Shown: positions 1-64,000, counted from the first letter of the stretch. The stretch: DNA of 64,000 bases from Pseudomonadota bacterium (GCA_040386195.1 JAZKFV010000022.1:2974-66973); one strand, 5' to 3'. The notes: generated from the sequence alone by a model not told the origin. Numbers and translations: made by a program.

Positions 1-218
1 AAAGACAGCAATTTTTATTAATGATAAAAAGCATTGCCGAATTCATTACGATTCAAGAGAGAATTAATAAATGTCGTGATAAAAAAGATAATCAATTCTT
101 GGAAGTGGCAGTTAGTGGAAATGCTAATCTTATTATCACTGGGGATAAAGATTTATTGGTTCTAAACCCTTTTAGAAATATTAATATATTATCACCAGCT
201 GATTTTTATCAGCTCTGA
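1..218 (+). CDS. PIN-domain toxin-like protein, C-terminal part (ORF open to the left window edge)
   Basis: The frame of ORF 21..218 has no stop back to nt 3. The C-terminus CRDKKDNQFLEVAVSGNANLIITGDKDLLVL resembles the FLE-x-A ... TGDKDLL acidic core of PIN-family type II toxins. Confidence 0.55.
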   Translation, partial: RQQFLLMIKSIAEFITIQERINKCRDKKDNQFLEVAVSGNANLIITGDKDLLVLNPFRNINILSPADFYQL

Positions 219-349
219 ATTTTCTTGATCCTTAAAAAATATTTGCAGCGATGGTTGGCTCTATTGAAAAAATCAATTTCCATATTAGGAAGGTTTGTGG
301 CATTTTTGTGAAATTTCTTTAGTTGTTATTTTTTAAAGTTAGTTGGTAT

Positions 350-1723
350 ATGAGACCTTTAAGTTCAGTAGCCTTAACCTCAGTAAGAGCGTTGGGTAGA
401 TATGTTAAATCGTTTGTTCCAGAAAATATTTCAGGAACATCAAGAGTTCCGCATAGCAGAGTATTCAAATATTCACCAAAAAATATTGATAAACTAATTT
501 GTGATAATGTTATTGGAAAAAATACAAGCCTGAGCCCACAAACCATATCCAATAGCAAGCCAAGTGAATTATCTGGTCATCCAATTGGATTTGGTAGATC
601 ACGGGAAGCGACAATTTTGAGCCCAGAAGATGCGGAGCAGTTCTCAACTGTTTTGTCACCAGGGCTTGGATGGGGAAGTTCTGCCAAATCTATTTATGAA
701 TCTTATTTTCCAGTTTCTCAACTAATCGATAACAAAGATTTGCTTGTTTATAGTCCACTTACAGATGCAGACAGGAGAGAAGGAAGATTTAAAAAGGGAT
801 TAATGTATTACTATGATGAGTCTTACATCAATGAAGAAGAGTCGGAAAATTTCTTTAATAAAATTCTAAAAAATAGATTTTTTGATAAGGATGGTAAATT
901 AAAAAATCCAGGAAATGTAAGTAATCTAATGCTATTTGGTTTTAGCATTGGGCATCGGGAGAATATATCTCATATGAATTATCTCCATGAGAGAATCGCG
1001 GAGGCTTTAGTACGGGAAGGTAAATCACCAGATTTGGTTCAAGAATATTTTACCAAGATAGCTCTCATTAATATTGCCAGCCCAGTAAATTGGGAGGGAT
1101 TAAGGTTGCCAAAAGAAATGTTATCTGAATTGGAAAGTGGCTCAATATCAATGCAAGATGCGGAAGAAGCGGTTAAGGAATATATGAGTCAAAATAAGTC
1201 GCCTAAGTCTAAAGTGATGAAATTACCGGAGTTAAAAATTATAAATTACCGATCTTTTACTGATGTTGGAACTCTTAAGCTTGAATCGGATTTTAATAAT
1301 TTTAATTGCAATAGAAGGTTTGCTGCGCCAAAGATATTCAAGTTTTTAAGACCGGATCGAGAATCGGAAGTTTTATATGTGATGGGCAAGAGTTTGGTTC
1401 CAGATGTATTTTTTGATGATGGGGCAATAAAAGATGATTCTTTGGGTCATAACCTAAGTAATTACGCTAGGGCAATATTTGATAATTCAGAAACTATGTT
1501 TCCGATCCTTGTTCTGCGATCGACAGAGCATTGGCACCAAATTCAAGATGTGCAACAAAGTGGTGTTATAGAAATTGCTTATAATCCAAATAGGGCGCCA
1601 TCTGATCTTGATCGTGCTGAAGTAAGACAGATTTTCCAAGAGACTTTATTTGCAAGAAATGCAATGATAAATGCATTGAGTTATGTACAAGATTTGGAAG
1701 ATGGTAATGAGCCGCGGCGATAG
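350..1723 (+). CDS. hypothetical protein, possible serine-hydrolase-like effector
   Basis: Long ORF (track 323..1723 from TTG; first ATG at 350). No family recognised. It contains a GxSxG-type motif (LMLFGFSIGHRE). No obvious signal peptide. Confidence 0.5.
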   Translation: MRPLSSVALTSVRALGRYVKSFVPENISGTSRVPHSRVFKYSPKNIDKLICDNVIGKNTSLSPQTISNSKPSELSGHPIGFGRSREATILSPEDAEQFSTVLSPGLGWGSSAKSIYESYFPVSQLIDNKDLLVYSPLTDADRREGRFKKGLMYYYDESYINEEESENFFNKILKNRFFDKDGKLKNPGNVSNLMLFGFSIGHRENISHMNYLHERIAEALVREGKSPDLVQEYFTKIALINIASPVNWEGLRLPKEMLSELESGSISMQDAEEAVKEYMSQNKSPKSKVMKLPELKIINYRSFTDVGTLKLESDFNNFNCNRRFAAPKIFKFLRPDRESEVLYVMGKSLVPDVFFDDGAIKDDSLGHNLSNYARAIFDNSETMFPILVLRSTEHWHQIQDVQQSGVIEIAYNPNRAPSDLDRAEVRQIFQETLFARNAMINALSYVQDLEDGNEPRR

Positions 1724-1767
1724 GTAAATCAAACTTTTATCCCTATTGAAAATCAACAAATCACTTT

Positions 1768-3221
1768 ATGAAAATAGTAGTTATTGGTGCCGGAGAGATT
1801 GGAAAACATACTTTAATTGCGCTTTCTAAAATATTACCGAAAGACCAAAAAATAAATATAGTTCTGTTGAATAGAGATTTAGTCAAAGCGGGCGCTTCTA
1901 AGAAAGATGTTGAATTTGGAAAGGAAAAGGTTTTTTTTTGCTTGGAGCTAAGAGCGCCAGAACCGATTTAGAATTTAAAGTTAGTTCTGATCACAAAGAT
2001 TTAGAGAGTGCGGATGTAATTATTTTTACTGCCGGAGTAAGTGCAACGAAAATTGGCTCTTCAAATAGAGAGGCTGCATTGCCATTCGTTTACAAAATAA
2101 TTACTGACTATGCTGAGCACATAAAAAGATATGCACCAAAATCATTAGTTTTAATGATTACCAATCCAGTAGATATAACCACATGGATAATGCAAGAAAA
2201 GACGGGATTTCCACCTGAAAAAGTTTTGGGTTTTGGATGTGAGTTGGATTCAAGAAGATTTATGAGAGTTTTGAGGAATGAATTAGATCAAGTTGGAATA
2301 ATTATCAAAACAATAGGTGCTGATGTTATTGGTGGGCATTCCGCGGACGGAATGATTTTTCCAAGGGCAAGCATCAAACTAGATGGAAAAGGTGTATCAG
2401 ATTTTGGAGAGCGAGATAGAGAAATAATTGAGCTGGCAATACAAAAAGCTGAAAGCGAAACCAGAGATTATGGGTTCACAATAATCAAAGATGGTGGTAG
2501 ATCATCTATCGAGCCCGTCATTTTTCTTGCTTACGCTGCTAGATCATATTTATTTGGCTCAGAAAGCTATATGTCCTGTTCACAGGTTTTGCAGACTGGG
2601 AGAAGTTATAATAATATTGATAATTCCTGCGTTAGTGTTCCTGTTCGGATTAATAAAGGAACAGTTGAAATAAGTTCGCAATATTTACTTAGTGCGGAAG
2701 AATTAGGGCTTCTTGGAAGAGTAGCCAAAAATCATCAAACTCTATTTAATCATATAACATCTATGTCAGATGAATTAGCTGAAAAATTTCAGAAAGCCCT
2801 TGAAGAATTAGAAGAGCAAAAAAAACTTTATGAGGTCAAAAAAGAACTTTATGAAGAGCAGGTAAAAAGCAGCAACAAAAAAAATATTGGCAAATCACAA
2901 AGTCCCAGCACATTACAAAGATTACCTAGTGATGATACCAAGGTTTTTATCGAAAATGTTATGGAGTTAGAAGAGGGAGTTGAGCACAGCGTGATTAAAA
3001 TTAAAGTCAAAGATTCAATTGATATTTCAGATGAAAAAAAAATATCAGTTTTAAACGCAACCATGAGCTATTTTAAAAAATCATCTTCTGCAATTAAAGA
3101 TGAGGAATGCAGTATTTCCGAAGATAAAAAATCTTTATTATTGCCAAATAGAAAAGAAGTTAGAGCAATTTTAGAATCTCTTAATCTACTCAAAGAGTCA
3201 TCATTACAATCAAAACTATAA
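1768..3221 (+). pseudogene. lactate/malate dehydrogenase-like gene split by a 1-nt frameshift in a T9 tract, with a non-canonical C-terminal extension
   Basis: ORF 1768..1971 gives the Rossmann N-terminus MKIVVIGAGEIGKH. ORF 1938..3221 continues with ADVIIFTAG, ITNPVD, ELDSRRF and VIGGHS. The two frames swap inside ttttttttt at 1931-1939. Confidence 0.7.
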
Positions 3222-3226
3222 ACAAA

Positions 3227-5482
3227 ATGATAGATATAAAATATCAAATTTCCTTGTCTAAAAAATTTATTTTATACTCATCAACCATTGTTTTTATCGT
3301 CTTTTTTTACCTTTCTTATCTTTTTATCAAAGAAAATTCAGCACAAAATAATCAAGCTATTTTAGATTTGTCGGCGGAAGTATCTTTCGCTGAGAAAATA
3401 TTTGATGACTCAGCTAGATACGCGACTTTGATTTTGAATAGTATGATCAATGACATCAGTAAAGATCCGGAAAATAAAAATCATATCAGTAATGTTTTAA
3501 AATCATTCCATGTTTTGCACGATAGCAAAATGAAGGATATATTATCGATTAGTATGTTTTCTTGGGTGGATAAAAAGGATATTTTGGCGGTTAATAGTGA
3601 GATTGGTGTTTTGAGTAAAAATTTAGATTTATCAAGTCGAGATTATCTACAATTGACAAAAAAAGATCCTAATAAATTATATTTTGGCAAGCCAGTTGCT
3701 GGCGCTGTTAGCACGCAATACATTATTCCAGCCGGCATTGGTTTGATTGATGGCAAAGGTGAATATCAAGGATCAGTCATAATGGGATTTGATATTGATA
3801 GTATTTATCAGAAATTTTTAAAGGGCAAAATTCTGATCGGTTCAAATCTTCAAATTATTTATAAAAATGAGTTTGGTGTAATACAGAATTCACCAGACTT
3901 TGGCAAAGAATATTTGGCAAAAATAAATTTAGAAAATCCAAATCCTCAAATCCTGAAACAATCCTCAATATTCGGATCGCCTCTAATATTGGTATATCAA
4001 AGAATTACCAACACCCCATATGGAGTTTTGGTAAGTTTTGAAAATCTTAATCAGCCATCGATTGTTAAAAAAACTTATTTGCTGGAATTTCTCTGCATCT
4101 TATTGTTTTTTATAGTTTTGATTTATTTATTGAAAAAAGATTTCATTAATCCGATTGTTTTATTATCGAAAGAAGCAGAGTCGGTTGGGCTTGGCAGGTT
4201 TGATATTAGAACCCCAAAATCAAATATATTGGAAATCAACCAACTCTCCAAATCCATCCTCTCCATCAAACATTTCGTTAAAACAGAGCAAGATTTAAAA
4301 AACCAGCTGGATATTGCTAACCAAAAACTTCACTCTTTGCTAAAATCAATCTCTCACGATTTGCGTAATTATGTTTCTGGAATTTCGGGTTTGGCGGAAA
4401 TAATTGCTGAGGATAAAAAATTAACCAAAGAAAATGTTCGGCAAGATCAGCAATATGCTCAGATGATTTCTAAACAATCCGTGCAAATACTTTCCTTCGC
4501 CAAAGATGCGCTGAATACTCAAAGTGATCAGCTGGGAATTATTAAATTAGACCAGGATGAGGATTGTGATATTAAGGAGCTGATTGAAGAAATGTTGGTT
4601 TTGAATCAGCAATTTTTAAAGAGCCAGCAAGTGAAAATTACTACTGATTTTCAGAAAGATTTGCCAATTTTAAGATGTGACCAAAGAAGGCTGAGACAGG
4701 TTTTGGACAATTTAATTACCAACGCGGTGAAATATAGCAACAAAGGCGGCGAAGTGAAAATTAGCGGGCAAAAGGTGGAAGATAATCAGGTCAAACAAAT
4801 TCAAATTACCATTCAAGATAATGGCATTGGAATGACTAAAGACGACATCAAAGCAGCTTTGATGGGCGAGGGCAAGAATATTGATAAATCGGATTTGGAT
4901 AAACCAATTGATTCGCACGGAATTGGTATGCAAATTGTGCAGCAAGTTATTAAGGCTATTGGCGCTAAGATGGAAATTGAATCTGAAAAAGGTCAGGGAA
5001 CGATTGTGAAATTGTGGTTTAATATTGATGAGGCAAGTTTGCCTGCAGATCAAAATTTGGTAGAATTGCCAGAATCAATGCCAACCAAGAAAAAACCGTC
5101 AGCATCAAAACCCAAAACCATTCTTATTGTTGACGATGAAGAGGTCAATTTATTGGTACTCGGCAAGGTTTTAACTGATGCTAATTACAAAATAATTAAA
5201 GCTAAAAATGGGCAAGAAGCTTTGGAAATATTGGATGAAAAAAAATGTGATTTAATTTTTATGGATGTCAAAATGCCAAAATTAGACGGGCTGAAAACCA
5301 CCAAAATAATTCGTGAAGGTGGGTTAAAAAACAAAAAATATCAAGCAATTCCAATCATCGCCATTAGCGGCGATGATGACGAGCAAAGTCGTAAGGCAGC
5401 ATTAAAATCGGGAATGAATGAGATTGTTGGCAAGCCTTTTGTGAAAGCGGAAATTTTAAATCTAGTTGCTAAGTTTTTGTGA
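3227..5482 (+). CDS. hybrid sensor histidine kinase/response regulator with periplasmic Cache-like domain
   Basis: Two TM segments (FILYSSTIVFIVFFYLSYLFI; LLEFLCILLFFIVLIYLL) flank a Cache-like region. H-box SISHDLRN. ATPase boxes NLITNAVKYS, DNGIGM, GIGMQIV. C-terminal receiver ILIVDDEE...DLIFMDVKMPKLDG...GKPF. Confidence 0.85.
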   Translation: MIDIKYQISLSKKFILYSSTIVFIVFFYLSYLFIKENSAQNNQAILDLSAEVSFAEKIFDDSARYATLILNSMINDISKDPENKNHISNVLKSFHVLHDSKMKDILSISMFSWVDKKDILAVNSEIGVLSKNLDLSSRDYLQLTKKDPNKLYFGKPVAGAVSTQYIIPAGIGLIDGKGEYQGSVIMGFDIDSIYQKFLKGKILIGSNLQIIYKNEFGVIQNSPDFGKEYLAKINLENPNPQILKQSSIFGSPLILVYQRITNTPYGVLVSFENLNQPSIVKKTYLLEFLCILLFFIVLIYLLKKDFINPIVLLSKEAESVGLGRFDIRTPKSNILEINQLSKSILSIKHFVKTEQDLKNQLDIANQKLHSLLKSISHDLRNYVSGISGLAEIIAEDKKLTKENVRQDQQYAQMISKQSVQILSFAKDALNTQSDQLGIIKLDQDEDCDIKELIEEMLVLNQQFLKSQQVKITTDFQKDLPILRCDQRRLRQVLDNLITNAVKYSNKGGEVKISGQKVEDNQVKQIQITIQDNGIGMTKDDIKAALMGEGKNIDKSDLDKPIDSHGIGMQIVQQVIKAIGAKMEIESEKGQGTIVKLWFNIDEASLPADQNLVELPESMPTKKKPSASKPKTILIVDDEEVNLLVLGKVLTDANYKIIKAKNGQEALEILDEKKCDLIFMDVKMPKLDGLKTTKIIREGGLKNKKYQAIPIIAISGDDDEQSRKAALKSGMNEIVGKPFVKAEILNLVAKFL

Positions 5483-5492
5483 AGATCTGATA

Positions 5493-8400
5493 TTAATATC
5501 TCCCAATTGATGATTGCCTAGTTCCGAGTGTTTGTATTAATCCATCAACGCTCATGCCAAAAGTCAGACAAAAATTTTCATCGAGTGGAATGCCAATCGG
5601 AATCATTAGTTCTTGACTAGTGGAGCCAACCACTGGCGCACCGCAGACAAATTTTTGAGTGCGGTTTCGTGATATTTCCTGAACATAATCGCGACCTTGC
5701 AATGAAGGAATATCATATTCGCGGCGTTTTTCACTATTAATTAAACCATATTTGCCATCGACAACAATATTTCCTTCGCGATCAATAATTGAAAAAACAG
5801 TAAATAATTTTGAATATTTTGGTTCAGCTAAATCGATTCTAATTCTTTGCTGCTGTTCTTCTATAGCCTTTTCAAAAACATCTATTCCTCTGCTTTTAAC
5901 AATCGATTTAGTGGCGCCACCAACGGATTGAACAATTGTTTTGGCGGCTGGTGAAAGTAAATTAGGAGCCAATTTTGGTTCCATTAAATAGAGATTAAGC
6001 ATTGAACCAAGTGCTTGTTGAAAATAAGACGCGGTAGCTTGAGTGCAAATACTTAGACTTCGTGGTTGTAATTGTGAAAAATCACCACGATGAAGCGTCT
6101 CTTCGCTGGCGTAACGTCGGACATAAGAATTCATCGCCGACACCATTTGTCTGCCGCTCACAGTTTCAGTTTCTAGTGAATGGGTGATTTCTTTTTTGAT
6201 TAAAATATTAGCCCTAATATTTTCAATAATTTCTTCGACAACTTTGCGCGCTTGGCTTTCGCTATAAAAAAGTTTTATGCTACCAAAACCAAAGTGACCA
6301 ATTTGACCCGATTTAAAACCATCTGGGCGTTTGTGAAAATTACTCTCAACATCACGAATATTTACTTCGCCATTAGATTTAACTATGCCACCGGCAATGC
6401 TAACCATACGAGATCCAGCCAATATGGGATATGATTCAACTGCGCCTGCTAAAATTCTGCTACCAAAAAATAATTGTTCTTTTTTATTTAAACCATCCAC
6501 CAACCAGCGTTTATAAAGTGGCGGTATAGAAAGTTGACATTCAATATCACGCCATGATTCTGGATCGCTGAGATTAGCTACGGTTATTTCGCCACGTGCA
6601 ATCCATTCTTGCCATATTTCTTTGAGTTGCGGATCAACTGGTTCACCCTTCTTAAATTCTTCAATGACATAATCCAGCGCGTTGGTCACTGGTGCAAAAG
6701 TTATTTTGCCGCGACCATTACCTTCATTAGAAAACATTGAAAATGGCCCCATGCTGGTGAACATTGAAGCGATATTTTCTTTCCCCTCAGGCAGGGCAAT
6801 GCTAACAATAAGCTTCATGCGATTGGTGCGTTCTTCCACGGCAGATTCTGGAAATAATGTGCTATCGAGCATTTCAATGCTAGACCAAGTAGAGTTGATA
6901 ACATATGACGCGGTAAGTTTTTCGCCGCTCTGCATTGTGACAGCAAAATTCTGATTTCTGGTGGTTTGATCATAATCAATTTTAGTAACTTCTTGTCCGG
7001 TTCTAACTTCAATCAAACCTTTTTGCTGATATGATTTTACTTGATCCAATAAATATTGGCTGAAATTTGGCCAGTTGAGTAATTTTTCTTGAGTGCGAAT
7101 TACAGCCGCCATTTTACTGACATCAACGACATCTTGATAATCCTCTAAATCAAGCACGCGGAAAAAATCATCAACTTCACCAAAAATTTTATTACTCGGA
7201 TCAAGCTCAACTAATCTTTTATATTCAGCCCTGATGCCTTCATAAATTTTTAGCAATTCATCGGCCGGCACTTGTGAATCTTTGGCGATGAAATATAAAC
7301 CACAATCAAGTTCAGGATCATCTTTGCTAACACTAATTACAAACTCCGCTTTTCTTTTTTCGTTGTTGCAATATTTTTTCAGAAAAGTAATTGAGCTTTG
7401 TAAATAAAGTTTGGCGGTTTCTAAATCACGATAATGATAACCATGACCAACTCTTGCTGGGGTGCAGCCGCTGGTTTGGGATAATAAATTTTCTCCTTGT
7501 TCAATTAGGGTAGATTTGATTCCCAATTCTGCTAATTTCAGCGCGGTCATAATGCCGGCAATGCCGCCGCCGCTAATTAAAACTGGCTTATGATTGGCAG
7601 AAGCTTGTAATTCAGTTGCTAATTGACCTTGTAATAAAGGTGCGCGAAATTTATGAGGATCAGATTTAAAAGCGATCAGGCGTTTTTTAATCGGAATAAT
7701 TTGTAAAGCATTTGCGGTTGGCACCAGAGATATTTTCGCTCCAGCACTTGGTGCAGAACCTTTATGTTTATTTAACTGATCACCTTCCGAAATACTATCT
7801 CCAAGTAAATGACCACCGGCTGGATCATTTTGTTGAGCAGAAAATAAAGTAATACTCGGATGTTCAACTGGGTCTTCAGCCCAAAGCCCGTTACTGCGTA
7901 AGGCTAAATGTTCTTTCTCAAAACGAGCATCAAACTGAGCTACAAATGGCATATCTTCATCTTGACCCACAGCCTTTTGCAAAATTTTCAGTAACTCCAA
8001 ACGACCAACAATTGGTTGCTCTGGAAGTGCTACTATCAAGGCTTCGTTGTGATTAGCGATTTCGCAAGTCCAACATTTATCATCTAACTTGAGAGGAAAA
8101 ACTCCTTGACCTTTAGTGACGCGAAAAGCTTTTACTCCACCTTCGCAAGGGATGATAAATACTTCACCACCACCAACAAAATTGCTTTTTTCTTCCACAC
8201 CATTTTTTGCTGCTGAACCAATACCAATATTTCCATAGGAAATTATATCTCGTAATGAAACAATCGGAGCTCTGGTTCCTAAATCTTTATCCGCCGCTGT
8301 TCCCCATTGATGAATTATTGAAGGTTCAACAGGATCGATGGGATTTTCTTGGATAAGAATCGGCAGTTTTGCTAGCGTGTCTTTACGAATAATATGTAAG

Positions 8401-8504
8401 TGTAAATAACCAGGAGTGCCATCAATAGTTGATATAGCATCTTCGCCTGTGGCCTTGCCACCATAGATTGCAATGACAGTATATTCGGCTGTAAGATTTG
8501 GCAT
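5493..8504 (-). CDS. 1003-aa multidomain FAD-dependent oxidoreductase (DAO-like) with unknown N-terminal domain and C-terminal Cache-like module
   Basis: Uninterrupted 1003-codon ORF. Dinucleotide fold KPVLISGGGIAGIMTALKLAELGIKSTLIEQG at about residues 306-337. The C-terminal RDYVQEISRNRTQKFVCGAPVVGSTSQELMIPIGIPLD aligns with the Cache segment of the adjacent kinase. No TM or signal peptide seen. Confidence 0.6.
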   Translation of the reverse strand: MPNLTAEYTVIAIYGGKATGEDAISTIDGTPGYLHLHIIRKDTLAKLPILIQENPIDPVEPSIIHQWGTAADKDLGTRAPIVSLRDIISYGNIGIGSAAKNGVEEKSNFVGGGEVFIIPCEGGVKAFRVTKGQGVFPLKLDDKCWTCEIANHNEALIVALPEQPIVGRLELLKILQKAVGQDEDMPFVAQFDARFEKEHLALRSNGLWAEDPVEHPSITLFSAQQNDPAGGHLLGDSISEGDQLNKHKGSAPSAGAKISLVPTANALQIIPIKKRLIAFKSDPHKFRAPLLQGQLATELQASANHKPVLISGGGIAGIMTALKLAELGIKSTLIEQGENLLSQTSGCTPARVGHGYHYRDLETAKLYLQSSITFLKKYCNNEKRKAEFVISVSKDDPELDCGLYFIAKDSQVPADELLKIYEGIRAEYKRLVELDPSNKIFGEVDDFFRVLDLEDYQDVVDVSKMAAVIRTQEKLLNWPNFSQYLLDQVKSYQQKGLIEVRTGQEVTKIDYDQTTRNQNFAVTMQSGEKLTASYVINSTWSSIEMLDSTLFPESAVEERTNRMKLIVSIALPEGKENIASMFTSMGPFSMFSNEGNGRGKITFAPVTNALDYVIEEFKKGEPVDPQLKEIWQEWIARGEITVANLSDPESWRDIECQLSIPPLYKRWLVDGLNKKEQLFFGSRILAGAVESYPILAGSRMVSIAGGIVKSNGEVNIRDVESNFHKRPDGFKSGQIGHFGFGSIKLFYSESQARKVVEEIIENIRANILIKKEITHSLETETVSGRQMVSAMNSYVRRYASEETLHRGDFSQLQPRSLSICTQATASYFQQALGSMLNLYLMEPKLAPNLLSPAAKTIVQSVGGATKSIVKSRGIDVFEKAIEEQQQRIRIDLAEPKYSKLFTVFSIIDREGNIVVDGKYGLINSEKRREYDIPSLQGRDYVQEISRNRTQKFVCGAPVVGSTSQELMIPIGIPLDENFCLTFGMSVDGLIQTLGTRQSSIGRY

Positions 8505-8635
8505 AAATACTTCTGATTTTATTAAATATAAACCATATTAAACTCTTGCGAGTCGATTTTATCCTATTTGTGCAATTATTAATTTCTACTCAATAAATCT
8601 TAAGCTTAGCTAGATACGTAACTCGGACAAAATAA

Positions 8636-8664
8636 TTGACAATTAAAAGCCGCAAATATAACCT
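8636..8664 (+). promoter_or_regulatory. putative sigma70-type promoter for tRNA-Ile
   Basis: Consensus TTGACA at 8636-8641. The -10 candidates are TATAAC (8657-8662, 15-nt spacer) or TAACCT (8659-8664, 17-nt spacer). A GC-rich CGCCGCTTCC stretch lies ahead of the tRNA 5' end at 8685. Confidence 0.35.
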
Positions 8665-8684
8665 ACGCCGCTTCCTCTTTGTGG

Positions 8685-8761
8685 GGGTCTGTAGCTCAGC
8701 TGGTTAGAGTGCGCGCCTGATAAGTGCGAGGTCGGTGGTTCGAGTCCACCCAGACCCACCA
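8685..8761 (+). tRNA. tRNA-Ile (anticodon GAT)
   Basis: Cloverleaf read by eye. Acceptor GGGTCTG/CAGACCC, D-arm GCTC..GAGT, anticodon stem CGCGC/GTGCG with loop CTGATAA, T-arm GGTGG TTCGAGT CCACC, encoded CCA. Confidence 0.95.
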
Positions 8762-8816
8762 TTACATTTCCATTTGAACATCCGTTCAAATTCTCAATTC
8801 CATAAAACTAAACTAT

Positions 8817-9809
8817 ATGAACAAGAAATATAATATTGTTGGTATAGGCAACGCTATCGTCGACAATATTTGTTTGGTCGAGGAAAAATTTCTGGCTGAA
8901 CATAATTTAACCAAAGGCGGAATGTTTCTCATTGACGAAACCAACGCTGCCAAGCTTTCCCATTTAAAACATCAAAAAATCAGCTCGGGCGGATCAGTGG
9001 CTAATTCAATTGCTACTTTGGCAATGCTTGAATCTAAAACTGCTTTGATTGGCAAAGTTGGTAAGGATAAATTTGGCGATATTTTTTTTGATGATCTGAA
9101 AAAAATTGGCTGTGAATTTTTCTGCAAACATAAAGAAAAATCCGGCAGCACCGCCCAATCATTCGTTCTAATCACTCCAGATGGCGAGCGCACAATGTGC
9201 ACTTATTTGGGACTTGCTTCTAAAATTGCTGATGAAATTGATGAAAATATTATTAAAGATGCCGAAGTTTTATATTTGGAAGGCTATTTGTGGGACGAGC
9301 CGGAAACCATCGCCGCCTTGCGCCAGGCCATTGAAATTGCTGTAGATAATGAAGTAAAAATTGCTTTTTCTTTATCCGACGCTTTTTGTGTTGAACGTCA
9401 CCAAAGCGAATTTTTAGAAATTGCTCAGCATTTAGATATTTTATTTGCTAATGAAACTGAAATGAGCGTTTTGGTGGGCAGTGATTTTGCTGCTAATAAT
9501 TATCAAAAAGTTAAAGAAGTAATCACTCACCGCCACCCTAAATTAGTGGTGGCAATGACAATGGGTGAAAAGGGAGCGATGATTTTTAGAAACGATAAAT
9601 CACATCACATTGCCACTCAAAAAGTTGAAAAAGTGATTGACACCACCGGCGCCGGCGATGCTTTTGCCGCTGGATTTTTATATGGAATTGACAATGGGCT
9701 CAGCCTGCAAGAAGCCGCAGCTTTGGGCAATTTATTAGCTGGCGGCGTGATTGTGCAAATTGGGGCGAGGTTGGAGAAGGAGAAATTATTGGAGTTGGTT
9801 GCAAGTTAA
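8817..9809 (+). CDS. PfkB-family carbohydrate kinase, adenosine kinase-like
   Basis: N-terminal VGIGNAIVD, SGGSVANSIATLA, and C-terminal DTTGAGDAFAAGFLYG (PfkB signature 2). Overall resemblance to alphaproteobacterial adenosine kinases. Confidence 0.8.
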   Translation: MNKKYNIVGIGNAIVDNICLVEEKFLAEHNLTKGGMFLIDETNAAKLSHLKHQKISSGGSVANSIATLAMLESKTALIGKVGKDKFGDIFFDDLKKIGCEFFCKHKEKSGSTAQSFVLITPDGERTMCTYLGLASKIADEIDENIIKDAEVLYLEGYLWDEPETIAALRQAIEIAVDNEVKIAFSLSDAFCVERHQSEFLEIAQHLDILFANETEMSVLVGSDFAANNYQKVKEVITHRHPKLVVAMTMGEKGAMIFRNDKSHHIATQKVEKVIDTTGAGDAFAAGFLYGIDNGLSLQEAAALGNLLAGGVIVQIGARLEKEKLLELVAS

Positions 9810-9857
9810 AAACTGTTAACTAATTATTTAAATCTGAAAAATAAAAACAAAAATATT

Positions 9858-11285
9858 ATGACTCTTTGGCAAATCTCAGAAATAAAAACTGCACTTAAAG
9901 ATCAAATTATCAACATTGGTAAATTGGATTTTACAATTAATCAGGTTGCAATTGATAGTCGCGCTAAGGCTGATAATGGCTTGTTTGTGGCTTTTAAAGG
10001 TGAAAATAATGATGGGCATAATTTTTTAAAACAGGCTTTTGAAAATGGTTGTGTGGCGGCAATTGTTGATCATTTGCCGGAAGGATTTGCAGGTGATGAA
10101 AAATTAATTTTGGTTAAAGATTCTTTGCTGGCTTTAGAAAAATTAGCAATTTTTTCACGCAGCAGAAGCAAGGCAAAAATCATTGCTGTAACTGGCTCGG
10201 TGGGCAAAACTAGCGTTAAAGAAATGCTCAAAACTGTTTTCACTTCGCAAGGCAAAACTTTTGCAACTACTGGCAATTTGAATAATAATTTTGGCTTGCC
10301 GCTGTCGCTTTGTAATATGGGCAGCGATGTTGAGTTTGGAATTTTTGAAATGGGAATGAACCATTTGGGAGAAATTGCGGCGCTGACTAAAATTGCCAAA
10401 CCGCATATTGCCATTATCACCACTGTTGCGGCGGCGCATATTGGTAATTTTAAAAATGAAGAAGAGATTGCTTTGGCAAAATCAGAAATTTTCTCCGGGC
10501 TGGTGGAAGGCGGATTTGCGGTGATTAACGCTGATAATATGCATTACGAATTTATCAAAAATCAGGCAATTAATCAGCAGGTGGCAATTAATAATATCAT
10601 TAATTTTGGTAGCAAAGAAACTAGCAATATCAGGCTTTTGGCGGTTGAAAAAGCTGAAGATTTTTACTCAATGGTCACTATTTTTAGCGCCAAATCTAAA
10701 CAGCAAATCAGCTATTTAATCAACACTATCAATCAATCAACCATCTTTAATTCTCTGATTGCAGTTGCTTGTTTGGAACTCATTGCCAAAGATTTTGCGG
10801 CGGGTTTGAATAGCTTACAAAAGCTGCAAACACCTAAAGGCAGAGGCAATTTAATTAAGGTTGAAAAAAATGGCATCAAATTCACCATCATCGACGACAC
10901 CTACAACGCCAACGCTGCATCAATGCAAGCTGGTTTAAAATTTTTAGCAGATTTAAAAAATTATCAAAGTGGACAAGGAATAATCACTAGAGCAATTGCC
11001 TTTGTTGGCGATATGTTGGAATTAGGAGAATTCTCGGTAAAAGAACATAAAGCAATTGCCAATTATATATCGGCCTATAACATTGATAGAGCGCTTTTGG
11101 TTGGCGATTCGATGAGCGATTTAATCAGCGAAATTAAACCAGAAAAACTAATCGCACATTTTCAAAATTCTTCCTTAGCCGCTCAAAATCTGAATTTTCA
11201 ACCTCAAAACGGCGATATAATTTTTATCAAAGGATCGCGAGGAACAAAGATGGAAAAGCTGGTTGAGGTAATGATTAATGGTTAA
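9858..11285 (+). CDS. murF: UDP-N-acetylmuramoyl-tripeptide--D-alanyl-D-alanine ligase
   Basis: Mur ligase P-loop VTGSVGKTS, NNNFGLPLSL, DDTYNANAASM, GDMLELG. Directly upstream of mraY. Confidence 0.9.
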   Translation: MTLWQISEIKTALKDQIINIGKLDFTINQVAIDSRAKADNGLFVAFKGENNDGHNFLKQAFENGCVAAIVDHLPEGFAGDEKLILVKDSLLALEKLAIFSRSRSKAKIIAVTGSVGKTSVKEMLKTVFTSQGKTFATTGNLNNNFGLPLSLCNMGSDVEFGIFEMGMNHLGEIAALTKIAKPHIAIITTVAAAHIGNFKNEEEIALAKSEIFSGLVEGGFAVINADNMHYEFIKNQAINQQVAINNIINFGSKETSNIRLLAVEKAEDFYSMVTIFSAKSKQQISYLINTINQSTIFNSLIAVACLELIAKDFAAGLNSLQKLQTPKGRGNLIKVEKNGIKFTIIDDTYNANAASMQAGLKFLADLKNYQSGQGIITRAIAFVGDMLELGEFSVKEHKAIANYISAYNIDRALLVGDSMSDLISEIKPEKLIAHFQNSSLAAQNLNFQPQNGDIIFIKGSRGTKMEKLVEVMING

Positions 11286-11356
11286 TGATTAATTATTAAT
11301 TAGATTTTGATTATTTTTTTAAGACCATTTTAATTAATCATTAACCATTAATCATT
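11269..11356. repeat. heptamer-periodic palindromic element, copy a (26/27-bp inverted repeat, 35-nt loop)
   Basis: Left arm taatgattaatggttaatgattaatta (11269-11295). Right arm taattaatcattaaccattaatcatt (11331-11356) is its reverse complement. The left arm encodes the last murF codons and the stop (..MING*). Confidence 0.85.
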
Positions 11357-11365
11357 GATCATTAA

Positions 11366-12448
11366 ATGTTATATAGCTACTTAACCAGCCTTTCTCTGGC
11401 TTTTTCTGATTCCTATTTTCTGCAGGTGATTTTTCGCCTGTCATTCATTTTCATCACCGCATTTTTAATCGCCTATTTTGGCATTAAATCTTTCATCTGC
11501 TTCGTCCATAAAAAAAATAATCTTTATCAACCAATCAGATCTGACGGGATCAAAACCCACATTGCTGAAAAACAAAAAACGCCAACAATGGGCGGTTTAT
11601 TTATTATCGCCGGCACTTTGATTGCCTCAGTTTTATTTGCTAATATCAAAAATAATTATGTTTTAATTGCGCTGTTTGTGATGATTTCTTTTAGTGCAAT
11701 TGGCTTTGTTGACGATTATTTGAAAGTAGCCAAACATAATACCAAAGGCTTTCGCGGCAGCATCAAATTGGTGATTCAATTTACTATTGTCAGCTTGGTA
11801 ATGTTCTTTTTACAAATGACCAACAATGTTTATTTTAACGGCGCAGTTGAAATTCCTTTCACTAAATTAGCAATTGATTTAGGAATTTTTTATGTTTTCT
11901 TCGCCACCTTTGTCATCGTTGGCGCCGCCAATGCCGTCAACTTAACCGATGGTTTAGACGGTTTAGTTTCTGTGCCGGCAATCATAACTTTATCTTGCTT
12001 CGCCTTCATAATTTACGCCACTTCTAACCCCACAATTTCTAATCATTTAGGAATTCTAAATATCGAAAACACCGCCGGGCTCATAATGTTCTGCGCCGCA
12101 ATGATTGGCGCAATTTTGGCCTTTTTGAAATTCAACTTAAAACCCGCCAAAATTTTTATGGGCGATGTCGGCAGCCTAGGAATCGGCGCCTCGCTGGGCG
12201 TTTTGGCAATCATCTTAAAAAAAGAATTATTATTCGGCATCATCGGATTATTATTCGTCATCGAAGCCGTTTCAGTAATCCTGCAAGTCGGCTCCTACAA
12301 ACTCCGCCAAAAACGAATTTTCCTAATGGCGCCAATCCACCACCATTTCGAAAAACTAGGCTGGAGCGAAATAAAAGTAGTTCGCACCTTCTGGCTCACC
12401 TCAGCAATATGCGCCGGGGTTGGAATGTTGAGTTTTTTTGTTAAATAA
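11366..12448 (+). CDS. mraY: phospho-N-acetylmuramoyl-pentapeptide transferase
   Basis: Polytopic membrane protein with KQKTPTMGG, DDYLK, NAVNLTDGLDGL, MGDVGSL, APIHHHFE. Confidence 0.95.
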   Translation: MLYSYLTSLSLAFSDSYFLQVIFRLSFIFITAFLIAYFGIKSFICFVHKKNNLYQPIRSDGIKTHIAEKQKTPTMGGLFIIAGTLIASVLFANIKNNYVLIALFVMISFSAIGFVDDYLKVAKHNTKGFRGSIKLVIQFTIVSLVMFFLQMTNNVYFNGAVEIPFTKLAIDLGIFYVFFATFVIVGAANAVNLTDGLDGLVSVPAIITLSCFAFIIYATSNPTISNHLGILNIENTAGLIMFCAAMIGAILAFLKFNLKPAKIFMGDVGSLGIGASLGVLAIILKKELLFGIIGLLFVIEAVSVILQVGSYKLRQKRIFLMAPIHHHFEKLGWSEIKVVRTFWLTSAICAGVGMLSFFVK

Positions 12449-12460
12449 ATTGTACAAATT

Positions 12461-14074
12461 ATGACCAAAAAATTATCAGCCAAAAAAGAAAGAGTCTATC
12501 TATACGATTCAACCTTGCGTGATGGCGCTCAAACTAGCACGGTGAATTTTAATGTGCGGGATAAAAGAGAGATTGCGTTGATGTTGGATGGTTTGGGGAT
12601 CGATTATGTTGAAGGTGGCTGGCCGGGGGCTAATCCTACTGATGATGAGTTTTTTGCTAATTTGCCGAAATTGAAAAATTCGCGTTTTAGCGCTTTTGGA
12701 ATGACGCGTCGCCCAACTTCTTCAGTACAAAATGATCCGGCTTTGAATGCTTTGATTAATAGCTCGGCTAAAGCGGTTTGTATTGTGGGTAAGGCTTGGG
12801 ATTTTCATTTGACTAATGCGCTGAACATTTCGGAAACAGAAAATTTAAAGATGATTGGTGAGTCAATTGCTTATATTGCGAAAAATAAGAAAGAGCCAAT
12901 GTTTGACGCCGAACATTTTTTTGACGGCTATAAAACTAATCCAAAATTTGCCATGAAAGTGGTGCAAACCGCTTATGACAATGGCGCGCGCTGGGTTGTT
13001 TTGTGTGATACTAACGGCGGCACTTTGCCGAGTGAAATTTCTAAAATCGTTAAAGAAGTTACTAAAAAAATTCCTGGTGAAAACTTAGGGATTCATTGTC
13101 ACAACGATACTGGCAACGCTGTTGCCAACTCAATTGCTGCGGTGGAAGCCGGAGTTCGCCAAGTGCAAGGAACTATCAACGGACTTGGCGAAAGATGCGG
13201 CAATGCCAATTTAACCAGCATCATTCCAATTTTAATGTTGAAGATGAATTTTGATGCTGGAATTGCTGAAACGCAGCTCAAAAATTTAACCAAAACTGCC
13301 CATTTTTTAGATGATTTACTTGCTAAACCGCGTGATCGTTTTGCACCGTTTGTTGGTGAATTTGCCTTTGCCCACAAAGGCGGCTTGCATGTTTCAGCAA
13401 TTGCCAAAAATCCTAAATCTTACGAACATATTGAGCCAGAATTAGTGGGCAATAAACGCAAAATTATGGTTTCCGACCAAGCTGGCCGCTCCAATATTAT
13501 CGCCCGTTTGAAAGAAATTGGCTTGAATGAAGAAGGCGACGACATTAAGTATAGCCAGATTTCCGATTTGGTAAATAAAGTTAAAGAGCTGGAAGCCAAA
13601 GGCTACGCCTATGACGGCGCTGATGCCAGCTTTGAACTTTTGGCGAAAAGATTTTTATCAGTAGTGCCAAGTTATTTTGAATTAGTTTCGTTTCGAGTTA
13701 TTGATGAACGCAAAAATAATTCCAAAAATGTGCCCACACTTTTGGCAGAAGCTACCATCAAAATAAAAATTGGCCGCAAAATTGTGATGTCAGTTGCGGA
13801 AGGAAACGGCCCAGTTAATGCTTTAGACAAAGCCTTACGCAAAGCCTTATCACGCAAATATCCGCTTTTGAAAAATGTTTCTTTAAGTGATTACAAAGTA
13901 CGAATTTTAACGCCGTCAGATGGAACTGAAGCAATCACCAGAGTGCAAATTGAATCGGTGGATGATCAAGGTCATAAATGGTCAACCATCGGCGTTTCCG
14001 CCAATATTGTCGACGCTTCTTACCGGGCGCTTTATGATTCGATTACTTTTAAATTGATGAAGGAAAAACTTTAA
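12461..14074 (+). CDS. cimA: citramalate synthase / 2-isopropylmalate synthase family protein
   Basis: LYDSTLRDGAQ, DYVEGGWPGANP, HCHNDTGNAVANS, and a C-terminal LeuA-dimer-type regulatory domain. The length of 537 aa fits the CimA type. Confidence 0.8.
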   Translation: MTKKLSAKKERVYLYDSTLRDGAQTSTVNFNVRDKREIALMLDGLGIDYVEGGWPGANPTDDEFFANLPKLKNSRFSAFGMTRRPTSSVQNDPALNALINSSAKAVCIVGKAWDFHLTNALNISETENLKMIGESIAYIAKNKKEPMFDAEHFFDGYKTNPKFAMKVVQTAYDNGARWVVLCDTNGGTLPSEISKIVKEVTKKIPGENLGIHCHNDTGNAVANSIAAVEAGVRQVQGTINGLGERCGNANLTSIIPILMLKMNFDAGIAETQLKNLTKTAHFLDDLLAKPRDRFAPFVGEFAFAHKGGLHVSAIAKNPKSYEHIEPELVGNKRKIMVSDQAGRSNIIARLKEIGLNEEGDDIKYSQISDLVNKVKELEAKGYAYDGADASFELLAKRFLSVVPSYFELVSFRVIDERKNNSKNVPTLLAEATIKIKIGRKIVMSVAEGNGPVNALDKALRKALSRKYPLLKNVSLSDYKVRILTPSDGTEAITRVQIESVDDQGHKWSTIGVSANIVDASYRALYDSITFKLMKEKL

Positions 14075-14094
14075 TAAAACAAATATCAAACAAT

Positions 14095-15969
14095 ATGCAA
14101 GCAATGCCCAATCCTAAAAAAACTCCCAATACTAAAAAAAACTTCCTGATTTGGTTGGGGATTTTTTTGGTGGTGATGTTGATTTCTGGCGCTTTTGATG
14201 ATGCCACCAATAATGCTAATAAAATTTCTTTCTCACAATTCATCGCCAAGGTTGATGGCGGCGAGGTGGCCAAGGTTGATATTAAAGGCAAAGATCTGTT
14301 TGGAACTTCTAAAAACGGAGAAAAATTTTATACTTTTTTGCCGGAATATCCGAGCTTGGTAGAAAAATTGCAGGAGAAAAATGTTGAAGTTAATGCTTCG
14401 CCATTAGTTTCAAAATCAGAAAAAATTATTGGTGGCATTTTGGGCTGGCTGCCGTTTTTGATTATGATTTTTCTATGGTTTGGCTTTATGAAAAATATGG
14501 GCGGCGCGGGTAATAAGGCGTTTAGTTTTGGTAAATCTAAAGCCAAATTATTGCAGCAAGCTAACGGCAAAGTTACTTTTAACGATGTGGCCGGAATTGA
14601 TGAGGCCAAAGGTGAATTAACCGAGATTGTTGATTTTCTGAAAGATCCACAAAAATATATCAAACTGGGCGCTCGAATTCCGCGCGGCTGCTTGTTGATT
14701 GGCTCGCCGGGAACTGGTAAAACTTTGCTGGCCAGAGCAATTGCTGGTGAAGCGGGCGTGCCATTTTTCTCAATTTCTGGTTCAGATTTTGTGGAAATGT
14801 TTGTCGGCGTTGGTGCTAGCCGGGTGCGCGATATGTTTGAACAAGGCAAAAAATCTGCGCCTTGTATAATTTTTATCGATGAGATTGATGCGGTGGGAAG
14901 ACACAGAGGATCTGGCGTTGGCGGTGGCAATGATGAAAGAGAACAAACTTTAAATCAGCTTTTGGTGGAGATGGACGGCTTTGCTGATAATGAAGGCGTG
15001 ATTATTATTGCCGCCACTAACCGCCCTGATGTTTTGGATAAAGCCTTGCTCAGACCGGGAAGATTTGATCGTCAAATTACAGTGCCCAGCCCTGATATTA
15101 TTGGGCGTGAACAAATTTTAAATGTGCATATTAAAAAAGTGCAAATTGCTCCGGATGTGGATGTTAAAACTTTAGCCAAAGGAACGCCGGGATTTTCTGG
15201 TGCCGATTTGGCAAATTTAGTCAATGAATCTGCGCTTCTGGCAGCAAGATCGAATCAAATGTTGGTGACTATGCAAAATCTTGAAGATGCCAAAGATCGC
15301 ATAATGATGGGCTCGGAGCGCAAATCAATGGTCATGCAGCTTGATGAAAAAACTTTAACCGCATATCACGAAGGCGGCCACGCAATTGTTTCTATCAACT
15401 GTCCAAATTCTGATCCAATTCACAAAGCAACAATAATTCCAAGAGGTCGCGCTTTAGGTTTGGTGATGCGCTTGCCGGAAGTTGATCGCTTTTCAGTTTC
15501 GCGTGCCAAATTGCACGATGATCTAGCAGTTGCAATGGCGGGCAGGGCGGCGGAAGAATTGATTTTCGGTTATGATAAAGTTACCACCGGCGCCTCTTCA
15601 GATATTGAGCAAGCCACTCGAATGGCCAAAGCAATGGTTATAAAATGGGGTTTAAGCGATAAAGTTGGAACCATCGATTACGCTCCAGATAACACTGGCG
15701 GCTATCCGACACAAAAAGAAATTTCTGACGAAACTTCCAAATTAATTGATAGCGAAACCAAAAGAATAATTGATGAAGCTTTGCAACGCGCTACACAAAT
15801 TTTGACTGACAAAAAAGCTGATTTAGAAAAACTGGCGCAAGGTTTATTGGAATTTGAAACTTTAAGCGGCGAAGAAATCAAAGATTTATTAGCCGGAAAA
15901 GAAGTTAGAAGAGCGGCCGATGCTGGAAAAAGAACTTTAAAAAGTGTGATTCCAACTTCGGCTGAGTAA
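14095..15969 (+). CDS. ftsH: ATP-dependent zinc metalloprotease FtsH
   Basis: Two TM segments, Walker [12 protein letters not shown], Walker [32 protein letters not shown], Zn site HEGGH. Confidence 0.97.
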
Positions 15970-15975
15970 GAAATA

Positions 15976-18900
15976 TCAAGTTCTTTCCCCTTTAGATCCT
16001 TTTCCCTCGTCATTTCCTTTAGACAATGCTTTAAGGCCTTTCCCTATTGCCAACATAATTCCTTTTGTTTTTCTAGGGGTGCTTGGAATTTCAGATCGAG
16101 GACTCTTTAAAGTTACAAGCTCAACTTCAATTATATTTTTACACCTATCGCTAATATTTGTGATTTCATCAACCACATTTTGAGCTGATAAAGCTAGAGA
16201 TTGATTAGAAAAAATCATATTAACAAAACTAATATGTTTCTCTGGTCGAGCTAGATCAATTTTGTGTATGTTAGTTTGATATGATTTTCTGTCTTCGTTA
16301 AACAAAAGCTCATTTTCATTATACAAATTTAAAACCTGATTGATGGTTTTTTCGGCTACCAAAGCAAGATCTTCTTTTGCAAAACTCTCAAGATAAATTT
16401 CTGCAACTTTCTCAAACAAAATTTCACTCGGTTTTGAGGCTGATAAAATTAATAAATTTTCTAGGCGATATTTATATCTTAATTTTAAGTCTTCGTCAGT
16501 GAACAAGTCCGCATAACCTTGCTTTATTGCTTTTAAAGCTTCCAATTCACGCTCTATAGTTGCATCGTCATTGATAACCGTAAATTGTGCTTCAAGATTT
16601 TCTAATGTGCTGAGTAATGAATTTTCTACTATTTGAATAATATTTTTATTCGCCTCTTCTTTGTGTTTGTGAACAAGGTTTTTTTCTGCATCTGTGCCGT
16701 CAAATTTTGATTCTAACAAATCAAAAAATCCTAACAAATATTTTGCGCCAAGCTTTGCGTAAGTTTCTTTGTGGCGCAATGTGTTGGAGATTGAAATTTT
16801 TGGTTGAATGTCACCACTTTCAATAACAATTTTTATTAACTCTGGCGAGAATTTATATTTTAATAAAATGTCTATCAAGCAAGCGCTAGAGCCAAAGTCT
16901 TTGGCAAATTCAGATTTAATAACTTCTTTATTGTCACTCAATAATTTCTTAATTGACTCAAGATCGGCATTTGCGCCTTTTTTTATTTCATCAATAAATT
17001 GTTTGAAGATTCCTTTGCCATTAATGTCAGTTTCGTTTTGATCTAATTGTGTGGATATTTCATCAATTCCCAAAAATGCTGTTAATGCCTTTATCTGTGT
17101 AGTAATAAATTCACGAGCCGCTTTTCTGTTGATCTGCGCTGTGGTTGCGTCCTCTTGTTTAAAATTGTCAAATTCTAATATTCTGGTAGCAAGAATTGGA
17201 GTTGAGTTTTGAATTGCTGTTTTTAATTTTAATTTATCCTCAGGCGTTAATGATTCAGAATTTGTTCCAAGCCATCTTCTAATTGCCCGAATAAAAACAG
17301 GGCGATTATTTTCTATTGCATAGGAAAGTAATACAGCAAAAGAATCATCAAGAGGTAGAAATGCGGATTGATTATCTTGGAGAAGCTTTGATATGCGCGC
17401 GGAAAAAGTGTCAGACTTTTCTGATTCAACATCAATAAAGCTGTGAGCCTGAAGGCAAAATTGAGCAAGCTCTCCAATATGTTTTTTATTAGTTTGGTGT
17501 TGATCAATTATGGTTTGAATTTTTAAATCTTCAGGTTTTAGTTTGGCGAATAATTTTTTTTGATCATCAAATTTTGCTTCGTAATCATCTTTATAAAATG
17601 CAATTGTCAACAAACTTTCCCTTTTTATCGGCAAAATATTATTACCAAGTAAAAGATTGATATAGATTGGAGGCGCGCAATGTTTTAGTAAAAATAAAAT
17701 TAATTCATCGTGATATTCAGGAGATTTTTTTATTGCGGCAATATTATTGGTGATAAAATTAAAAAGTGCCCATAAGTTATTCTCATTAGAAAAATCAACG
17801 GTCTCTTTAATTTTTTGTATTAGAAGTTTTGGATTTCTTGCATATAACATCATATCTAAAACCTCTGGATCAATACCAGATTTATCTTGGGCGAGGTGAA
17901 TATGATTTGGAGTAATTTCTAAGCCATTATTTAATAAAGTGGCTAATATTTTTGGTGTGACTTGCTTTGGATAATTAATTAGTAAACATTTTAGGCAATC
18001 ATTTTTAGCGTCAAAGCCATCAAGTTTTTGGAAAATTGGAGCGCTAAAGTTAAGCTTGTTTCCCCTTAAGAAACTATTTAAGGCAAGATGAGCATCTTTA
18101 TCTAAGGTAGCCAGCCTAATGATTTCAAAGGCTTCATTGTTGTTCGGAGTTCTGGCTTTGGTTTTTGTTTGATCCAGCAAAACAACATATTGATTAAAAA
18201 CGTAATTACATCTTTCAATTAACAGTGCAATATCTCGTTTTTTATCTAATGACAAATCTTTATATTCCGACCAAATTTTTAAAATTGGTAATAATTGTGC
18301 TTGCAACTCTTCTTCGTCCTTAGTTCTAACTTCTTGACTAGCTAAGGTTTGTAATTTTTCAGTAATTATATTTAGGAGTTGGAAAAATTTTTGATCTTTA
18401 TTTTTTTTATCATAATTAAAAACCCGAGCTTTTCTGAATAATCTAACCAGCTCGTAGTCAGAGGTTTTGATGGCTTGAACTAAATGATCAAAATATAGCT
18501 GATTTGAGATGTCGGGCGTTGATCCTAATATCTTTAATTTCTGATTGATCTGTTTAAATAAATCATCATTAACTAACGATTTTTCTAAGGCGGCAATTCT
18601 AGCTTTCAAGGCAGTTTGATCGTCCGGATCTTTATAAAGTTCAAGAGCTTTTTCTAATATAAGTATTTGATTATCGGCGCTTTGTTGATCTAGAGTCCAT
18701 CTTGAGAAAAACGTTGCTATGTTTTGTGGTCTGAAGCCTTTTTCCATCAATGCAATAAAAATATCGGCGCGTAATTTTTGTTCTTTAAAATATTGCAATA
18801 AATCTTCAACTTCATCACCGGTATAAGCTCTAATTTTTTTGCGCAATTCTTCTTGATTAAAGAATTTTATAGCTCCAGCCTCACTAAGTTCTGTGACAAA

Positions 18901-19680
18901 TTCACTGGCATCTTTATAAGCGTCTTTTCCGCCAAATAATAATCTTTCTGATTTTGGATCCAAAGATGATGAAAGCTCTGCTGGCAATAAAGCCTGGTTC
19001 TGAGCTGTAAATTTAAAACCGCAACCATATAAGAATAATAATTTGTCTTTATTGAGCTTATGATTGTCACTTAGGATTTTAAGTAGAGATTGGGTTTCTG
19101 TATTATTTTCGGTCAAATTTAAATCAAGATTTCCGGAATGAAAGATGGGAGCCGGAAATAGTTGGTTGACATCTATTCCCAAAAAAGCTTCTCTCACCTG
19201 ATTTAATGCCATTTCATCAACGGGAAGATTGCTTTCTAAAAGATAATACATTGCCCTAGTGATGGCTTGGTTTTGATTGAACTTATAAATTTGGGCGGCA
19301 TTATTTGCAATTCTCTCTAATGCTGCAAGATATTCGCCAATTTGTTCAAAATCTTCTGGTGAGAAGGGTTGGTTTTGTTGCCAAATAGTCAGATGATGAG
19401 TGAGTCCGTCGCTAATTAATCTTGCAATTTCTGGAGTTGGTTTGAGTTTATATTCTTTTCCTGTCAAAAGTTTTCCTGCAAGATTTTTTGTTTTGGCAAA
19501 ATCATATTTATTATTAATAAATTTTCCGATTGCCTGAATCACTTGTGGATTTTTTTGTAATTCATCACTTATTCCGGCCCCAAATAAATCATTTAATGCA
19601 TCTTGATTTTGTTCGTTGTTCAACAAATCCAAAACTGCTTCAACAGTTTCTAGTTTTAAAGATCTCTTTCTGCTTCTCAT
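15976..19680 (-). CDS. 1234-aa hypothetical protein (predicted all-helical; candidate secreted effector)
   Basis: Uninterrupted 3.7-kb ORF in an AT-rich genome. No enzymatic motif recognised. Lys/Gly-rich C-terminal tail KGLKALSKGNDEGKGSKGERT. Confidence 0.6.
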   Translation of the reverse strand: MRSRKRSLKLETVEAVLDLLNNEQNQDALNDLFGAGISDELQKNPQVIQAIGKFINNKYDFAKTKNLAGKLLTGKEYKLKPTPEIARLISDGLTHHLTIWQQNQPFSPEDFEQIGEYLAALERIANNAAQIYKFNQNQAITRAMYYLLESNLPVDEMALNQVREAFLGIDVNQLFPAPIFHSGNLDLNLTENNTETQSLLKILSDNHKLNKDKLLFLYGCGFKFTAQNQALLPAELSSSLDPKSERLLFGGKDAYKDASEFVTELSEAGAIKFFNQEELRKKIRAYTGDEVEDLLQYFKEQKLRADIFIALMEKGFRPQNIATFFSRWTLDQQSADNQILILEKALELYKDPDDQTALKARIAALEKSLVNDDLFKQINQKLKILGSTPDISNQLYFDHLVQAIKTSDYELVRLFRKARVFNYDKKNKDQKFFQLLNIITEKLQTLASQEVRTKDEEELQAQLLPILKIWSEYKDLSLDKKRDIALLIERCNYVFNQYVVLLDQTKTKARTPNNNEAFEIIRLATLDKDAHLALNSFLRGNKLNFSAPIFQKLDGFDAKNDCLKCLLINYPKQVTPKILATLLNNGLEITPNHIHLAQDKSGIDPEVLDMMLYARNPKLLIQKIKETVDFSNENNLWALFNFITNNIAAIKKSPEYHDELILFLLKHCAPPIYINLLLGNNILPIKRESLLTIAFYKDDYEAKFDDQKKLFAKLKPEDLKIQTIIDQHQTNKKHIGELAQFCLQAHSFIDVESEKSDTFSARISKLLQDNQSAFLPLDDSFAVLLSYAIENNRPVFIRAIRRWLGTNSESLTPEDKLKLKTAIQNSTPILATRILEFDNFKQEDATTAQINRKAAREFITTQIKALTAFLGIDEISTQLDQNETDINGKGIFKQFIDEIKKGANADLESIKKLLSDNKEVIKSEFAKDFGSSACLIDILLKYKFSPELIKIVIESGDIQPKISISNTLRHKETYAKLGAKYLLGFFDLLESKFDGTDAEKNLVHKHKEEANKNIIQIVENSLLSTLENLEAQFTVINDDATIERELEALKAIKQGYADLFTDEDLKLRYKYRLENLLILSASKPSEILFEKVAEIYLESFAKEDLALVAEKTINQVLNLYNENELLFNEDRKSYQTNIHKIDLARPEKHISFVNMIFSNQSLALSAQNVVDEITNISDRCKNIIEVELVTLKSPRSEIPSTPRKTKGIMLAIGKGLKALSKGNDEGKGSKGERT

Positions 19681-19881
19681 TGAATATGTAATTTATTGAT
19701 ATGTGATTAATGGGATTTGAAGATATTGTTTTTAATTGCGTTAAGTCAACAAAAAATTGAGCCTGAGTCAAAATGAACTATGATTCAAAGACTCATCTTG
19801 ACAGAGCATATTGAAATATGTTCAACTGTTAGACCTATAGCTTCTTGTCGTAATCAGCTAGTAATGTTAAAGATTTAAATA

Positions 19882-22800
19882 ATGTCCAAAAGTTCTTCCT
19901 TAGACTTACTTGATGCCGTTAGACGTAATGATTTAAAAGCGGTAGAGAAATTATTTCTGAATATTGGGGTCAATACTCGGCAAGATGATGTTGAGAAAAA
20001 CAACGCCCTTCATATTGCTGCTCAGTTTGGAGATGCTGCAATGGTGCGTTTTTTAATTGCTCAAGGCGTAGATGCAGATAAATTAAATCAAAATCAAAAC
20101 CGACCAATTGATTTAGCTCGACGTTTTAAAAATCGCGATGCTATTGACGCGTTGCTATATCCGCAAAATGCCACTCTGACTGATAAAATTCAAATTGCAC
20201 TGGCACAAACCCTTTATGTTGATGATAAAGGTAAAGTTGCGACGAGTTCTCAAATTAAAAATTTGCAATTCATTGATCAGATTATGTTGGCTTTGGCGGA
20301 TGGAAATTTGGATAGTAATTCAAAACTTGCCGACAAAATTCAAGAAATTTTATTTGAACAAAATACTTCTGCAGATCCAAAATTATCTGAATTAAAAACT
20401 GAGATTTGGCATTTAATTTTAACGGCAGAAGCCAAATTTAATGAGCCAAGATTTAGCGATGAATCCTATTTGGGGCAAAAAATTAAAACCCAAAATGGTA
20501 TTAATCAAGTAGAGCCGGGTGACCATTTTATTAAAATTGCTAATAAAAAAAGTGGGGCTGCAAAAGGGGCCATTGTTATCAAAAGAATTTTAAGACCTTC
20601 AAACTTATTGGTTGAAAGCAAAAGCAAAAAATATTTACATCCATGGGTAGTAAAAAGTATTGATAAAGATTCTATTGGTGAAGATTTGGTTAATAGCTAT
20701 GTTAATTATTTTGGTCTGCAACCAAAATTTAGAAAACTTACTTTACAAGCTAGCGGGGGATTGGAAAAACAAAAACAATACATTGCAGTCAAATATAACT
20801 TAGACACACATCATCCTGAAAGATTAGCAGCTTCTCCAATCTCCACTAAAAGTGACAAAGGCAAATTTGCTTCGAGGGTCTTTGGCGCTAAAACACAAAA
20901 TATTCAAGTCAAATCAAACCCGACCAATAAATTAATCGAACAAATATTTCTTGCCATTATTCTTGGGCACGGCGATCTGAACAATGGTAATGTTTTGGTG
21001 GATAATCTGACAAAAGAAATATTATTTATTGATTGGGATGTGATGTCTGTTCGCGCTAATTTAATTCACCCAGTTTTGCAGCGATATTTTGTTTGGTTGG
21101 TGGAGGCGATAAATAAAGGTGATTTTAAAGAAGTTAGAGAAATTTTGAGTTTTAGAAAATTAAAAAATATTCATACTTTAATCGGTGGAGCCTATGGTTT
21201 TTCTCACGAGGTTGAAACAATAAAAGCAATCAAGAAACTTGATAAAAGAACTGTAGAACTTTTAGAGTTAGATCAAGCTGATTTGGCAAAAAGTAAAAAT
21301 AAACTGCGCGAGATACGTCAAGATATGAGTGCTATTAGCGTTTTGGGTGGAAGCGATGATGATATGACGGTTATTGAGTTATTGGAAAAATCATTATCAG
21401 AAATATCCGATTCAGAAATTCTTGCCTCCATTCAAAGTATAACTAACAAAAACACTGACGGACTAAAAGCGATAACTCATGATTTTATTGAGCTTGAGGC
21501 TGGTGCAGATCAAGATTCAAAAGTGGCGGCTGAGCGCAAGTATAAAACATATGAAAATGCTGTTTTAACTTCTTTAGCGCAAGCTAAAAAAGCGGTAGAT
21601 GGGCAGGTGGCAAAATTAAAAAATCCACTTCCGCCAAAATCTACAAATGAAAAGCCAGTGGTTTATCTGGATTTTAATCCAACAGGGAAAACATTGGTGA
21701 CGCATCCAATTGAACCGGATCATATTATTAAATATTGGGCAGGCTTATATCATTTTGTTGATAATGTTGATTGGCACGACAAAACTGTTCAATATAAAGG
21801 CATCGTTCCCAAAGAATTTTTAATCAAGCCGCAAGAGATTTATAAAATGACTTTTGCATCGGCGATTAAAAAAATTAAAAATCAGCAAATTAATGATGAA
21901 GCTTGGCAAATGTTATCGATCGCGTTTCCATTAATTGGGTCTTATGGTTTGGAATTGGATGGAGGTTTGTTTCAACCGCGCATTGCTGATGAAGCTAGGT
22001 TTAAAGAAGAATGGTGGAAATATTCTGAACAATTCCAAGATCAAGTTTGTGAAAATATTATTTTGGCGATCTCTGCTTTAAAAAAATTTGCAACAACGCA
22101 GCCAAATGTTTCAAACTGTAATAAGTTATTGTTATTTGTTAAAAGAGCGGAAAAATCTTTGGATCTTTTTGGCGATGAGCGAGAAGATTTTGTGGCTGAG
22201 CAAAAAGAAGAATTGAATTTTATTAAGGCAAAATTACAGGAAGCTAAACGGGAAATGGCTCCAGAAAAATCATTAGCGCAACGCAAACCAACAACCAGCA
22301 CCAAATCACCAAATGCGCAGCCTTTGTTGAAAATGCAGATGGTGGTTGTTGAAAAAAATGGCAAATATCATCATCATTTTGAATTTGAAAATGAAAAAAA
22401 TAATTTTTGTTTTGTTGCCAATCAAGAAATAACCAATAAAAACCTGGCTTATCGCCAAGCTCAAAAAGCAATTGAGCTGGTAGTTAGTGAGCTTATTGAT
22501 AGACAATCGGTAAGATTTGAAAGGGCGTGTGAAGAAATTTTGGATTATCAAGGTAATAATAAATCGCTGCTTAATCTTAAAAAAATTATTCAAGAAGAAT
22601 CACCAAATAATGAACATCAAAAAGCGATATTAGCTTTTATAATCAAAGCAGCAAAAGCTTCACAAAATGGTTTTAGTAAAAGTGAAATTGTTGCTGAATT
22701 GCCGCCACAGCTGGCGATAGATCTTAAACATATATCGGCAAAAATGCAGGAATATAACAAAGATCAAGGTTTGTTTGATAATAAAAAATCTGTTGGAATG

Positions 22801-22914
22801 AGATCTTGCTCTATGAAAGTGGATTATCTGGAAAGTGATAATTCTATCAAAAAAAGTAATGTTGAAAAATATGCTGGGAAGCCGAATATCAAAGGCGCAA
22901 CTTTGATATTATAA
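19882..22914 (+). CDS. 1010-aa ankyrin-repeat protein with protein/lipid-kinase-like catalytic loop (candidate effector)
   Basis: N-terminal ankyrin repeats (NNALHIAAQFGDAAMVRFLIAQGVDADKLN...RPIDLA). GHGDLNNGNVLVD (20965-21003) followed by LFIDWD (21028-21039) matches the HGD-x4-N ... ID[FW][DEG] pattern of APH/choline-kinase and PI3/4-kinase-like folds. Confidence 0.65.
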   Translation: MSKSSSLDLLDAVRRNDLKAVEKLFLNIGVNTRQDDVEKNNALHIAAQFGDAAMVRFLIAQGVDADKLNQNQNRPIDLARRFKNRDAIDALLYPQNATLTDKIQIALAQTLYVDDKGKVATSSQIKNLQFIDQIMLALADGNLDSNSKLADKIQEILFEQNTSADPKLSELKTEIWHLILTAEAKFNEPRFSDESYLGQKIKTQNGINQVEPGDHFIKIANKKSGAAKGAIVIKRILRPSNLLVESKSKKYLHPWVVKSIDKDSIGEDLVNSYVNYFGLQPKFRKLTLQASGGLEKQKQYIAVKYNLDTHHPERLAASPISTKSDKGKFASRVFGAKTQNIQVKSNPTNKLIEQIFLAIILGHGDLNNGNVLVDNLTKEILFIDWDVMSVRANLIHPVLQRYFVWLVEAINKGDFKEVREILSFRKLKNIHTLIGGAYGFSHEVETIKAIKKLDKRTVELLELDQADLAKSKNKLREIRQDMSAISVLGGSDDDMTVIELLEKSLSEISDSEILASIQSITNKNTDGLKAITHDFIELEAGADQDSKVAAERKYKTYENAVLTSLAQAKKAVDGQVAKLKNPLPPKSTNEKPVVYLDFNPTGKTLVTHPIEPDHIIKYWAGLYHFVDNVDWHDKTVQYKGIVPKEFLIKPQEIYKMTFASAIKKIKNQQINDEAWQMLSIAFPLIGSYGLELDGGLFQPRIADEARFKEEWWKYSEQFQDQVCENIILAISALKKFATTQPNVSNCNKLLLFVKRAEKSLDLFGDEREDFVAEQKEELNFIKAKLQEAKREMAPEKSLAQRKPTTSTKSPNAQPLLKMQMVVVEKNGKYHHHFEFENEKNNFCFVANQEITNKNLAYRQAQKAIELVVSELIDRQSVRFERACEEILDYQGNNKSLLNLKKIIQEESPNNEHQKAILAFIIKAAKASQNGFSKSEIVAELPPQLAIDLKHISAKMQEYNKDQGLFDNKKSVGMRSCSMKVDYLESDNSIKKSNVEKYAGKPNIKGATLIL

Positions 22915-22918
22915 AAAG

Positions 22919-25459
22919 TTATAGACTTCTTTTTTGCTCAACAATTTCATAACATTCAATGATATCTTTTTCTTTGATATCATCAAAATTATCCAAAGCA
23001 ATTCCGCATTCAAAACCGCTTTTGGCTTCTTTGACGTCATCTTTGAAGCGTTTGAGAGTTTTAAGTGTGCCATCATAAACCACGATATTTTCGCGCAGTA
23101 AGCGAACTTTGGCGCCTTTTTTGATAGTGCCGTCGATGACGCTGCAACCGGCGATTTTGCCGGAGCCGGAGACTTTGAAAACTTGTCTGATTTCAGCTTG
23201 ACCTAAATATTCTTCACTTTTAATTGGATCAAGCATTCCGCCTAATAATAATTTGAGTTCGTCAACAACATTATAAATGATTGAGTGATAACGAATGTCA
23301 ACATTTTTAGCTTGCGCCATTTCTTTGGCTTGCACATTGGTGCGCACATTAAAGCCAATGATGATGGCGCCGGAAACTGCGGCTAAACTAATATCGCCTT
23401 CAGTAATTCCGCCAGTAGCGCTGTGAATAATTTTAATGGCAACTTCTTCAGTGCCTAATTTTCCTAAGCTGCCGCAAATTGCTTCAACTGAACCATGAAC
23501 ATCGCCTTTAATAATGATGGGCAAATAACGCACGCCGGTTTTTCCAGCTTGTTTGAAAATATCATCAGTTGATTTGGCAACATTTTTTAAACTTTTTTCA
23601 TCGCGTTTTTTCTTTTCACGATAAGAAATAATATCGCGCGCTTGTTTTTCTTCACTGACTTCCACAAATTGATCGCCCGCATCCGGCGCGCCATCCAAAC
23701 CCAATATTTCTACTGGCATTGATGGAGTTGCTTGTTTGATATTTTTACCTTTGTCATCATGCATTTTGCGCACTTTTCCAAAAGCAGTTCCGGCAACAAT
23801 AATATCGCCAATATCTAAAGTTCCTTTTTGAATTAAAATAGTTGCCACCACACCTTTGGATGGATCAATGCGGGTTTCCACCACCACGCCGCTGGCTTTG
23901 CCAACATAAGGCGCTTTAAGTTCAAGAACTTCAGCTTGCAATAAAATTGCTTCTTCTAATTTATCCAGATTGGTTTTTTCTTTAGCAGAAACTTCAACAA
24001 AAATTACCTCACCACCTAGATCTTCGGCGATAATTTCGTGTTGTAATAATTCGTTTTTAACTCTTCTGGAGTCTGCGCCAGGTTTGTCAATTTTATTCAC
24101 CGCGACAATGATTGGCACGCCAGCCGCTTTAGCGTGGCTGATTGCTTCGATAGTTTGTTCTTTCACGCCATCGTCAGCAGCAACTACTAAAACCACAATA
24201 TCAGTTGCGTTAGCGCCGCGCGATCTCATTTCGGTAAAAGCTTCGTGACCGGGAGTATCTAAAAAGGTGATATATTTTCCGCTAACAGTTTTGATTCTTG
24301 AAGCGCCAATATGTTGAGTGATTCCACCTGATTCGCCACTAACCACATTGGTTGAACGCATCGCATCTAAAAGTGAAGTTTTGCCGTGATCAACGTGACC
24401 CATAATGGTGACGACCGGAGCGCGATCTAGTTTTTCAACATCATCCTCTTCTTCGGTGCTAATTATATCTTCAACATCGGAAGCTTTAACTCTTTTAACG
24501 GTATGACCAAATTCGTGAATGATTAATTCTGCTGTATCAGCGTCAATCACTTGGTTGGAGGTGGCAACCATGCCCATCATAAATAATTTTTTCACCACAT
24601 CGCCAGTTTTTTCCGCCATTCTTTCGGCTAAATCTGAAACTAAAATTAGCTCAGGCAAGACAACTTCGTTGACAATTTTTTTATATTCTTTGTTAACTTC
24701 TTGAACAGAATTTCTTTTATCACGATTCTTTTTGCGATAACCAAATTTTTCATCATCATCAACGATGAAAGTTTGTAATAATCTTCTTGGATTGAACTTT
24801 TCTTTTTTAACTTCAGCTAATTTGCTTTTTTTATTTTCAACTTCTTCTTCATTAATAAATTTCCCATTTTTGCCTAATTTTTTTGGCTTCTTTTTATCTT
24901 TTTCTAAAACAGCAGTTTTTTCTTGTTCAACTTTTTTGCGCGCTTCAATCATTTTTTCGCGCTCAGCTTTAAGCAAGTTTTGATCGGCAATACTTTGTTT
25001 AATTTTGCTTCTAACGTCAATATCAGGAGAAGTTTCGTCGGCAATTACTGGTGCCGCGCTAACAGCAACATTGATTGGCGCTTCTATTGTTTCATCAATT
25101 TCTGGCTCATCATTTTGGGCTTCAACAACAATTTCAGTTTTTTTAATTTTGGCTAAAACGTCATGTTTATCTGCTTCAAAATCATCTTGGTTAGACATAT
25201 TACCAACCGCTCTTTTGCGCGCTTCAAACTCGTTTTTGCTTAAACCTTTGCCTGCCGTTTTATTTTCTAAAACCGCTGGAGCAGCTTCTTTCTTGCGGCC
25301 TTTGATGGTAACTTGCACCAAAGAGTTGCTGATTCTTTTATTCTCAGCATTTTTAGTGGACAAGACTTTAGGATCAGACGCAGCGGGAAGCTTGAGCTTC
25401 AAGGTCAATTTACTTCTAACCACTTCTGTTGATTTAGTTTCTTTTTGTTCTTTATCCAC
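22919..25459 (-). CDS. infB: translation initiation factor IF-2
   Basis: GTG start. Lys/Glu-rich N-terminus. G-domain [28 protein letters not shown]. Conserved C-terminal domains. Downstream of nusA. Confidence 0.97.
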
Positions 25460-25462
25460 TTT

Positions 25463-25544
25463 TAATAATGATTAATGGTTAATGGTTAATGGTTAATTAT
25501 CGATGATTAATTAGCTAATCATTAATAATTAATCATTAATCATT
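25463..25544. repeat. heptamer-periodic palindromic element, copy b (imperfect)
   Basis: taataatgattaatggttaatggttaatggttaatta (25463-25499) faces taatcattaataattaatcattaatcatt (25516-25544). It fills the whole nusA-infB spacer and supplies the nusA terminal codons ..MIND*. Confidence 0.8.
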
Positions 25545-26851
25545 TTCTCAAGATATTCCACCGCACGATTTTTAATTTCAGTGGCAATATCTTCGTCAAA
25601 ACCTTCAATTGCTTGTAATTCAGAAATTTCTGCTTCAGCAATTTGTTCAACTGAAGAGAAGCCTTCTGCAGCAAGTAAGTTGGCGATGATGTCTTCAACG
25701 TCAAGAGCTTCAATAAATAGTTTCGAAGATTGATTAAACTCAGCAGTTCTTCTGGCTGATTCTTGATCGTCAGTCATAATGTCGATTTTGTAATCAACTA
25801 ATTTGGAAGCCAAACGCACATTTTGTCCGCCTCTGCCAATTGCCAAACTTAATTGATCTTCAGCAACTACAACTTCAATAATGCCATTTTCTTCGTCAAC
25901 GACAACTTTGCTAACTTTAGCTGGAGTTAAAGCTGAGATGACTAATTCAGCGATATTTGGTGACCATTTGATAATGTCGATTTTTTCACCACGAAGTTCT
26001 GAGCTAACTGATTGAACGCGGCTGCCACGAATTCCAATGAATGAGCCAATAATGTCCAAATCTTCTCTTCTTGAATAAATAGCGATTTTCGCGCGTGATC
26101 CAGGATCACGAGCCACGGCTTTAACTTCAATATTTCCTTCATATAATTCTGGAACTTCGCCGGCGAATAATTTAACCAAAAATTGCGGATGAGTTCTTGA
26201 TAAAAAGATTTGCGCACCAAATGGTTCTTTGCGCACATCTTCAACATAAACGCGCATTCTATCACCAACGCGGAAAGTTTCTCTTGGAATCAAGCCATTT
26301 TGGTGAATTACGGCTTCATAGCCATCAACTTCCATAACAATATTTTTAAGCCCAACTTTTTTAACTGAAGCGTTAACAATATCGCCAATGCGATCTTTGA
26401 ACTCTTCATATTCTTTATTTTTTTCAGCTTCTTTAACTTTTTTGATAATTTCGTTTTTAGCAACTTGCGCAACAACACGATTTAAATCAATCGGCGGAAG
26501 TTCTTGGCTGATAAAATCACCAAGTTTTGCTTTTGGTTCTTTTTGTTTAGCGTCGCTAAGTGTGATGTGAGTGCGGCTGTCAAAAGCTTCTTCGCCTTCA
26601 GTTTCTTCAGTTTGATGAGCAAATTCGTTGCTGACAACTTTCAATTGATTGTAAAGTTTGATCAATCCAGTTTTTTTATCGATCACACAATCAATATTCA
26701 AATGATGACCATATTTCTTGCGCGCCGCAGATTTAATGCCTTCTTCCATAGCGTGAACTATGTCAGACACTAAAATGCCTTTCTCATGAGCGATGGTTTC
26801 GGCAACCAATAAAATCTCTCTATTGCCCATTACTGTCAAATTACTAGCCAT
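25529..26851 (-). CDS. nusA: transcription termination/antitermination factor NusA
   Basis: N-terminal NREILLVAETIAHEKGI, S1 domain, two KH domains (GRGGQNVRLASKL), and a C-terminal HhH repeat. The start is placed at MASNLTVMG (ATG 26851). The track ORF extends to 26959, but that extension has no NusA-like sequence. Confidence 0.9.
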   Translation of the reverse strand: MASNLTVMGNREILLVAETIAHEKGILVSDIVHAMEEGIKSAARKKYGHHLNIDCVIDKKTGLIKLYNQLKVVSNEFAHQTEETEGEEAFDSRTHITLSDAKQKEPKAKLGDFISQELPPIDLNRVVAQVAKNEIIKKVKEAEKNKEYEEFKDRIGDIVNASVKKVGLKNIVMEVDGYEAVIHQNGLIPRETFRVGDRMRVYVEDVRKEPFGAQIFLSRTHPQFLVKLFAGEVPELYEGNIEVKAVARDPGSRAKIAIYSRREDLDIIGSFIGIRGSRVQSVSSELRGEKIDIIKWSPNIAELVISALTPAKVSKVVVDEENGIIEVVVAEDQLSLAIGRGGQNVRLASKLVDYKIDIMTDDQESARRTAEFNQSSKLFIEALDVEDIIANLLAAEGFSSVEQIAEAEISELQAIEGFDEDIATEIKNRAVEYLEKMIND

Positions 26852-27022
26852 TCGTAAAATATTTATTATTGATAAGGATTTGTGGCTCTGAACCTCCGCT
26901 GTTTCTATAGCGAAGGAGTTGGGGAACTGATTTACTATAGAAAATGCATCAAGAATCAAAAGTGGGCGAATATTAGTTGCGCCGTTTTACAAATGCAAGA
27001 TGAAATCCTTAAGTTAAGATGA

Positions 27023-28714
27023 TTAATGAGCTAAAGCAGATTTTTGTTGTGGCTGGGCATCAATTTTAACATTAGTTTTTTGATCAGGTTTTGGTGGTAA
27101 TAATTCTTGTTTAAAATAAATTGCATCACTTCCTATTTGACCTGGGCTTGGCATTAGAGCTATATTGTTTGTAATTCCAAGAGCCGAACAAAATTCAAAT
27201 TGAGTTTTATTATCTCCCAGATTCACCGATAATTCACCATTTTTAGAAACATAACTTCCAGTTGTTCCAACTCCGTTTGAAGGATCAATATAAAGCACAT
27301 TTGGATTGTCTTCTATGGTGCTGGTTTGTAGCTTGTTAAATTGTTTCATGAACTTATCTCTTTTTTCTGGACTTTCAAATTTAATCGCCAAACGCGGCGC
27401 AAATTCTTCTTCTTCATGTTGCTTAGCACTATAAAGAGTTACCGTTCCAAATGGATGAGCCGTTCCACGATCATTAATTAGCCCAGCAACAAACCCATCA
27501 TGAGATTTAGGTTTGAAACTAGTCGTAAAACTTTTTGTTGCCGGAGTTTGCTTAGATGAAACTTGTTGTTGAGCAGTATCTAGTTTCTGAAATTGCGCTG
27601 AATCTAAATCCACAACTTGCACTTTACCCTGTGTCTCAAGTTGCAAATTATTATTTTGAATCACCTCATTCCAATTGCTAAAACCAGAAGGTTGAAATTT
27701 GTGCTGTTGATGATCATAAGTGCCTTGCACTTTAGATTCAGAGGTCATTTGCTGGCAAACATTGGTTGCCGCCGCTTTCACCCCATCATCAGTTTGTCTG
27801 CCACCAACATAAAAATCATTTCCTGGCCAAGAAACATGATCCCAAGCCACAATGCTGAAAAATTTGCAGCCAGCAAATTTCGGATCATATTGCTCAGGTT
27901 TTTTTAGTTGCGAATTTTCAGCGCCAAATTTTCCAGCTTTAGTAGTAAGCTCGATGCCATTAATATTTTGAGTCCCGTCAAGCGCCGCAAATTGCGGTTC
28001 ATTAGGATCAAAATTTATGCCTTTAATATTTTGCAATTTATCGCCGTGAGTTTCTAAAAGCCTAACCAAAACTCCTTGAAATTTTGCCTCTAATTGACCT
28101 TTAAATTGCCCAGCAAAAACTCCACAACCCATTCCTGGAATTGTTACAAAAGCTCCATCCGCGCCAGCTGTATTATTGGCGTGAAGCAATGATGGCAATA
28201 ATCTTCTTTCATATAATTGATAAAATGCTTCATCATCAATTTGTCCATTTTTTGCAACTTCAGCCATATCAGCAGTTTGAACCCCTTTGCCGTTTGCCAG
28301 CAAAGCTCCCGGAACAAATAAAAGTTCGCCTTGAAATGGCTGGCTATGAGACTTAATTCCAGCACCTTTGTGAACTCCGTTATCATAAATCTCAACCGGA
28401 ACTGCAAAATTTATATCGCCAAGAATTCCAAGTTCTTGAGAATTCCAATCTCTTCCATCGCCATAAACAGCGCTTTCAGCAAAAATTTGGGGTTTTTTAG
28501 TTTGAATTAATAATTCTAAAAATTGATCATCAGACAATTGTTGTAAATTTTGCCCACCAATTGCTTCTTCTAAATAAGCTCCAGCCTTCAATTTTCCAGA
28601 TGCTAAATTAGCTTTATATTTTTTAATTTTTTCCTGAGTTTGGGCGCTGATTAAAACCTGATATGTCATAAGTTTATGGAAATTATATTTTGCAAAAACC
28701 AAATCATTTACCAT
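27023..28714 (-). CDS. 563-aa hypothetical protein with PARG/macrodomain-like motifs
   Basis: GDGRDWNSQEL (residues 85-95, nt 28430-28462) lies about 108 residues upstream of IPGMGCGVFAG (residues 192-202, nt 28109-28141). Order and spacing resemble the PARG GGG-X6-8-QEE signature plus the GCGVF diphosphate loop. Confidence 0.4.
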   Translation of the reverse strand: MVNDLVFAKYNFHKLMTYQVLISAQTQEKIKKYKANLASGKLKAGAYLEEAIGGQNLQQLSDDQFLELLIQTKKPQIFAESAVYGDGRDWNSQELGILGDINFAVPVEIYDNGVHKGAGIKSHSQPFQGELLFVPGALLANGKGVQTADMAEVAKNGQIDDEAFYQLYERRLLPSLLHANNTAGADGAFVTIPGMGCGVFAGQFKGQLEAKFQGVLVRLLETHGDKLQNIKGINFDPNEPQFAALDGTQNINGIELTTKAGKFGAENSQLKKPEQYDPKFAGCKFFSIVAWDHVSWPGNDFYVGGRQTDDGVKAAATNVCQQMTSESKVQGTYDHQQHKFQPSGFSNWNEVIQNNNLQLETQGKVQVVDLDSAQFQKLDTAQQQVSSKQTPATKSFTTSFKPKSHDGFVAGLINDRGTAHPFGTVTLYSAKQHEEEEFAPRLAIKFESPEKRDKFMKQFNKLQTSTIEDNPNVLYIDPSNGVGTTGSYVSKNGELSVNLGDNKTQFEFCSALGITNNIALMPSPGQIGSDAIYFKQELLPPKPDQKTNVKIDAQPQQKSALAH

Positions 28715-28803
28715 CCCAATTTTTTAACTGCAACAGCAAATCAATTGAATTTTGAGAATTTTGCAAATAAAGTCCGCCACGATTTAACTTAATTTTCAAA
28801 ACC

Positions 28804-29274
28804 GTGCAGCAAAAACAAAATCAATTCTCCAAACGCTCTTTAACTAGGCTAATTGCGATCCAAGCTTTTTATCAATATGATTTTTATCAACGCCAAATTG
28901 TGGTTGATGCTTTAGCAAAACAGCTGGTTGAAAATTATGCTTTGAGTGAAAATGAAGATGTGGTTTCTTACCAAAAAAAAATTGACGACAATCTTTTAGA
29001 ATCATTGCTTTCAGGCTTAATTTTAGTGATTGAAAAAATTGACGAAGAAATTGCGCCGTTTTTAAAAGGTGAGTGGAAAATTACAACTTTGCCCGATGTG
29101 ATGCTGCAAATTTTAAGGCTTGCCAGCTTTGAATTAAAGTTTATGAAAGACAATCCAACCAAAGTTATCATCAATGAATATGTTGATTTGTCGGCTTGTT
29201 TTTACGAGCCAAAACAAGTTACTTTCGTCAATAGCATTTTACAAAATATTGCTAATCAAAATCGCCCAGAATAA
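28804..29274 (+). CDS. nusB: transcription antitermination factor NusB
   Basis: GTG start. RLIAIQAFYQYDF and EYVDL motifs typical of NusB. 156 aa. Confidence 0.85.
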   Translation: MQQKQNQFSKRSLTRLIAIQAFYQYDFYQRQIVVDALAKQLVENYALSENEDVVSYQKKIDDNLLESLLSGLILVIEKIDEEIAPFLKGEWKITTLPDVMLQILRLASFELKFMKDNPTKVIINEYVDLSACFYEPKQVTFVNSILQNIANQNRPE

Positions 29275-29813
29275 TGACTAATATTATCATTGCTAAAATC
29301 ACTTCAGTTCATGGAATTAAAGGCGCAGTTAAAATAATGAGCTTTGCCGCAAAGCCAGCCGATATTGCCAAATATTCCAGCAAAATGTTTGATGCCAAAA
29401 ACCAGCAATATAAAATCAAAATCACCAATCAAATTCCCAGCAAAAATAACGATTTATTCACCGCCACAATTGACGAAGTCAATGATCGCAATCAAGCTGA
29501 ATTGCTGAGAAATACTGAACTTTTTATTAAAAGAAGCGATCTGAAAAAATCGAAAAAAGATGAATTTTATTATGTTGATTTAGTTGGTTTAGATGTTTTG
29601 AATTTAGACAAGAAAAAAATTGGCAAAGTGCTAGCAGTCAATGATTTTGGGGCAGGCGGCTTGGTTGAAATTCAGTTTAGTGATGAAAAATATAACAAAA
29701 ATCAAATTAATAATTTTGCCTTCACCCACAAAATTTTCCCCGAAGTTGATATCGAAAAAGGTTATTTGATCTTTGATATGCCTGACATTGTCGAAATTTT
29801 AGAAAATGAATAA
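29274..29813 (+). CDS. rimM: 16S rRNA processing protein RimM
   Basis: IAKITSVHGIKGAVKI N-terminus and a PRC-barrel C-terminus. 1-nt overlap with nusB and 8-nt overlap with trmD. Confidence 0.85.
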   Translation: MTNIIIAKITSVHGIKGAVKIMSFAAKPADIAKYSSKMFDAKNQQYKIKITNQIPSKNNDLFTATIDEVNDRNQAELLRNTELFIKRSDLKKSKKDEFYYVDLVGLDVLNLDKKKIGKVLAVNDFGAGGLVEIQFSDEKYNKNQINNFAFTHKIFPEVDIEKGYLIFDMPDIVEILENE

Positions 29814-30516
29814 TCCACAATTAAAAGTTAAAATCTTCACCTTATTTCCCGAATCTTTCCCCGGAATTCTCGGCGCGTCGATAGTTGGCGATGCTTTGAC
29901 GCAAGGTTTGTGGCAGTTAGAAATTATTGATATTCGTGAATTTGGAATTGGCAAAAGAAAAGTTGTTGATGATACGGTTTTTGGCGGAGGCTCGGGAATG
30001 TTGATGCGAGCCGATGTTTTGGGTGACGCAATTGAAACTAAAATTCCTAATTTTGCTCACACCAAAATAATTTATCCATCGCCCCGCGGCAGAGTTTTTA
30101 ATCAGAAAAAAGCGGTTGAATTAAGTAAAATCAAAGAGTTGGTAATTGTGTGCGGTCGCTACGAAGGAATTGATCAAAGAGCAATTGAAGAATATCAAAT
30201 GGAAGAAATTTCCATCGGTGATTATGTTTTGTCCGGCGGCGAGCTGCCAGCAATGGTGATGCTTGATGCCATCATCAGAAATTTAGACGGAGTTTTGGGC
30301 GGAGATGATTCTTTGAAAGAAGAAAGCTTCGGCAATGGTTTTGGCAGCAAATTCGACAATCTTTTAGAATATCCCCATTACACCAAACCCCAAATTTGGA
30401 AAAGCCACGAAGTGCCGGAAATTCTGCTTTCTGGGCATCATAAAAATATTGATGAATGGCGATTACAAAAGGCGATTGAGATTACTAAAGCGAGACGAAA
30501 AGATTTATTAAAATAA
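29806..30516 (+). CDS. trmD: tRNA (guanine37-N1)-methyltransferase
   Basis: FTLFPESFP, CGRYEGIDQR, SIGDYVLSGGELPAMV, LLEYPHYT, SGHH. Confidence 0.95.
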   Translation: MNNPQLKVKIFTLFPESFPGILGASIVGDALTQGLWQLEIIDIREFGIGKRKVVDDTVFGGGSGMLMRADVLGDAIETKIPNFAHTKIIYPSPRGRVFNQKKAVELSKIKELVIVCGRYEGIDQRAIEEYQMEEISIGDYVLSGGELPAMVMLDAIIRNLDGVLGGDDSLKEESFGNGFGSKFDNLLEYPHYTKPQIWKSHEVPEILLSGHHKNIDEWRLQKAIEITKARRKDLLK

Positions 30517-31176
30517 TTATTTGCGTTTTCTCTGACTAATTTTCGGCTCACGAATATAAAGTGCCGATGATTTAAAATCATGGTTTGACGCGTATTTTTC
30601 TTCAGCCAATAAAGCAATATTTTTTGCATCAATAAAATCTTCTTGCTCAAAAATTAGCGCATTTTCTAAATCATCTTTAATCATATTTTTAGCACTTCCT
30701 GCTAATACAAATTTTTCCTTCGGCAAAAAATCTTTTAACTCTTCAACCTTGATCATCATTGGCTCAAAACTTGGTTTTAATTGTCCATTTTTAATCACAA
30801 ATTCCTGAATAAAAAATTCTTCTAATCGCGCATCATTAACCACCAAAATCTTTTTTCCCTCACCAAGATATGAATAAGCAATCACTTCCAAACTACTAAC
30901 CGCAATCACCGGCAAGCTAGTTGCAATTGCCAAAGCTTTGGCGCAAGAATAGCCAACTCTAATTCCAGTAAAACTTCCCGGGCCATTGGTAAAAGCAATT
31001 GCGTCTAAATCTTGATACCAAATTTCAGCTTGGCGCAAACATTCCTCAATCACTGGAATCAACATTTCAGAATGTTTGTTATTTTCCAAAATATTTTTCT
31101 GCGCGATGAGTTTTTTATCAAACGCGATTGCAACTGATAATGTGGAATTGGTAGTATCGAAAGCTAAAATTTTCAT
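30517..31176 (-). CDS. tsaB: tRNA t6A37 biosynthesis protein TsaB
   Basis: MKILAFDTTNSTLSVAI, FTNGPGSFTGIRVG. 219 aa. Confidence 0.85.
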   Translation of the reverse strand: MKILAFDTTNSTLSVAIAFDKKLIAQKNILENNKHSEMLIPVIEECLRQAEIWYQDLDAIAFTNGPGSFTGIRVGYSCAKALAIATSLPVIAVSSLEVIAYSYLGEGKKILVVNDARLEEFFIQEFVIKNGQLKPSFEPMMIKVEELKDFLPKEKFVLAGSAKNMIKDDLENALIFEQEDFIDAKNIALLAEEKYASNHDFKSSALYIREPKISQRKRK

Positions 31177-32498
31177 AATTCTGATATTTTTAAAGCAATT
31201 TGATGTGCCAAAATTCTAAGCTCAGGAACGGCGGTAATTTCTAATAATTGACCAGTTAATAATCCGCCCGCTAAATAAAAATTGGGATGATTTTTTGAAA
31301 CTTCAAAACCCAAACCAGTTGCATGATGAGCAATGATTTTTTCTTCAACAAGATTACTTAATAAATCACTGGTGCGCCCAGAAAAATCAAAGCCCATCGC
31401 ATTTAAAACTAAATCAGCCTCAATAGTTTTTTGATTATTTAAAGTAGCAATAATTTGCGAATTTTTTTCTGCTAATTTTTGTAATCGACCTTGAATAATT
31501 TGTAATTTTTCAGATTGAATCATCTCCATAATTTGATCGTTGTTATCCAGCGTAATGCGATGGCGATGGATATTCCAAAAACTCAGCAAGTGGCGCAAAA
31601 ATTGACGTTTTTTATTCAAGCTAAATTTTTGCCATAATTCCGAAGTGATTGACCTGATGCCATGAATAACCGATTGCCAATCATCGGTGGCTCTTCCGGC
31701 AATTTTTAATTTATGTAAAATTTGACTCAAAGGCAAATTGGCGTCAGTAATTTCAAGGGTTCTAACGGCTTTGGTTCTAGTTATTGAATGAGGAAGTGGT
31801 AATTTTGCGCTGCCTGAACAAGTAATAATTTTTCCTTCAAAGCCAGAATTTTTTAGACTCAAAACCGCATCAACCGTGGTTAAACCAGTGCCAATAATTA
31901 AAACTGTTCCAGATTTTGGAAGTTCATTATGATTAAAAAATTGCCAAATATTATCGATAATTTTTTCACTTTGAAAATTTGCCGAAAGCTTTTTAACCTT
32001 TAAACCACAGGCTGCAACCACAAAATCATATTGCTTATTATTCAAAAAATATTTTCCATCAATAAATTTTATATCAGAAATTTTTTCACTAACAAAATTT
32101 AAGCGCGGATTTTTTTTGAGCTCCAAAATAATTTCCTGCAAATAAGCCCGATATAAAGGGCGCGGCGCAAAATTATCTTTGGCGATTTGAGGATTCTGAT
32201 TTTTGATCAGCCATTTATAAAAATGCTCTTCATCAGCAAACGGCAAACCCATTTTATCAGCTGGCACATTCAAAATATGGTGCAAATCATTGGTTTGATA
32301 GGCTTTGCCGTTATTTTGAAAATTTTCATCATCGAACAGATCGATGCGAATTTGTGAATTTAACTGGAGCAAATTATACGCCACCGCCAATCCGGAAAAT
32401 CCGCCGCCAATTATTGCAATGTTTTTGTTGTTTATCATTTTTAAATTAACGGAAATTTCCTGAACTTCTAGCTGATTCTTGCCCACTAATATCTCCAT
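31173..32498 (-). CDS. FAD/NAD(P)-binding oxidoreductase (two-Rossmann, FAD-NAD(P)-binding family)
   Basis: IAIIGGGFSGLAVAY first Rossmann and VLIIGTGLTTVDAV second. The real start is probably MINNKNIAIIGGG (ATG 32438) rather than 32498. Confidence 0.65.
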   Translation of the reverse strand: MEILVGKNQLEVQEISVNLKMINNKNIAIIGGGFSGLAVAYNLLQLNSQIRIDLFDDENFQNNGKAYQTNDLHHILNVPADKMGLPFADEEHFYKWLIKNQNPQIAKDNFAPRPLYRAYLQEIILELKKNPRLNFVSEKISDIKFIDGKYFLNNKQYDFVVAACGLKVKKLSANFQSEKIIDNIWQFFNHNELPKSGTVLIIGTGLTTVDAVLSLKNSGFEGKIITCSGSAKLPLPHSITRTKAVRTLEITDANLPLSQILHKLKIAGRATDDWQSVIHGIRSITSELWQKFSLNKKRQFLRHLLSFWNIHRHRITLDNNDQIMEMIQSEKLQIIQGRLQKLAEKNSQIIATLNNQKTIEADLVLNAMGFDFSGRTSDLLSNLVEEKIIAHHATGLGFEVSKNHPNFYLAGGLLTGQLLEITAVPELRILAHQIALKISEL

Positions 32499-32653
32499 TT
32501 TTGGTGTAGAGTAAAAACTGGGTTATATTGCTAGGTTTTGATTTTTTAGCATCCTTTTCTTCTGGTAATCCCTCTAAGTTTCTTTTCATATTTTTATAAT
32601 TTATTAGATTAAACAAGGTTAATAAAATGATGACTCAGCTTTATTATTTTTAA

Positions 32654-32705
32654 TTATTTTTCAAGCTCATCAAGAAATACCATCTAAACCTTTTAGCCAA
32701 AATCT
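32654..32705 (-). pseudogene. degraded duplicate of the pepF 3' end
   Basis: 46 of 52 nt match pepF 34462-34521 (ttatttttc..ctcatca..agaaat..catctaaacc..gcc.aaaatct) with 3 gaps (9 nt), in the same orientation. The frame is broken. Confidence 0.6.
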
Positions 32706-32775
32706 ACCATCCACTCATAGTTTTAAAATTCACCGCAAATTAAGCGTTGACTAAACTCTTTTTGAGTTGGTTTAA

Positions 32776-34452
32776 TTAGCTTGGTTGGTTGGAATTGATG
32801 TTTGGAGTTGAAACAATTTTTGATCCTAACGGCTTGGTAGGTGTTCTTCCTAATGTTTCTGGGTTAAGTGGTGAATCTCGATCTGCGTTATTTAATTGGT
32901 TAGCGTCACTAATTTTAATTAAATCTTGATACCATTGCGGAACCCCATTAAAAGTGTCGATTGGCTCTTTTCTTAGATCAAATTCATCTTTTATTTTTAC
33001 CAACAAAACTTGGCAATAAGGCTTTCTTTCAATATTGACAAGCAGATGTTTAATAAGCGTTATATATTCTGGATATTCTAAAGATAACGATGCGGTTGGG
33101 TTATTTTCTAAATAATCAATTATTTTATTAATCGCCAGATAATCATTGTGATGCAATATTCTTTTATAGAGATTGGAAGAGATTATTTTGTCATACATTT
33201 CTTCGTCGATAGTTAGCGCTAAAAATTGTTTTTCAAATTGTTTTGGATCGGCAGTTAAGTAGTAATTTAAAATATCCAATTGGGTTATTTCTAATTGGTT
33301 TGTTTCTAAAATTTCTAAAGCAATCTCAAAAATAGATTCCAATGAAAAGCGAAATTGTTCTTCTAATTCAGAGGATTCAATTTTTTTAGCAAGGCCTTCG
33401 ATTAGAGTCTTCAATTTAGGCCGTGTCATTTTATAATCATTAGACATTGTTTTGGCATCAATATCAAAATCGGGAATTTGCATTATTTCCGCGAGAATAA
33501 AAATATAAATTATATTTCGATTTTCTGCATTTATTTGGTCTATAAAAATATCAAAATCTTCAGATGTTTTATTTATCTTAAATTTCTCACAAACGCCACC
33601 CATCACTTCACAAATCCCAATGCTTGAAGCTTGCGGAATTCTAACATTATTTATTCTTTTGGATTTAGGCCTGGGTTTTCTTTCATCTTTCACGGGGATT
33701 GATGCAACTAATTCATTTTCGATGTCTATAATATGCGTCTCTAAAAATGTTACTCTTGTTAAATCTTTGAGTTTTCTGGCTGTGATTATATTTAAATAAT
33801 CTCTCTGAGTATTGTGTATCAGGAGCTGATAAAAAGATGAAAATGATTCAAAGGTAAGATGCGGTTGTTTCTTTTTTACCGCCAAAAATAATGAATTTAG
33901 AAAATCCGCCTCGCGACACAGCGTTAGAATTTCTGCAAAATTGCTTGGCTGCAATTCTGAATCTATTCCCAAAAGATATTCTGGAGGAACTAATTCTGGC
34001 GCCAAATCTTGATCCGTTAAAATTGCAAGCAAACGATTATAACGACTATTTTGTTCGACAAGATCTTCTGATTTGACACTATCAATTTTTAAAGCGGACT
34101 CATCATATTTTTGTTGACACTTTTGATGAATATCTTTTGTTATTTCGTCTAGAGCCCGCAAGAAATCGGCACTTATTTTTTTTATTGCCTGTTCAACCTG
34201 ATGCCTGTTTAAGCCATTTTTAGCCAAAAGAACACTATCCTTACGAACGATATTGTATGTTGTTAACATAAAATTATATTCGCTCATCAAATTCGAATAT
34301 TCCATTGCAAGTAAGCGATCTAAAAATCTAGACTCAAAACTCATCACTTCGCCGCTTTCAATTTCTCTTATAACTTGAGCGAACAGACCTAAATATTCTT
34401 TTGTTTGTTCCTCAGAGATCTGGCTTGGCAAGAGTTTTGAAGTTTTTGTCAT
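32776..34452 (-). CDS. 558-aa hypothetical protein
   Basis: Uninterrupted ORF with no recognisable motif. Bracketed by pepF 3'-end copies. Confidence 0.55.
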   Translation of the reverse strand: MTKTSKLLPSQISEEQTKEYLGLFAQVIREIESGEVMSFESRFLDRLLAMEYSNLMSEYNFMLTTYNIVRKDSVLLAKNGLNRHQVEQAIKKISADFLRALDEITKDIHQKCQQKYDESALKIDSVKSEDLVEQNSRYNRLLAILTDQDLAPELVPPEYLLGIDSELQPSNFAEILTLCREADFLNSLFLAVKKKQPHLTFESFSSFYQLLIHNTQRDYLNIITARKLKDLTRVTFLETHIIDIENELVASIPVKDERKPRPKSKRINNVRIPQASSIGICEVMGGVCEKFKINKTSEDFDIFIDQINAENRNIIYIFILAEIMQIPDFDIDAKTMSNDYKMTRPKLKTLIEGLAKKIESSELEEQFRFSLESIFEIALEILETNQLEITQLDILNYYLTADPKQFEKQFLALTIDEEMYDKIISSNLYKRILHHNDYLAINKIIDYLENNPTASLSLEYPEYITLIKHLLVNIERKPYCQVLLVKIKDEFDLRKEPIDTFNGVPQWYQDLIKISDANQLNNADRDSPLNPETLGRTPTKPLGSKIVSTPNINSNQPS

Positions 34453-34461
34453 AGATTTATA

Positions 34462-36237
34462 TTATTTTTCCAACTCATCAATATAAGAAATTATCACATC
34501 TAAACCTTTCTGCCAAAAATCTGCTTTGCTAGCGTCTAATCCAAATGGAGCCAATAAATCCTTGTGATGCAAGGTTCCGCCAGCTTCTAACATTTTGAAA
34601 TATTTATCTTCAAAGCCTTTCAAACCCGATTTGTAAACGCCGTAAAGTGAGTTGACTAAACAATCGCCAAAGGCATAAGAATAAACATAAAATGGCGAGT
34701 GGATGAAATGGGGAATGTATGACCAATAATATTTATATTCGTCATCAAAAGTGAATACATCGCCGAGGCTTTCTTTTTGTACTTCCATCCAAAATTGATT
34801 TAATTTTTCGATAGAAATTTCACCTTTTTTGCGCTCATCATGAACCTTTTTCTCAAAATCCAGAAAGGCAATTTGACGCACGACAGTGTTGATCATATCT
34901 TCAACTTTGGCGGCGATAATCAATTTTCTTTTTTGCGGATTTTTTTCACGACGCAAAATTTCTTGGAAAGTTAATTGTTCGCCAAAAACCGAAGCAGTTT
35001 CTGCCAAAGTGAGTGGCGTTCCTGCCATCAAACAACCTTGCGAGCCAGATAAAACCTGATGCACGCCGTGCCCTAATTCGTGAGCCAAAGTCATAACATC
35101 GCGAACTTTTCCTTGATAATTTAACATCAAATAGGGGTGAACGCTAGGCACAGTTGGATGGGCAAACGCGCCAGAATCTTTACCATCTTTTACGCCAACA
35201 TCAATCCAGGCATTATCAAAAAACTTTTGACCTAATTTGGCTAATTTTGGTGAAAAAGAATTATAGGCACAGGCAACGATTTCTTTGGCTTCATCCCAAG
35301 CGATCAATTTATTTTCTGATGCAGAAATTGGCGCGTTGCGATCTGAATAATGCAACTTTTTTTTGCCTAAAATTTTGGCTTTAATTTTGTAATAACGATG
35401 TGAAATTGCTGGATAATTTTTCTTTACGGTTTTAATCAAACTTTCAACAACTTCATCTTCAATAAAATTACTCAAATTACGGCTGGAAATAGGCGTAGCA
35501 AAGCCGCGCCATTTATCATAAATGTCTTTATCTTTAGCTAAAATATTGGTGATATAAGCTAAAATTTTGCTATTTTCTTGTAAAACTTGCCCAATAATTT
35601 TTGCCGCTTTGCGTCTGGTTTTTTCATCTTTATTGCACAGTAAATCAAAAATCTGCGACGAGTTCAAAGTTTTTTTATCGAATGGAAATTTCAAATTGTT
35701 AATGGTTTCATCAAACAAGCGACTCCAAGCCGCTCCACCAGTTGCTGATTTTTCGAGCAACATTTTTTCTAACTCTTCACTTAACTGATATTTTTTAAAA
35801 ACTCTAACATCGCGAAGATAGGGCTGATAACGCTGTAAATCCTTATTATCCTTAATCAAAGCACTCAACTTTTTGTCTTCAATTTGATTAATTTCTAATT
35901 CAAAAAACACCATCAAACTCGAAATATCATTAATCTTTTCTGAAGAATCTTGATAAAACGCCGTATCCTTTGGGCTGTTTAAATTCGTGGCGTAATTGAG
36001 ATAAGCAAAGCTAGAAATCTTTCCCAAAAGCTCAGAGATTTTTTCATATTCTTTAATTGCTTTGGCTAAATTAATCGCCGAAATTCCCGACAATTTTCCT
36101 TGATAATTTTTCTTAAATTTTGTCGCCAAATCACCAGCCAATTTAAAATCTTCAGCAATTTTTTTATCAGTGATTGATTTATAGAAATCAGTCAAATCCC
36201 AGTTCGGCAAGTTATTTAGTTTTTTTGTTTTGGTCAT
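34462..36237 (-). CDS. pepF: oligoendopeptidase F (M3B family)
   Basis: HELGHGVH zinc site, overall PepF-like length (591 aa) and flanking conserved blocks. Confidence 0.9.
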   Translation of the reverse strand: MTKTKKLNNLPNWDLTDFYKSITDKKIAEDFKLAGDLATKFKKNYQGKLSGISAINLAKAIKEYEKISELLGKISSFAYLNYATNLNSPKDTAFYQDSSEKINDISSLMVFFELEINQIEDKKLSALIKDNKDLQRYQPYLRDVRVFKKYQLSEELEKMLLEKSATGGAAWSRLFDETINNLKFPFDKKTLNSSQIFDLLCNKDEKTRRKAAKIIGQVLQENSKILAYITNILAKDKDIYDKWRGFATPISSRNLSNFIEDEVVESLIKTVKKNYPAISHRYYKIKAKILGKKKLHYSDRNAPISASENKLIAWDEAKEIVACAYNSFSPKLAKLGQKFFDNAWIDVGVKDGKDSGAFAHPTVPSVHPYLMLNYQGKVRDVMTLAHELGHGVHQVLSGSQGCLMAGTPLTLAETASVFGEQLTFQEILRREKNPQKRKLIIAAKVEDMINTVVRQIAFLDFEKKVHDERKKGEISIEKLNQFWMEVQKESLGDVFTFDDEYKYYWSYIPHFIHSPFYVYSYAFGDCLVNSLYGVYKSGLKGFEDKYFKMLEAGGTLHHKDLLAPFGLDASKADFWQKGLDVIISYIDELEK

Positions 36238-37087
36238 TTGTTGTTAATTTTTTATTGTTGGTAGATTTTTTTATTGTCTCAATTTTTTTAATACTCTCAG
36301 CCGTTGGCAGCTTTTCTGGCATAATTCCGCCAATTTCAGCAATGGTTTGTCTTACTTTTCTACCAATTTCAAAATGAGTTTTATTGGCTTGAGTTTTACC
36401 TTTGATATGTTCACGGCGCAATTTTTCTTCAGTTTGAGTGGCGCGAAATAAATTAGCAGCAAGTTCAGTGCTGCCCATATGATCGAGAATTTTTTGGCTT
36501 TTTTTCAAGCCTTTTTTCTGATGAATTGCCTGATGATCCAAGCCGCCATATAAGCCTTTATAACCATGATTTTGGAAAATTGCATAATCAATTGAATTAA
36601 TTACTCCTGAATCTTTAGCGGTAGAAGCAAGCTGAATATTGTGTCTAGTTAATTCATTACGCAGAAAAAGTCTTTTTTCATCTTCATTGCTCAAGCCGCT
36701 ATTTTCTTTCATCTGCCTGACTTCTTGCAAGCGAGTTTGCAGGGCAAAATAACTTTGACCCAGCGCCACAATTTCTTTGGAAGGATCGGCGTTTTGCACA
36801 ATCAAATAACAGGCGTAACGCGATAGTTTTACATTCTCAATTTCTCTTTTAGCGCCACTTCCTAAATCGACCATTTCGAGGATATCCTCGAAATGGTCTG
36901 AAACCTTATAGTTGCTGTTCCGGCAGGATTCTTGAGCTTTAGCAATTACCGGTACAAAATGACGATATTCTGAATATTCTAAAATTTTTGCTAACTCCCT
37001 AGCAGTCCAAAATTCATTGCCGTTGCGGTCAATTTTTTTGCTATTTTCGAAGATTTTTAAACTAGTTTTTGTGAGTTGGTTTTTCAT
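36212..37087 (-). CDS. dinD: DNA damage-inducible protein D
   Basis: Near-colinear similarity to E. coli DinD: EYSEYRHFVPVI, LSRYACYLIVQNADP, EKRLFLRNEL, FQNHGYKGLYGGLD, ILDHMGSTELAANLFRATQTEEKL. Confidence 0.9.
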   Translation of the reverse strand: MKNQLTKTSLKIFENSKKIDRNGNEFWTARELAKILEYSEYRHFVPVIAKAQESCRNSNYKVSDHFEDILEMVDLGSGAKREIENVKLSRYACYLIVQNADPSKEIVALGQSYFALQTRLQEVRQMKENSGLSNEDEKRLFLRNELTRHNIQLASTAKDSGVINSIDYAIFQNHGYKGLYGGLDHQAIHQKKGLKKSQKILDHMGSTELAANLFRATQTEEKLRREHIKGKTQANKTHFEIGRKVRQTIAEIGGIMPEKLPTAESIKKIETIKKSTNNKKLTTNDQNKKTK

Positions 37088-37157
37088 AGGTTTTTGTGGC
37101 TTTGGGTTTAATAAAAATAACTCGGCTTAATTTATTTATATTTTTTTAATCATCAAT

Positions 37158-38450
37158 TTATAACTTCTCAAACACCGCCACCAGCTCCAAATGATGGCTA
37201 TAAACGAACTGATCAATGGCTTTGATTTTGGTAATTTTATAACCGTTTTGTAGCAAGATTTTAGCATCAACTGCGAAAGCTGAAGGGTTGCAGGAAATAT
37301 AGATTACGGATTTGATTTTGGATTTGGCTAAATGTTGAGTTTGAGATTCAGCGCCGTTGCGTGGCGGGTTGATGATGGCGAGGTGTTGACCGGTTAATTC
37401 TTTGGGAAGTAATGGAGTTTTGACTAAATCTTTTTCAAAGCCTTGAATTTTCTGGTTGAGATTATTTTTGGTGGCGTTCTTGTTTAAAGCTTCGATCATT
37501 GATTTTTCGCCTTCAAAAGCTTTGATGTGGGTTTTGGCATTTTGGGATAGAGCAGCGAAGCTGTAAGTTCCAATGCCGCAATATAAATCAACTATGTTAA
37601 GAATTTTTTCTGGGTTTTTGGTTTGTAATGAAGTAACTAAATCGTTGATCTCATTGATAATTATATCTTGCCCAGCCTTGGTTGCTTGTAGAAAAATATT
37701 GGCGTTGAGGTCGATTTTTATATCGCCGAAAAATAATTGGGGGATTTGAGATTGGTAAATCAAATTACAATCATCAGCAATTCTATAAGCCAAACTAATG
37801 ATGTTATTGTCTTTAGCGAAATTGGTTAACCCATCAGCAACTTCAAGGCTTGGCGCAATTGGAGTTTGCAGAATTGCAGCAATTCCGTTATCAAATTTGG
37901 TGATTGAAATTTGAGTGATTTTGGTGGTTATATTTTTGACTAAATCTTGCAAAGGATGAATTAAAGCGGCGATTTCTTTTTCCAAAATCAAGCAGCTTTC
38001 AATTTTTACCACGTCATTACTATTCTCACGGAAAAATCCTAAACGATGATTATGATCAACTTGAAAATTTACCCTTCTTCTAAAACCAGCTGGAATAAAG
38101 CTCCAATCGATATTGCCATCGAAAGTGATTTGATCTCTGGCAAATAAATCTAAGAGAATTTTTTGTTTAAAACTTTGGTAATAATCCACTGTTAAATGTT
38201 GTAAAGAACATCCGCCACAATCAGCAAAATGAGGGCAGGGAGGAGTTGCGCGATCTGGACTTGGTGAGATTATTTTGATTAAATTAGCGGCAATAAATTT
38301 GCTATTTTCTTTGATAATTTGCGCTTCAATTTTATCGCCAATTAAGGTTTTGGAGACGAAGATTTTTTTATTCTTTTTGTTATTTGGCGCCAGAGAAAAA
38401 CCTTGTCCAAGGTTGGAAATGCCGGTGATTTCGATGATTTGATTAGTCAT
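37158..38450 (-). CDS. TRAM-domain 23S rRNA (uracil-C5)-methyltransferase family protein (RlmD/RumA-like)
   Basis: N-terminal TRAM. Fe-S Cys cluster CPHFADCGGC. SAM motif DLYCGIGT. Catalytic ISCNP. Confidence 0.8.
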   Translation of the reverse strand: MTNQIIEITGISNLGQGFSLAPNNKKNKKIFVSKTLIGDKIEAQIIKENSKFIAANLIKIISPSPDRATPPCPHFADCGGCSLQHLTVDYYQSFKQKILLDLFARDQITFDGNIDWSFIPAGFRRRVNFQVDHNHRLGFFRENSNDVVKIESCLILEKEIAALIHPLQDLVKNITTKITQISITKFDNGIAAILQTPIAPSLEVADGLTNFAKDNNIISLAYRIADDCNLIYQSQIPQLFFGDIKIDLNANIFLQATKAGQDIIINEINDLVTSLQTKNPEKILNIVDLYCGIGTYSFAALSQNAKTHIKAFEGEKSMIEALNKNATKNNLNQKIQGFEKDLVKTPLLPKELTGQHLAIINPPRNGAESQTQHLAKSKIKSVIYISCNPSAFAVDAKILLQNGYKITKIKAIDQFVYSHHLELVAVFEKL

Positions 38451-38474
38451 TATTCGTAGTTTGGAATGAAGGTT

Positions 38475-38526
38475 GGGTCGGCATTAAATGCCGACCCTTT
38501 GTAGGGGCGTATTGAATACGCCTTTT
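38475..38526. other. two adjacent GC-rich stem-loops, the second followed by TTTT on the plus strand
   Basis: gggtcggca/tgccgaccc (38475-38497, 9 bp). ggcgtat/atacgcc (38506-38522, 7 bp) followed by tttt 38523-38526. Lies in the psd-methyltransferase spacer. Confidence 0.5.
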
Positions 38527-38535
38527 GGAGGAAAT

Positions 38536-39213
38536 CTATAACTCGCCAATCACAGTTTCGCCGCCAACCATAGTTTGACCGACTAAAACTTTAACTTGAG
38601 AAGTTTTTGGCAAATAAATATCAGCGCGGCTGCCAAAGCGGATGATGCCGTATCTTTCGCCAGCTTCAACTTCTGCACCTTCTTTTAAATCAGAAACAAT
38701 TCTTCTGGCAACTAAACCGGCAACTTGCACAAAGACAATTTGCGCGCCGCTTTTAGTTTTAACAACTGCAGAATTTCTTTCATTTTCTGCGCTGGCTTCT
38801 TCCAAATTAGCGCTGAAAAATTTACCTTCTTGATATTTCACTTGAGTGATTTTGCCCGCAATTGGCGCGCGGTTCACATGCACATTAAAAACATTTAAAA
38901 ACACGCTGATTTTTGTCCAATCATTATTAGCCAAACCTAATTCTGCTGGCGGAGTTGCGTTTTGTTCAATCAAATTGATCACGCCATCTGCCGGGCTGAT
39001 AATTAAATTTTCGCCTCTTGGAGTGAATCTTTCCGGATCACGAAAAAAGAAAATACACCATAAAGTTAAAACCAAACCAATTGTGCCCAAAGTGCTGCTC
39101 ATTAGAGCTAAAATGATGGTTGCAACAGCAAAAATGAGAATGAATTTGAAACCTTCTTTGTGGATTGGAACGAGGATGACTTTTGCTAAGTCGGTTATGT
39201 GATTGTTGGACAT
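38536..39213 (-). CDS. psd: phosphatidylserine decarboxylase proenzyme (short alpha-type)
   Basis: N-terminal TM segments. HRVNAP-like FNVHVNRAPIAG. FGSR self-cleavage motif (RFGSRADIYLP). Confidence 0.88.
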   Translation of the reverse strand: MSNNHITDLAKVILVPIHKEGFKFILIFAVATIILALMSSTLGTIGLVLTLWCIFFFRDPERFTPRGENLIISPADGVINLIEQNATPPAELGLANNDWTKISVFLNVFNVHVNRAPIAGKITQVKYQEGKFFSANLEEASAENERNSAVVKTKSGAQIVFVQVAGLVARRIVSDLKEGAEVEAGERYGIIRFGSRADIYLPKTSQVKVLVGQTMVGGETVIGEL

Positions 39214-39216
39214 AAA

Positions 39217-39250
39217 TTTAATGATTAATTGTTAATGATTAATGGTTAAA
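39217..39250. repeat. heptamer-periodic element, copy c (single arm only)
   Basis: tttaatgattaattgttaatgattaatggttaaa immediately upstream of psd. No complementary arm within 100 nt. Confidence 0.6.
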
Positions 39251-39289
39251 GACGGCTTGGATTATGTTTATAGTTAGTTAAAAAACAAT

Positions 39290-40210
39290 CTATAATGCGG
39301 ATTTGCAATCCATTTCGATCTGCAATTTTAGATCTGCAATTGAATTAAATTTCCTTTCTTCGCGGATAAAATCAAGTAATTCAACAATAATTTTTTTGCC
39401 ATAAATTTGTTGATCAAAATTAAAAATATGCACTTCAAAAAGTGGCTGAGTGCCTTCAAATGTTGGTTTAATTCCAAAGTTTAAAATGGCAGAATGTTTT
39501 TTTCCATCCAGCCAAACTAACGCTTTATAAACTCCAAATTTAGGTTTAATCAAATCTTTTTTAGGCAGAAAATTGGCGGTTGGAAAGCCCAAAGTGCGGG
39601 CTAATTTTTTGCCTTGGATTACTATTCCACCAACTTGATAATTATGTCCAAGCATTTGATTGGCAGCTTTGATATTGCCAGAAGTAATTAAATTTCTAAT
39701 TTTGGTTGAAGAATAAATCTGAGAATCAAAACCGCTTTTGGCGGCAATTTGGTGGAAAGAAAAATTATGAATTCCGGCTAATTGTTGCAGCAAATTAGCG
39801 TCTCCCAAACGATCTTTGCCAAAAATAAAATCGTAACCAATAATCAAATGTTTGATTTTGAGTTTCTTAACTAAAATTTTTTCAACAAAATCTTCGGCGG
39901 ATAAATTAGCCAGCTGCTTGTTAAAACTGCCAATAAAAACAATATCGACAAGATTTTTATTTTTTAGAAAAGTTAATTTTTGAGATAAAGAAAAAAGCTT
40001 TTGATCGAAGATTTGCGCGGGTTTAATGATTTTTAATGGATGCGGTTCAAAAGTTAAAAGTGCCGATTTTAAATTTTCACTGCTGGCAATTCTTTTGGCA
40101 TTATTTAAAATTTCCTGATGCCCCAAATGAATTCCGTCAAAATTGCCGATGGTTAAAACCGTGTTTTGGAAATTGTGGTTGATGTTGTGAAAGTTTTTGA
40201 TAATTTGCAT
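39290..40210 (-). CDS. ribF: bifunctional riboflavin kinase/FAD synthetase
   Basis: GNFDGIHLGHQ N-terminal nucleotidyltransferase motif and GFPTANF riboflavin kinase motif. Confidence 0.92.
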   Translation of the reverse strand: MQIIKNFHNINHNFQNTVLTIGNFDGIHLGHQEILNNAKRIASSENLKSALLTFEPHPLKIIKPAQIFDQKLFSLSQKLTFLKNKNLVDIVFIGSFNKQLANLSAEDFVEKILVKKLKIKHLIIGYDFIFGKDRLGDANLLQQLAGIHNFSFHQIAAKSGFDSQIYSSTKIRNLITSGNIKAANQMLGHNYQVGGIVIQGKKLARTLGFPTANFLPKKDLIKPKFGVYKALVWLDGKKHSAILNFGIKPTFEGTQPLFEVHIFNFDQQIYGKKIIVELLDFIREERKFNSIADLKLQIEMDCKSAL

Positions 40211-40218
40211 TCTTAATT

Positions 40219-40303
40219 TAGTCGTAAGTCGTAAGTCATAAGTCGTGAGTGGTTAGTAATAATCCTTATTTACTTACGACTTACGACTTACGACTTACGA
40301 CTA
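40219..40303. repeat. 32-bp inverted repeat built from tandem GTCGTAA heptamers (21-nt loop)
   Basis: Left arm tagtcgtaagtcgtaagtcataagtcgtgagt (40219-40250). Right arm acttacgacttacgacttacgacttacgacta (40272-40303). 30/32 complementary. Sits between the divergent ribF and solute-binding-protein genes. Confidence 0.9.
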
Positions 40304-40311
40304 ATAAATTT

Positions 40312-42096
40312 ATGTTCAAAAAAATTTCCTTAATTCTCGCAATTTTTTTCCTTATAAGCAACAACCTTGAAGCCGCGGATTTCAAGCAAGGTATTTCTAT
40401 TTTTGGTGATTTAAAATATCCGCCCAATTTCAAACATTTTGATTATGTAAATCCAAATGCACCCAAAGGCGGCGAGGTGAAATATGGGGTGGAAGGAACT
40501 TTTAATAATTTGAATCCGTTTATTTTAAAAGGCATCTCGGCGGCGGGAATGGAGATGGTTTTTGATAGTTTGATGGAAGGATCGGCTGATGAAATTTCTT
40601 CGAAATATGGCTTGATTGCTCAAGGCGTGAAGCTTTCCGATGATAGAAAAACTCTCACTTTTCGTTTAAGAAAAATTGCTCGATTCAATGATGGTTCAAA
40701 AATCACTGCCGATGATGTGGTTTTTTCGTTCAATTTACTCAAAGAAAAAGGTCATCCATCTTATTCAATGGTTTATCGCGATGTGCGCGCCGCTAGGAAA
40801 ATCAATGATTATGAAGTAGAATTTATTTTCAAAAATGGTGATAACCGCGAATTGCCGCTTGCTGTTGCCAGCCTTCCAGTCTTTTCTAAAAAATATTATA
40901 GTGAACATCAATTCGACAAAACTACTTTTGACGCACCACTTGGAAGCGGTGTTTATAAGGTTGTGACGGTTGATGCCGGAAAATCAATTACTTTTGCAAG
41001 AGTTAAAAATTATTGGGCGAAAGATTTACCAGTCAATGTTGGTAGATATAATTTTGATAAAATAACTTACGATTATTATCGCGATAATAATGTTTTGGTT
41101 GAGGCGTTTAAAGCTGGCGCTTACGATTTCCGTCAAGAAAATATCGCCAGAAATTGGGCGACTGCTTATAATATTGAGAAGGTAAAAAATGGTGAAATTA
41201 TCAAAAAAGAAATTCGCCATAATTTGCCCGCGCCAATGCAGGCATTTGTTTTCAATTTGCGCAAAGAGAAATTGCAAAATCGTAATTTAAGAGCGGCAAT
41301 TGCTCTGGCGTTTGATTTTGAATGGGCGAAGGAAAAGATTTTTTATGGATCTTATGAGCGCACTAATAGTTTTTTTAGTAATTCTGAATTTGGCAGTTCA
41401 GGCTTGCCAAGCAAGGCTGAATTAAAGATTTTGAATAAATTTAAAAACCAAGTTCCGCCAGAAATTTTTGAAGGAGAATTTAAATTGCCCAAAACTGATG
41501 GCAGTGGTTTTTCCAGAATTAATTTGCTTCAAGCCAAAGCTTTGTTAGAAGGCTCGGGATATTTTATTCGTAAGGGCAAATTGATTGATCCTAAAACCAA
41601 TCAGCCAATGGAGCTTGAATTTTTGATTAGCAGCAAATCATTTCAAATGGTGATTGCGCCAATGATTAGAAATTTGGAAGTGTTGGGAATTAAGGCAAAA
41701 AGCCGCTTGGTTGACGAAAATCAATATAGTAATCGTTTGAAAAATTATGATTATGATTTGATCGTCAATGTCTTCGGATCAGGAATGGTGCCGGGCGACG
41801 AGCAATTTAGCTATTGGCATTCGTCACAAAAAAATATCGCCGGCGGCAATAATTTGGTGGGAGTTGATAATAAAGCGATTGATTATTTGGTCGAGAAAAT
41901 TTCTAAAACCAGAAATAAAAATGAGCTAAAAACTTTAACCAAATGTTTGGATCGTATTTTATTAGCCAATTTTTATGTGATTCCGCAATGGCATAATCAA
42001 ACTTATCGGATTTTATATAAAAATAAATTTGCTATGCCAAACCGCGCCCCAGCTTATTCTATGGCTTTAGATAGTTGGTGGATTAAACCTAATTAA
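40312..42096 (+). CDS. ABC transporter substrate-binding protein, family 5 (YejA/oligopeptide-like)
   Basis: Start set at MFKKISLILAIFFLISNNLEA (signal peptide). The track start 40249 reads through the repeat. Family-5 SBP length and blocks (YNFDKITYDYYRD, QWHN). Confidence 0.8.
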   Translation: MFKKISLILAIFFLISNNLEAADFKQGISIFGDLKYPPNFKHFDYVNPNAPKGGEVKYGVEGTFNNLNPFILKGISAAGMEMVFDSLMEGSADEISSKYGLIAQGVKLSDDRKTLTFRLRKIARFNDGSKITADDVVFSFNLLKEKGHPSYSMVYRDVRAARKINDYEVEFIFKNGDNRELPLAVASLPVFSKKYYSEHQFDKTTFDAPLGSGVYKVVTVDAGKSITFARVKNYWAKDLPVNVGRYNFDKITYDYYRDNNVLVEAFKAGAYDFRQENIARNWATAYNIEKVKNGEIIKKEIRHNLPAPMQAFVFNLRKEKLQNRNLRAAIALAFDFEWAKEKIFYGSYERTNSFFSNSEFGSSGLPSKAELKILNKFKNQVPPEIFEGEFKLPKTDGSGFSRINLLQAKALLEGSGYFIRKGKLIDPKTNQPMELEFLISSKSFQMVIAPMIRNLEVLGIKAKSRLVDENQYSNRLKNYDYDLIVNVFGSGMVPGDEQFSYWHSSQKNIAGGNNLVGVDNKAIDYLVEKISKTRNKNELKTLTKCLDRILLANFYVIPQWHNQTYRILYKNKFAMPNRAPAYSMALDSWWIKPN

Positions 42097-42106
42097 TTAT
42101 CAAATC

Positions 42107-42499
42107 ATGATCACAAACCCACTTGACCTTCATCTTGGAAAAAAATTACGTGAAATCAGAACAATGGCGGGAATGAGCCAGGCGCAAGTTGGTGAGCTAA
42201 TTGGTGTGAGTTTGCAACAGATCAGAAAATATGAAATTGGTTTTAGTCGAATTAGCGCTAGTAAGTTATATGAATTTTCTCAGATTTTTCACAAACCAAT
42301 CGGCAGTTTTTTTGATGATTACATCGCTGATGAAGATTTTCACAATATTGAATTTAAATCTGAAGCAGAATGTCGAAAATTAGAAGAAGAGAAAAATCAG
42401 GAAATGATGAGTTTGATTCGGGCTTTTAATCGAATTAGAAGTTTTGAAGTGCGGGGAAATTTGATAAGCTTGCTCAAATCAATTGCAGATAAAAACTAA
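42107..42499 (+). CDS. XRE-family helix-turn-helix transcriptional regulator
   Basis: LGKKLREIRTMAGMSQAQVGELIGVSLQQIRKYEIG is a canonical HTH_3. Confidence 0.8.
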   Translation: MITNPLDLHLGKKLREIRTMAGMSQAQVGELIGVSLQQIRKYEIGFSRISASKLYEFSQIFHKPIGSFFDDYIADEDFHNIEFKSEAECRKLEEEKNQEMMSLIRAFNRIRSFEVRGNLISLLKSIADKN

Positions 42500-42534
42500 A
42501 AAATCCCCGCCAAATTATTTGACGGGGATTTTTT
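42498..42534. terminator. bidirectional rho-independent terminator between XRE gene and rpmA
   Basis: 10-bp stem aaaatccccg/cggggatttt (42500-42509 / 42523-42532), 13-nt loop, A-run before and T-run after. Confidence 0.8.
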
Positions 42535-42539
42535 ATAAT

Positions 42540-42797
42540 TTATGCAGCTTCCACGTTAATGTAGATGCGATTATTTTTGCCAGCTTTAACGAATTTTACA
42601 ATTCCAGCCACTACTGCAAAAATAGTGTGATCAACACCAATGCCAACACCTTTTCCCGGGTGCCATTTGGTGCCTCTTTGACGAGCGATAATGTTGCCAG
42701 AAATTACTGACTCGCCGCCGTATCTTTTGATGCCCAGTCTTCTACCAGCCGAATCCCGACCGTTCCTGGAACTACCACCTGCTTTCTTGGTTGCCAT
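42540..42797 (-). CDS. rpmA: 50S ribosomal protein L27
   Basis: [16 protein letters not shown]...[15 protein letters not shown]. Confidence 0.97.
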
Positions 42798-42823
42798 TGT
42801 TTAGTTAAGTTAAAAATTAGTAA

Positions 42824-43135
42824 TTACAATTTAATATCGGTGATTTTAAGAAGAGTTTTAAGTTGGCGGTGACCATTTTTTCTTCTGGAATTTTGTCTTC
42901 TTCTTTTTTTGAAAACGATGATTTTGTCGTCTTTAAAATTTTTGCTAACTTCCGCTAAAACAGTTGCGCCTTTGATATTAGGGCTGCCGAACACTGCTTG
43001 ACCATTATCATTTTGTGCAAAAAGCACTTCTAGAGTGATTTTATCGCCAACATTAGAGTTGAGATTTTCAACGATGATTTTGTCGTCTTTAGCAACGCGA
43101 TATTGCTTTCCACCAGTTTGAATTATTGCAAACAT
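42824..43135 (-). CDS. rplU: 50S ribosomal protein L21
   Basis: MFAIIQTGGKQYRV... Upstream of rpmA. Confidence 0.97.
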   Translation of the reverse strand: MFAIIQTGGKQYRVAKDDKIIVENLNSNVGDKITLEVLFAQNDNGQAVFGSPNIKGATVLAEVSKNFKDDKIIVFKKRRRQNSRRKNGHRQLKTLLKITDIKL

Positions 43136-43250
43136 TTGCTGTTGTATTTATTTTTAAAGAAGTAGGATTTGCTTTTTTTACTGTAGATAAGAAGCCATTT
43201 CAAAAGGGCTATTTAAAAGCAGGCGGGTAATCTACCTTCCGCAAATATTT

Positions 43251-44540
43251 TTGTCAACCAAAATGTCTATAAAATTATTATCCGCCGAACAAAAACAGGC
43301 AGTTTATGCCCTAGAAGATGGGGAGAGTATTTTTATTAGCGGCAGTGCTGGCACGGGGAAATCCTATTTATTACAATATTTAAAAGCTAATTATTCTGAT
43401 TCAGGTTTGCATATCACAGCCAGCACTGGCATTGCTGCGGTGCATGTTGGTGGGCAAACTTTGCATTCTTGGGCGGCAATTGGGCTTGGCAATTTGCCAG
43501 CTGAGCAAATTATTGAGAATTTATTTTCCGCCAAATTTAGCCGCGTGCGCCGCAAATTGAAATTGGCAAAAATGTTGGCGATTGACGAAATCTCCATGAT
43601 TTCGGCGCCAGTTTTTGATTTAATCAATGAATTATTAAAAGCCGTGCGCCAAGATGAGCGACCATTTGGCGGTCTACAATTAATTTTATTTGGCGATTTT
43701 CTGCAATTGCCGCCAGTTAATAGAGAAGGGCAATTGGATTATGATTATCAATTTTGCTTTCAATCCAGAGCTTGGAAAGAATTGAGCCCAAAGCCAATTA
43801 TGCTCAAAACAGTTTTTCGTCAAGAAGATGAAAATTTTGTTAAGCTTCTCAACAACATTAGATTTGGTAAAGTTGATGAAGATGATGTTATCACGCTTAA
43901 ATCAAGAATTAATTTGCCTGAAAAAATTAGTGCCATAAAACCAACAATTTTGGCTTCGCATAATTCTCAAGTTGATGCTATCAATCAAATTGAGCTGAAA
44001 AAAATCCCCAACAATTCCCAAATTTTCACCGCCAAATTTTCTGGCGATTCCACCAAAACTGATTTTTTACGCAAAAATTGTTTAGCGGCAGAAAAGCTAG
44101 AATTAAAGGTTGGCGCGCAAGTGATGATGCTTAAAAATACTTATCAAAAAGAAGGTGTTATCAATGGCTCGTTAGGTGTGGTCAAAGAATTTTCTAAAAA
44201 AACTAATCATCCAATCGTTGAGTTTAATAACGGAGCGCTTCTAACGGTTTCGCCAGAAGTTTGGGCTTTAGAAAAATTTGATGTTGAAAAACGCGAAATT
44301 ATAACCGAAGCTGAAATGACACAAGTGCCGCTATTATTGGCTTGGGCAATCACTATTCACAAATCACAAGGAATGACTTTAGATAAAGTTAAATGCGATT
44401 TAAGCAAAGTTTTTGCCGATGGACAAATTTATGTAGCATTATCACGAGTAAAAACTTTGGAAGGATTATTCATTGATGCGCTAGATTTTAACCGCATCAG
44501 AGCCAATCAACAAATCGTCGAATTTTATAATAATTTTTAA
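43251..44540 (+). CDS. Pif1-family (RecD-like SF1B) ATP-dependent DNA helicase
   Basis: LSAEQKQAV, Walker A GSAGTGKS, ASTGIAAVHVGGQTLHS, LAIDEISM, GDFLQLPPV, VGAQVMMLKN, AITIHKSQGMTLD, YVALSRV. An ATG at 43263 is an alternative start. Confidence 0.85.
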   Translation: MSTKMSIKLLSAEQKQAVYALEDGESIFISGSAGTGKSYLLQYLKANYSDSGLHITASTGIAAVHVGGQTLHSWAAIGLGNLPAEQIIENLFSAKFSRVRRKLKLAKMLAIDEISMISAPVFDLINELLKAVRQDERPFGGLQLILFGDFLQLPPVNREGQLDYDYQFCFQSRAWKELSPKPIMLKTVFRQEDENFVKLLNNIRFGKVDEDDVITLKSRINLPEKISAIKPTILASHNSQVDAINQIELKKIPNNSQIFTAKFSGDSTKTDFLRKNCLAAEKLELKVGAQVMMLKNTYQKEGVINGSLGVVKEFSKKTNHPIVEFNNGALLTVSPEVWALEKFDVEKREIITEAEMTQVPLLLAWAITIHKSQGMTLDKVKCDLSKVFADGQIYVALSRVKTLEGLFIDALDFNRIRANQQIVEFYNNF

Positions 44541-44542
44541 AA

Positions 44543-45466
44543 ATGTATCACCGCCTTTCCCAAAAATCGCAAGGAATATTGTGGGCAATAATTACTTGCT
44601 TTTTGGTGTCGGTGATGATTGCCGTTGTGCGCCATTTGTCAGAACATTTTCACCCATTTCAAATTGTGATGATGCGCAATTTTTTTGCCTTAGTTTTTTT
44701 GTTGCCTTTTGTGATCAAAAACATTGATCAATTTGTTAAAACCTCTCATCTAAAAATGCATTTAATCCGCGGCGTGGTTGGTTTGGCAGGAATGTTATTG
44801 TGGTTTTATGTCATCACTTTAATTCCATTATCTGAAGCAGTTTCGATCACTTTTATTGTGCCAATCACCACCACAATTGCGGCGATGTTTTTTCTAGGCG
44901 AGAAGGTTGATAAGAAAATTTGGATCTCCTTAACCATTGGCTTGATTGGCGTTCTAATCATTATTCGCCCCGGATTTCGTGAATTTAAAATCGCTTATTT
45001 ATTAGCATTATTAATCCCTTTTGTCTGGTCAGTTTCTAACATTTTGATCAAAAAAATGGTCGCCACTGAAAAGCCGCAAACCATTACTTTATATTTATCT
45101 TTTGTAATGTTTATCCTGTCAATTCCTATCGCCGCGCCATATTTAAAACCAATTCCAATTCCCGATTTATGTTGGTTTTTATTGCTCGGTTTAATTTCCA
45201 ACTGCTCATATATTGCCAACGCAATTTGCTATTCCAAAACCGATGTTTCCACCGTTCAGCCTTTTGATTTTACGCGCTTAATTTTCACCGCAATTATTGC
45301 TTATTTTGCTTTTGGTGAAAAGATGGAGCTAATGATGTTCATTGGCGCGGCAGTAATTTTATTTGGCTCGTTAATTGTTGCTTCTAAATCACCGCTCTAT
45401 TATTTATATTCAGGTTTTGCTGTCGGATTTATCAAACCAAAAATGCTAAAAAAATGGAAAAAATAA
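44543..45466 (+). CDS. EamA/DMT-family transporter
   Basis: About ten hydrophobic segments in two EamA-like halves. 307 aa. Confidence 0.75.
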   Translation: MYHRLSQKSQGILWAIITCFLVSVMIAVVRHLSEHFHPFQIVMMRNFFALVFLLPFVIKNIDQFVKTSHLKMHLIRGVVGLAGMLLWFYVITLIPLSEAVSITFIVPITTTIAAMFFLGEKVDKKIWISLTIGLIGVLIIIRPGFREFKIAYLLALLIPFVWSVSNILIKKMVATEKPQTITLYLSFVMFILSIPIAAPYLKPIPIPDLCWFLLLGLISNCSYIANAICYSKTDVSTVQPFDFTRLIFTAIIAYFAFGEKMELMMFIGAAVILFGSLIVASKSPLYYLYSGFAVGFIKPKMLKKWKK

Positions 45467-45897
45467 TTGATAAAAAAAGATCAATCGGCGACGCGTCTAA
45501 AGAGCTTGGGCTTGAAACCCACGTGATTCGTTTTTGGGAATCAAAATTTCCGCAGATAAAACCCAAAATTGGCAAAGGCGATCGTCGCTATTATTTTGAT
45601 AAAGAAATCGCCGTTTTAGCCAAAATAAAATCTTTGCTCCATGACGAAGGATACAGCATTGCCGGCTTACAAAAATTATTAAAAAAGCGCAAAAAATCAG
45701 ATTTAAAAGAGCAGAATTTGGAATTTTTATTAGCTGAAAATATTGTTGATGATTTAAAAAAAGATGCCGAAGAATTTTCAATTGATGATTTTATCAGCCC
45801 AGATGTTGACTTGGCGAAGGGCGACGATGCTGCGGATTCTATCAATCAAATCATTGCTCGCATTGAATTTAATTTAAAAAAGTTGGAGCAAATTTGA
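45454..45897 (+). CDS. MerR-family transcriptional regulator
   Basis: IGDASKELGLETHVIRFWESKFPQIKP...GDRRYY HTH_MerR motif. Confidence 0.8.
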   Translation: MEKIIDKKRSIGDASKELGLETHVIRFWESKFPQIKPKIGKGDRRYYFDKEIAVLAKIKSLLHDEGYSIAGLQKLLKKRKKSDLKEQNLEFLLAENIVDDLKKDAEEFSIDDFISPDVDLAKGDDAADSINQIIARIEFNLKKLEQI

Positions 45898-46679
45898 AAA
45901 TCATTTCATGGAATATCAACTCACTGCGTTTGCGCTTGCCGCTTTTAGAAAAGGTGGTTGCAGCTCACAATCCCGACATAATTTGTCTGCAAGAAACTAA
46001 AGTTCAAGACGCTGATTTTCCATTGCTGGCGGTGCAAAATTTAGGTTTTAAATTTATCGAATTTGCTGGCGAAAAATCTTACAACGGCGTTGCCATTCTC
46101 TCCAAACTGCCTTTAGAAAATATCAAAAAATATAACATTTTAGATTTTGGTCACAAAAGACACATTGCCGCAACTTTGCCAAATGGAGAAATTCTGCACA
46201 ATTTTTATGTGCCGGCGGGTGGCGATATTCCTGATGTGAAGCTTAATGACAAATTTGATTTTAAGCTAAAATTTGTTGATTGGATGAGTGAATATTTTGC
46301 TAAAAATTATCGCAACAATCAAAAAATTATTATGGTTGGCGATATGAATATTGCGCCATTAGCCAATGATGTTTGGTCGCACAAACAATTGCTCGGCGTA
46401 GTTTCGCACACGCCAATTGAAGTTGAAAAAATGGCAAATTTGCAAGCGAGTTTAAATTGGATTGATACGCATCGAATGTTTGTCAGTGATGCTGAAAAAT
46501 TATATAGCTGGTGGAGTTATCGTGGGCTTGATCCTTTCAAATCAAACCGCGGCAGAAGATTAGATCACATTTGGATCACACCGAATTTGCAGAAAAATTT
46601 ACAAAAAGCAGAAATTTTTAAAGAATTTAGAATTGCAACTCAGCCTTCTGATCATGTGCCAATCAGCATTGAAATTTAA
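45894..46679 (+). CDS. xth: exodeoxyribonuclease III
   Basis: TTG start. MKIISWNINSLR, ICLQETK, GDMNIAP, LDHIW, SDHVP. Confidence 0.93.
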   Translation: MKIISWNINSLRLRLPLLEKVVAAHNPDIICLQETKVQDADFPLLAVQNLGFKFIEFAGEKSYNGVAILSKLPLENIKKYNILDFGHKRHIAATLPNGEILHNFYVPAGGDIPDVKLNDKFDFKLKFVDWMSEYFAKNYRNNQKIIMVGDMNIAPLANDVWSHKQLLGVVSHTPIEVEKMANLQASLNWIDTHRMFVSDAEKLYSWWSYRGLDPFKSNRGRRLDHIWITPNLQKNLQKAEIFKEFRIATQPSDHVPISIEI

Positions 46680-47080
46680 TAAACTTTGCGCAAACAGCTA
46701 TAAATTTCTGGATTACAAACCAAGCTATTTCTGGATTTAGCGCGGTTATAAAATTTCTTTTCTCCAATCAATAAATTCTTGCGATCAAAAGTTAAAAGCA
46801 CCTCATAATTTTCTGATTTGATCCAACCAAAATGATTAATAATTGGCATTTGTGAAACTAAATCATAACCACTTTTAGAATATGAATATTGGTAAATATT
46901 ATTGCCAAATTCATCTTGCCAAGCATCGGAATATTTGCCGTAAGTTTGAATAATATTTTCTAGCTTATCGCCTTTATTTATAGGGCTTTGATAAAGGTTA
47001 ATAGTTGATTTATTTCCAACTTTAGATTGGCAAGAAACCAATAAAGTTAGCAATAAAATTCTAGCGATTTTCCTGAGCAT
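46676..47080 (-). CDS. hypothetical lipoprotein
   Basis: Signal peptide with lipobox LLVSC (MLRKIARILLLTLLVSCQS). Confidence 0.6.
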   Translation of the reverse strand: MLRKIARILLLTLLVSCQSKVGNKSTINLYQSPINKGDKLENIIQTYGKYSDAWQDEFGNNIYQYSYSKSGYDLVSQMPIINHFGWIKSENYEVLLTFDRKNLLIGEKKFYNRAKSRNSLVCNPEIYSCLRKVY

Positions 47081-47735
47081 TTTGGGTGATTTTTTTATTT
47101 TTTAGATTGGGTTTTATAACTTCAGAACTTTTTAATAATCGTTTTTTAAAACGTTTTTTTAACGACGGATATTTTTGAATCAAATAGTTAATTTCCCAAG
47201 TTTGATTGGCAAATAATTTCTCTTTTTGCCTAGAATTTTTACCGCTTAAAATATTTTCCACCAATTCAAAGTTATCATTAACCGCAAATTTGTTGTTCAA
47301 GATTTTAGTGCTTTTATCCTCGTCATTACTGGCTGCTTGCTTATAAAAAATATCGCCAACATAAATAATTTCTCCAGCTTTCGCCTCTAAAATAGTTAAA
47401 TATTTTTCTTGTTGCTTAGCTTTTTTATCTGAAAAAAGCGGACGATTTTCTGGTGGCGCAAAAAGATGATAAAGATTGGGACTAAGCATTAGAATGTTAT
47501 ATTGATTGGTCGCGTAGATGGTTCGGCAATTTTGATCATCTTCTTTTGCACACAAATAAAGCCTTTCGCTCCTTTTGCCATTTAGCTTGAAAATAATAAT
47601 CGCTTTTTGATTTTCAGGAAATCGGTTTAAGAAACTATCTGAGCTGATAGTTTGATCAAGGCTGTTTTCAGTTAGAAAAACACAAGATGAGAAAAAAGTT
47701 AGCAAGAGCAGGGTGGTGATTTTGGTGGGTTTCAT
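47061..47735 (-). CDS. hypothetical lipoprotein
   Basis: MKPTKITTLLLLTFFSSCVF signal/lipobox-like N-terminus. No family recognised. Confidence 0.55.
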   Translation of the reverse strand: MKPTKITTLLLLTFFSSCVFLTENSLDQTISSDSFLNRFPENQKAIIIFKLNGKRSERLYLCAKEDDQNCRTIYATNQYNILMLSPNLYHLFAPPENRPLFSDKKAKQQEKYLTILEAKAGEIIYVGDIFYKQAASNDEDKSTKILNNKFAVNDNFELVENILSGKNSRQKEKLFANQTWEINYLIQKYPSLKKRFKKRLLKSSEVIKPNLKNKKITQNAQENR

Positions 47736-47755
47736 TGGGTTTTTTTGGGTTAAAA

Positions 47756-48163
47756 TTATTTGATGAAAACTATTCTTTCGGATTCATTTTTAATTTCAAT
47801 TTTAATTTCGATATAATTTTTTGGCAAAAATTCTTGAGCTATTTCTGGCCATTCAATCAAACAAATTCCATTTTTTAAACAATCAAAAAAGCCAATATTT
47901 TCAAGCTCTTCAGAACTTTTTAAACGATAAAGATCAAAGTGATGAATTAAAAATTTTGGAGTTTGATAAGAATAAAGCAAATTAAATGTTGGGCTCAAAA
48001 CCGTAATTTTTTGATCCGCCAAAGCGTTAATAAAACTGCTCGCAAAAAAACTTTTCCCCGCTCCCAAAGTTCCTTTCAGCCCAAACACATCACCAGCTTT
48101 AGCCTTGCTAGCAATAGCTGCGGCTAGTTCTTGCATTTGAGATTGGTTAACGGTTTTTTGCAT
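47756..48163 (-). CDS. tsaE: tRNA t6A37 biosynthesis ATPase TsaE
   Basis: GTLGAGKS P-loop, SPTFNL, HFDLYRL. Confidence 0.88.
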   Translation of the reverse strand: MQKTVNQSQMQELAAAIASKAKAGDVFGLKGTLGAGKSFFASSFINALADQKITVLSPTFNLLYSYQTPKFLIHHFDLYRLKSSEELENIGFFDCLKNGICLIEWPEIAQEFLPKNYIEIKIEIKNESERIVFIK

Positions 48164-48492
48164 TAGGTAGTTTTTTTAGCCAATGGTTTGATAACAAAAC
48201 CATATCCCAAACTTTCTAAAATAGTTCTAATGGTATTGAATTTTGGATTGCCATTAGCAGATAGAGTTTTGTAAAGACTTTCTCTAGAAAGCCCAGTTTT
48301 TTTAGACAATTCACTAAAGCCACCTTTGGCGATGGCGAGTTGACGAAGAGATAAAAATAGAGTTTTTTCATCCTTATCTTGCTTAAACTCTTTTAGAGAA
48401 AAATCTAGAAATTCATCAGCAAATTTTGGATCTTCTTTAAAATGCTCAACAATTACCTCGTTAAAATTTCTGTGTTTAATATTCTTTTTCAT
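48163..48492 (-). CDS. higA: HigA-family antitoxin (addiction module antidote protein)
   Basis: KTGLSRESLYKTLSANGNPKFNTIRTILESLG matches the HigA-type HTH. Start set at MKKNIKHRNF (ATG 48492). 17-nt overlap with higB. Confidence 0.85.
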   Translation of the reverse strand: MKKNIKHRNFNEVIVEHFKEDPKFADEFLDFSLKEFKQDKDEKTLFLSLRQLAIAKGGFSELSKKTGLSRESLYKTLSANGNPKFNTIRTILESLGYGFVIKPLAKKTT

Positions 48493-48799
48493 TGTAATCC
48501 TCCCAATATTCTTGTGCTTTTTTAATGTCTTTTGTTTGAGTTTTTTTGTCGCCACCACAAAATAAAATTATGATTTGGTGTTGTTCAAAGCCAAAATAAA
48601 TTCTATAGCCACTACCAAAATCAAACCTTAATTCAAAAATTCCTTCACCTAAACTTTTATGATCGCCAAAATTTCCGGTCTCAATTATTTGGTTCAGCCT
48701 TTTAACAATTCGCTTTCTAAAGCTATTATCTATGGTTTTTAGCCAATCAAGGAAAGGCTCTTTACCGGTTGCGGTTTTATAAAGTACAATATCAATCAT
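48476..48799 (-). CDS. higB: HigB/RelE-family toxin (addiction module killer protein)
   Basis: GNFGDHKSLGEGIFELRFDFGSGYRIYF...ILFCGGDKKTQTKDIKKA is characteristic of the killer-protein family. Confidence 0.85.
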   Translation of the reverse strand: MIDIVLYKTATGKEPFLDWLKTIDNSFRKRIVKRLNQIIETGNFGDHKSLGEGIFELRFDFGSGYRIYFGFEQHQIIILFCGGDKKTQTKDIKKAQEYWEDYNEKEY

Positions 48800-48886
48800 T
48801 GGTTTGGGTTTTTGGGTTGTGGTGTTTTTGTATCCCGCAAGATACGAAAGTGGTTTTTTAAGTCAAGGGGGAATTTGCGAAGCTAA

Positions 48887-51805
48887 CTATAAAACCTTCG
48901 CCAAATATTCCCCAGTTACTGATTTGGGATTTTTAGCAACTTGTTCTGGCGTTCCTTCGGCGACAATATATCCGCCTTTGTTGCCGCCATAAGGTCCGAT
49001 ATCGATAACCCAATCGGCGGTTTTTAGAACGTCAAGATTATGTTCGATAACCACAATGCTGTTGCCGTTATCAACTAATTGATGAAGAACTTTTAGAAGT
49101 TTGCCAATATCTTCGAAATGCAAGCCAGTTGTGGGTTCGTCGAGAATATAAAGTGTATTGCCGGTGGCTTTTTTGCTCAGCTCTTTGGCAAGTTTAATTC
49201 TTTGAGCTTCGCCTCCGGATAGAGTGGTGGCGCTTTGACCGATTTTCATATAGCCCAAACCAACATCGCACAGAGCTTTGAGTTTGTCATAAATATGGGG
49301 CATGGATTTGAAGAATTCGGCGGCTTCTTCGGAGTTCATTTCTAAAATATCCGAAATTGATTTGTCCTTATATTTAACTTCCAAAGTCTCACGGTTGTAG
49401 CGTTTGCCGGCGCAAGAATCGCATTTAACATAAACATCGGGCAAAAAGTGCATTTCAATTTTGATCAAACCATCGCCTTGGCAAGTCTCGCAGCGCCCGC
49501 CTTTAACGTTAAAAGAAAAGCGCCCAGCTTTATAACCTCTGGCTCGTGATTCAGGAAGTTCGGTATAAAAATCACGAATTGGCGAAAATGCGCCAGTATA
49601 GGTGCAAGGGTTGGAGCGTGGAGTTCTGCCGATTGGTGATTGATCAATGTCGATTAATTTATCAATTTGATGCGCGCCTTCAATGCCATCGTGCGGGCCG
49701 GGAATGTCTTTGGATTTGTTGATGATACGATTCAGCGCTTTGTAAAGAGTGTGAATAATCAAACTCGATTTGCCACCGCCAGAAATTCCGCAAATGCCGC
49801 AGAGAATGTTGAGTGGAACGGTCAAATTAACATTCTTCAAATTATTGGTTGTAGCGTTTTTGAGTTTGATAACTCTTTTTGGATCAATTTTCCGGCGCTC
49901 TTTAGGCATTGGAATAAATTTTTTGCCACTCAAATATTGCCCGGTAATACTTTTTGGATTTTTGATAACTTGTTCTGGCGTTCCTTGCGCCAAAACCGCG
50001 CCACCGTGAATTCCAGCACCAGGGCCAATATCGATTAAATAATCAGCTTCACGCATCATTTCCTCATCATGTTCAACCACTAAAACCGAATTGCCAATGT
50101 CGCGCAGCTCTTTTAAGGTGGCGATTAATTTTTGGTTATCAGATTGATGCAAGCCAATTGAAGGCTCGTCCAAAACATAAATAACTCCCGATAAACCAGA
50201 GCCAATTTGTGATGCTAAACGAATTCTTTGTGCTTCGCCGCCCGATAGAGTTCCCGCCTCGCGGTTGATGGTTAAATATTCCAAACCAACATTTTTCAAA
50301 AAGCCCAAACGCTTACAAATTTCTTTTAAAACCCGTTCAGCAATTTGATTGTGAGTGGAATTTAATTTTTTGTGCAAAGTAAAAAACCAATCATAAGCCT
50401 CAGAAATTGACATACGCGTTACTTCGCCAACATGCAAGCTGGCAATTTTAATTGCTAAAGATTGCTCGTTGAGCCTTGCGCCTTCGCATATGCTGCATTT
50501 TACCAAGCTTTGATATTTGACCATTTCATCACGAATATAATCAGAAGTTGCTTCGCGATAGCGGCGTTTTAAATTATTAACTACACCTTCAAAAACCTGT
50601 TTAGTCTTGAATCTTCTGAAGCCGTCTTCATAGCTAATTTCAATTTCTTCTTCCGAGCCGTGCAAAATTATGTGTTGAATTTTTTTGTCCAAATCTTGAT
50701 AAGGCGTGTCCAAATCAAATTTAAAATGTGCCGCCAAACTGCTTAAAACCTGACTATAATAACGGCTATGAACGCCGCCCCAAGCGGCAATTGCGCCTTG
50801 TTTTAAGGATAAATTTTCATCAGGAATAATTAATTCTTGGTTGAAAAATAATTCAGTGCCAAGACCGTCGCAAGATTTGCAAGCGCCAAATGGGCTGTTG
50901 AAGGAGAATAATCTTGGTTCAATTTCTGAGATAGAAAAACCCGAAACTGGGCAAGAGAATTTTTCTGAGAAGGTGATAATTTCACCAGTTTTGAATTTTG
51001 ATTTAACGCCTTCGGGAAGAGAAACAACTTCAACTAAAAGCAAGCCGTCAGCCAGCTTAAGCGCGGTTTCAACTGAATCAGCTAAACGATTTCCTAAGTT
51101 TTTACTAACGACAATTCGATCAACAACAATTTCAATATCGTGTTTTTTGTTTTTATCGATGGCAGGCAAAGTTTCAGAAAGTTCATGAACTTTGCCATCA
51201 ATTTTAATGCGCCCAAAGCCTTGTTTTCTAACATTGGCAATCTCTTTTTTATACTCACCTTTTTCACCACGCACAATTGGTGCGAGCAAATAAATTTTAG
51301 TTTTTTCTGGCATTTCCAAAATTTTCTCCACCATTTGCGAAGCTGATTGGCTTTCAATCGGCAGCCCAGTTGCTGGCGAATAAGGCACGCCAATGCGGGC
51401 GAATAAAAGCCGCAAATAATCGTAAATTTCAGTAACCGTTCCAACAGTTGAACGCGGATTTCGTGAAGTAGTTTTTTGGTCAATCGCAATTGAAGGCGAC
51501 AAGCCGGTAATGGTTTCCACATCAGGCTTATCTTGCATATCCAAAAATTGACGCGCATAAACCGACAAGCTTTCAATAAAGCGTCTTTGCCCTTCAGCAT
51601 AAATTGTATCAAACACCAACGAGCTTTTACCCGAGCCACTCAAACCCGTCACCACCACTAGCTGATTTTTTGGAATTTCAATACTAACATTCTTCAAATT
51701 ATGCTCTTTAGCGCCAATAACTTTGATGAATTTTTCTTCAAAAACTCGATTAATTTTTTGCGGAGTTGGTTTTTTTGGTGCGGTTTTTTTAACTGCTGAT
51801 TTCAT
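48887..51805 (-). CDS. uvrA: excinuclease ABC subunit A
   Basis: Two ABC modules ([26 protein letters not shown] twice) and zinc-finger Cys clusters. 972 aa. Confidence 0.98.
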
Positions 51806-51898
51806 TTTGTTTGTGTATTTTCAAGGAGGATTTGGAAGGGTAAGATCATAGACAGACCTTGTTTAATTGCAAGTCTGGTGTTGCTGAGTTCTGAAGAG

Positions 51899-52453
51899 TT
51901 AATCTAAATTTTTAAGATATAAACCGGCAATCAAATTATTTTCTCCAATTTCACCAAGAAAACCAAAACCGAATTTCTGATGAAATAAAATTGATCTTTG
52001 ATTGTGAATTGGCTGATGAACAATGCGACACAACACATTTTTAAAACCTTTCAATTTTGCCTGAGTTAAAAATTCTGCGAGCAAAACCCCGCCAATGCCT
52101 TTAAATCCAGACTTGACCGCAATTTGACGATGATAAATAATTTGCTCAAAATCGGTAATTTTTTTCATTTGTAAACAAGACAAAACCCCATTTTGTAAAT
52201 TTTCGGGCAAATAAGTGAACCGCGATGCAATCAAATAACCAAGCACTTCACCATCTTTTTCTGCCACCAAAACCAAATGATTTTTTTCATCCAAAATCAA
52301 TTCCTCAATTTCCTTCTCACTAATATTACGCACCAAAAAGCCATTATTTTTCCGCTCAGAAAGAATCCGCGAATCATCAATATCAACCAAATTTTCCTGC
52401 AGAATTTTTCTGATTGAATTGATGTTTTTTAAAGTGGCAAAATGTGTTTTCAT
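51899..52453 (-). CDS. GNAT-family N-acetyltransferase
   Basis: Acetyl-CoA motif A region IAVKSGFKGIGGVLLAEFL. 184 aa. Lies 18 nt downstream of the aminomutase gene. Confidence 0.75.
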   Translation of the reverse strand: MKTHFATLKNINSIRKILQENLVDIDDSRILSERKNNGFLVRNISEKEIEELILDEKNHLVLVAEKDGEVLGYLIASRFTYLPENLQNGVLSCLQMKKITDFEQIIYHRQIAVKSGFKGIGGVLLAEFLTQAKLKGFKNVLCRIVHQPIHNQRSILFHQKFGFGFLGEIGENNLIAGLYLKNLD

Positions 52454-52471
52454 TTTTGTGTTGCGATTAAA

Positions 52472-54595
52472 TTAAGATCTTGAGCCATCTTTATTTTGTG
52501 TATCAAGACTAGTGAATTTATAACTTTGTCCGGCTTTAACCGGAATTTCACAAGTTGCTCGCAAATTTGGGCTTTTACTTGGTTTTATTCCCATTTTTCT
52601 TAACTCACTTTCTGCCATATCAATCAAATCTTTTTCATCCTCGGTTGCTTCGGGTAATTGTTCGGAAGATTCAACCTCACCAACACAAGTGCTGCAAGAT
52701 AATTGCTCATCACAAGCCGCTTCAATAAAACCTTTTTTTGATAAAATAGTTGCTAAAGTTGGTGATTTTTTGGAGTAAATTTCATCACTCAAATCAACCT
52801 CAATAATTTCTGAACCATTTCTGCTTACAACCTCAATTTCTAATTTGGTAGAGCAGGGTTTTTTTGGTGGTTTTGGCTTGAGTGGATCATCTGGAATTGT
52901 TGTTAGATTTTGCTGAACTTGTTCGGCTGCTAATTTTTTTAATTGTTTGACTAAGGATTGATCCTCGGCACCAATTTCTGCTAAAGTTTTTTTACCTTGT
53001 TCATCTACTGCCATCTCAATCACTTCATCAGTTAGCCAATAAAATTTTTGTCCTTCTGGGAGTTTGGAGGTGTCTACTATTATGAGAGTGTTATCTGGCT
53101 TTTTTGCTTGTATAAAACGACCTATTTTTAAAAACACCTTGCCATTACTAGCTTCAACAATTTCTATTTTTCCATACTCAGTTGACATCATTAAGCGACC
53201 GTGATCTTCCAATCCGGAAAGAGCGGATTTTGATTTTTCTATCAATTGAAACTGCCTTTCAATGGTATTAAATCCGCGGAAATGCTTATTTCCAACGATT
53301 TCTCGACAGGCGTAGATATTGTGCATTTGAATACCAAGATTGCTGCTGTAATACATTAACAACTGCATTACCTCAGGTGAGTCATTGATTCCGGCAATAA
53401 TGGGGAGCTGATTGTAATGCCAAACCCAATCTCTTCTTTTATTAATTTCTTTAAATACAGGCTTTAAATCTTCTCTGACTTTATATTTTAATTTTGTATC
53501 ATAAACATACTCTCCATTCTTATCAATTCTAGGCTCTAGTAACTCAAAGGGGTGTACATAATGTCCGATTATATCAACTTTAACATCAGGATAGTTTTTG
53601 TGAAATAAATCCATCATTTCCCAAAACTCTTCGTCGAATCTTTGTGGGTTGAATACTAAATCTTTAGTTCCAAATCTAATTTTTTCAATACCGGCTTCTG
53701 CCATTAGAACTAAATATCTTGCAATAGTAGCATTAGGTAAGGTCATAGGATCGCCGCCAGAAAATAACATTTCTCTAATATGAGCTAATGGCTCTCTGGT
53801 TTTTTTATCTATCCATAAACCTGACTCTTTATCCCACTCTCCAGAGTTTTTGACTTCTTCATCAATCAGGCTGTTAAAAGTTTTGATGTAAGCAGCGATG
53901 ACTGGCATATCAGCTTTTTCTTTTCCTGAGCTACCATTAAATAAATCGAGGCGATAGCAATATCTGCAATGAGATGAACAATTAATCGATACAAACGCTA
54001 AGAGCATTCCATATTTATGTATCAATCCAGGCAAGGGTGAATAACGATTTTGGTTGGAAGGATCCACTTCACCGCTTAAATCATCAATTTCTCTAGGACT
54101 TGGCATTACCACTTTTAAAATAGGGTTGGCTTTTTTAGCACCTTTAGGAATTTTTAAAGCGTGATTTAAGTAAGATTCAGAAACTTTGACTCTCATTCTC
54201 GATTGCACCTCTTCAGAGCCATCTAGAAGTTCTGATAGTTCTGCATCGTCATAATAAGATTGGTTGGACTGTTGTAATGCCTGAACAACTTCACTAACTC
54301 CGATTAAACCTTCACCAGCTTTTCCGCCCCGAGAATATCTTTTGTTGAGATTGTTATTTACGTAGCCTAAAAAACCTTGACCCTGCCTAGATATTTCAAA
54401 AATGTGTCTTGGCGTATCGGCTCTTAATTTTGCTCTTAGTTCTTCAATTCGAGATTTTTTTGCGGCATCGGCAATAATATCAATGTGAAGCGGACGACCA
54501 TCTACACGACTAGAGAATGTTCGAAAGGAAGATTGATATGTGGGTTGGATTGTTCTTGTGGCAGAGAAAGTGGCTTGTGTAAGAAAGCGTTTCAT
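52472..54595 (-). CDS. KamA-family radical SAM 2,3-aminomutase fused to a C-terminal adrenodoxin-type [2Fe-2S] ferredoxin
   Basis: DPSNQNRYSPLPGLIHKYG...SINCSSHCRYCYR (CxxxCxxC at C206/C210/C213, nt 53957-53980), FSGGDP. C-terminal ACDEQLSCSTC (C628/C634/C637) plus RATCEI (C682). Confidence 0.8.
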   Translation of the reverse strand: MKRFLTQATFSATRTIQPTYQSSFRTFSSRVDGRPLHIDIIADAAKKSRIEELRAKLRADTPRHIFEISRQGQGFLGYVNNNLNKRYSRGGKAGEGLIGVSEVVQALQQSNQSYYDDAELSELLDGSEEVQSRMRVKVSESYLNHALKIPKGAKKANPILKVVMPSPREIDDLSGEVDPSNQNRYSPLPGLIHKYGMLLAFVSINCSSHCRYCYRLDLFNGSSGKEKADMPVIAAYIKTFNSLIDEEVKNSGEWDKESGLWIDKKTREPLAHIREMLFSGGDPMTLPNATIARYLVLMAEAGIEKIRFGTKDLVFNPQRFDEEFWEMMDLFHKNYPDVKVDIIGHYVHPFELLEPRIDKNGEYVYDTKLKYKVREDLKPVFKEINKRRDWVWHYNQLPIIAGINDSPEVMQLLMYYSSNLGIQMHNIYACREIVGNKHFRGFNTIERQFQLIEKSKSALSGLEDHGRLMMSTEYGKIEIVEASNGKVFLKIGRFIQAKKPDNTLIIVDTSKLPEGQKFYWLTDEVIEMAVDEQGKKTLAEIGAEDQSLVKQLKKLAAEQVQQNLTTIPDDPLKPKPPKKPCSTKLEIEVVSRNGSEIIEVDLSDEIYSKKSPTLATILSKKGFIEAACDEQLSCSTCVGEVESSEQLPEATEDEKDLIDMAESELRKMGIKPSKSPNLRATCEIPVKAGQSYKFTSLDTQNKDGSRS

Positions 54596-54680
54596 CTGGA
54601 AATAGAAAATAAATAAAAGTTAGATTAGTTTTAAATATGATGAGTGATTCAATTCAAGACAACAATATCTATCAAGTCAA

Positions 54681-55637
54681 TCAATAATCAAACAAATAGT
54701 CCATATTATCTTGAGCGTGCAATAGTTTTTCTGTGGTTAATAATTTTATAAATTCTTCTGGCAACCCAAAAAATTTTTTGCCTTTTTTAAACCAAATTCC
54801 GTACTTAATTTCTGGAAAATAATCAATCAGCATCCTTGCTTGCAAATCTTTTTCATCTTCTCCTTCTAGGCAAATGCTGGAAACAATGGCAATTCCGATA
54901 TTGGCTTTAACGAACTTTTTTAAAATTTCATAATTTGCCATTTCAAACTCTATTTTAGTTTTGATTTTATTAACTTTAGCAATCTCATCAAAGTTTGGAA
55001 TGGTTGTGAAGCGGCGATCAAGGCGTATAAGTTTGTATTTTGCAATGTCAGACAAGATTAAATTTTTCTTTTTTGCTAAAGGATGATCTTTTCTAGTCAA
55101 TAAAATTGGCTGATAACAAACAATTGGTAAAAAATCTAACTCGTCAGGAACTTCATCATCGCCCGCTGAATATATTGCAAAATCAATCTCGTTATTTTTT
55201 AGTCTTTTAATTGCTTCGTCTTTGGGAATATTTCTAATTTCAAATTCAACTTCAGGATTTGTGGTTTCAAACTTATGAATATATTTGGGTAGAATGTAGC
55301 AAATGCTGACATTGTTGGCGGCAATGTTGATTGTTTTTAATTTTTCGTGACGCAAAAATTTCGCAAAATCACTAAACATCTCATTAACCTCCTGCACCGA
55401 AGCTGCTGCCCTTGCATAAAATATTTTTCCTTCTTTGGTTAGGCTGATTTTGCTATTTTCTCGTTTTAAAAGTTTAACTCCCAAATCGCGTTCCAGCGAT
55501 TGAATTTGTAGGCTCACTGCGCCTTGGCTTAGGTTCATTTGTTTGGCGGCTTTGGAAATGCTGCCGTTGGAAATTGCGGCGCAGAAGCCTTTTAATTGTT
55601 GAAAGCGGTTGTTTTTATAGTGGAATTGGCTGGTCAT
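54681..55637 (-). CDS. LysR-family transcriptional regulator
   Basis: N-terminal HTH FQQLKGFCAAISNGSISKAAKQMNLSQGAVSLQIQSLERDLGVKLL and a LysR substrate-binding C-terminus. Confidence 0.88.
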   Translation of the reverse strand: MTSQFHYKNNRFQQLKGFCAAISNGSISKAAKQMNLSQGAVSLQIQSLERDLGVKLLKRENSKISLTKEGKIFYARAAASVQEVNEMFSDFAKFLRHEKLKTINIAANNVSICYILPKYIHKFETTNPEVEFEIRNIPKDEAIKRLKNNEIDFAIYSAGDDEVPDELDFLPIVCYQPILLTRKDHPLAKKKNLILSDIAKYKLIRLDRRFTTIPNFDEIAKVNKIKTKIEFEMANYEILKKFVKANIGIAIVSSICLEGEDEKDLQARMLIDYFPEIKYGIWFKKGKKFFGLPEEFIKLLTTEKLLHAQDNMDYLFDY

Positions 55638-55741
55638 TGGTGTGGGTATTAGTTTTGTTGATGGGGGTGATAGGCGCTCTTACTATAACTTGGTTGCTTG
55701 GCGATAATTATTGAATATGTTTTTGAAAAGATAAAAGCAAT

Positions 55742-55762
55742 CTTTTGACAATTTTTCAAAAG
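55742..55762. promoter_or_regulatory. 7-bp perfect inverted repeat containing a T-N11-A motif (candidate LysR operator)
   Basis: cttttga (55742-55748) N7 tcaaaag (55756-55762). T55746-N11-A58. A TTGACA hexamer is embedded at 55745-55750. Lies in the lysR / small-ORF divergent spacer. Confidence 0.3.
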
Positions 55763-55795
55763 GAAATTGTGCTTTTCTGAAACAAAATAAAAATT

Positions 55796-56083
55796 ATGAA
55801 AATGAAAATAGCCAATGATGCAAAACAGAATCACCACTTATCAAACCCACACCACAGCCAAATCCAAAATCGCCACATAACAAACCCGGACTATCCAAGC
55901 CAATGCTATCAACAGACTGTGGCGGCGATTAGTAATTTTAATAATAGTTTAATTATTTTGGTGGAATCAGTTAAGCAGTTGAGTGAGGAAGAATCGGTTA
56001 ATTTATTTTCTAGTTTGGAGAGTTTAAAAAATAGCGTTAGTTTTGTTAATAAGTATTTTGCTGAGGTGGTGTTAAAAGATTAA
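55796..56083 (+). CDS. hypothetical small protein (95 aa)
   Basis: ORF only. His/Gln-rich N-terminus. Divergent from lysR. No family recognised. Confidence 0.35.
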   Translation: MKMKIANDAKQNHHLSNPHHSQIQNRHITNPDYPSQCYQQTVAAISNFNNSLIILVESVKQLSEEESVNLFSSLESLKNSVSFVNKYFAEVVLKD

Positions 56084-56120
56084 GCCTAAATGGAATCTAA
56101 TACCGAACTATAAGCATTAT

Positions 56121-57359
56121 CTAATCGTCGGGAATTAGTTTTTTAATTTCTTCGCGGACAATTTTTTCAACCATTATTGGTAGGTTGTCATTGATCCATT
56201 GATCTAATTTGGCAGCAAGCATTGCTGAGACCATATCTTCAATAGTTGTGCCAGATTTGAAAGTGGAAAGAGAATTTTGTGAGGATTGTGGTTTTTTTGG
56301 AATTGCTTGGATTAGTTCTTTGATTGAGTCGGTAGTTTTTTTAGCAACATCATCGGAAATTATGCTGGTTTTATCGTTATTAGTGATGTTGGCAATTGGT
56401 TGAGAAATTGGTTCGGGAATGGTTTGAACAATTGTTTGAGTTTGAGTGTTGGTTGGCAAATCCAAATCTTCTTCATCATCAATTTCATCGTCGCTGATTT
56501 GCTCTTCTGGCTCCTCTTCTTCAAGATTATTCTCTTCAAGATCGTCTTCCTCAAGATCGCCTTCTTCAAGATCGCCTTCTTCAAGACCATCTTTCTCCAA
56601 ATAATGATCTGAATTATCGTCATTATCCAAATCATTATTTTTGACTTCGTCCAATATATCATCCTCTAAATCGTCAATATCTTCCAAATCGTCAATATCA
56701 TCAATGTCTTGAGGATGTTCTTCCAAATTTGTTTCTTTTGGAGTTGTTGATTGGATTGGTTGCGGATTGTTGATGATTTTTTCTTGCTCTTCCAAATCAT
56801 CTTCTTCCATAAAATCATCTTGTGAATCTTCTGTTTCTTCTAGGGCTTTTAGATCTAAATCATCTTGTGGTTTAGGTGTTAAAGCATCTGAAATTGTTGG
56901 TTTATTTTGAGTATTTTGATTTTCAACTAAAGGTTGTTCGGATTCTTCTTCCAGATCGTTTAAATCAAGGTCATCATCTGTAGATTCTGCTTCCAAATCA
57001 AGTTCATCTTTTTTGATTGTTGTTGCAGCATTGATATTTTTATCTTCAACAATTGGGCTATTAACATTGGGCATTGTTGGTGTTTTGTCGATTAATTTAT
57101 TGTCTTCCTCATCATTGCTTAAAAAATCAAAATCATCATCCGCTGTTTTTGTGGAAAGTTCTTTTGGATTGTTGGGGGCAGAGTTTTTAGTTTGAGAGTT
57201 TTGTTTAGAATCAACTATGGTTTTTGAAGAGTCATCAAGATATTCAAAATCATCATTATCTTCTTTGGCGCCTTCATCAGCTGGGCTATTTTTTTGAATT
57301 TTCTGCATTTTATTGCGAATACTCTCCAATATTGAAGTTGTGCCCTTTTTTTCCTTCAT
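56121..57359 (-). CDS. popZ: PopZ-like pole-organizing protein (DUF2497) with very long acidic repeat linker
   Basis: N-terminal SILESIRNKM helix. Central Asp/Glu-rich low-complexity region. C-terminal TIEDMVSAMLAAKLDQWINDNLPIMVEKIVREEIKKL matches the PopZ/DUF2497 oligomerisation domain. Confidence 0.8.
   Translation of the reverse strand: MKEKKGTTSILESIRNKMQKIQKNSPADEGAKEDNDDFEYLDDSSKTIVDSKQNSQTKNSAPNNPKELSTKTADDDFDFLSNDEEDNKLIDKTPTMPNVNSPIVEDKNINAATTIKKDELDLEAESTDDDLDLNDLEEESEQPLVENQNTQNKPTISDALTPKPQDDLDLKALEETEDSQDDFMEEDDLEEQEKIINNPQPIQSTTPKETNLEEHPQDIDDIDDLEDIDDLEDDILDEVKNNDLDNDDNSDHYLEKDGLEEGDLEEGDLEEDDLEENNLEEEEPEEQISDDEIDDEEDLDLPTNTQTQTIVQTIPEPISQPIANITNNDKTSIISDDVAKKTTDSIKELIQAIPKKPQSSQNSLSTFKSGTTIEDMVSAMLAAKLDQWINDNLPIMVEKIVREEIKKLIPDD
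56519..56593. repeat. in-frame 15-nt tandem repeat (about 5 units) within popZ
   Basis: Units cttcaagatcgtctt / cctcaagatcgcctt / cttcaagatcgcctt / cttcaagaccatctt encode (E/D)-rich pentapeptides (LEEGDLEEGDLEEDD). A second 18-nt duplication aaatcgtcaatat lies at about 56666-56708. Confidence 0.8.
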
Positions 57360-57540
57360 TTTTTAATGATGATTTAATTGAATTGAATATGATTTTTAAA
57401 ATCTTCGCATTCAAAAATTAACAATCAATCAACTTATCAAAAACTTGCCGAAAATGGTTGGCAAAATAATTATTTTTTGGTTGATTTTAAATATGGATTA
57501 ATAATTCTGATGCGCATTTTTTAAATTAACTCAAAAAATT

Positions 57541-58455
57541 ATGACAGATAATATTGATGACGAAGATTTGGTTTTGGATATTTTTAGTGGAATTTTAGAT
57601 GAAGTTGAGTCTGACTTTGAAAATGATGATTTAAAAGAATTTCTTCTAAAACTAAAAGCTGAATCAACTTTAAAAAACTCGGTTGATAAAGATGGTAATA
57701 GTTTATTTCATCATTTGGTATGTTTTAAGCCTAGCTTTTATCTGGCATTAATAGAGCTAGGATTTGATCAAAATCTAAAAAATAAATATGGAGCTTCTCC
57801 CGAAAATTTATACACAATTTTATCTTTTGAAGATTTGGCTAAGGAATATTTGCTTGTATATTCACAGCCAGATTCAACTCGCAGCTCAAATATCTTAAAA
57901 AAAATAGAGAATTTTCAAATTAAGCCCGAGCTTTTTCTGATTGAAGATGTTGGAGGTGATAATATAGGAGAATTTGTTAAAGAATTTATTGAGACTCATC
58001 AAGACAAAATTCCAATCGCAGCAATTGTTCAAATTACAAAAGTTTTAAATGCTAAATCAAATCAGCCTGAATATTTTTGTCCCGATAATTTAAAAGCTAA
58101 AAGCAGTTTTGTTGTGGAAATTTATAACAAAATGGCTGCGTTAAGAGATGCTGGGCGAGATTTGGAAGATTTTAAGCAATGGAAAGATTGTTTCAAATTT
58201 ATTCCTGAAATGGGTGTTGATGAAAAAGGTCAGTTTGTTGATATTAACGATGAACAAAAAGAGTTTAATGAGAAGGAAATGGGTTTGGTAATTAAAATAT
58301 TTGATAATCATAATGAGGCGTTTAACTATACCAAAGAGCCGCTAGCTAAAAGACAAAAAGTTGGTAATGGTTCGCCAAATTCAGCTTTAAAAACACAATT
58401 AGGCAATTGCGTCTTGCAATTACAGGAACAACAGCATCAAAATTCAGTTGGTTAA
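57541..58455 (+). CDS. 304-aa hypothetical protein with one ankyrin-like repeat
   Basis: DKDGNSLFHHLVCFKPSFYLALIELGFDQNLKNKYGASP resembles a single ANK unit. Otherwise unknown. Confidence 0.5.
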   Translation: MTDNIDDEDLVLDIFSGILDEVESDFENDDLKEFLLKLKAESTLKNSVDKDGNSLFHHLVCFKPSFYLALIELGFDQNLKNKYGASPENLYTILSFEDLAKEYLLVYSQPDSTRSSNILKKIENFQIKPELFLIEDVGGDNIGEFVKEFIETHQDKIPIAAIVQITKVLNAKSNQPEYFCPDNLKAKSSFVVEIYNKMAALRDAGRDLEDFKQWKDCFKFIPEMGVDEKGQFVDINDEQKEFNEKEMGLVIKIFDNHNEAFNYTKEPLAKRQKVGNGSPNSALKTQLGNCVLQLQEQQHQNSVG

Positions 58456-58562
58456 TACGCAATTTTGATAAAAGAGTTTATGATCGGTTTTTAAGGGTTT
58501 ATTAATTGATAATTTGCTTTGATACTTTATATTCTAGTCATTATCAATCCGACATTAAAAAT

Positions 58563-59123
58563 ATGTTCATTCAAACCGAAAACACTCCAAATCCCGCTAC
58601 TTTAAAATTTATTCCTGAAGATGTTGAGATTGCTGGTAATAATCCAACTGAATTTAAAAATTCCAATCAAGCGCAAGGCAAATCAATTCTAGCTGAGCAA
58701 TTATTTTTAATTGCCGGAGTTGAGGCGGTGTTTTTGGGTAAGGATTTTGTTACCATCACCAAAATTGCAGAAAAAAACTGGCAAGATATTAAAACTGAAA
58801 TTTTGGCAACCATAATGGATTTTTGCCTATCAGGAAAACCAGCTTTAGCGCAAGAAAAAGCCGCAGAAAATAACGAAGAAGATAGTGAGGTTGTTAAGCA
58901 AATCAAAGAGCTGATCGAAATCAAAGTTCGCCCCGCAGTAGCAATGGACGGCGGCGATATTATTTATCGCGGTTTTGAAGATGGAATTGTTAAACTAGAA
59001 CTAAAAGGCTCCTGCTCCGGCTGCCCAAGCTCAACCATAACTTTAAAAAGTGGAATTGAAAATATGTTAAAACATTATATTCCGGAAGTTGAAGGGGTGG
59101 AAGAAGTCAGCGATAATGATTAA
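58563..59123 (+). CDS. NifU/Nfu-family Fe-S cluster assembly protein
   Basis: Start set at MFIQTENTPNPATLKF (Nfu_N). C-terminal NifU motif GSCSGCPSS. Confidence 0.88.
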   Translation: MFIQTENTPNPATLKFIPEDVEIAGNNPTEFKNSNQAQGKSILAEQLFLIAGVEAVFLGKDFVTITKIAEKNWQDIKTEILATIMDFCLSGKPALAQEKAAENNEEDSEVVKQIKELIEIKVRPAVAMDGGDIIYRGFEDGIVKLELKGSCSGCPSSTITLKSGIENMLKHYIPEVEGVEEVSDND

Positions 59124-59176
59124 TGGTTAATTATTTTTTCCTTAATTAATCATTAATCATTAACCATTAATCATTA
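59114..59176. repeat. heptamer-periodic palindromic element, copy d
   Basis: Left arm taatgattaatggttaatta (59114-59133). Right arm taattaatcattaatcattaaccattaatcatta (59143-59176) is the left arm's reverse complement plus two extra tcattaa units. It overlaps the nfu stop codon. Confidence 0.85.
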
Positions 59177-59182
59177 TTTTTC

Positions 59183-59201
59183 GCATCCGTAGCTCAACTG
59201 G
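59183..59201 (+). repeat. 19-nt direct duplicate of the tRNA-Arg 5' end (acceptor strand plus D-arm start)
   Basis: gcatccgtagctcaactgg is identical at 59183-59201 and 59343-59361. Confidence 0.9.
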
Positions 59202-59342
59202 GTTATGAGTGGTTGCACTTTTAAGTGCAATAAAATGTGAACAGCATTTTAAACGAATAACGGGCGAAGGCTGTGCCGCTCGCCCAGGCGTGAATCGTCT
59301 TCGAGCGTTAGCGAGAAAAGCGATGAAACGTTTTTTAAATTG

Positions 59343-59419
59343 GCATCCGTAGCTCAACTGGATAGAGTATTGCCCTCCGAAGGCGAAGGTTGGAGGTTCA
59401 AATCCTCTCGGATGCACCA
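59343..59419 (+). tRNA. tRNA-Arg (anticodon CCG)
   Basis: Acceptor GCATCCG/CGGATGC, D-arm GCTC..GAGT, anticodon stem TTGCC/GGCGA with loop CTCCGAA, T-arm GGAGG TTCAAAT CCTCT, encoded CCA. Confidence 0.93.
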
Positions 59420-59437
59420 AAAAAATTTATTTTTCTT

Positions 59438-60148
59438 ATGCTAATCAATGCAGCTTTTATAATTATTGGTGATGAAGTTTTATCGGGGCGCACTGCTGAT
59501 AAAAATCTTAACTTCTTGGCGCAAGAATTAACTGCGATGGGCATTAATTTAAAAGAAGTTCGAGTTGTTCCAGACGATGAGGTTGAAATCATTGCAGCGG
59601 TTAATGCTTTGCGTAAAAAATTTAATTATGTTTTCACCTCCGGAGGAATTGGGCCAACTCACGATGACATAACTTCAGCTGCAATTGCTAAAGCTTTTAA
59701 CGATGATTTGATCAAAAACAAAGAAGCTGAGCAGATTTTGATTGATTATTATGGTCAAGAAAATGTCAATGAGGCGAGGTTAAAAATGGCTTTTGTGCCT
59801 AGCCGCGCTACACTTCTTGATAATCCGGTTAGTTCAGCTCCTGGATTTATAATTGAAAATGTGATTGTGATGGCGGGAGTTCCAAAAATTATGCAAGCGA
59901 TGTTTTTTGCTGCTGCTAAAAATTTAGTTGGTGGTGATAAAATTATTTCCAAAGAAATCAAAATTAATTTAACTGAAAGTATAATTGCTAAAGATTTAAC
60001 CGATTTACAAAAAGAATTTAGCGGCGTGTCGATGGGCAGCTATCCGTTTGATGGCGGAACTGCTTTGGTTTTTAGAAGTATTGATGCGCAATTATTGGAA
60101 AAAGCAGTCGAAAAAATGACGCAAATAATTAATAATAAAACTAATTAA
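59438..60148 (+). CDS. CinA-like molybdopterin-binding (MoCF_BD) domain protein
   Basis: AAFIIIGDEVLSGRTADKN, FTSGGIGPTHDDIT. Start set at MLINAAF, because the track start 59390 lies inside the tRNA. Confidence 0.8.
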   Translation: MLINAAFIIIGDEVLSGRTADKNLNFLAQELTAMGINLKEVRVVPDDEVEIIAAVNALRKKFNYVFTSGGIGPTHDDITSAAIAKAFNDDLIKNKEAEQILIDYYGQENVNEARLKMAFVPSRATLLDNPVSSAPGFIIENVIVMAGVPKIMQAMFFAAAKNLVGGDKIISKEIKINLTESIIAKDLTDLQKEFSGVSMGSYPFDGGTALVFRSIDAQLLEKAVEKMTQIINNKTN

Positions 60149-60928
60149 ATGTCAGATTTAACTCCGCAACAAAAAGAATATAACGATTTTATCAAATCGC
60201 TGGTTGCAGATGGAAGTTATTTTAAAGATGCTCGAGATTGGTATATTTTTCGTTATGTGCAGCCAATTTGCGAAAGAACAATATTATTTTTTATCGTCAT
60301 TATCACTGGTTTTGTTACTTATATTTTAGCCGGCACCATTCTCAACTCTTTGCCAATTAAACAAGAAGTGGCGGTGATTATCAGACCCAAAGACCAATCC
60401 CGTTATTTTCCGGTGATTAAATCTCTTAAAGATTCAGTTGAGATTAAAAATATTGATCAAGCAGTTAGTAAATATTTATTAGCTCAATATGTTAAAAAAA
60501 GAGAAGGTTATGATCTGAGAAAAACCAATATCGAAGCTTTGAATAATCAGATGAATTACATCAAAAATAATTCATCAATACAGGAATATCGAGACTTTCA
60601 AAGCTTTTTAAGTAAAAACAATCCCGATAGTCCGATTATTTATTTTGGTCGTGATTTTCAAAGAATTGTTGATATTGATTCTGTTGAATTTCCGCCTAAA
60701 GAAACTGACAATCTGATTGATACAGCAAGATATTTTGTTGCCAATGACCTACCAAATAATGCCAATGTTAAATATACAATTACTACCAAAGTGAACTCGG
60801 TTGTAACTTCAACTCAGCGTTATTTGGTAAAAATTAATTTTAAATTTTCCGGAGTGAACTCAAAAAAAAGCAATAATTCTGGGTTAGATTTCACCGTTAT
60901 TTCCTACAAAATCTATAAAATAAAATGA
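60149..60928 (+). CDS. virB8: type IV secretion system protein VirB8
   Basis: Cytoplasmic N-terminus, single TM (ILFFIVIITGFVTYILAG), and a periplasmic domain with KYLLAQYVKKREGYD (compare VirB8 KYWLSQYV..RE.YD) and a terminal FTVISYKIY. Confidence 0.75.
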   Translation: MSDLTPQQKEYNDFIKSLVADGSYFKDARDWYIFRYVQPICERTILFFIVIITGFVTYILAGTILNSLPIKQEVAVIIRPKDQSRYFPVIKSLKDSVEIKNIDQAVSKYLLAQYVKKREGYDLRKTNIEALNNQMNYIKNNSSIQEYRDFQSFLSKNNPDSPIIYFGRDFQRIVDIDSVEFPPKETDNLIDTARYFVANDLPNNANVKYTITTKVNSVVTSTQRYLVKINFKFSGVNSKKSNNSGLDFTVISYKIYKIK

Positions 60929-61848
60929 AAAAATTAGTTCTCATCGTGCTATTATTTTTTGTTGCCAATGCTCAAGTTAACGCTTCGCAACTGCCAAGAT
61001 ATTTGGGTAAGGAGAAGAAATTTCGAATGTTTATTTATAATCCTTACGATGTTTATCGTTATGTTGGCAATTATAATTATCACGGCTTCATTGAGTTTCA
61101 GGGCAATGCAATAAAACAATCTGCGCCTTCTAACAACGGCACTCTAACTGACGCCAGCGTTCCAGTTGCTACTGCTGCTGAAGAAATCACCGAAGTTGCA
61201 ATTGGTAATTCTGACGCTTGGTTGTGGAAAATTTCTGATAGTAAAAATCGCCTTTATTTAAAGCCGGTTGGCGATAATGCTAACACTAATATGACTGTAA
61301 AAACCAGCTTGGGCAGAGTTTATAATTTTGAACTAATCGCCAGAACTCCAACTGGTCCAGATGATGAGAATTTAATTTTTGCGGTTAAATTTGTGTATCC
61401 TGACGATACCGATAAAAACATTTTAGAATTTCCTAAAACCCAACCGTCAGATGAGCCGGATATGAGAAATTTGAGTATTTATAATTTTAACTATGAATAT
61501 ACCGGCGAGCCAAGAATTGCGCCGTTAAAAGTTTTCGATAATGGTGAATTCACCTATTTTCAATTTGCTAGAAAAAGTGCCGAATTGCCGGCAATTTTTG
61601 CGGTTGATTCTGAAGGTTTTGAATCATTATTAAACTTCAGAATTGCTGGAGATTATGTGGTTGCCGAAAGAGTTGGTTCACAATTCACTTTAAGAAATGG
61701 CAGTGAAATTGTTTGTGTTTATAACAATAATTTATTTAAAAGCGGCAAAATAATTTCTAACGCCAAAGTCAATTCCGGCAATCCAATGATGCCGAATTAT
61801 AATGGCGCGCCGCCTTCTTCGCCAATGTCTCCAAATAAACCCAATTAA
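60925..61848 (+). CDS. virB9: type IV secretion system protein VirB9
   Basis: Signal peptide MKKLVLIVLLFFVANAQVNAS. NFNYEYTGEPRIAPLKVFDNGEFTYFQF matches the VirB9/TrbG C-terminal motif. 4-nt overlap with virB8. Confidence 0.75.
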   Translation: MKKLVLIVLLFFVANAQVNASQLPRYLGKEKKFRMFIYNPYDVYRYVGNYNYHGFIEFQGNAIKQSAPSNNGTLTDASVPVATAAEEITEVAIGNSDAWLWKISDSKNRLYLKPVGDNANTNMTVKTSLGRVYNFELIARTPTGPDDENLIFAVKFVYPDDTDKNILEFPKTQPSDEPDMRNLSIYNFNYEYTGEPRIAPLKVFDNGEFTYFQFARKSAELPAIFAVDSEGFESLLNFRIAGDYVVAERVGSQFTLRNGSEIVCVYNNNLFKSGKIISNAKVNSGNPMMPNYNGAPPSSPMSPNKPN

Positions 61849-62195
61849 TGATTATTAAAATAAAAAATTTAAAAATAGACACAATTTTGGGTGTTTATGA
61901 ATGGGAAAATAATTACCCGAGAACTTTGTTATTCAATGTTGAAATTCAAAGCAATTGCGATCAATCTATGATTAGCGACAATATCAAAGACACTATTGAT
62001 TATGATCATGTTACCAATCAAATCCGTGATTATGTTGTCAATAATCGCTGCCATTTGATTGAAAAAATGGTTGGTGAAATTTTAGATTTAATTATGCAAG
62101 ATCAAAGAATTTCCAAATGCACTTTGGAAGTTGATAAGTTAAAAGTTTATGATTTTGTTGATTCTTTCTCAGTTACTCAAACAAGGATTAGATAA
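61848..62195 (+). CDS. folB: dihydroneopterin aldolase
   Basis: IKNLKIDTILGVYEWENNYPRTLLFNVEI, DTIDYDHV, LIEKMV. 115 aa. Confidence 0.8.
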   Translation: MIIKIKNLKIDTILGVYEWENNYPRTLLFNVEIQSNCDQSMISDNIKDTIDYDHVTNQIRDYVVNNRCHLIEKMVGEILDLIMQDQRISKCTLEVDKLKVYDFVDSFSVTQTRIR

Positions 62196-62198
62196 TTT

Positions 62199-62765
62199 AT
62201 GATTCTGCTCATCGATAATTACGACAGCTTCACCTACAACCTTTACCACTATATAATTCAAGCCGGTGCGGATGATGTTTTGGTGAAAAGAAATGACCAA
62301 ATTTCAATTGCCGAAATTCAAACCTTAAATCCTAAAGCAATCGTTTTATCTCCGGGGCCTTGCTCACCAGATGAGGCGGGAATTTGTCTGCAAGTAATTG
62401 AGCAGCTAAAAGAGCAATATCCAATTTTAGGAGTTTGTCTTGGTCATCAAGCCATTGGTCAAGCCTTTGGTGGCAAGGTTATAAAAACTTATCCAATGCA
62501 TGGCAAAGTTAGTGAAATTCATCATTCCGGCAAAAGTATTTTTAAAAATATTCCATCCCCTTTCAAAGCCACGCGCTATCACTCACTAACCATTGAAAAA
62601 GAAACTTTTCCACAAGATTTAGAAATCACTGCTCACACCGAAGATGGAATTATTATGGGCGTTGCTCACAAAAAATATAACATTCACGGAGTGCAATTTC
62701 ACCCCGAATCCATTGCCTCGGAGCATGGTCATCAATTGATTAAAAATTTTATTGATTTGATATGA
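62199..62765 (+). CDS. pabA: glutamine amidotransferase of anthranilate/aminodeoxychorismate synthase
   Basis: ILLIDNYDSFTYNL, GVCLGHQ (catalytic Cys), GVQFHPES. Confidence 0.9.
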   Translation: MILLIDNYDSFTYNLYHYIIQAGADDVLVKRNDQISIAEIQTLNPKAIVLSPGPCSPDEAGICLQVIEQLKEQYPILGVCLGHQAIGQAFGGKVIKTYPMHGKVSEIHHSGKSIFKNIPSPFKATRYHSLTIEKETFPQDLEITAHTEDGIIMGVAHKKYNIHGVQFHPESIASEHGHQLIKNFIDLI

Positions 62766-63718
62766 TTAATTACGGGCAAATGTTTTCTGACATTGTCAGT
62801 GGCAAATTAAACGAAGACCAAATCAAAGAATTTCTCCTCAAATTAAATCAATCTGGCTTTTCTAAAGAAATTTTTCTTGGCGCAATTCAAGCCTTCAAAC
62901 CACTTTGCAAAAAAATCTCCGCACCAAAAAATGCTCTTGATGTTTGTGGAACTGGTGGTGATCAATTAAATACTTTGAATATTTCCACTGCTGTGGCTTT
63001 GGTGGTTGCGGGCTGCTCAGTTCCGGTTGCCAAGCACGGCAATAAAGCAATTTCTTCCAAGTCCGGTTCGGCGGATGTTTTGGTGGAGCTCGGAATTGAT
63101 ATTATGGCAGATTCTATCGAAATTGAAAAATCACTTCGCGAAAATAATTTATGTTTTATGTTCGCGCCACTTTATCATAGCTCATTCAAATCTATCGCCA
63201 AAATTCGCGCTGAAATTGGCGTTCCAACTATTTTCAATTTTTTAGGCCCACTTTTAAATCCAGCCAATACCAAATTACAATTGATTGGAACTTCTAAACA
63301 AGAAACAATGCTGCCAATGCTGGAAGCCTTGCGTGAGGCTGGAAGCGAGAAAGTTTTTATTGTTCACGGCTTAGATGGAATGGACGAAATTACCATCTCT
63401 GACAATTCTTTAATTGCCAAATTAGAAGATGGAAAAATTAGCGATTTACAAACTATCAATCCCGAAGATTACGGAATTAAAAAATCGCCATTAGACTCAA
63501 TCAAAGGCGGCGATGCTAAATATAATGCAGCAAAAATTTTGGCGCTTTTAGATGGAGAAAAATCTGCTTACCGCGATATTGTCGTGCTTAATTCCGCTTT
63601 TGCTTTGATGGTGGCAAACCAAGTAAAATCAGCGCAAGAAGGAATATTGATGGCAAAAAATTCAATTGAAAATGGTAAAGCAAAAAAAGTTTTAAAACAA
63701 TTAAGGAGAAAATTATGA
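62762..63718 (+). CDS. trpD: anthranilate phosphoribosyltransferase family protein
   Basis: DVCGTGGD, NISTAVALVVAGCSVPVAKHGNKAISSKSGSADVL, GPLLNP. Confidence 0.8.
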   Translation: MINYGQMFSDIVSGKLNEDQIKEFLLKLNQSGFSKEIFLGAIQAFKPLCKKISAPKNALDVCGTGGDQLNTLNISTAVALVVAGCSVPVAKHGNKAISSKSGSADVLVELGIDIMADSIEIEKSLRENNLCFMFAPLYHSSFKSIAKIRAEIGVPTIFNFLGPLLNPANTKLQLIGTSKQETMLPMLEALREAGSEKVFIVHGLDGMDEITISDNSLIAKLEDGKISDLQTINPEDYGIKKSPLDSIKGGDAKYNAAKILALLDGEKSAYRDIVVLNSAFALMVANQVKSAQEGILMAKNSIENGKAKKVLKQLRRKL

Positions 63719-64000
63719 AAGATTCTTTAAATCAAAACTATGTGTGGGAAACTACGGGCGATGAAAGTAATCCGATTGTAGCCTTTATTGCGCCATCTAA
63801 TTTATTGCCGCAATGGATCATTAAAAAACGCATTGAATCATTAGTTGATCAAGACTTCTGCGTTAAATATCCCAAATATGATCAACATTTATTAGCGCCG
63901 GAAACCTTGCCTGAGAGACCAAAATCCGGACAAGAAAGATTTGGCGACGGGGTTCAAAGTCCGGCTGTTTCTGCGCAAGATGGCGCAAGACAATTTATTG
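63715..64000 (+). CDS. hypothetical protein, N-terminal fragment (runs off the right edge)
   Basis: ATG at 63715 overlaps the trpD stop (ATGA) and follows AAGGAG. It is open for 95 codons to the window end (MKDSLNQNYVWETTGDE...). Not TrpC-like. Confidence 0.4.
   Translation, partial: MKDSLNQNYVWETTGDESNPIVAFIAPSNLLPQWIIKKRIESLVDQDFCVKYPKYDQHLLAPETLPERPKSGQERFGDGVQSPAVSAQDGARQFI

Follow-up and report, generated by a model that had tools for sequence, protein, structure and literature searches.

A LysR-controlled accessory operon that pairs a self-reducing amino-acid 2,3-aminomutase with a dedicated N-acetyltransferase is the reading we favor, at about even probability, for a three-gene cassette in a 64-kb stretch of DNA from a Pseudomonadota bacterium (hereafter the window). 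As predicted from sequence, the cassette probably yields an acetylated β-amino acid. The starting amino acid is most likely not lysine, and possibly glutamate. The gene logic of AblA/AblB, an aminomutase combined with a GNAT acetyltransferase, is supported, while a β-lysine product is not.

ORF calling placed three co-directional genes in a row on the minus strand: a LysR-type transcriptional regulator of 318 aa (54681..55637), a KamA-like PLP/radical-SAM aminomutase of 707 aa with a fused [2Fe-2S] ferredoxin domain (52472..54595; assigned by TIGR00238, PDB entry 2a5h, and an AF2 model), and a GNAT acetyltransferase of 184 aa (51899..52453). The intergenic gaps were 85 nt between lysR and the aminomutase gene (54596..54680) and 18 nt between the aminomutase and GNAT genes, with 93 nt to uvrA. 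An ORF and motif check confirmed these genes, coordinates, strand, and spacers, as well as the enzyme motifs, all as given in an earlier note on this DNA. The 85-nt spacer contained no terminator, and its promoter signal was not above chance.

The three genes lie within a strain-variable segment of 4.24 kb (51881..56118), which also includes a 95-aa ORF and is located between a DUF2497 gene and uvrA. We compared this site by blastn with the three closest genomes (UvrA amino acid identity: L094, 97%; L096, 90%; L097, 87%). All three lacked the segment, with 248 bp in its place in L094, and the cassette is therefore an accessory trait. Its junctions were clean, showing neither flanking repeats nor mobility genes. 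UvrA was 86-87% identical to that of Rickettsiaceae/Rickettsiales MAGs, which makes the earlier assignment to a Rickettsiales-type (intracellular alphaproteobacterial) host a reasonable one.

The regulator matched Pfam HTH_1 (E 1.8e-18) and LysR_substrate (E 2.7e-25), both above the Pfam cutoffs. Every close fused locus has an ortholog with 58-79% identity immediately upstream of the aminomutase gene, separated by 2 nt in L004, L010, and L015 and overlapping by 4 nt in L012. Judging by this spacing, translation of lysR and of the aminomutase gene is coupled in these relatives. With LysR upstream in close fused relatives and a GNAT whose rare family occurs almost nowhere but right behind this aminomutase, the three genes are co-conserved, bearing out the earlier view of the cassette as a unit.

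The aminomutase has a lysine-2,3-aminomutase (LAM) fold, the radical-SAM [4Fe-4S] cysteines, a PLP lysine, and an α-carboxylate arginine. The AF2 model was of high quality (pLDDT 88, pTM 0.88), and Clostridium subterminale LAM (2a5h) was its sole strong PDB match both by sequence (profile E 2e-17) and by Foldseek (E 3e-16, TM 0.61 on target). Three motifs are present: SPLPGLIHKYG (aa 186-196), NCSSHCRYC (aa 205-213), and FSGGDP (aa 278-283), the last including the retained GGD. The cluster motif C206-x3-C210-x2-C213 (53957..53980, minus strand) aligned to C125/C129/C132 of C. subterminale LAM, and R215 (53951..53953) aligned to the carboxylate binder Arg134; all were invariant in 67 sequences. 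The PLP-binding Lys476 (53168..53170), within an MSTEYGK motif (53168..53188), likewise did not vary, and it lined up with the lysine of the GxGK/PSK motif in E. coli EpmB and in P0101, a glutamate 2,3-aminomutase-like reference; its counterpart in C. subterminale LAM is Lys337. Beyond this shared core, the window enzyme is only ~19-23% identical to LAM and differs from it by an extra N-terminal segment, a fused ferredoxin that LAM lacks, Ser406 in place of the zinc-site Cys268 of LAM, and the lack of a LAM_C domain. The N- and C-terminal extensions described in the earlier note are present, but measure ~80 and ~150 residues against Clostridium LAM rather than 180 and 250. Those larger values agree more closely with a comparison to EpmB (342 aa). 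The first 46 residues (54458..54595) are predicted to be disordered (AF2 pLDDT < 50) and are basic, Ser/Thr-rich, and poor in acidic residues.

Family models failed to classify this enzyme. It matched the KamA family TIGR00238 with E 7.5e-22, yet at 77.7 bits fell below the cutoff of 199.2. All equivalog models failed as well: AblA/KamA (TIGR03820, 65.5 bits, cutoff 525.4), EpmB (TIGR03821, 69.7 bits, cutoff 369.3), the alphaproteobacterial AblA_like_2 (TIGR03822, 54.4 bits, cutoff 396.25), and glutamate 2,3-aminomutase (TIGR04368, 71.1 bits, cutoff 650), with the arginine aminomutase model also far out of reach. Unfused members of the clade likewise scored below the TIGR00238 cutoff (94-116 bits), and in our tree the enzyme family stood apart from EpmB and in a separate clade from glutamate 2,3-aminomutase. 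By these scores, the enzyme is a member of a rare, unclassified clade.

The C-terminal ferredoxin domain proposed in the earlier note proved real. It spans aa 583-707 (52475..52849, minus strand), has a confident fold in the AF2 model, and carries the ligand set C628-x5-C634-x2-C637-x44-C682, which does not vary among the 29 fused sequences of full length in alignment A1. Pfam Fer2 was matched only below its cutoff in a single-sequence search. A family profile matched the adrenodoxin-type ferredoxins Yah1, FDX2, E. coli Fdx, and putidaredoxin with E values of 9e-8 (Yah1, of the mitochondrial type) to 1e-3. A radical-SAM enzyme with its own electron-transfer domain has a parallel in eukaryotic TYW1, which is fused to a flavodoxin-like reductant domain (FMN) and acts on tRNA (PMC8941971); the window enzyme differs in carrying an adrenodoxin-type [2Fe-2S] domain on an amino-acid mutase. 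No ferredoxin reductase was encoded in the 64-kb window.

Substrate specificity was approached through the two positions that bind the lysine side chain in LAM. Asp293, which binds the lysine ε-amine, is replaced by Arg431 (53303..53305, minus strand; HMMER alignment of YACREI with YQCDLS of 2a5h), a residue conserved at 90% or more across the family. Asp330 is replaced by Ser471 (53183..53185, minus strand), an assignment that hangs on a 2-residue gap. The corresponding pair is Asp/Glu in E. coli EpmB and Lys/Asn in P0101, which scored 627 bits against the glutamate 2,3-aminomutase model. With both lysine-binding aspartates exchanged for Arg431/Ser471, a change similar to the Lys/Asn found in glutamate 2,3-aminomutase, L-lysine is an unlikely substrate and an acidic or polar amino acid is probably used; this reading is based on two aligned positions, one of them across the gap, and one reference sequence per known class. 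Our best guess for the reaction, by analogy, is L-glutamate to β-glutamate. The basic and neutral polar pair is analogous rather than identical to that of glutamate 2,3-aminomutase, and the predicted product class, a β-amino dicarboxylate, would be shared. Glutamate 2,3-aminomutase is the subject of Ruzicka and Frey 2007 and Tunckanat et al. 2022, both cited in bioRxiv 10.1101/2025.11.21.689712. The enzymes known so far belong to anaerobes and methanogens and lack a ferredoxin domain, whereas the window enzyme type occurs in Rickettsiales-like alphaproteobacteria and on a rotifer contig.

The GNAT was recognized by Pfam Acetyltransf_1 (E 1.2e-7). Its best NCBIfam match was ArsN1a, at 30.7 bits against a cutoff of 170, and at E ≤ 0.1 only ArsN1a, ArsN1b, and PAT were returned, with no AblB-type match in a release that may lack an AblB model. 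Foldseek neighbors were dominated by the BAR/PAT/ArsN/YncA group (17-22% identity, E 1e-11 to 1e-8, among GNAT folds that are alike and whose subfamilies are not sharply separated), the nearest structures being phosphinothricin and arsinothricin acetyltransferases, which acetylate glutamate analogues. BAR, PAT, ArsN1, and YncA (N-acetyltransferases for phosphinothricin, arsinothricin, and methionine sulfoximine) modify the amino group of such analogues, and BAR, PAT, and ArsN are classically detoxifying enzymes. The window GNAT is no member of these families by curated models, and its context behind an aminomutase is unique. At 184 aa it is ~90 residues shorter than AblB/YodP (~275 aa), as the earlier note had remarked.

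Relatives of this GNAT numbered only 6 in 5.8 billion proteins. The gene lies directly behind the aminomutase gene in 5 of 7 informative loci (the window, L088/L089, L090, L099, and L100), at a distance of 6-20 nt or overlapping it. Since the family is so rare and mostly found behind the aminomutase, the pairing is more than chance, and a RimI-type housekeeping GNAT, considered earlier, does not describe a rare family found nearly only directly downstream of this enzyme. At two loci (one contig; L091) the GNAT occurs without the aminomutase and LysR is retained. In addition, the ferredoxin cysteines and R467 are gone from two truncated, GNAT-linked sisters of the enzyme, P0023 and P0027. Together, these GNAT-only loci and Cys-less sisters indicate that the mutase is not absolutely tied to either the GNAT or the ferredoxin.

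More distant relatives occupy other neighborhoods. Unfused relatives adjoin an aminotransferase, of class I/II in 24 loci and of class III in 12, and in some the class III aminotransferase is followed by BKACE and then acetoacetate-CoA ligase. The two basal fused members (L014 and L013) also adjoin BKACE and acetoacetate-CoA ligase. On this neighborhood evidence, the enzyme's clade is elsewhere coupled to β-amino-acid chemistry. The 64-kb window contained no aminotransferase, BKACE, acetoacetate-CoA ligase, or other partner enzyme. Other fused subclades lack the GNAT, with SerC or other genes downstream, and the rotifer contig carries an intact aminomutase ORF with neither LysR nor GNAT, which suggests that the enzyme can do without them.

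The earlier note had likened the cassette to the pairs AblA/AblB and KamA/YodP; read in this way, it would turn lysine via β-lysine into N-ε-acetyl-β-lysine, as an osmolyte or host-directed metabolite. The order of aminomutase then GNAT, the conserved pairing, and LAM as the only strong solved-structure match agree with this reading. Fold, CxxxCxxC, PLP lysine, carboxylate Arg, and GGD are shared with LAM. We nevertheless consider it very improbable, given 65 bits against 525 for the AblA model, the loss of both ε-amine-binding aspartates, and a short GNAT of PAT/ArsN/YncA rather than AblB type. Still harder to credit is an EpmB (YjeK)-type enzyme supplying (R)-β-lysine for EF-P modification. 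The two enzymes share the KamA superfamily and its PLP/radical-SAM core, and an E. coli EpmB query matched only the window enzyme in the 64-kb window (21% identity, E 3e-9). However, the scores (70 versus 369 bits for EpmB; 54 versus 396 for AblA_like_2) and the tree place the enzyme outside the EpmB clade, a placement the earlier note had left open. EpmB also retains Asp at the D293 position, where the window enzyme's family has Arg; it has 342 aa without extensions and pairs with epmA/efp. No efp was found in the 64-kb window. Moreover, close relatives can dispense with the cassette, since none of the three closest genomes has it, which is not what one sees with a system that modifies a translation factor.

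A catabolic or assimilatory mutase is unlikely, though a more serious contender. Here, interconversion of an α- and a β-amino acid would feed an unlinked β-transaminase and β-keto-acid cleavage, and the GNAT would be a separate member of the LysR regulon, such as a detoxifier of a glutamate-analogue toxin, for which the mutase product is not a substrate. The aminotransferase, BKACE, and acetoacetate-CoA ligase neighbors across the family, basal fused members included, favor this, as do the classical detoxifying role of PAT-family enzymes and the loci that keep GNAT and LysR but lack the mutase. Against it, none of those neighbors is present in the window, and the tight or overlapping GNAT spacing at five loci suggests co-translation and a shared pathway. 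We regard as improbable a KamA-fold enzyme with chemistry other than the 2,3-amino shift, or a decaying, functionless gene in this lineage. The sub-cutoff KamA score, the missing zinc-site Cys268 and LAM_C domain, the degenerate sisters P0023 and P0027, and loss of the gene in one related genome point that way. In opposition, the window copy is an intact 707-aa ORF that keeps each residue common to all 29 fused sequences of full length, the full ferredoxin ligand set, and the PLP Lys, SAM-cluster Cys, GGD motif, and carboxylate Arg; to our knowledge, all characterized KamA-family members are 2,3-aminomutases.

For the favored operon of aminomutase and acetyltransferase, we propose the following model. 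The substrate α-amine would form an aldimine with PLP, and a ferredoxin reductase whose gene lies elsewhere would reduce the ferredoxin domain. One electron would then pass from this domain to the [4Fe-4S] cluster, allowing SAM cleavage to a 5'-deoxyadenosyl radical that abstracts the C3 hydrogen, and the amine would shift from C2 to C3. Acetylation of the resulting β-amino acid by the PAT/ArsN-like GNAT would pull the reversible mutase reaction forward to the N-acetyl-β-amino acid. LysR would probably sense the substrate or product of the aminomutase. An osmolyte or host-directed role for the product is speculation. It is doubtful, but conceivable, that the cassette makes a new metabolite (e.g. 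N-acetyl-β-glutamate) by the first ferredoxin-carrying amino-acid 2,3-aminomutase working in aerobic cells, self-sufficient and passed to bdelloid rotifer genomes by single-gene transfer. If true, nature would have a glutamate-type 2,3-aminomutase that is compatible with oxygen, and a recent pathway-design study lists such an activity as missing.

The 95-aa ORF of the strain-variable segment (55796..56083, plus strand) is divergent from lysR. It had no match in a Pfam search and shares 42% identity (E 2e-12) with its positional counterpart in L088/L089. In L008, L009, and L012 the position is taken by a histidine kinase, and the L004 counterpart contains a HisKA-like DLRTPLNTI motif; the ORF is possibly a histidine-kinase remnant.

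Open reading frame (ORF) calling and spacer measurement confirmed the three minus-strand genes of the earlier note, and every sequence motif quoted there was found. A LysR regulator (318 aa, 54681..55637; Pfam LysR domains) is followed after 85 nt by a KamA-like protein (707 aa, 52472..54595; NCBIfam KamA-related) and, after a further 18 nt, by a GNAT (184 aa, 51899..52453; Pfam GNAT domain). The cassette lies 93 nt from uvrA. A scan of the 85-nt spacer gave no promoter signal above shuffled expectation, and a terminator scan of the spacers within the cassette found none. Divergent from lysR, on the plus strand, is a 95-aa ORF (55796..56083) with a counterpart at 42% identity (E 2e-12) in the comparison loci L088 and L089. 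The position of this ORF is held by a histidine kinase in loci L008, L009 and L012, while its counterpart in L004 contains a HisKA-like DLRTPLNTI motif with Asp where the phospho-His is expected. The 95-aa ORF is possibly a kinase remnant kept as a small protein.

The 707-aa protein matched the NCBIfam KamA family (E 7.5e-22) but scored just 77.7 bits, where the cutoff for the family is 199.2. Equivalog models scored 71 for glutamate 2,3-aminomutase (cutoff 650), 70 for EpmB (369), 65 for AblA (525), 64 for arginine 2,3-aminomutase (600), and 54 for AblA_like_2 (396). By sequence and by fold, the sole strong relative of solved structure was lysine 2,3-aminomutase from Clostridium (LAM; PDB 2a5h). 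The single sequence matched it at E 1e-13, a family profile at E 2e-17, and an AlphaFold model (pLDDT 88, pTM 0.88) gave a Foldseek E of 3e-16. The enzyme thus has an intact set of PLP/radical-SAM 2,3-aminomutase catalytic elements: C206, C210 and C213 align with the radical-SAM cysteines of LAM, R215 aligns with its carboxylate binder Arg134, and the SGGDP motif aligns with the GGD motif that binds SAM. K476, which is invariant, falls in the same column as the PLP lysine of E. coli EpmB and of a glutamate aminomutase-like protein. The zinc-site Cys268 of LAM is replaced by Ser, and no LAM_C domain was found in the 707-aa enzyme.

In LAM, Asp293 and Asp330 reportedly hold the epsilon-ammonium group of lysine (Lepore et al. 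2005; Ruzicka and Frey 2007). Alignments with the 707-aa enzyme support the residue numbers Asp293, Asp330 and Lys337 for the Clostridium enzyme (CsLAM). Comparing one reference per known aminomutase class, the Asp293 column is occupied by Asp in E. coli EpmB, by Lys in the glutamate aminomutase-like reference P0101 (627 bits against the glutamate 2,3-aminomutase model, cutoff 650), and by Arg431 in the 707-aa enzyme, inside a conserved CRE motif. The Asp330 column, at which the alignment crosses a 2-residue gap, holds Glu in EpmB, Asn in P0101, and Ser471 in the family of the 707-aa enzyme. With Arg431 and Ser471 at the two Asp columns, the family therefore shows a charge reversal of the kind by which glutamate aminomutases differ from lysine aminomutases. 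We read this reversal as evidence against lysine as the substrate. An acidic or polar substrate is the lead, with glutamate as the best guess. Canonical KamA-type matches provided no labelled set for a specificity code: all 20 that were scored fell below every equivalog cutoff.

A word-indexed search returned approximately 55 fused homologues (aminomutases with a ferredoxin domain; 45-61% identity) and approximately 40 unfused relatives (450-530 aa, 33-40% identity). Exhaustive searching of 1.84 billion representatives with a profile recovered only 61 sequences at E<=1e-30. Profile scores were approximately 750-1060 bits for fused, 200-430 for unfused, and 90-145 for canonical KamA-type sequences. 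A quick NJ tree placed the fused and unfused family apart from EpmB and glutamate aminomutase, with all fused enzymes in one clade. The aminomutase clade is small and distinct.

In neighbour clustering across 80 genome loci, unfused members adjoined an aminotransferase, of class I/II in 24 loci and of class III in 12. The order mutase, class III aminotransferase, BKACE, and acetoacetate-CoA ligase recurs in several MAGs, from Margulisbacteria and from other groups. Basal fused members (L014 and L013) likewise adjoin BKACE (with a class III aminotransferase at the same locus) and acetoacetate-CoA ligase. These neighbours tie the clade to alpha-to-beta amino-acid chemistry feeding beta-transamination and beta-keto-acid cleavage. 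From glutamate, such a route would pass through beta-glutamate and 3-oxoglutarate to acetoacetate and malonyl-CoA; from 2-aminoadipate, it would lead to acetoacetate and succinyl-CoA. Thymidylate kinase, enolase, PurH, CysS and other genes that also recur beside unfused members are housekeeping genes and carry no information on the substrate. Ferredoxin reductase, aminotransferase, BKACE, acetoacetate-CoA ligase, and EF-P are not encoded within the 64-kb window.

One fused subclade (L004, L005, L006, L010 and L015) carries the lysR-aminomutase pair inside a serine-biosynthesis cluster. Upstream of the pair lies a gene for a SerA-like dehydrogenase; a bona fide SerC follows the pair directly, and beyond SerC come Fic, a phosphatase of the HAD type, and a large FAD/Fe-S oxidase. 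The setting could be coincidental, or it could point to transamination coupled to glutamate/2-oxoglutarate.

The C-terminal 125 residues of the 707-aa enzyme constitute an adrenodoxin/ISC-type [2Fe-2S] ferredoxin. Its ligand set, C628-x5-C634-x2-C637-x44-C682, is invariant across the 29 full-length fused sequences aligned (alignment A1), and a family profile retrieves Yah1, FDX2, E. coli Fdx, and putidaredoxin. The L088-L090 enzymes have lost the ferredoxin cysteines and R467. At the opposite end, residues 1-46 (54458..54595) are disordered, net basic, Ser/Thr-rich, and almost free of Asp/Glu, and the same composition recurs over the N-terminal ~40 residues of all fused homologues, including those in L001, L004, L008-L012, L088 and L090. 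Such a composition resembles that of a mitochondrial presequence, an oddity for a bacterial cytoplasmic enzyme and one worth noting beside a rotifer copy of the gene and the mitochondrial-type ferredoxin domain.

The rotifer copy is an intact, intronless 725-aa aminomutase-ferredoxin ORF (6662..8839) in L098, a 199 kb contig of Rotaria sp. Silwood1 (CAJNYZ010000169.1; 30% GC), and is 48% identical to the window enzyme over residues 15-702. It is the sole long ORF within 16.9 kb of AT-rich, gene-sparse DNA and adjoins an intron-bearing RTC gene. In the gene model as deposited, the 3' exon that is annotated appears spurious. A further rotifer homologue, P0045, comes from Rotaria sordida. The enzyme gene was probably transferred horizontally into bdelloid rotifer genomes. 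Neither LysR nor GNAT was found beside the 725-aa ORF in L098, suggesting that the fused enzyme may be able to function alone.

The earlier note had paired the GNAT with the aminomutase. A synteny pass over 86 loci from a species-representative genome set found no GNAT homologue, as if the two were not co-conserved. We rejected this reading, as direct search and gene context show linkage and the null is a sampling artefact: no homologue appeared in the 86 loci because the family has only six relatives among 5.8 billion proteins (direct search). The GNAT lies directly downstream of the aminomutase in five loci (the window, L088/L089, L090, L099, and L100), with the order LysR, mutase, GNAT in L088/L089. 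The pairing is real but limited to the subclade nearest the window enzyme; in other fused subclades the downstream gene is SerC (in a serA...serC/HAD cluster), a second LysR, or unrelated. A metagenome scan with the GNAT alignment yielded two loci only. Fragments upstream of the GNAT in L099 and L100 end in the ferredoxin C-terminus, including the fourth Cys ligand, which rules out the window as the only locus with both an intact ferredoxin domain and the GNAT.

Two loci are exceptions to this arrangement. On a JGI 3300059473 contig (carrying P0106), LysR is followed directly by GNAT and then ccmF, with the mutase missing, in the same holC/NUDIX/thrC/lysR neighbourhood as L088. The aminomutase gene was lost there, whereas GNAT and LysR persisted, and the enzymes of the sister loci L088-L090 already lack the ferredoxin cysteines, a pattern suggesting that decay in this lineage was stepwise. 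In L091, a convergent LysR lies near the GNAT. The most distant GNAT relative (34% identity; L092, 3758..5606) is encoded immediately 3' of a 425-aa MFS (metabolite:H+ symporter-like) transporter.

The best NCBIfam match of the GNAT was ArsN1a, far below cutoff, and the structures nearest to its model (pLDDT 88) were BAR, PAT, ArsN, and YncA. These enzymes acetylate glutamate analogues. Such neighbours fit a glutamate-like substrate, though they are no proof of one.

Every close fused locus has a LysR orthologue directly upstream on the same strand (58-79% identity), and these orthologues are more conserved than the enzyme. Between lysR and the enzyme gene lie 2 nt in L004, L010 and L015 and 19 nt in L008; in L012 the two genes overlap by 4 nt (ATGA). 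From this spacing we conclude that lysR and the aminomutase gene are co-transcribed, with coupled translation, in those relatives.

The analysis establishes how the domains are arranged, which residues bind the cofactors, that the genes are linked, and that the cassette is accessory. Beyond this we infer a pathway that would begin with migration of the amino group from C2 to C3 on an amino acid other than lysine, probably an acidic one. The fused [2Fe-2S] domain would deliver electrons to the [4Fe-4S] cluster, the GNAT would N-acetylate the beta-amino product, and LysR would sense substrate or product. The cassette resembles AblA/AblB in logic, but its proteins fall outside AblA/KamA, EpmB, glutamate aminomutase, and AblB in membership tests for each. 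The nearest architectural analogy to the fused reductant domain is eukaryotic TYW1 (PMC8941971). In the literature searched, we found no description of the aminomutase clade or of any ferredoxin-fused aminomutase.

Radical-SAM aminomutases are regarded as oxygen-sensitive enzymes from anaerobes, reliant on separate flavodoxin or ferredoxin partners. The clade described here occurs as a whole in Rickettsiales-like and other alphaproteobacteria, which are presumably aerobic. Fusion of an adrenodoxin-type ferredoxin in one branch suggests a natural way to hold the cluster reduced in oxygen-exposed cells. According to a recent preprint, oxygen-tolerant 2,3-aminomutases have been reported for lysine only, not glutamate. 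For a proposed CO2-fixation cycle based on beta-glutamate, bioRxiv 10.1101/2025.11.21.689712 lists an oxygen-compatible glutamate 2,3-aminomutase as unavailable. If its substrate is glutamate, the 707-aa protein would be that missing enzyme. The GNAT, both dedicated and extremely rare, suggests an N-acetyl-beta-amino acid that has not been described before.

The nearest named relatives of the adjacent UvrA belong to Rickettsiaceae and Rickettsiales MAGs. Three closer genomes encode UvrA proteins 97%, 90%, and 87% identical and keep the order NifU, DUF2497 protein, UvrA, with the DUF2497-uvrA interval empty of genes. By blastn, 51881..56118 of the window (4,238 bp) lines up with 248 bp in L094, one of the closest genomes. 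Searching the cassette borders for flanking repeats or mobility genes found none, and the junctions are clean. The neighbourhood also differs by lineage (thrC in L088, serA/serC in L004, and uvrA/polyprenyl synthase in L001). The behaviour of the cassette is that of a small transferable module. Near-identical genomes of a host-associated lineage may have or lack it, and a rotifer carries a copy of its enzyme, so that it offers a tractable example of such metabolic modules in symbionts.

A second strain-specific insertion relative to L094 lies at 57438..58498, between the NifU-like and DUF2497 genes. It contains a 304-aa ORF (57541..58455, plus strand) that has no Pfam match and is absent from the relative with 97% UvrA identity. 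Between uvrA and tsaE, 48164..48874 encodes a Gp49 (HigB-like)/HI1420-type toxin-antitoxin pair where L094 has a DUF4116 gene, making this spot another small variable site beside the cassette. The three closest genomes (L094, 1109..2817; L096, 2861..4572; L097, 3255..4936) also encode the type IV secretion proteins VirB8 and CagX/VirB9 within a few kb of the cassette site, in a region syntenic with about 59436..62758 of the window. Their presence is consistent with a host-associated lifestyle of the Rickettsiales type.
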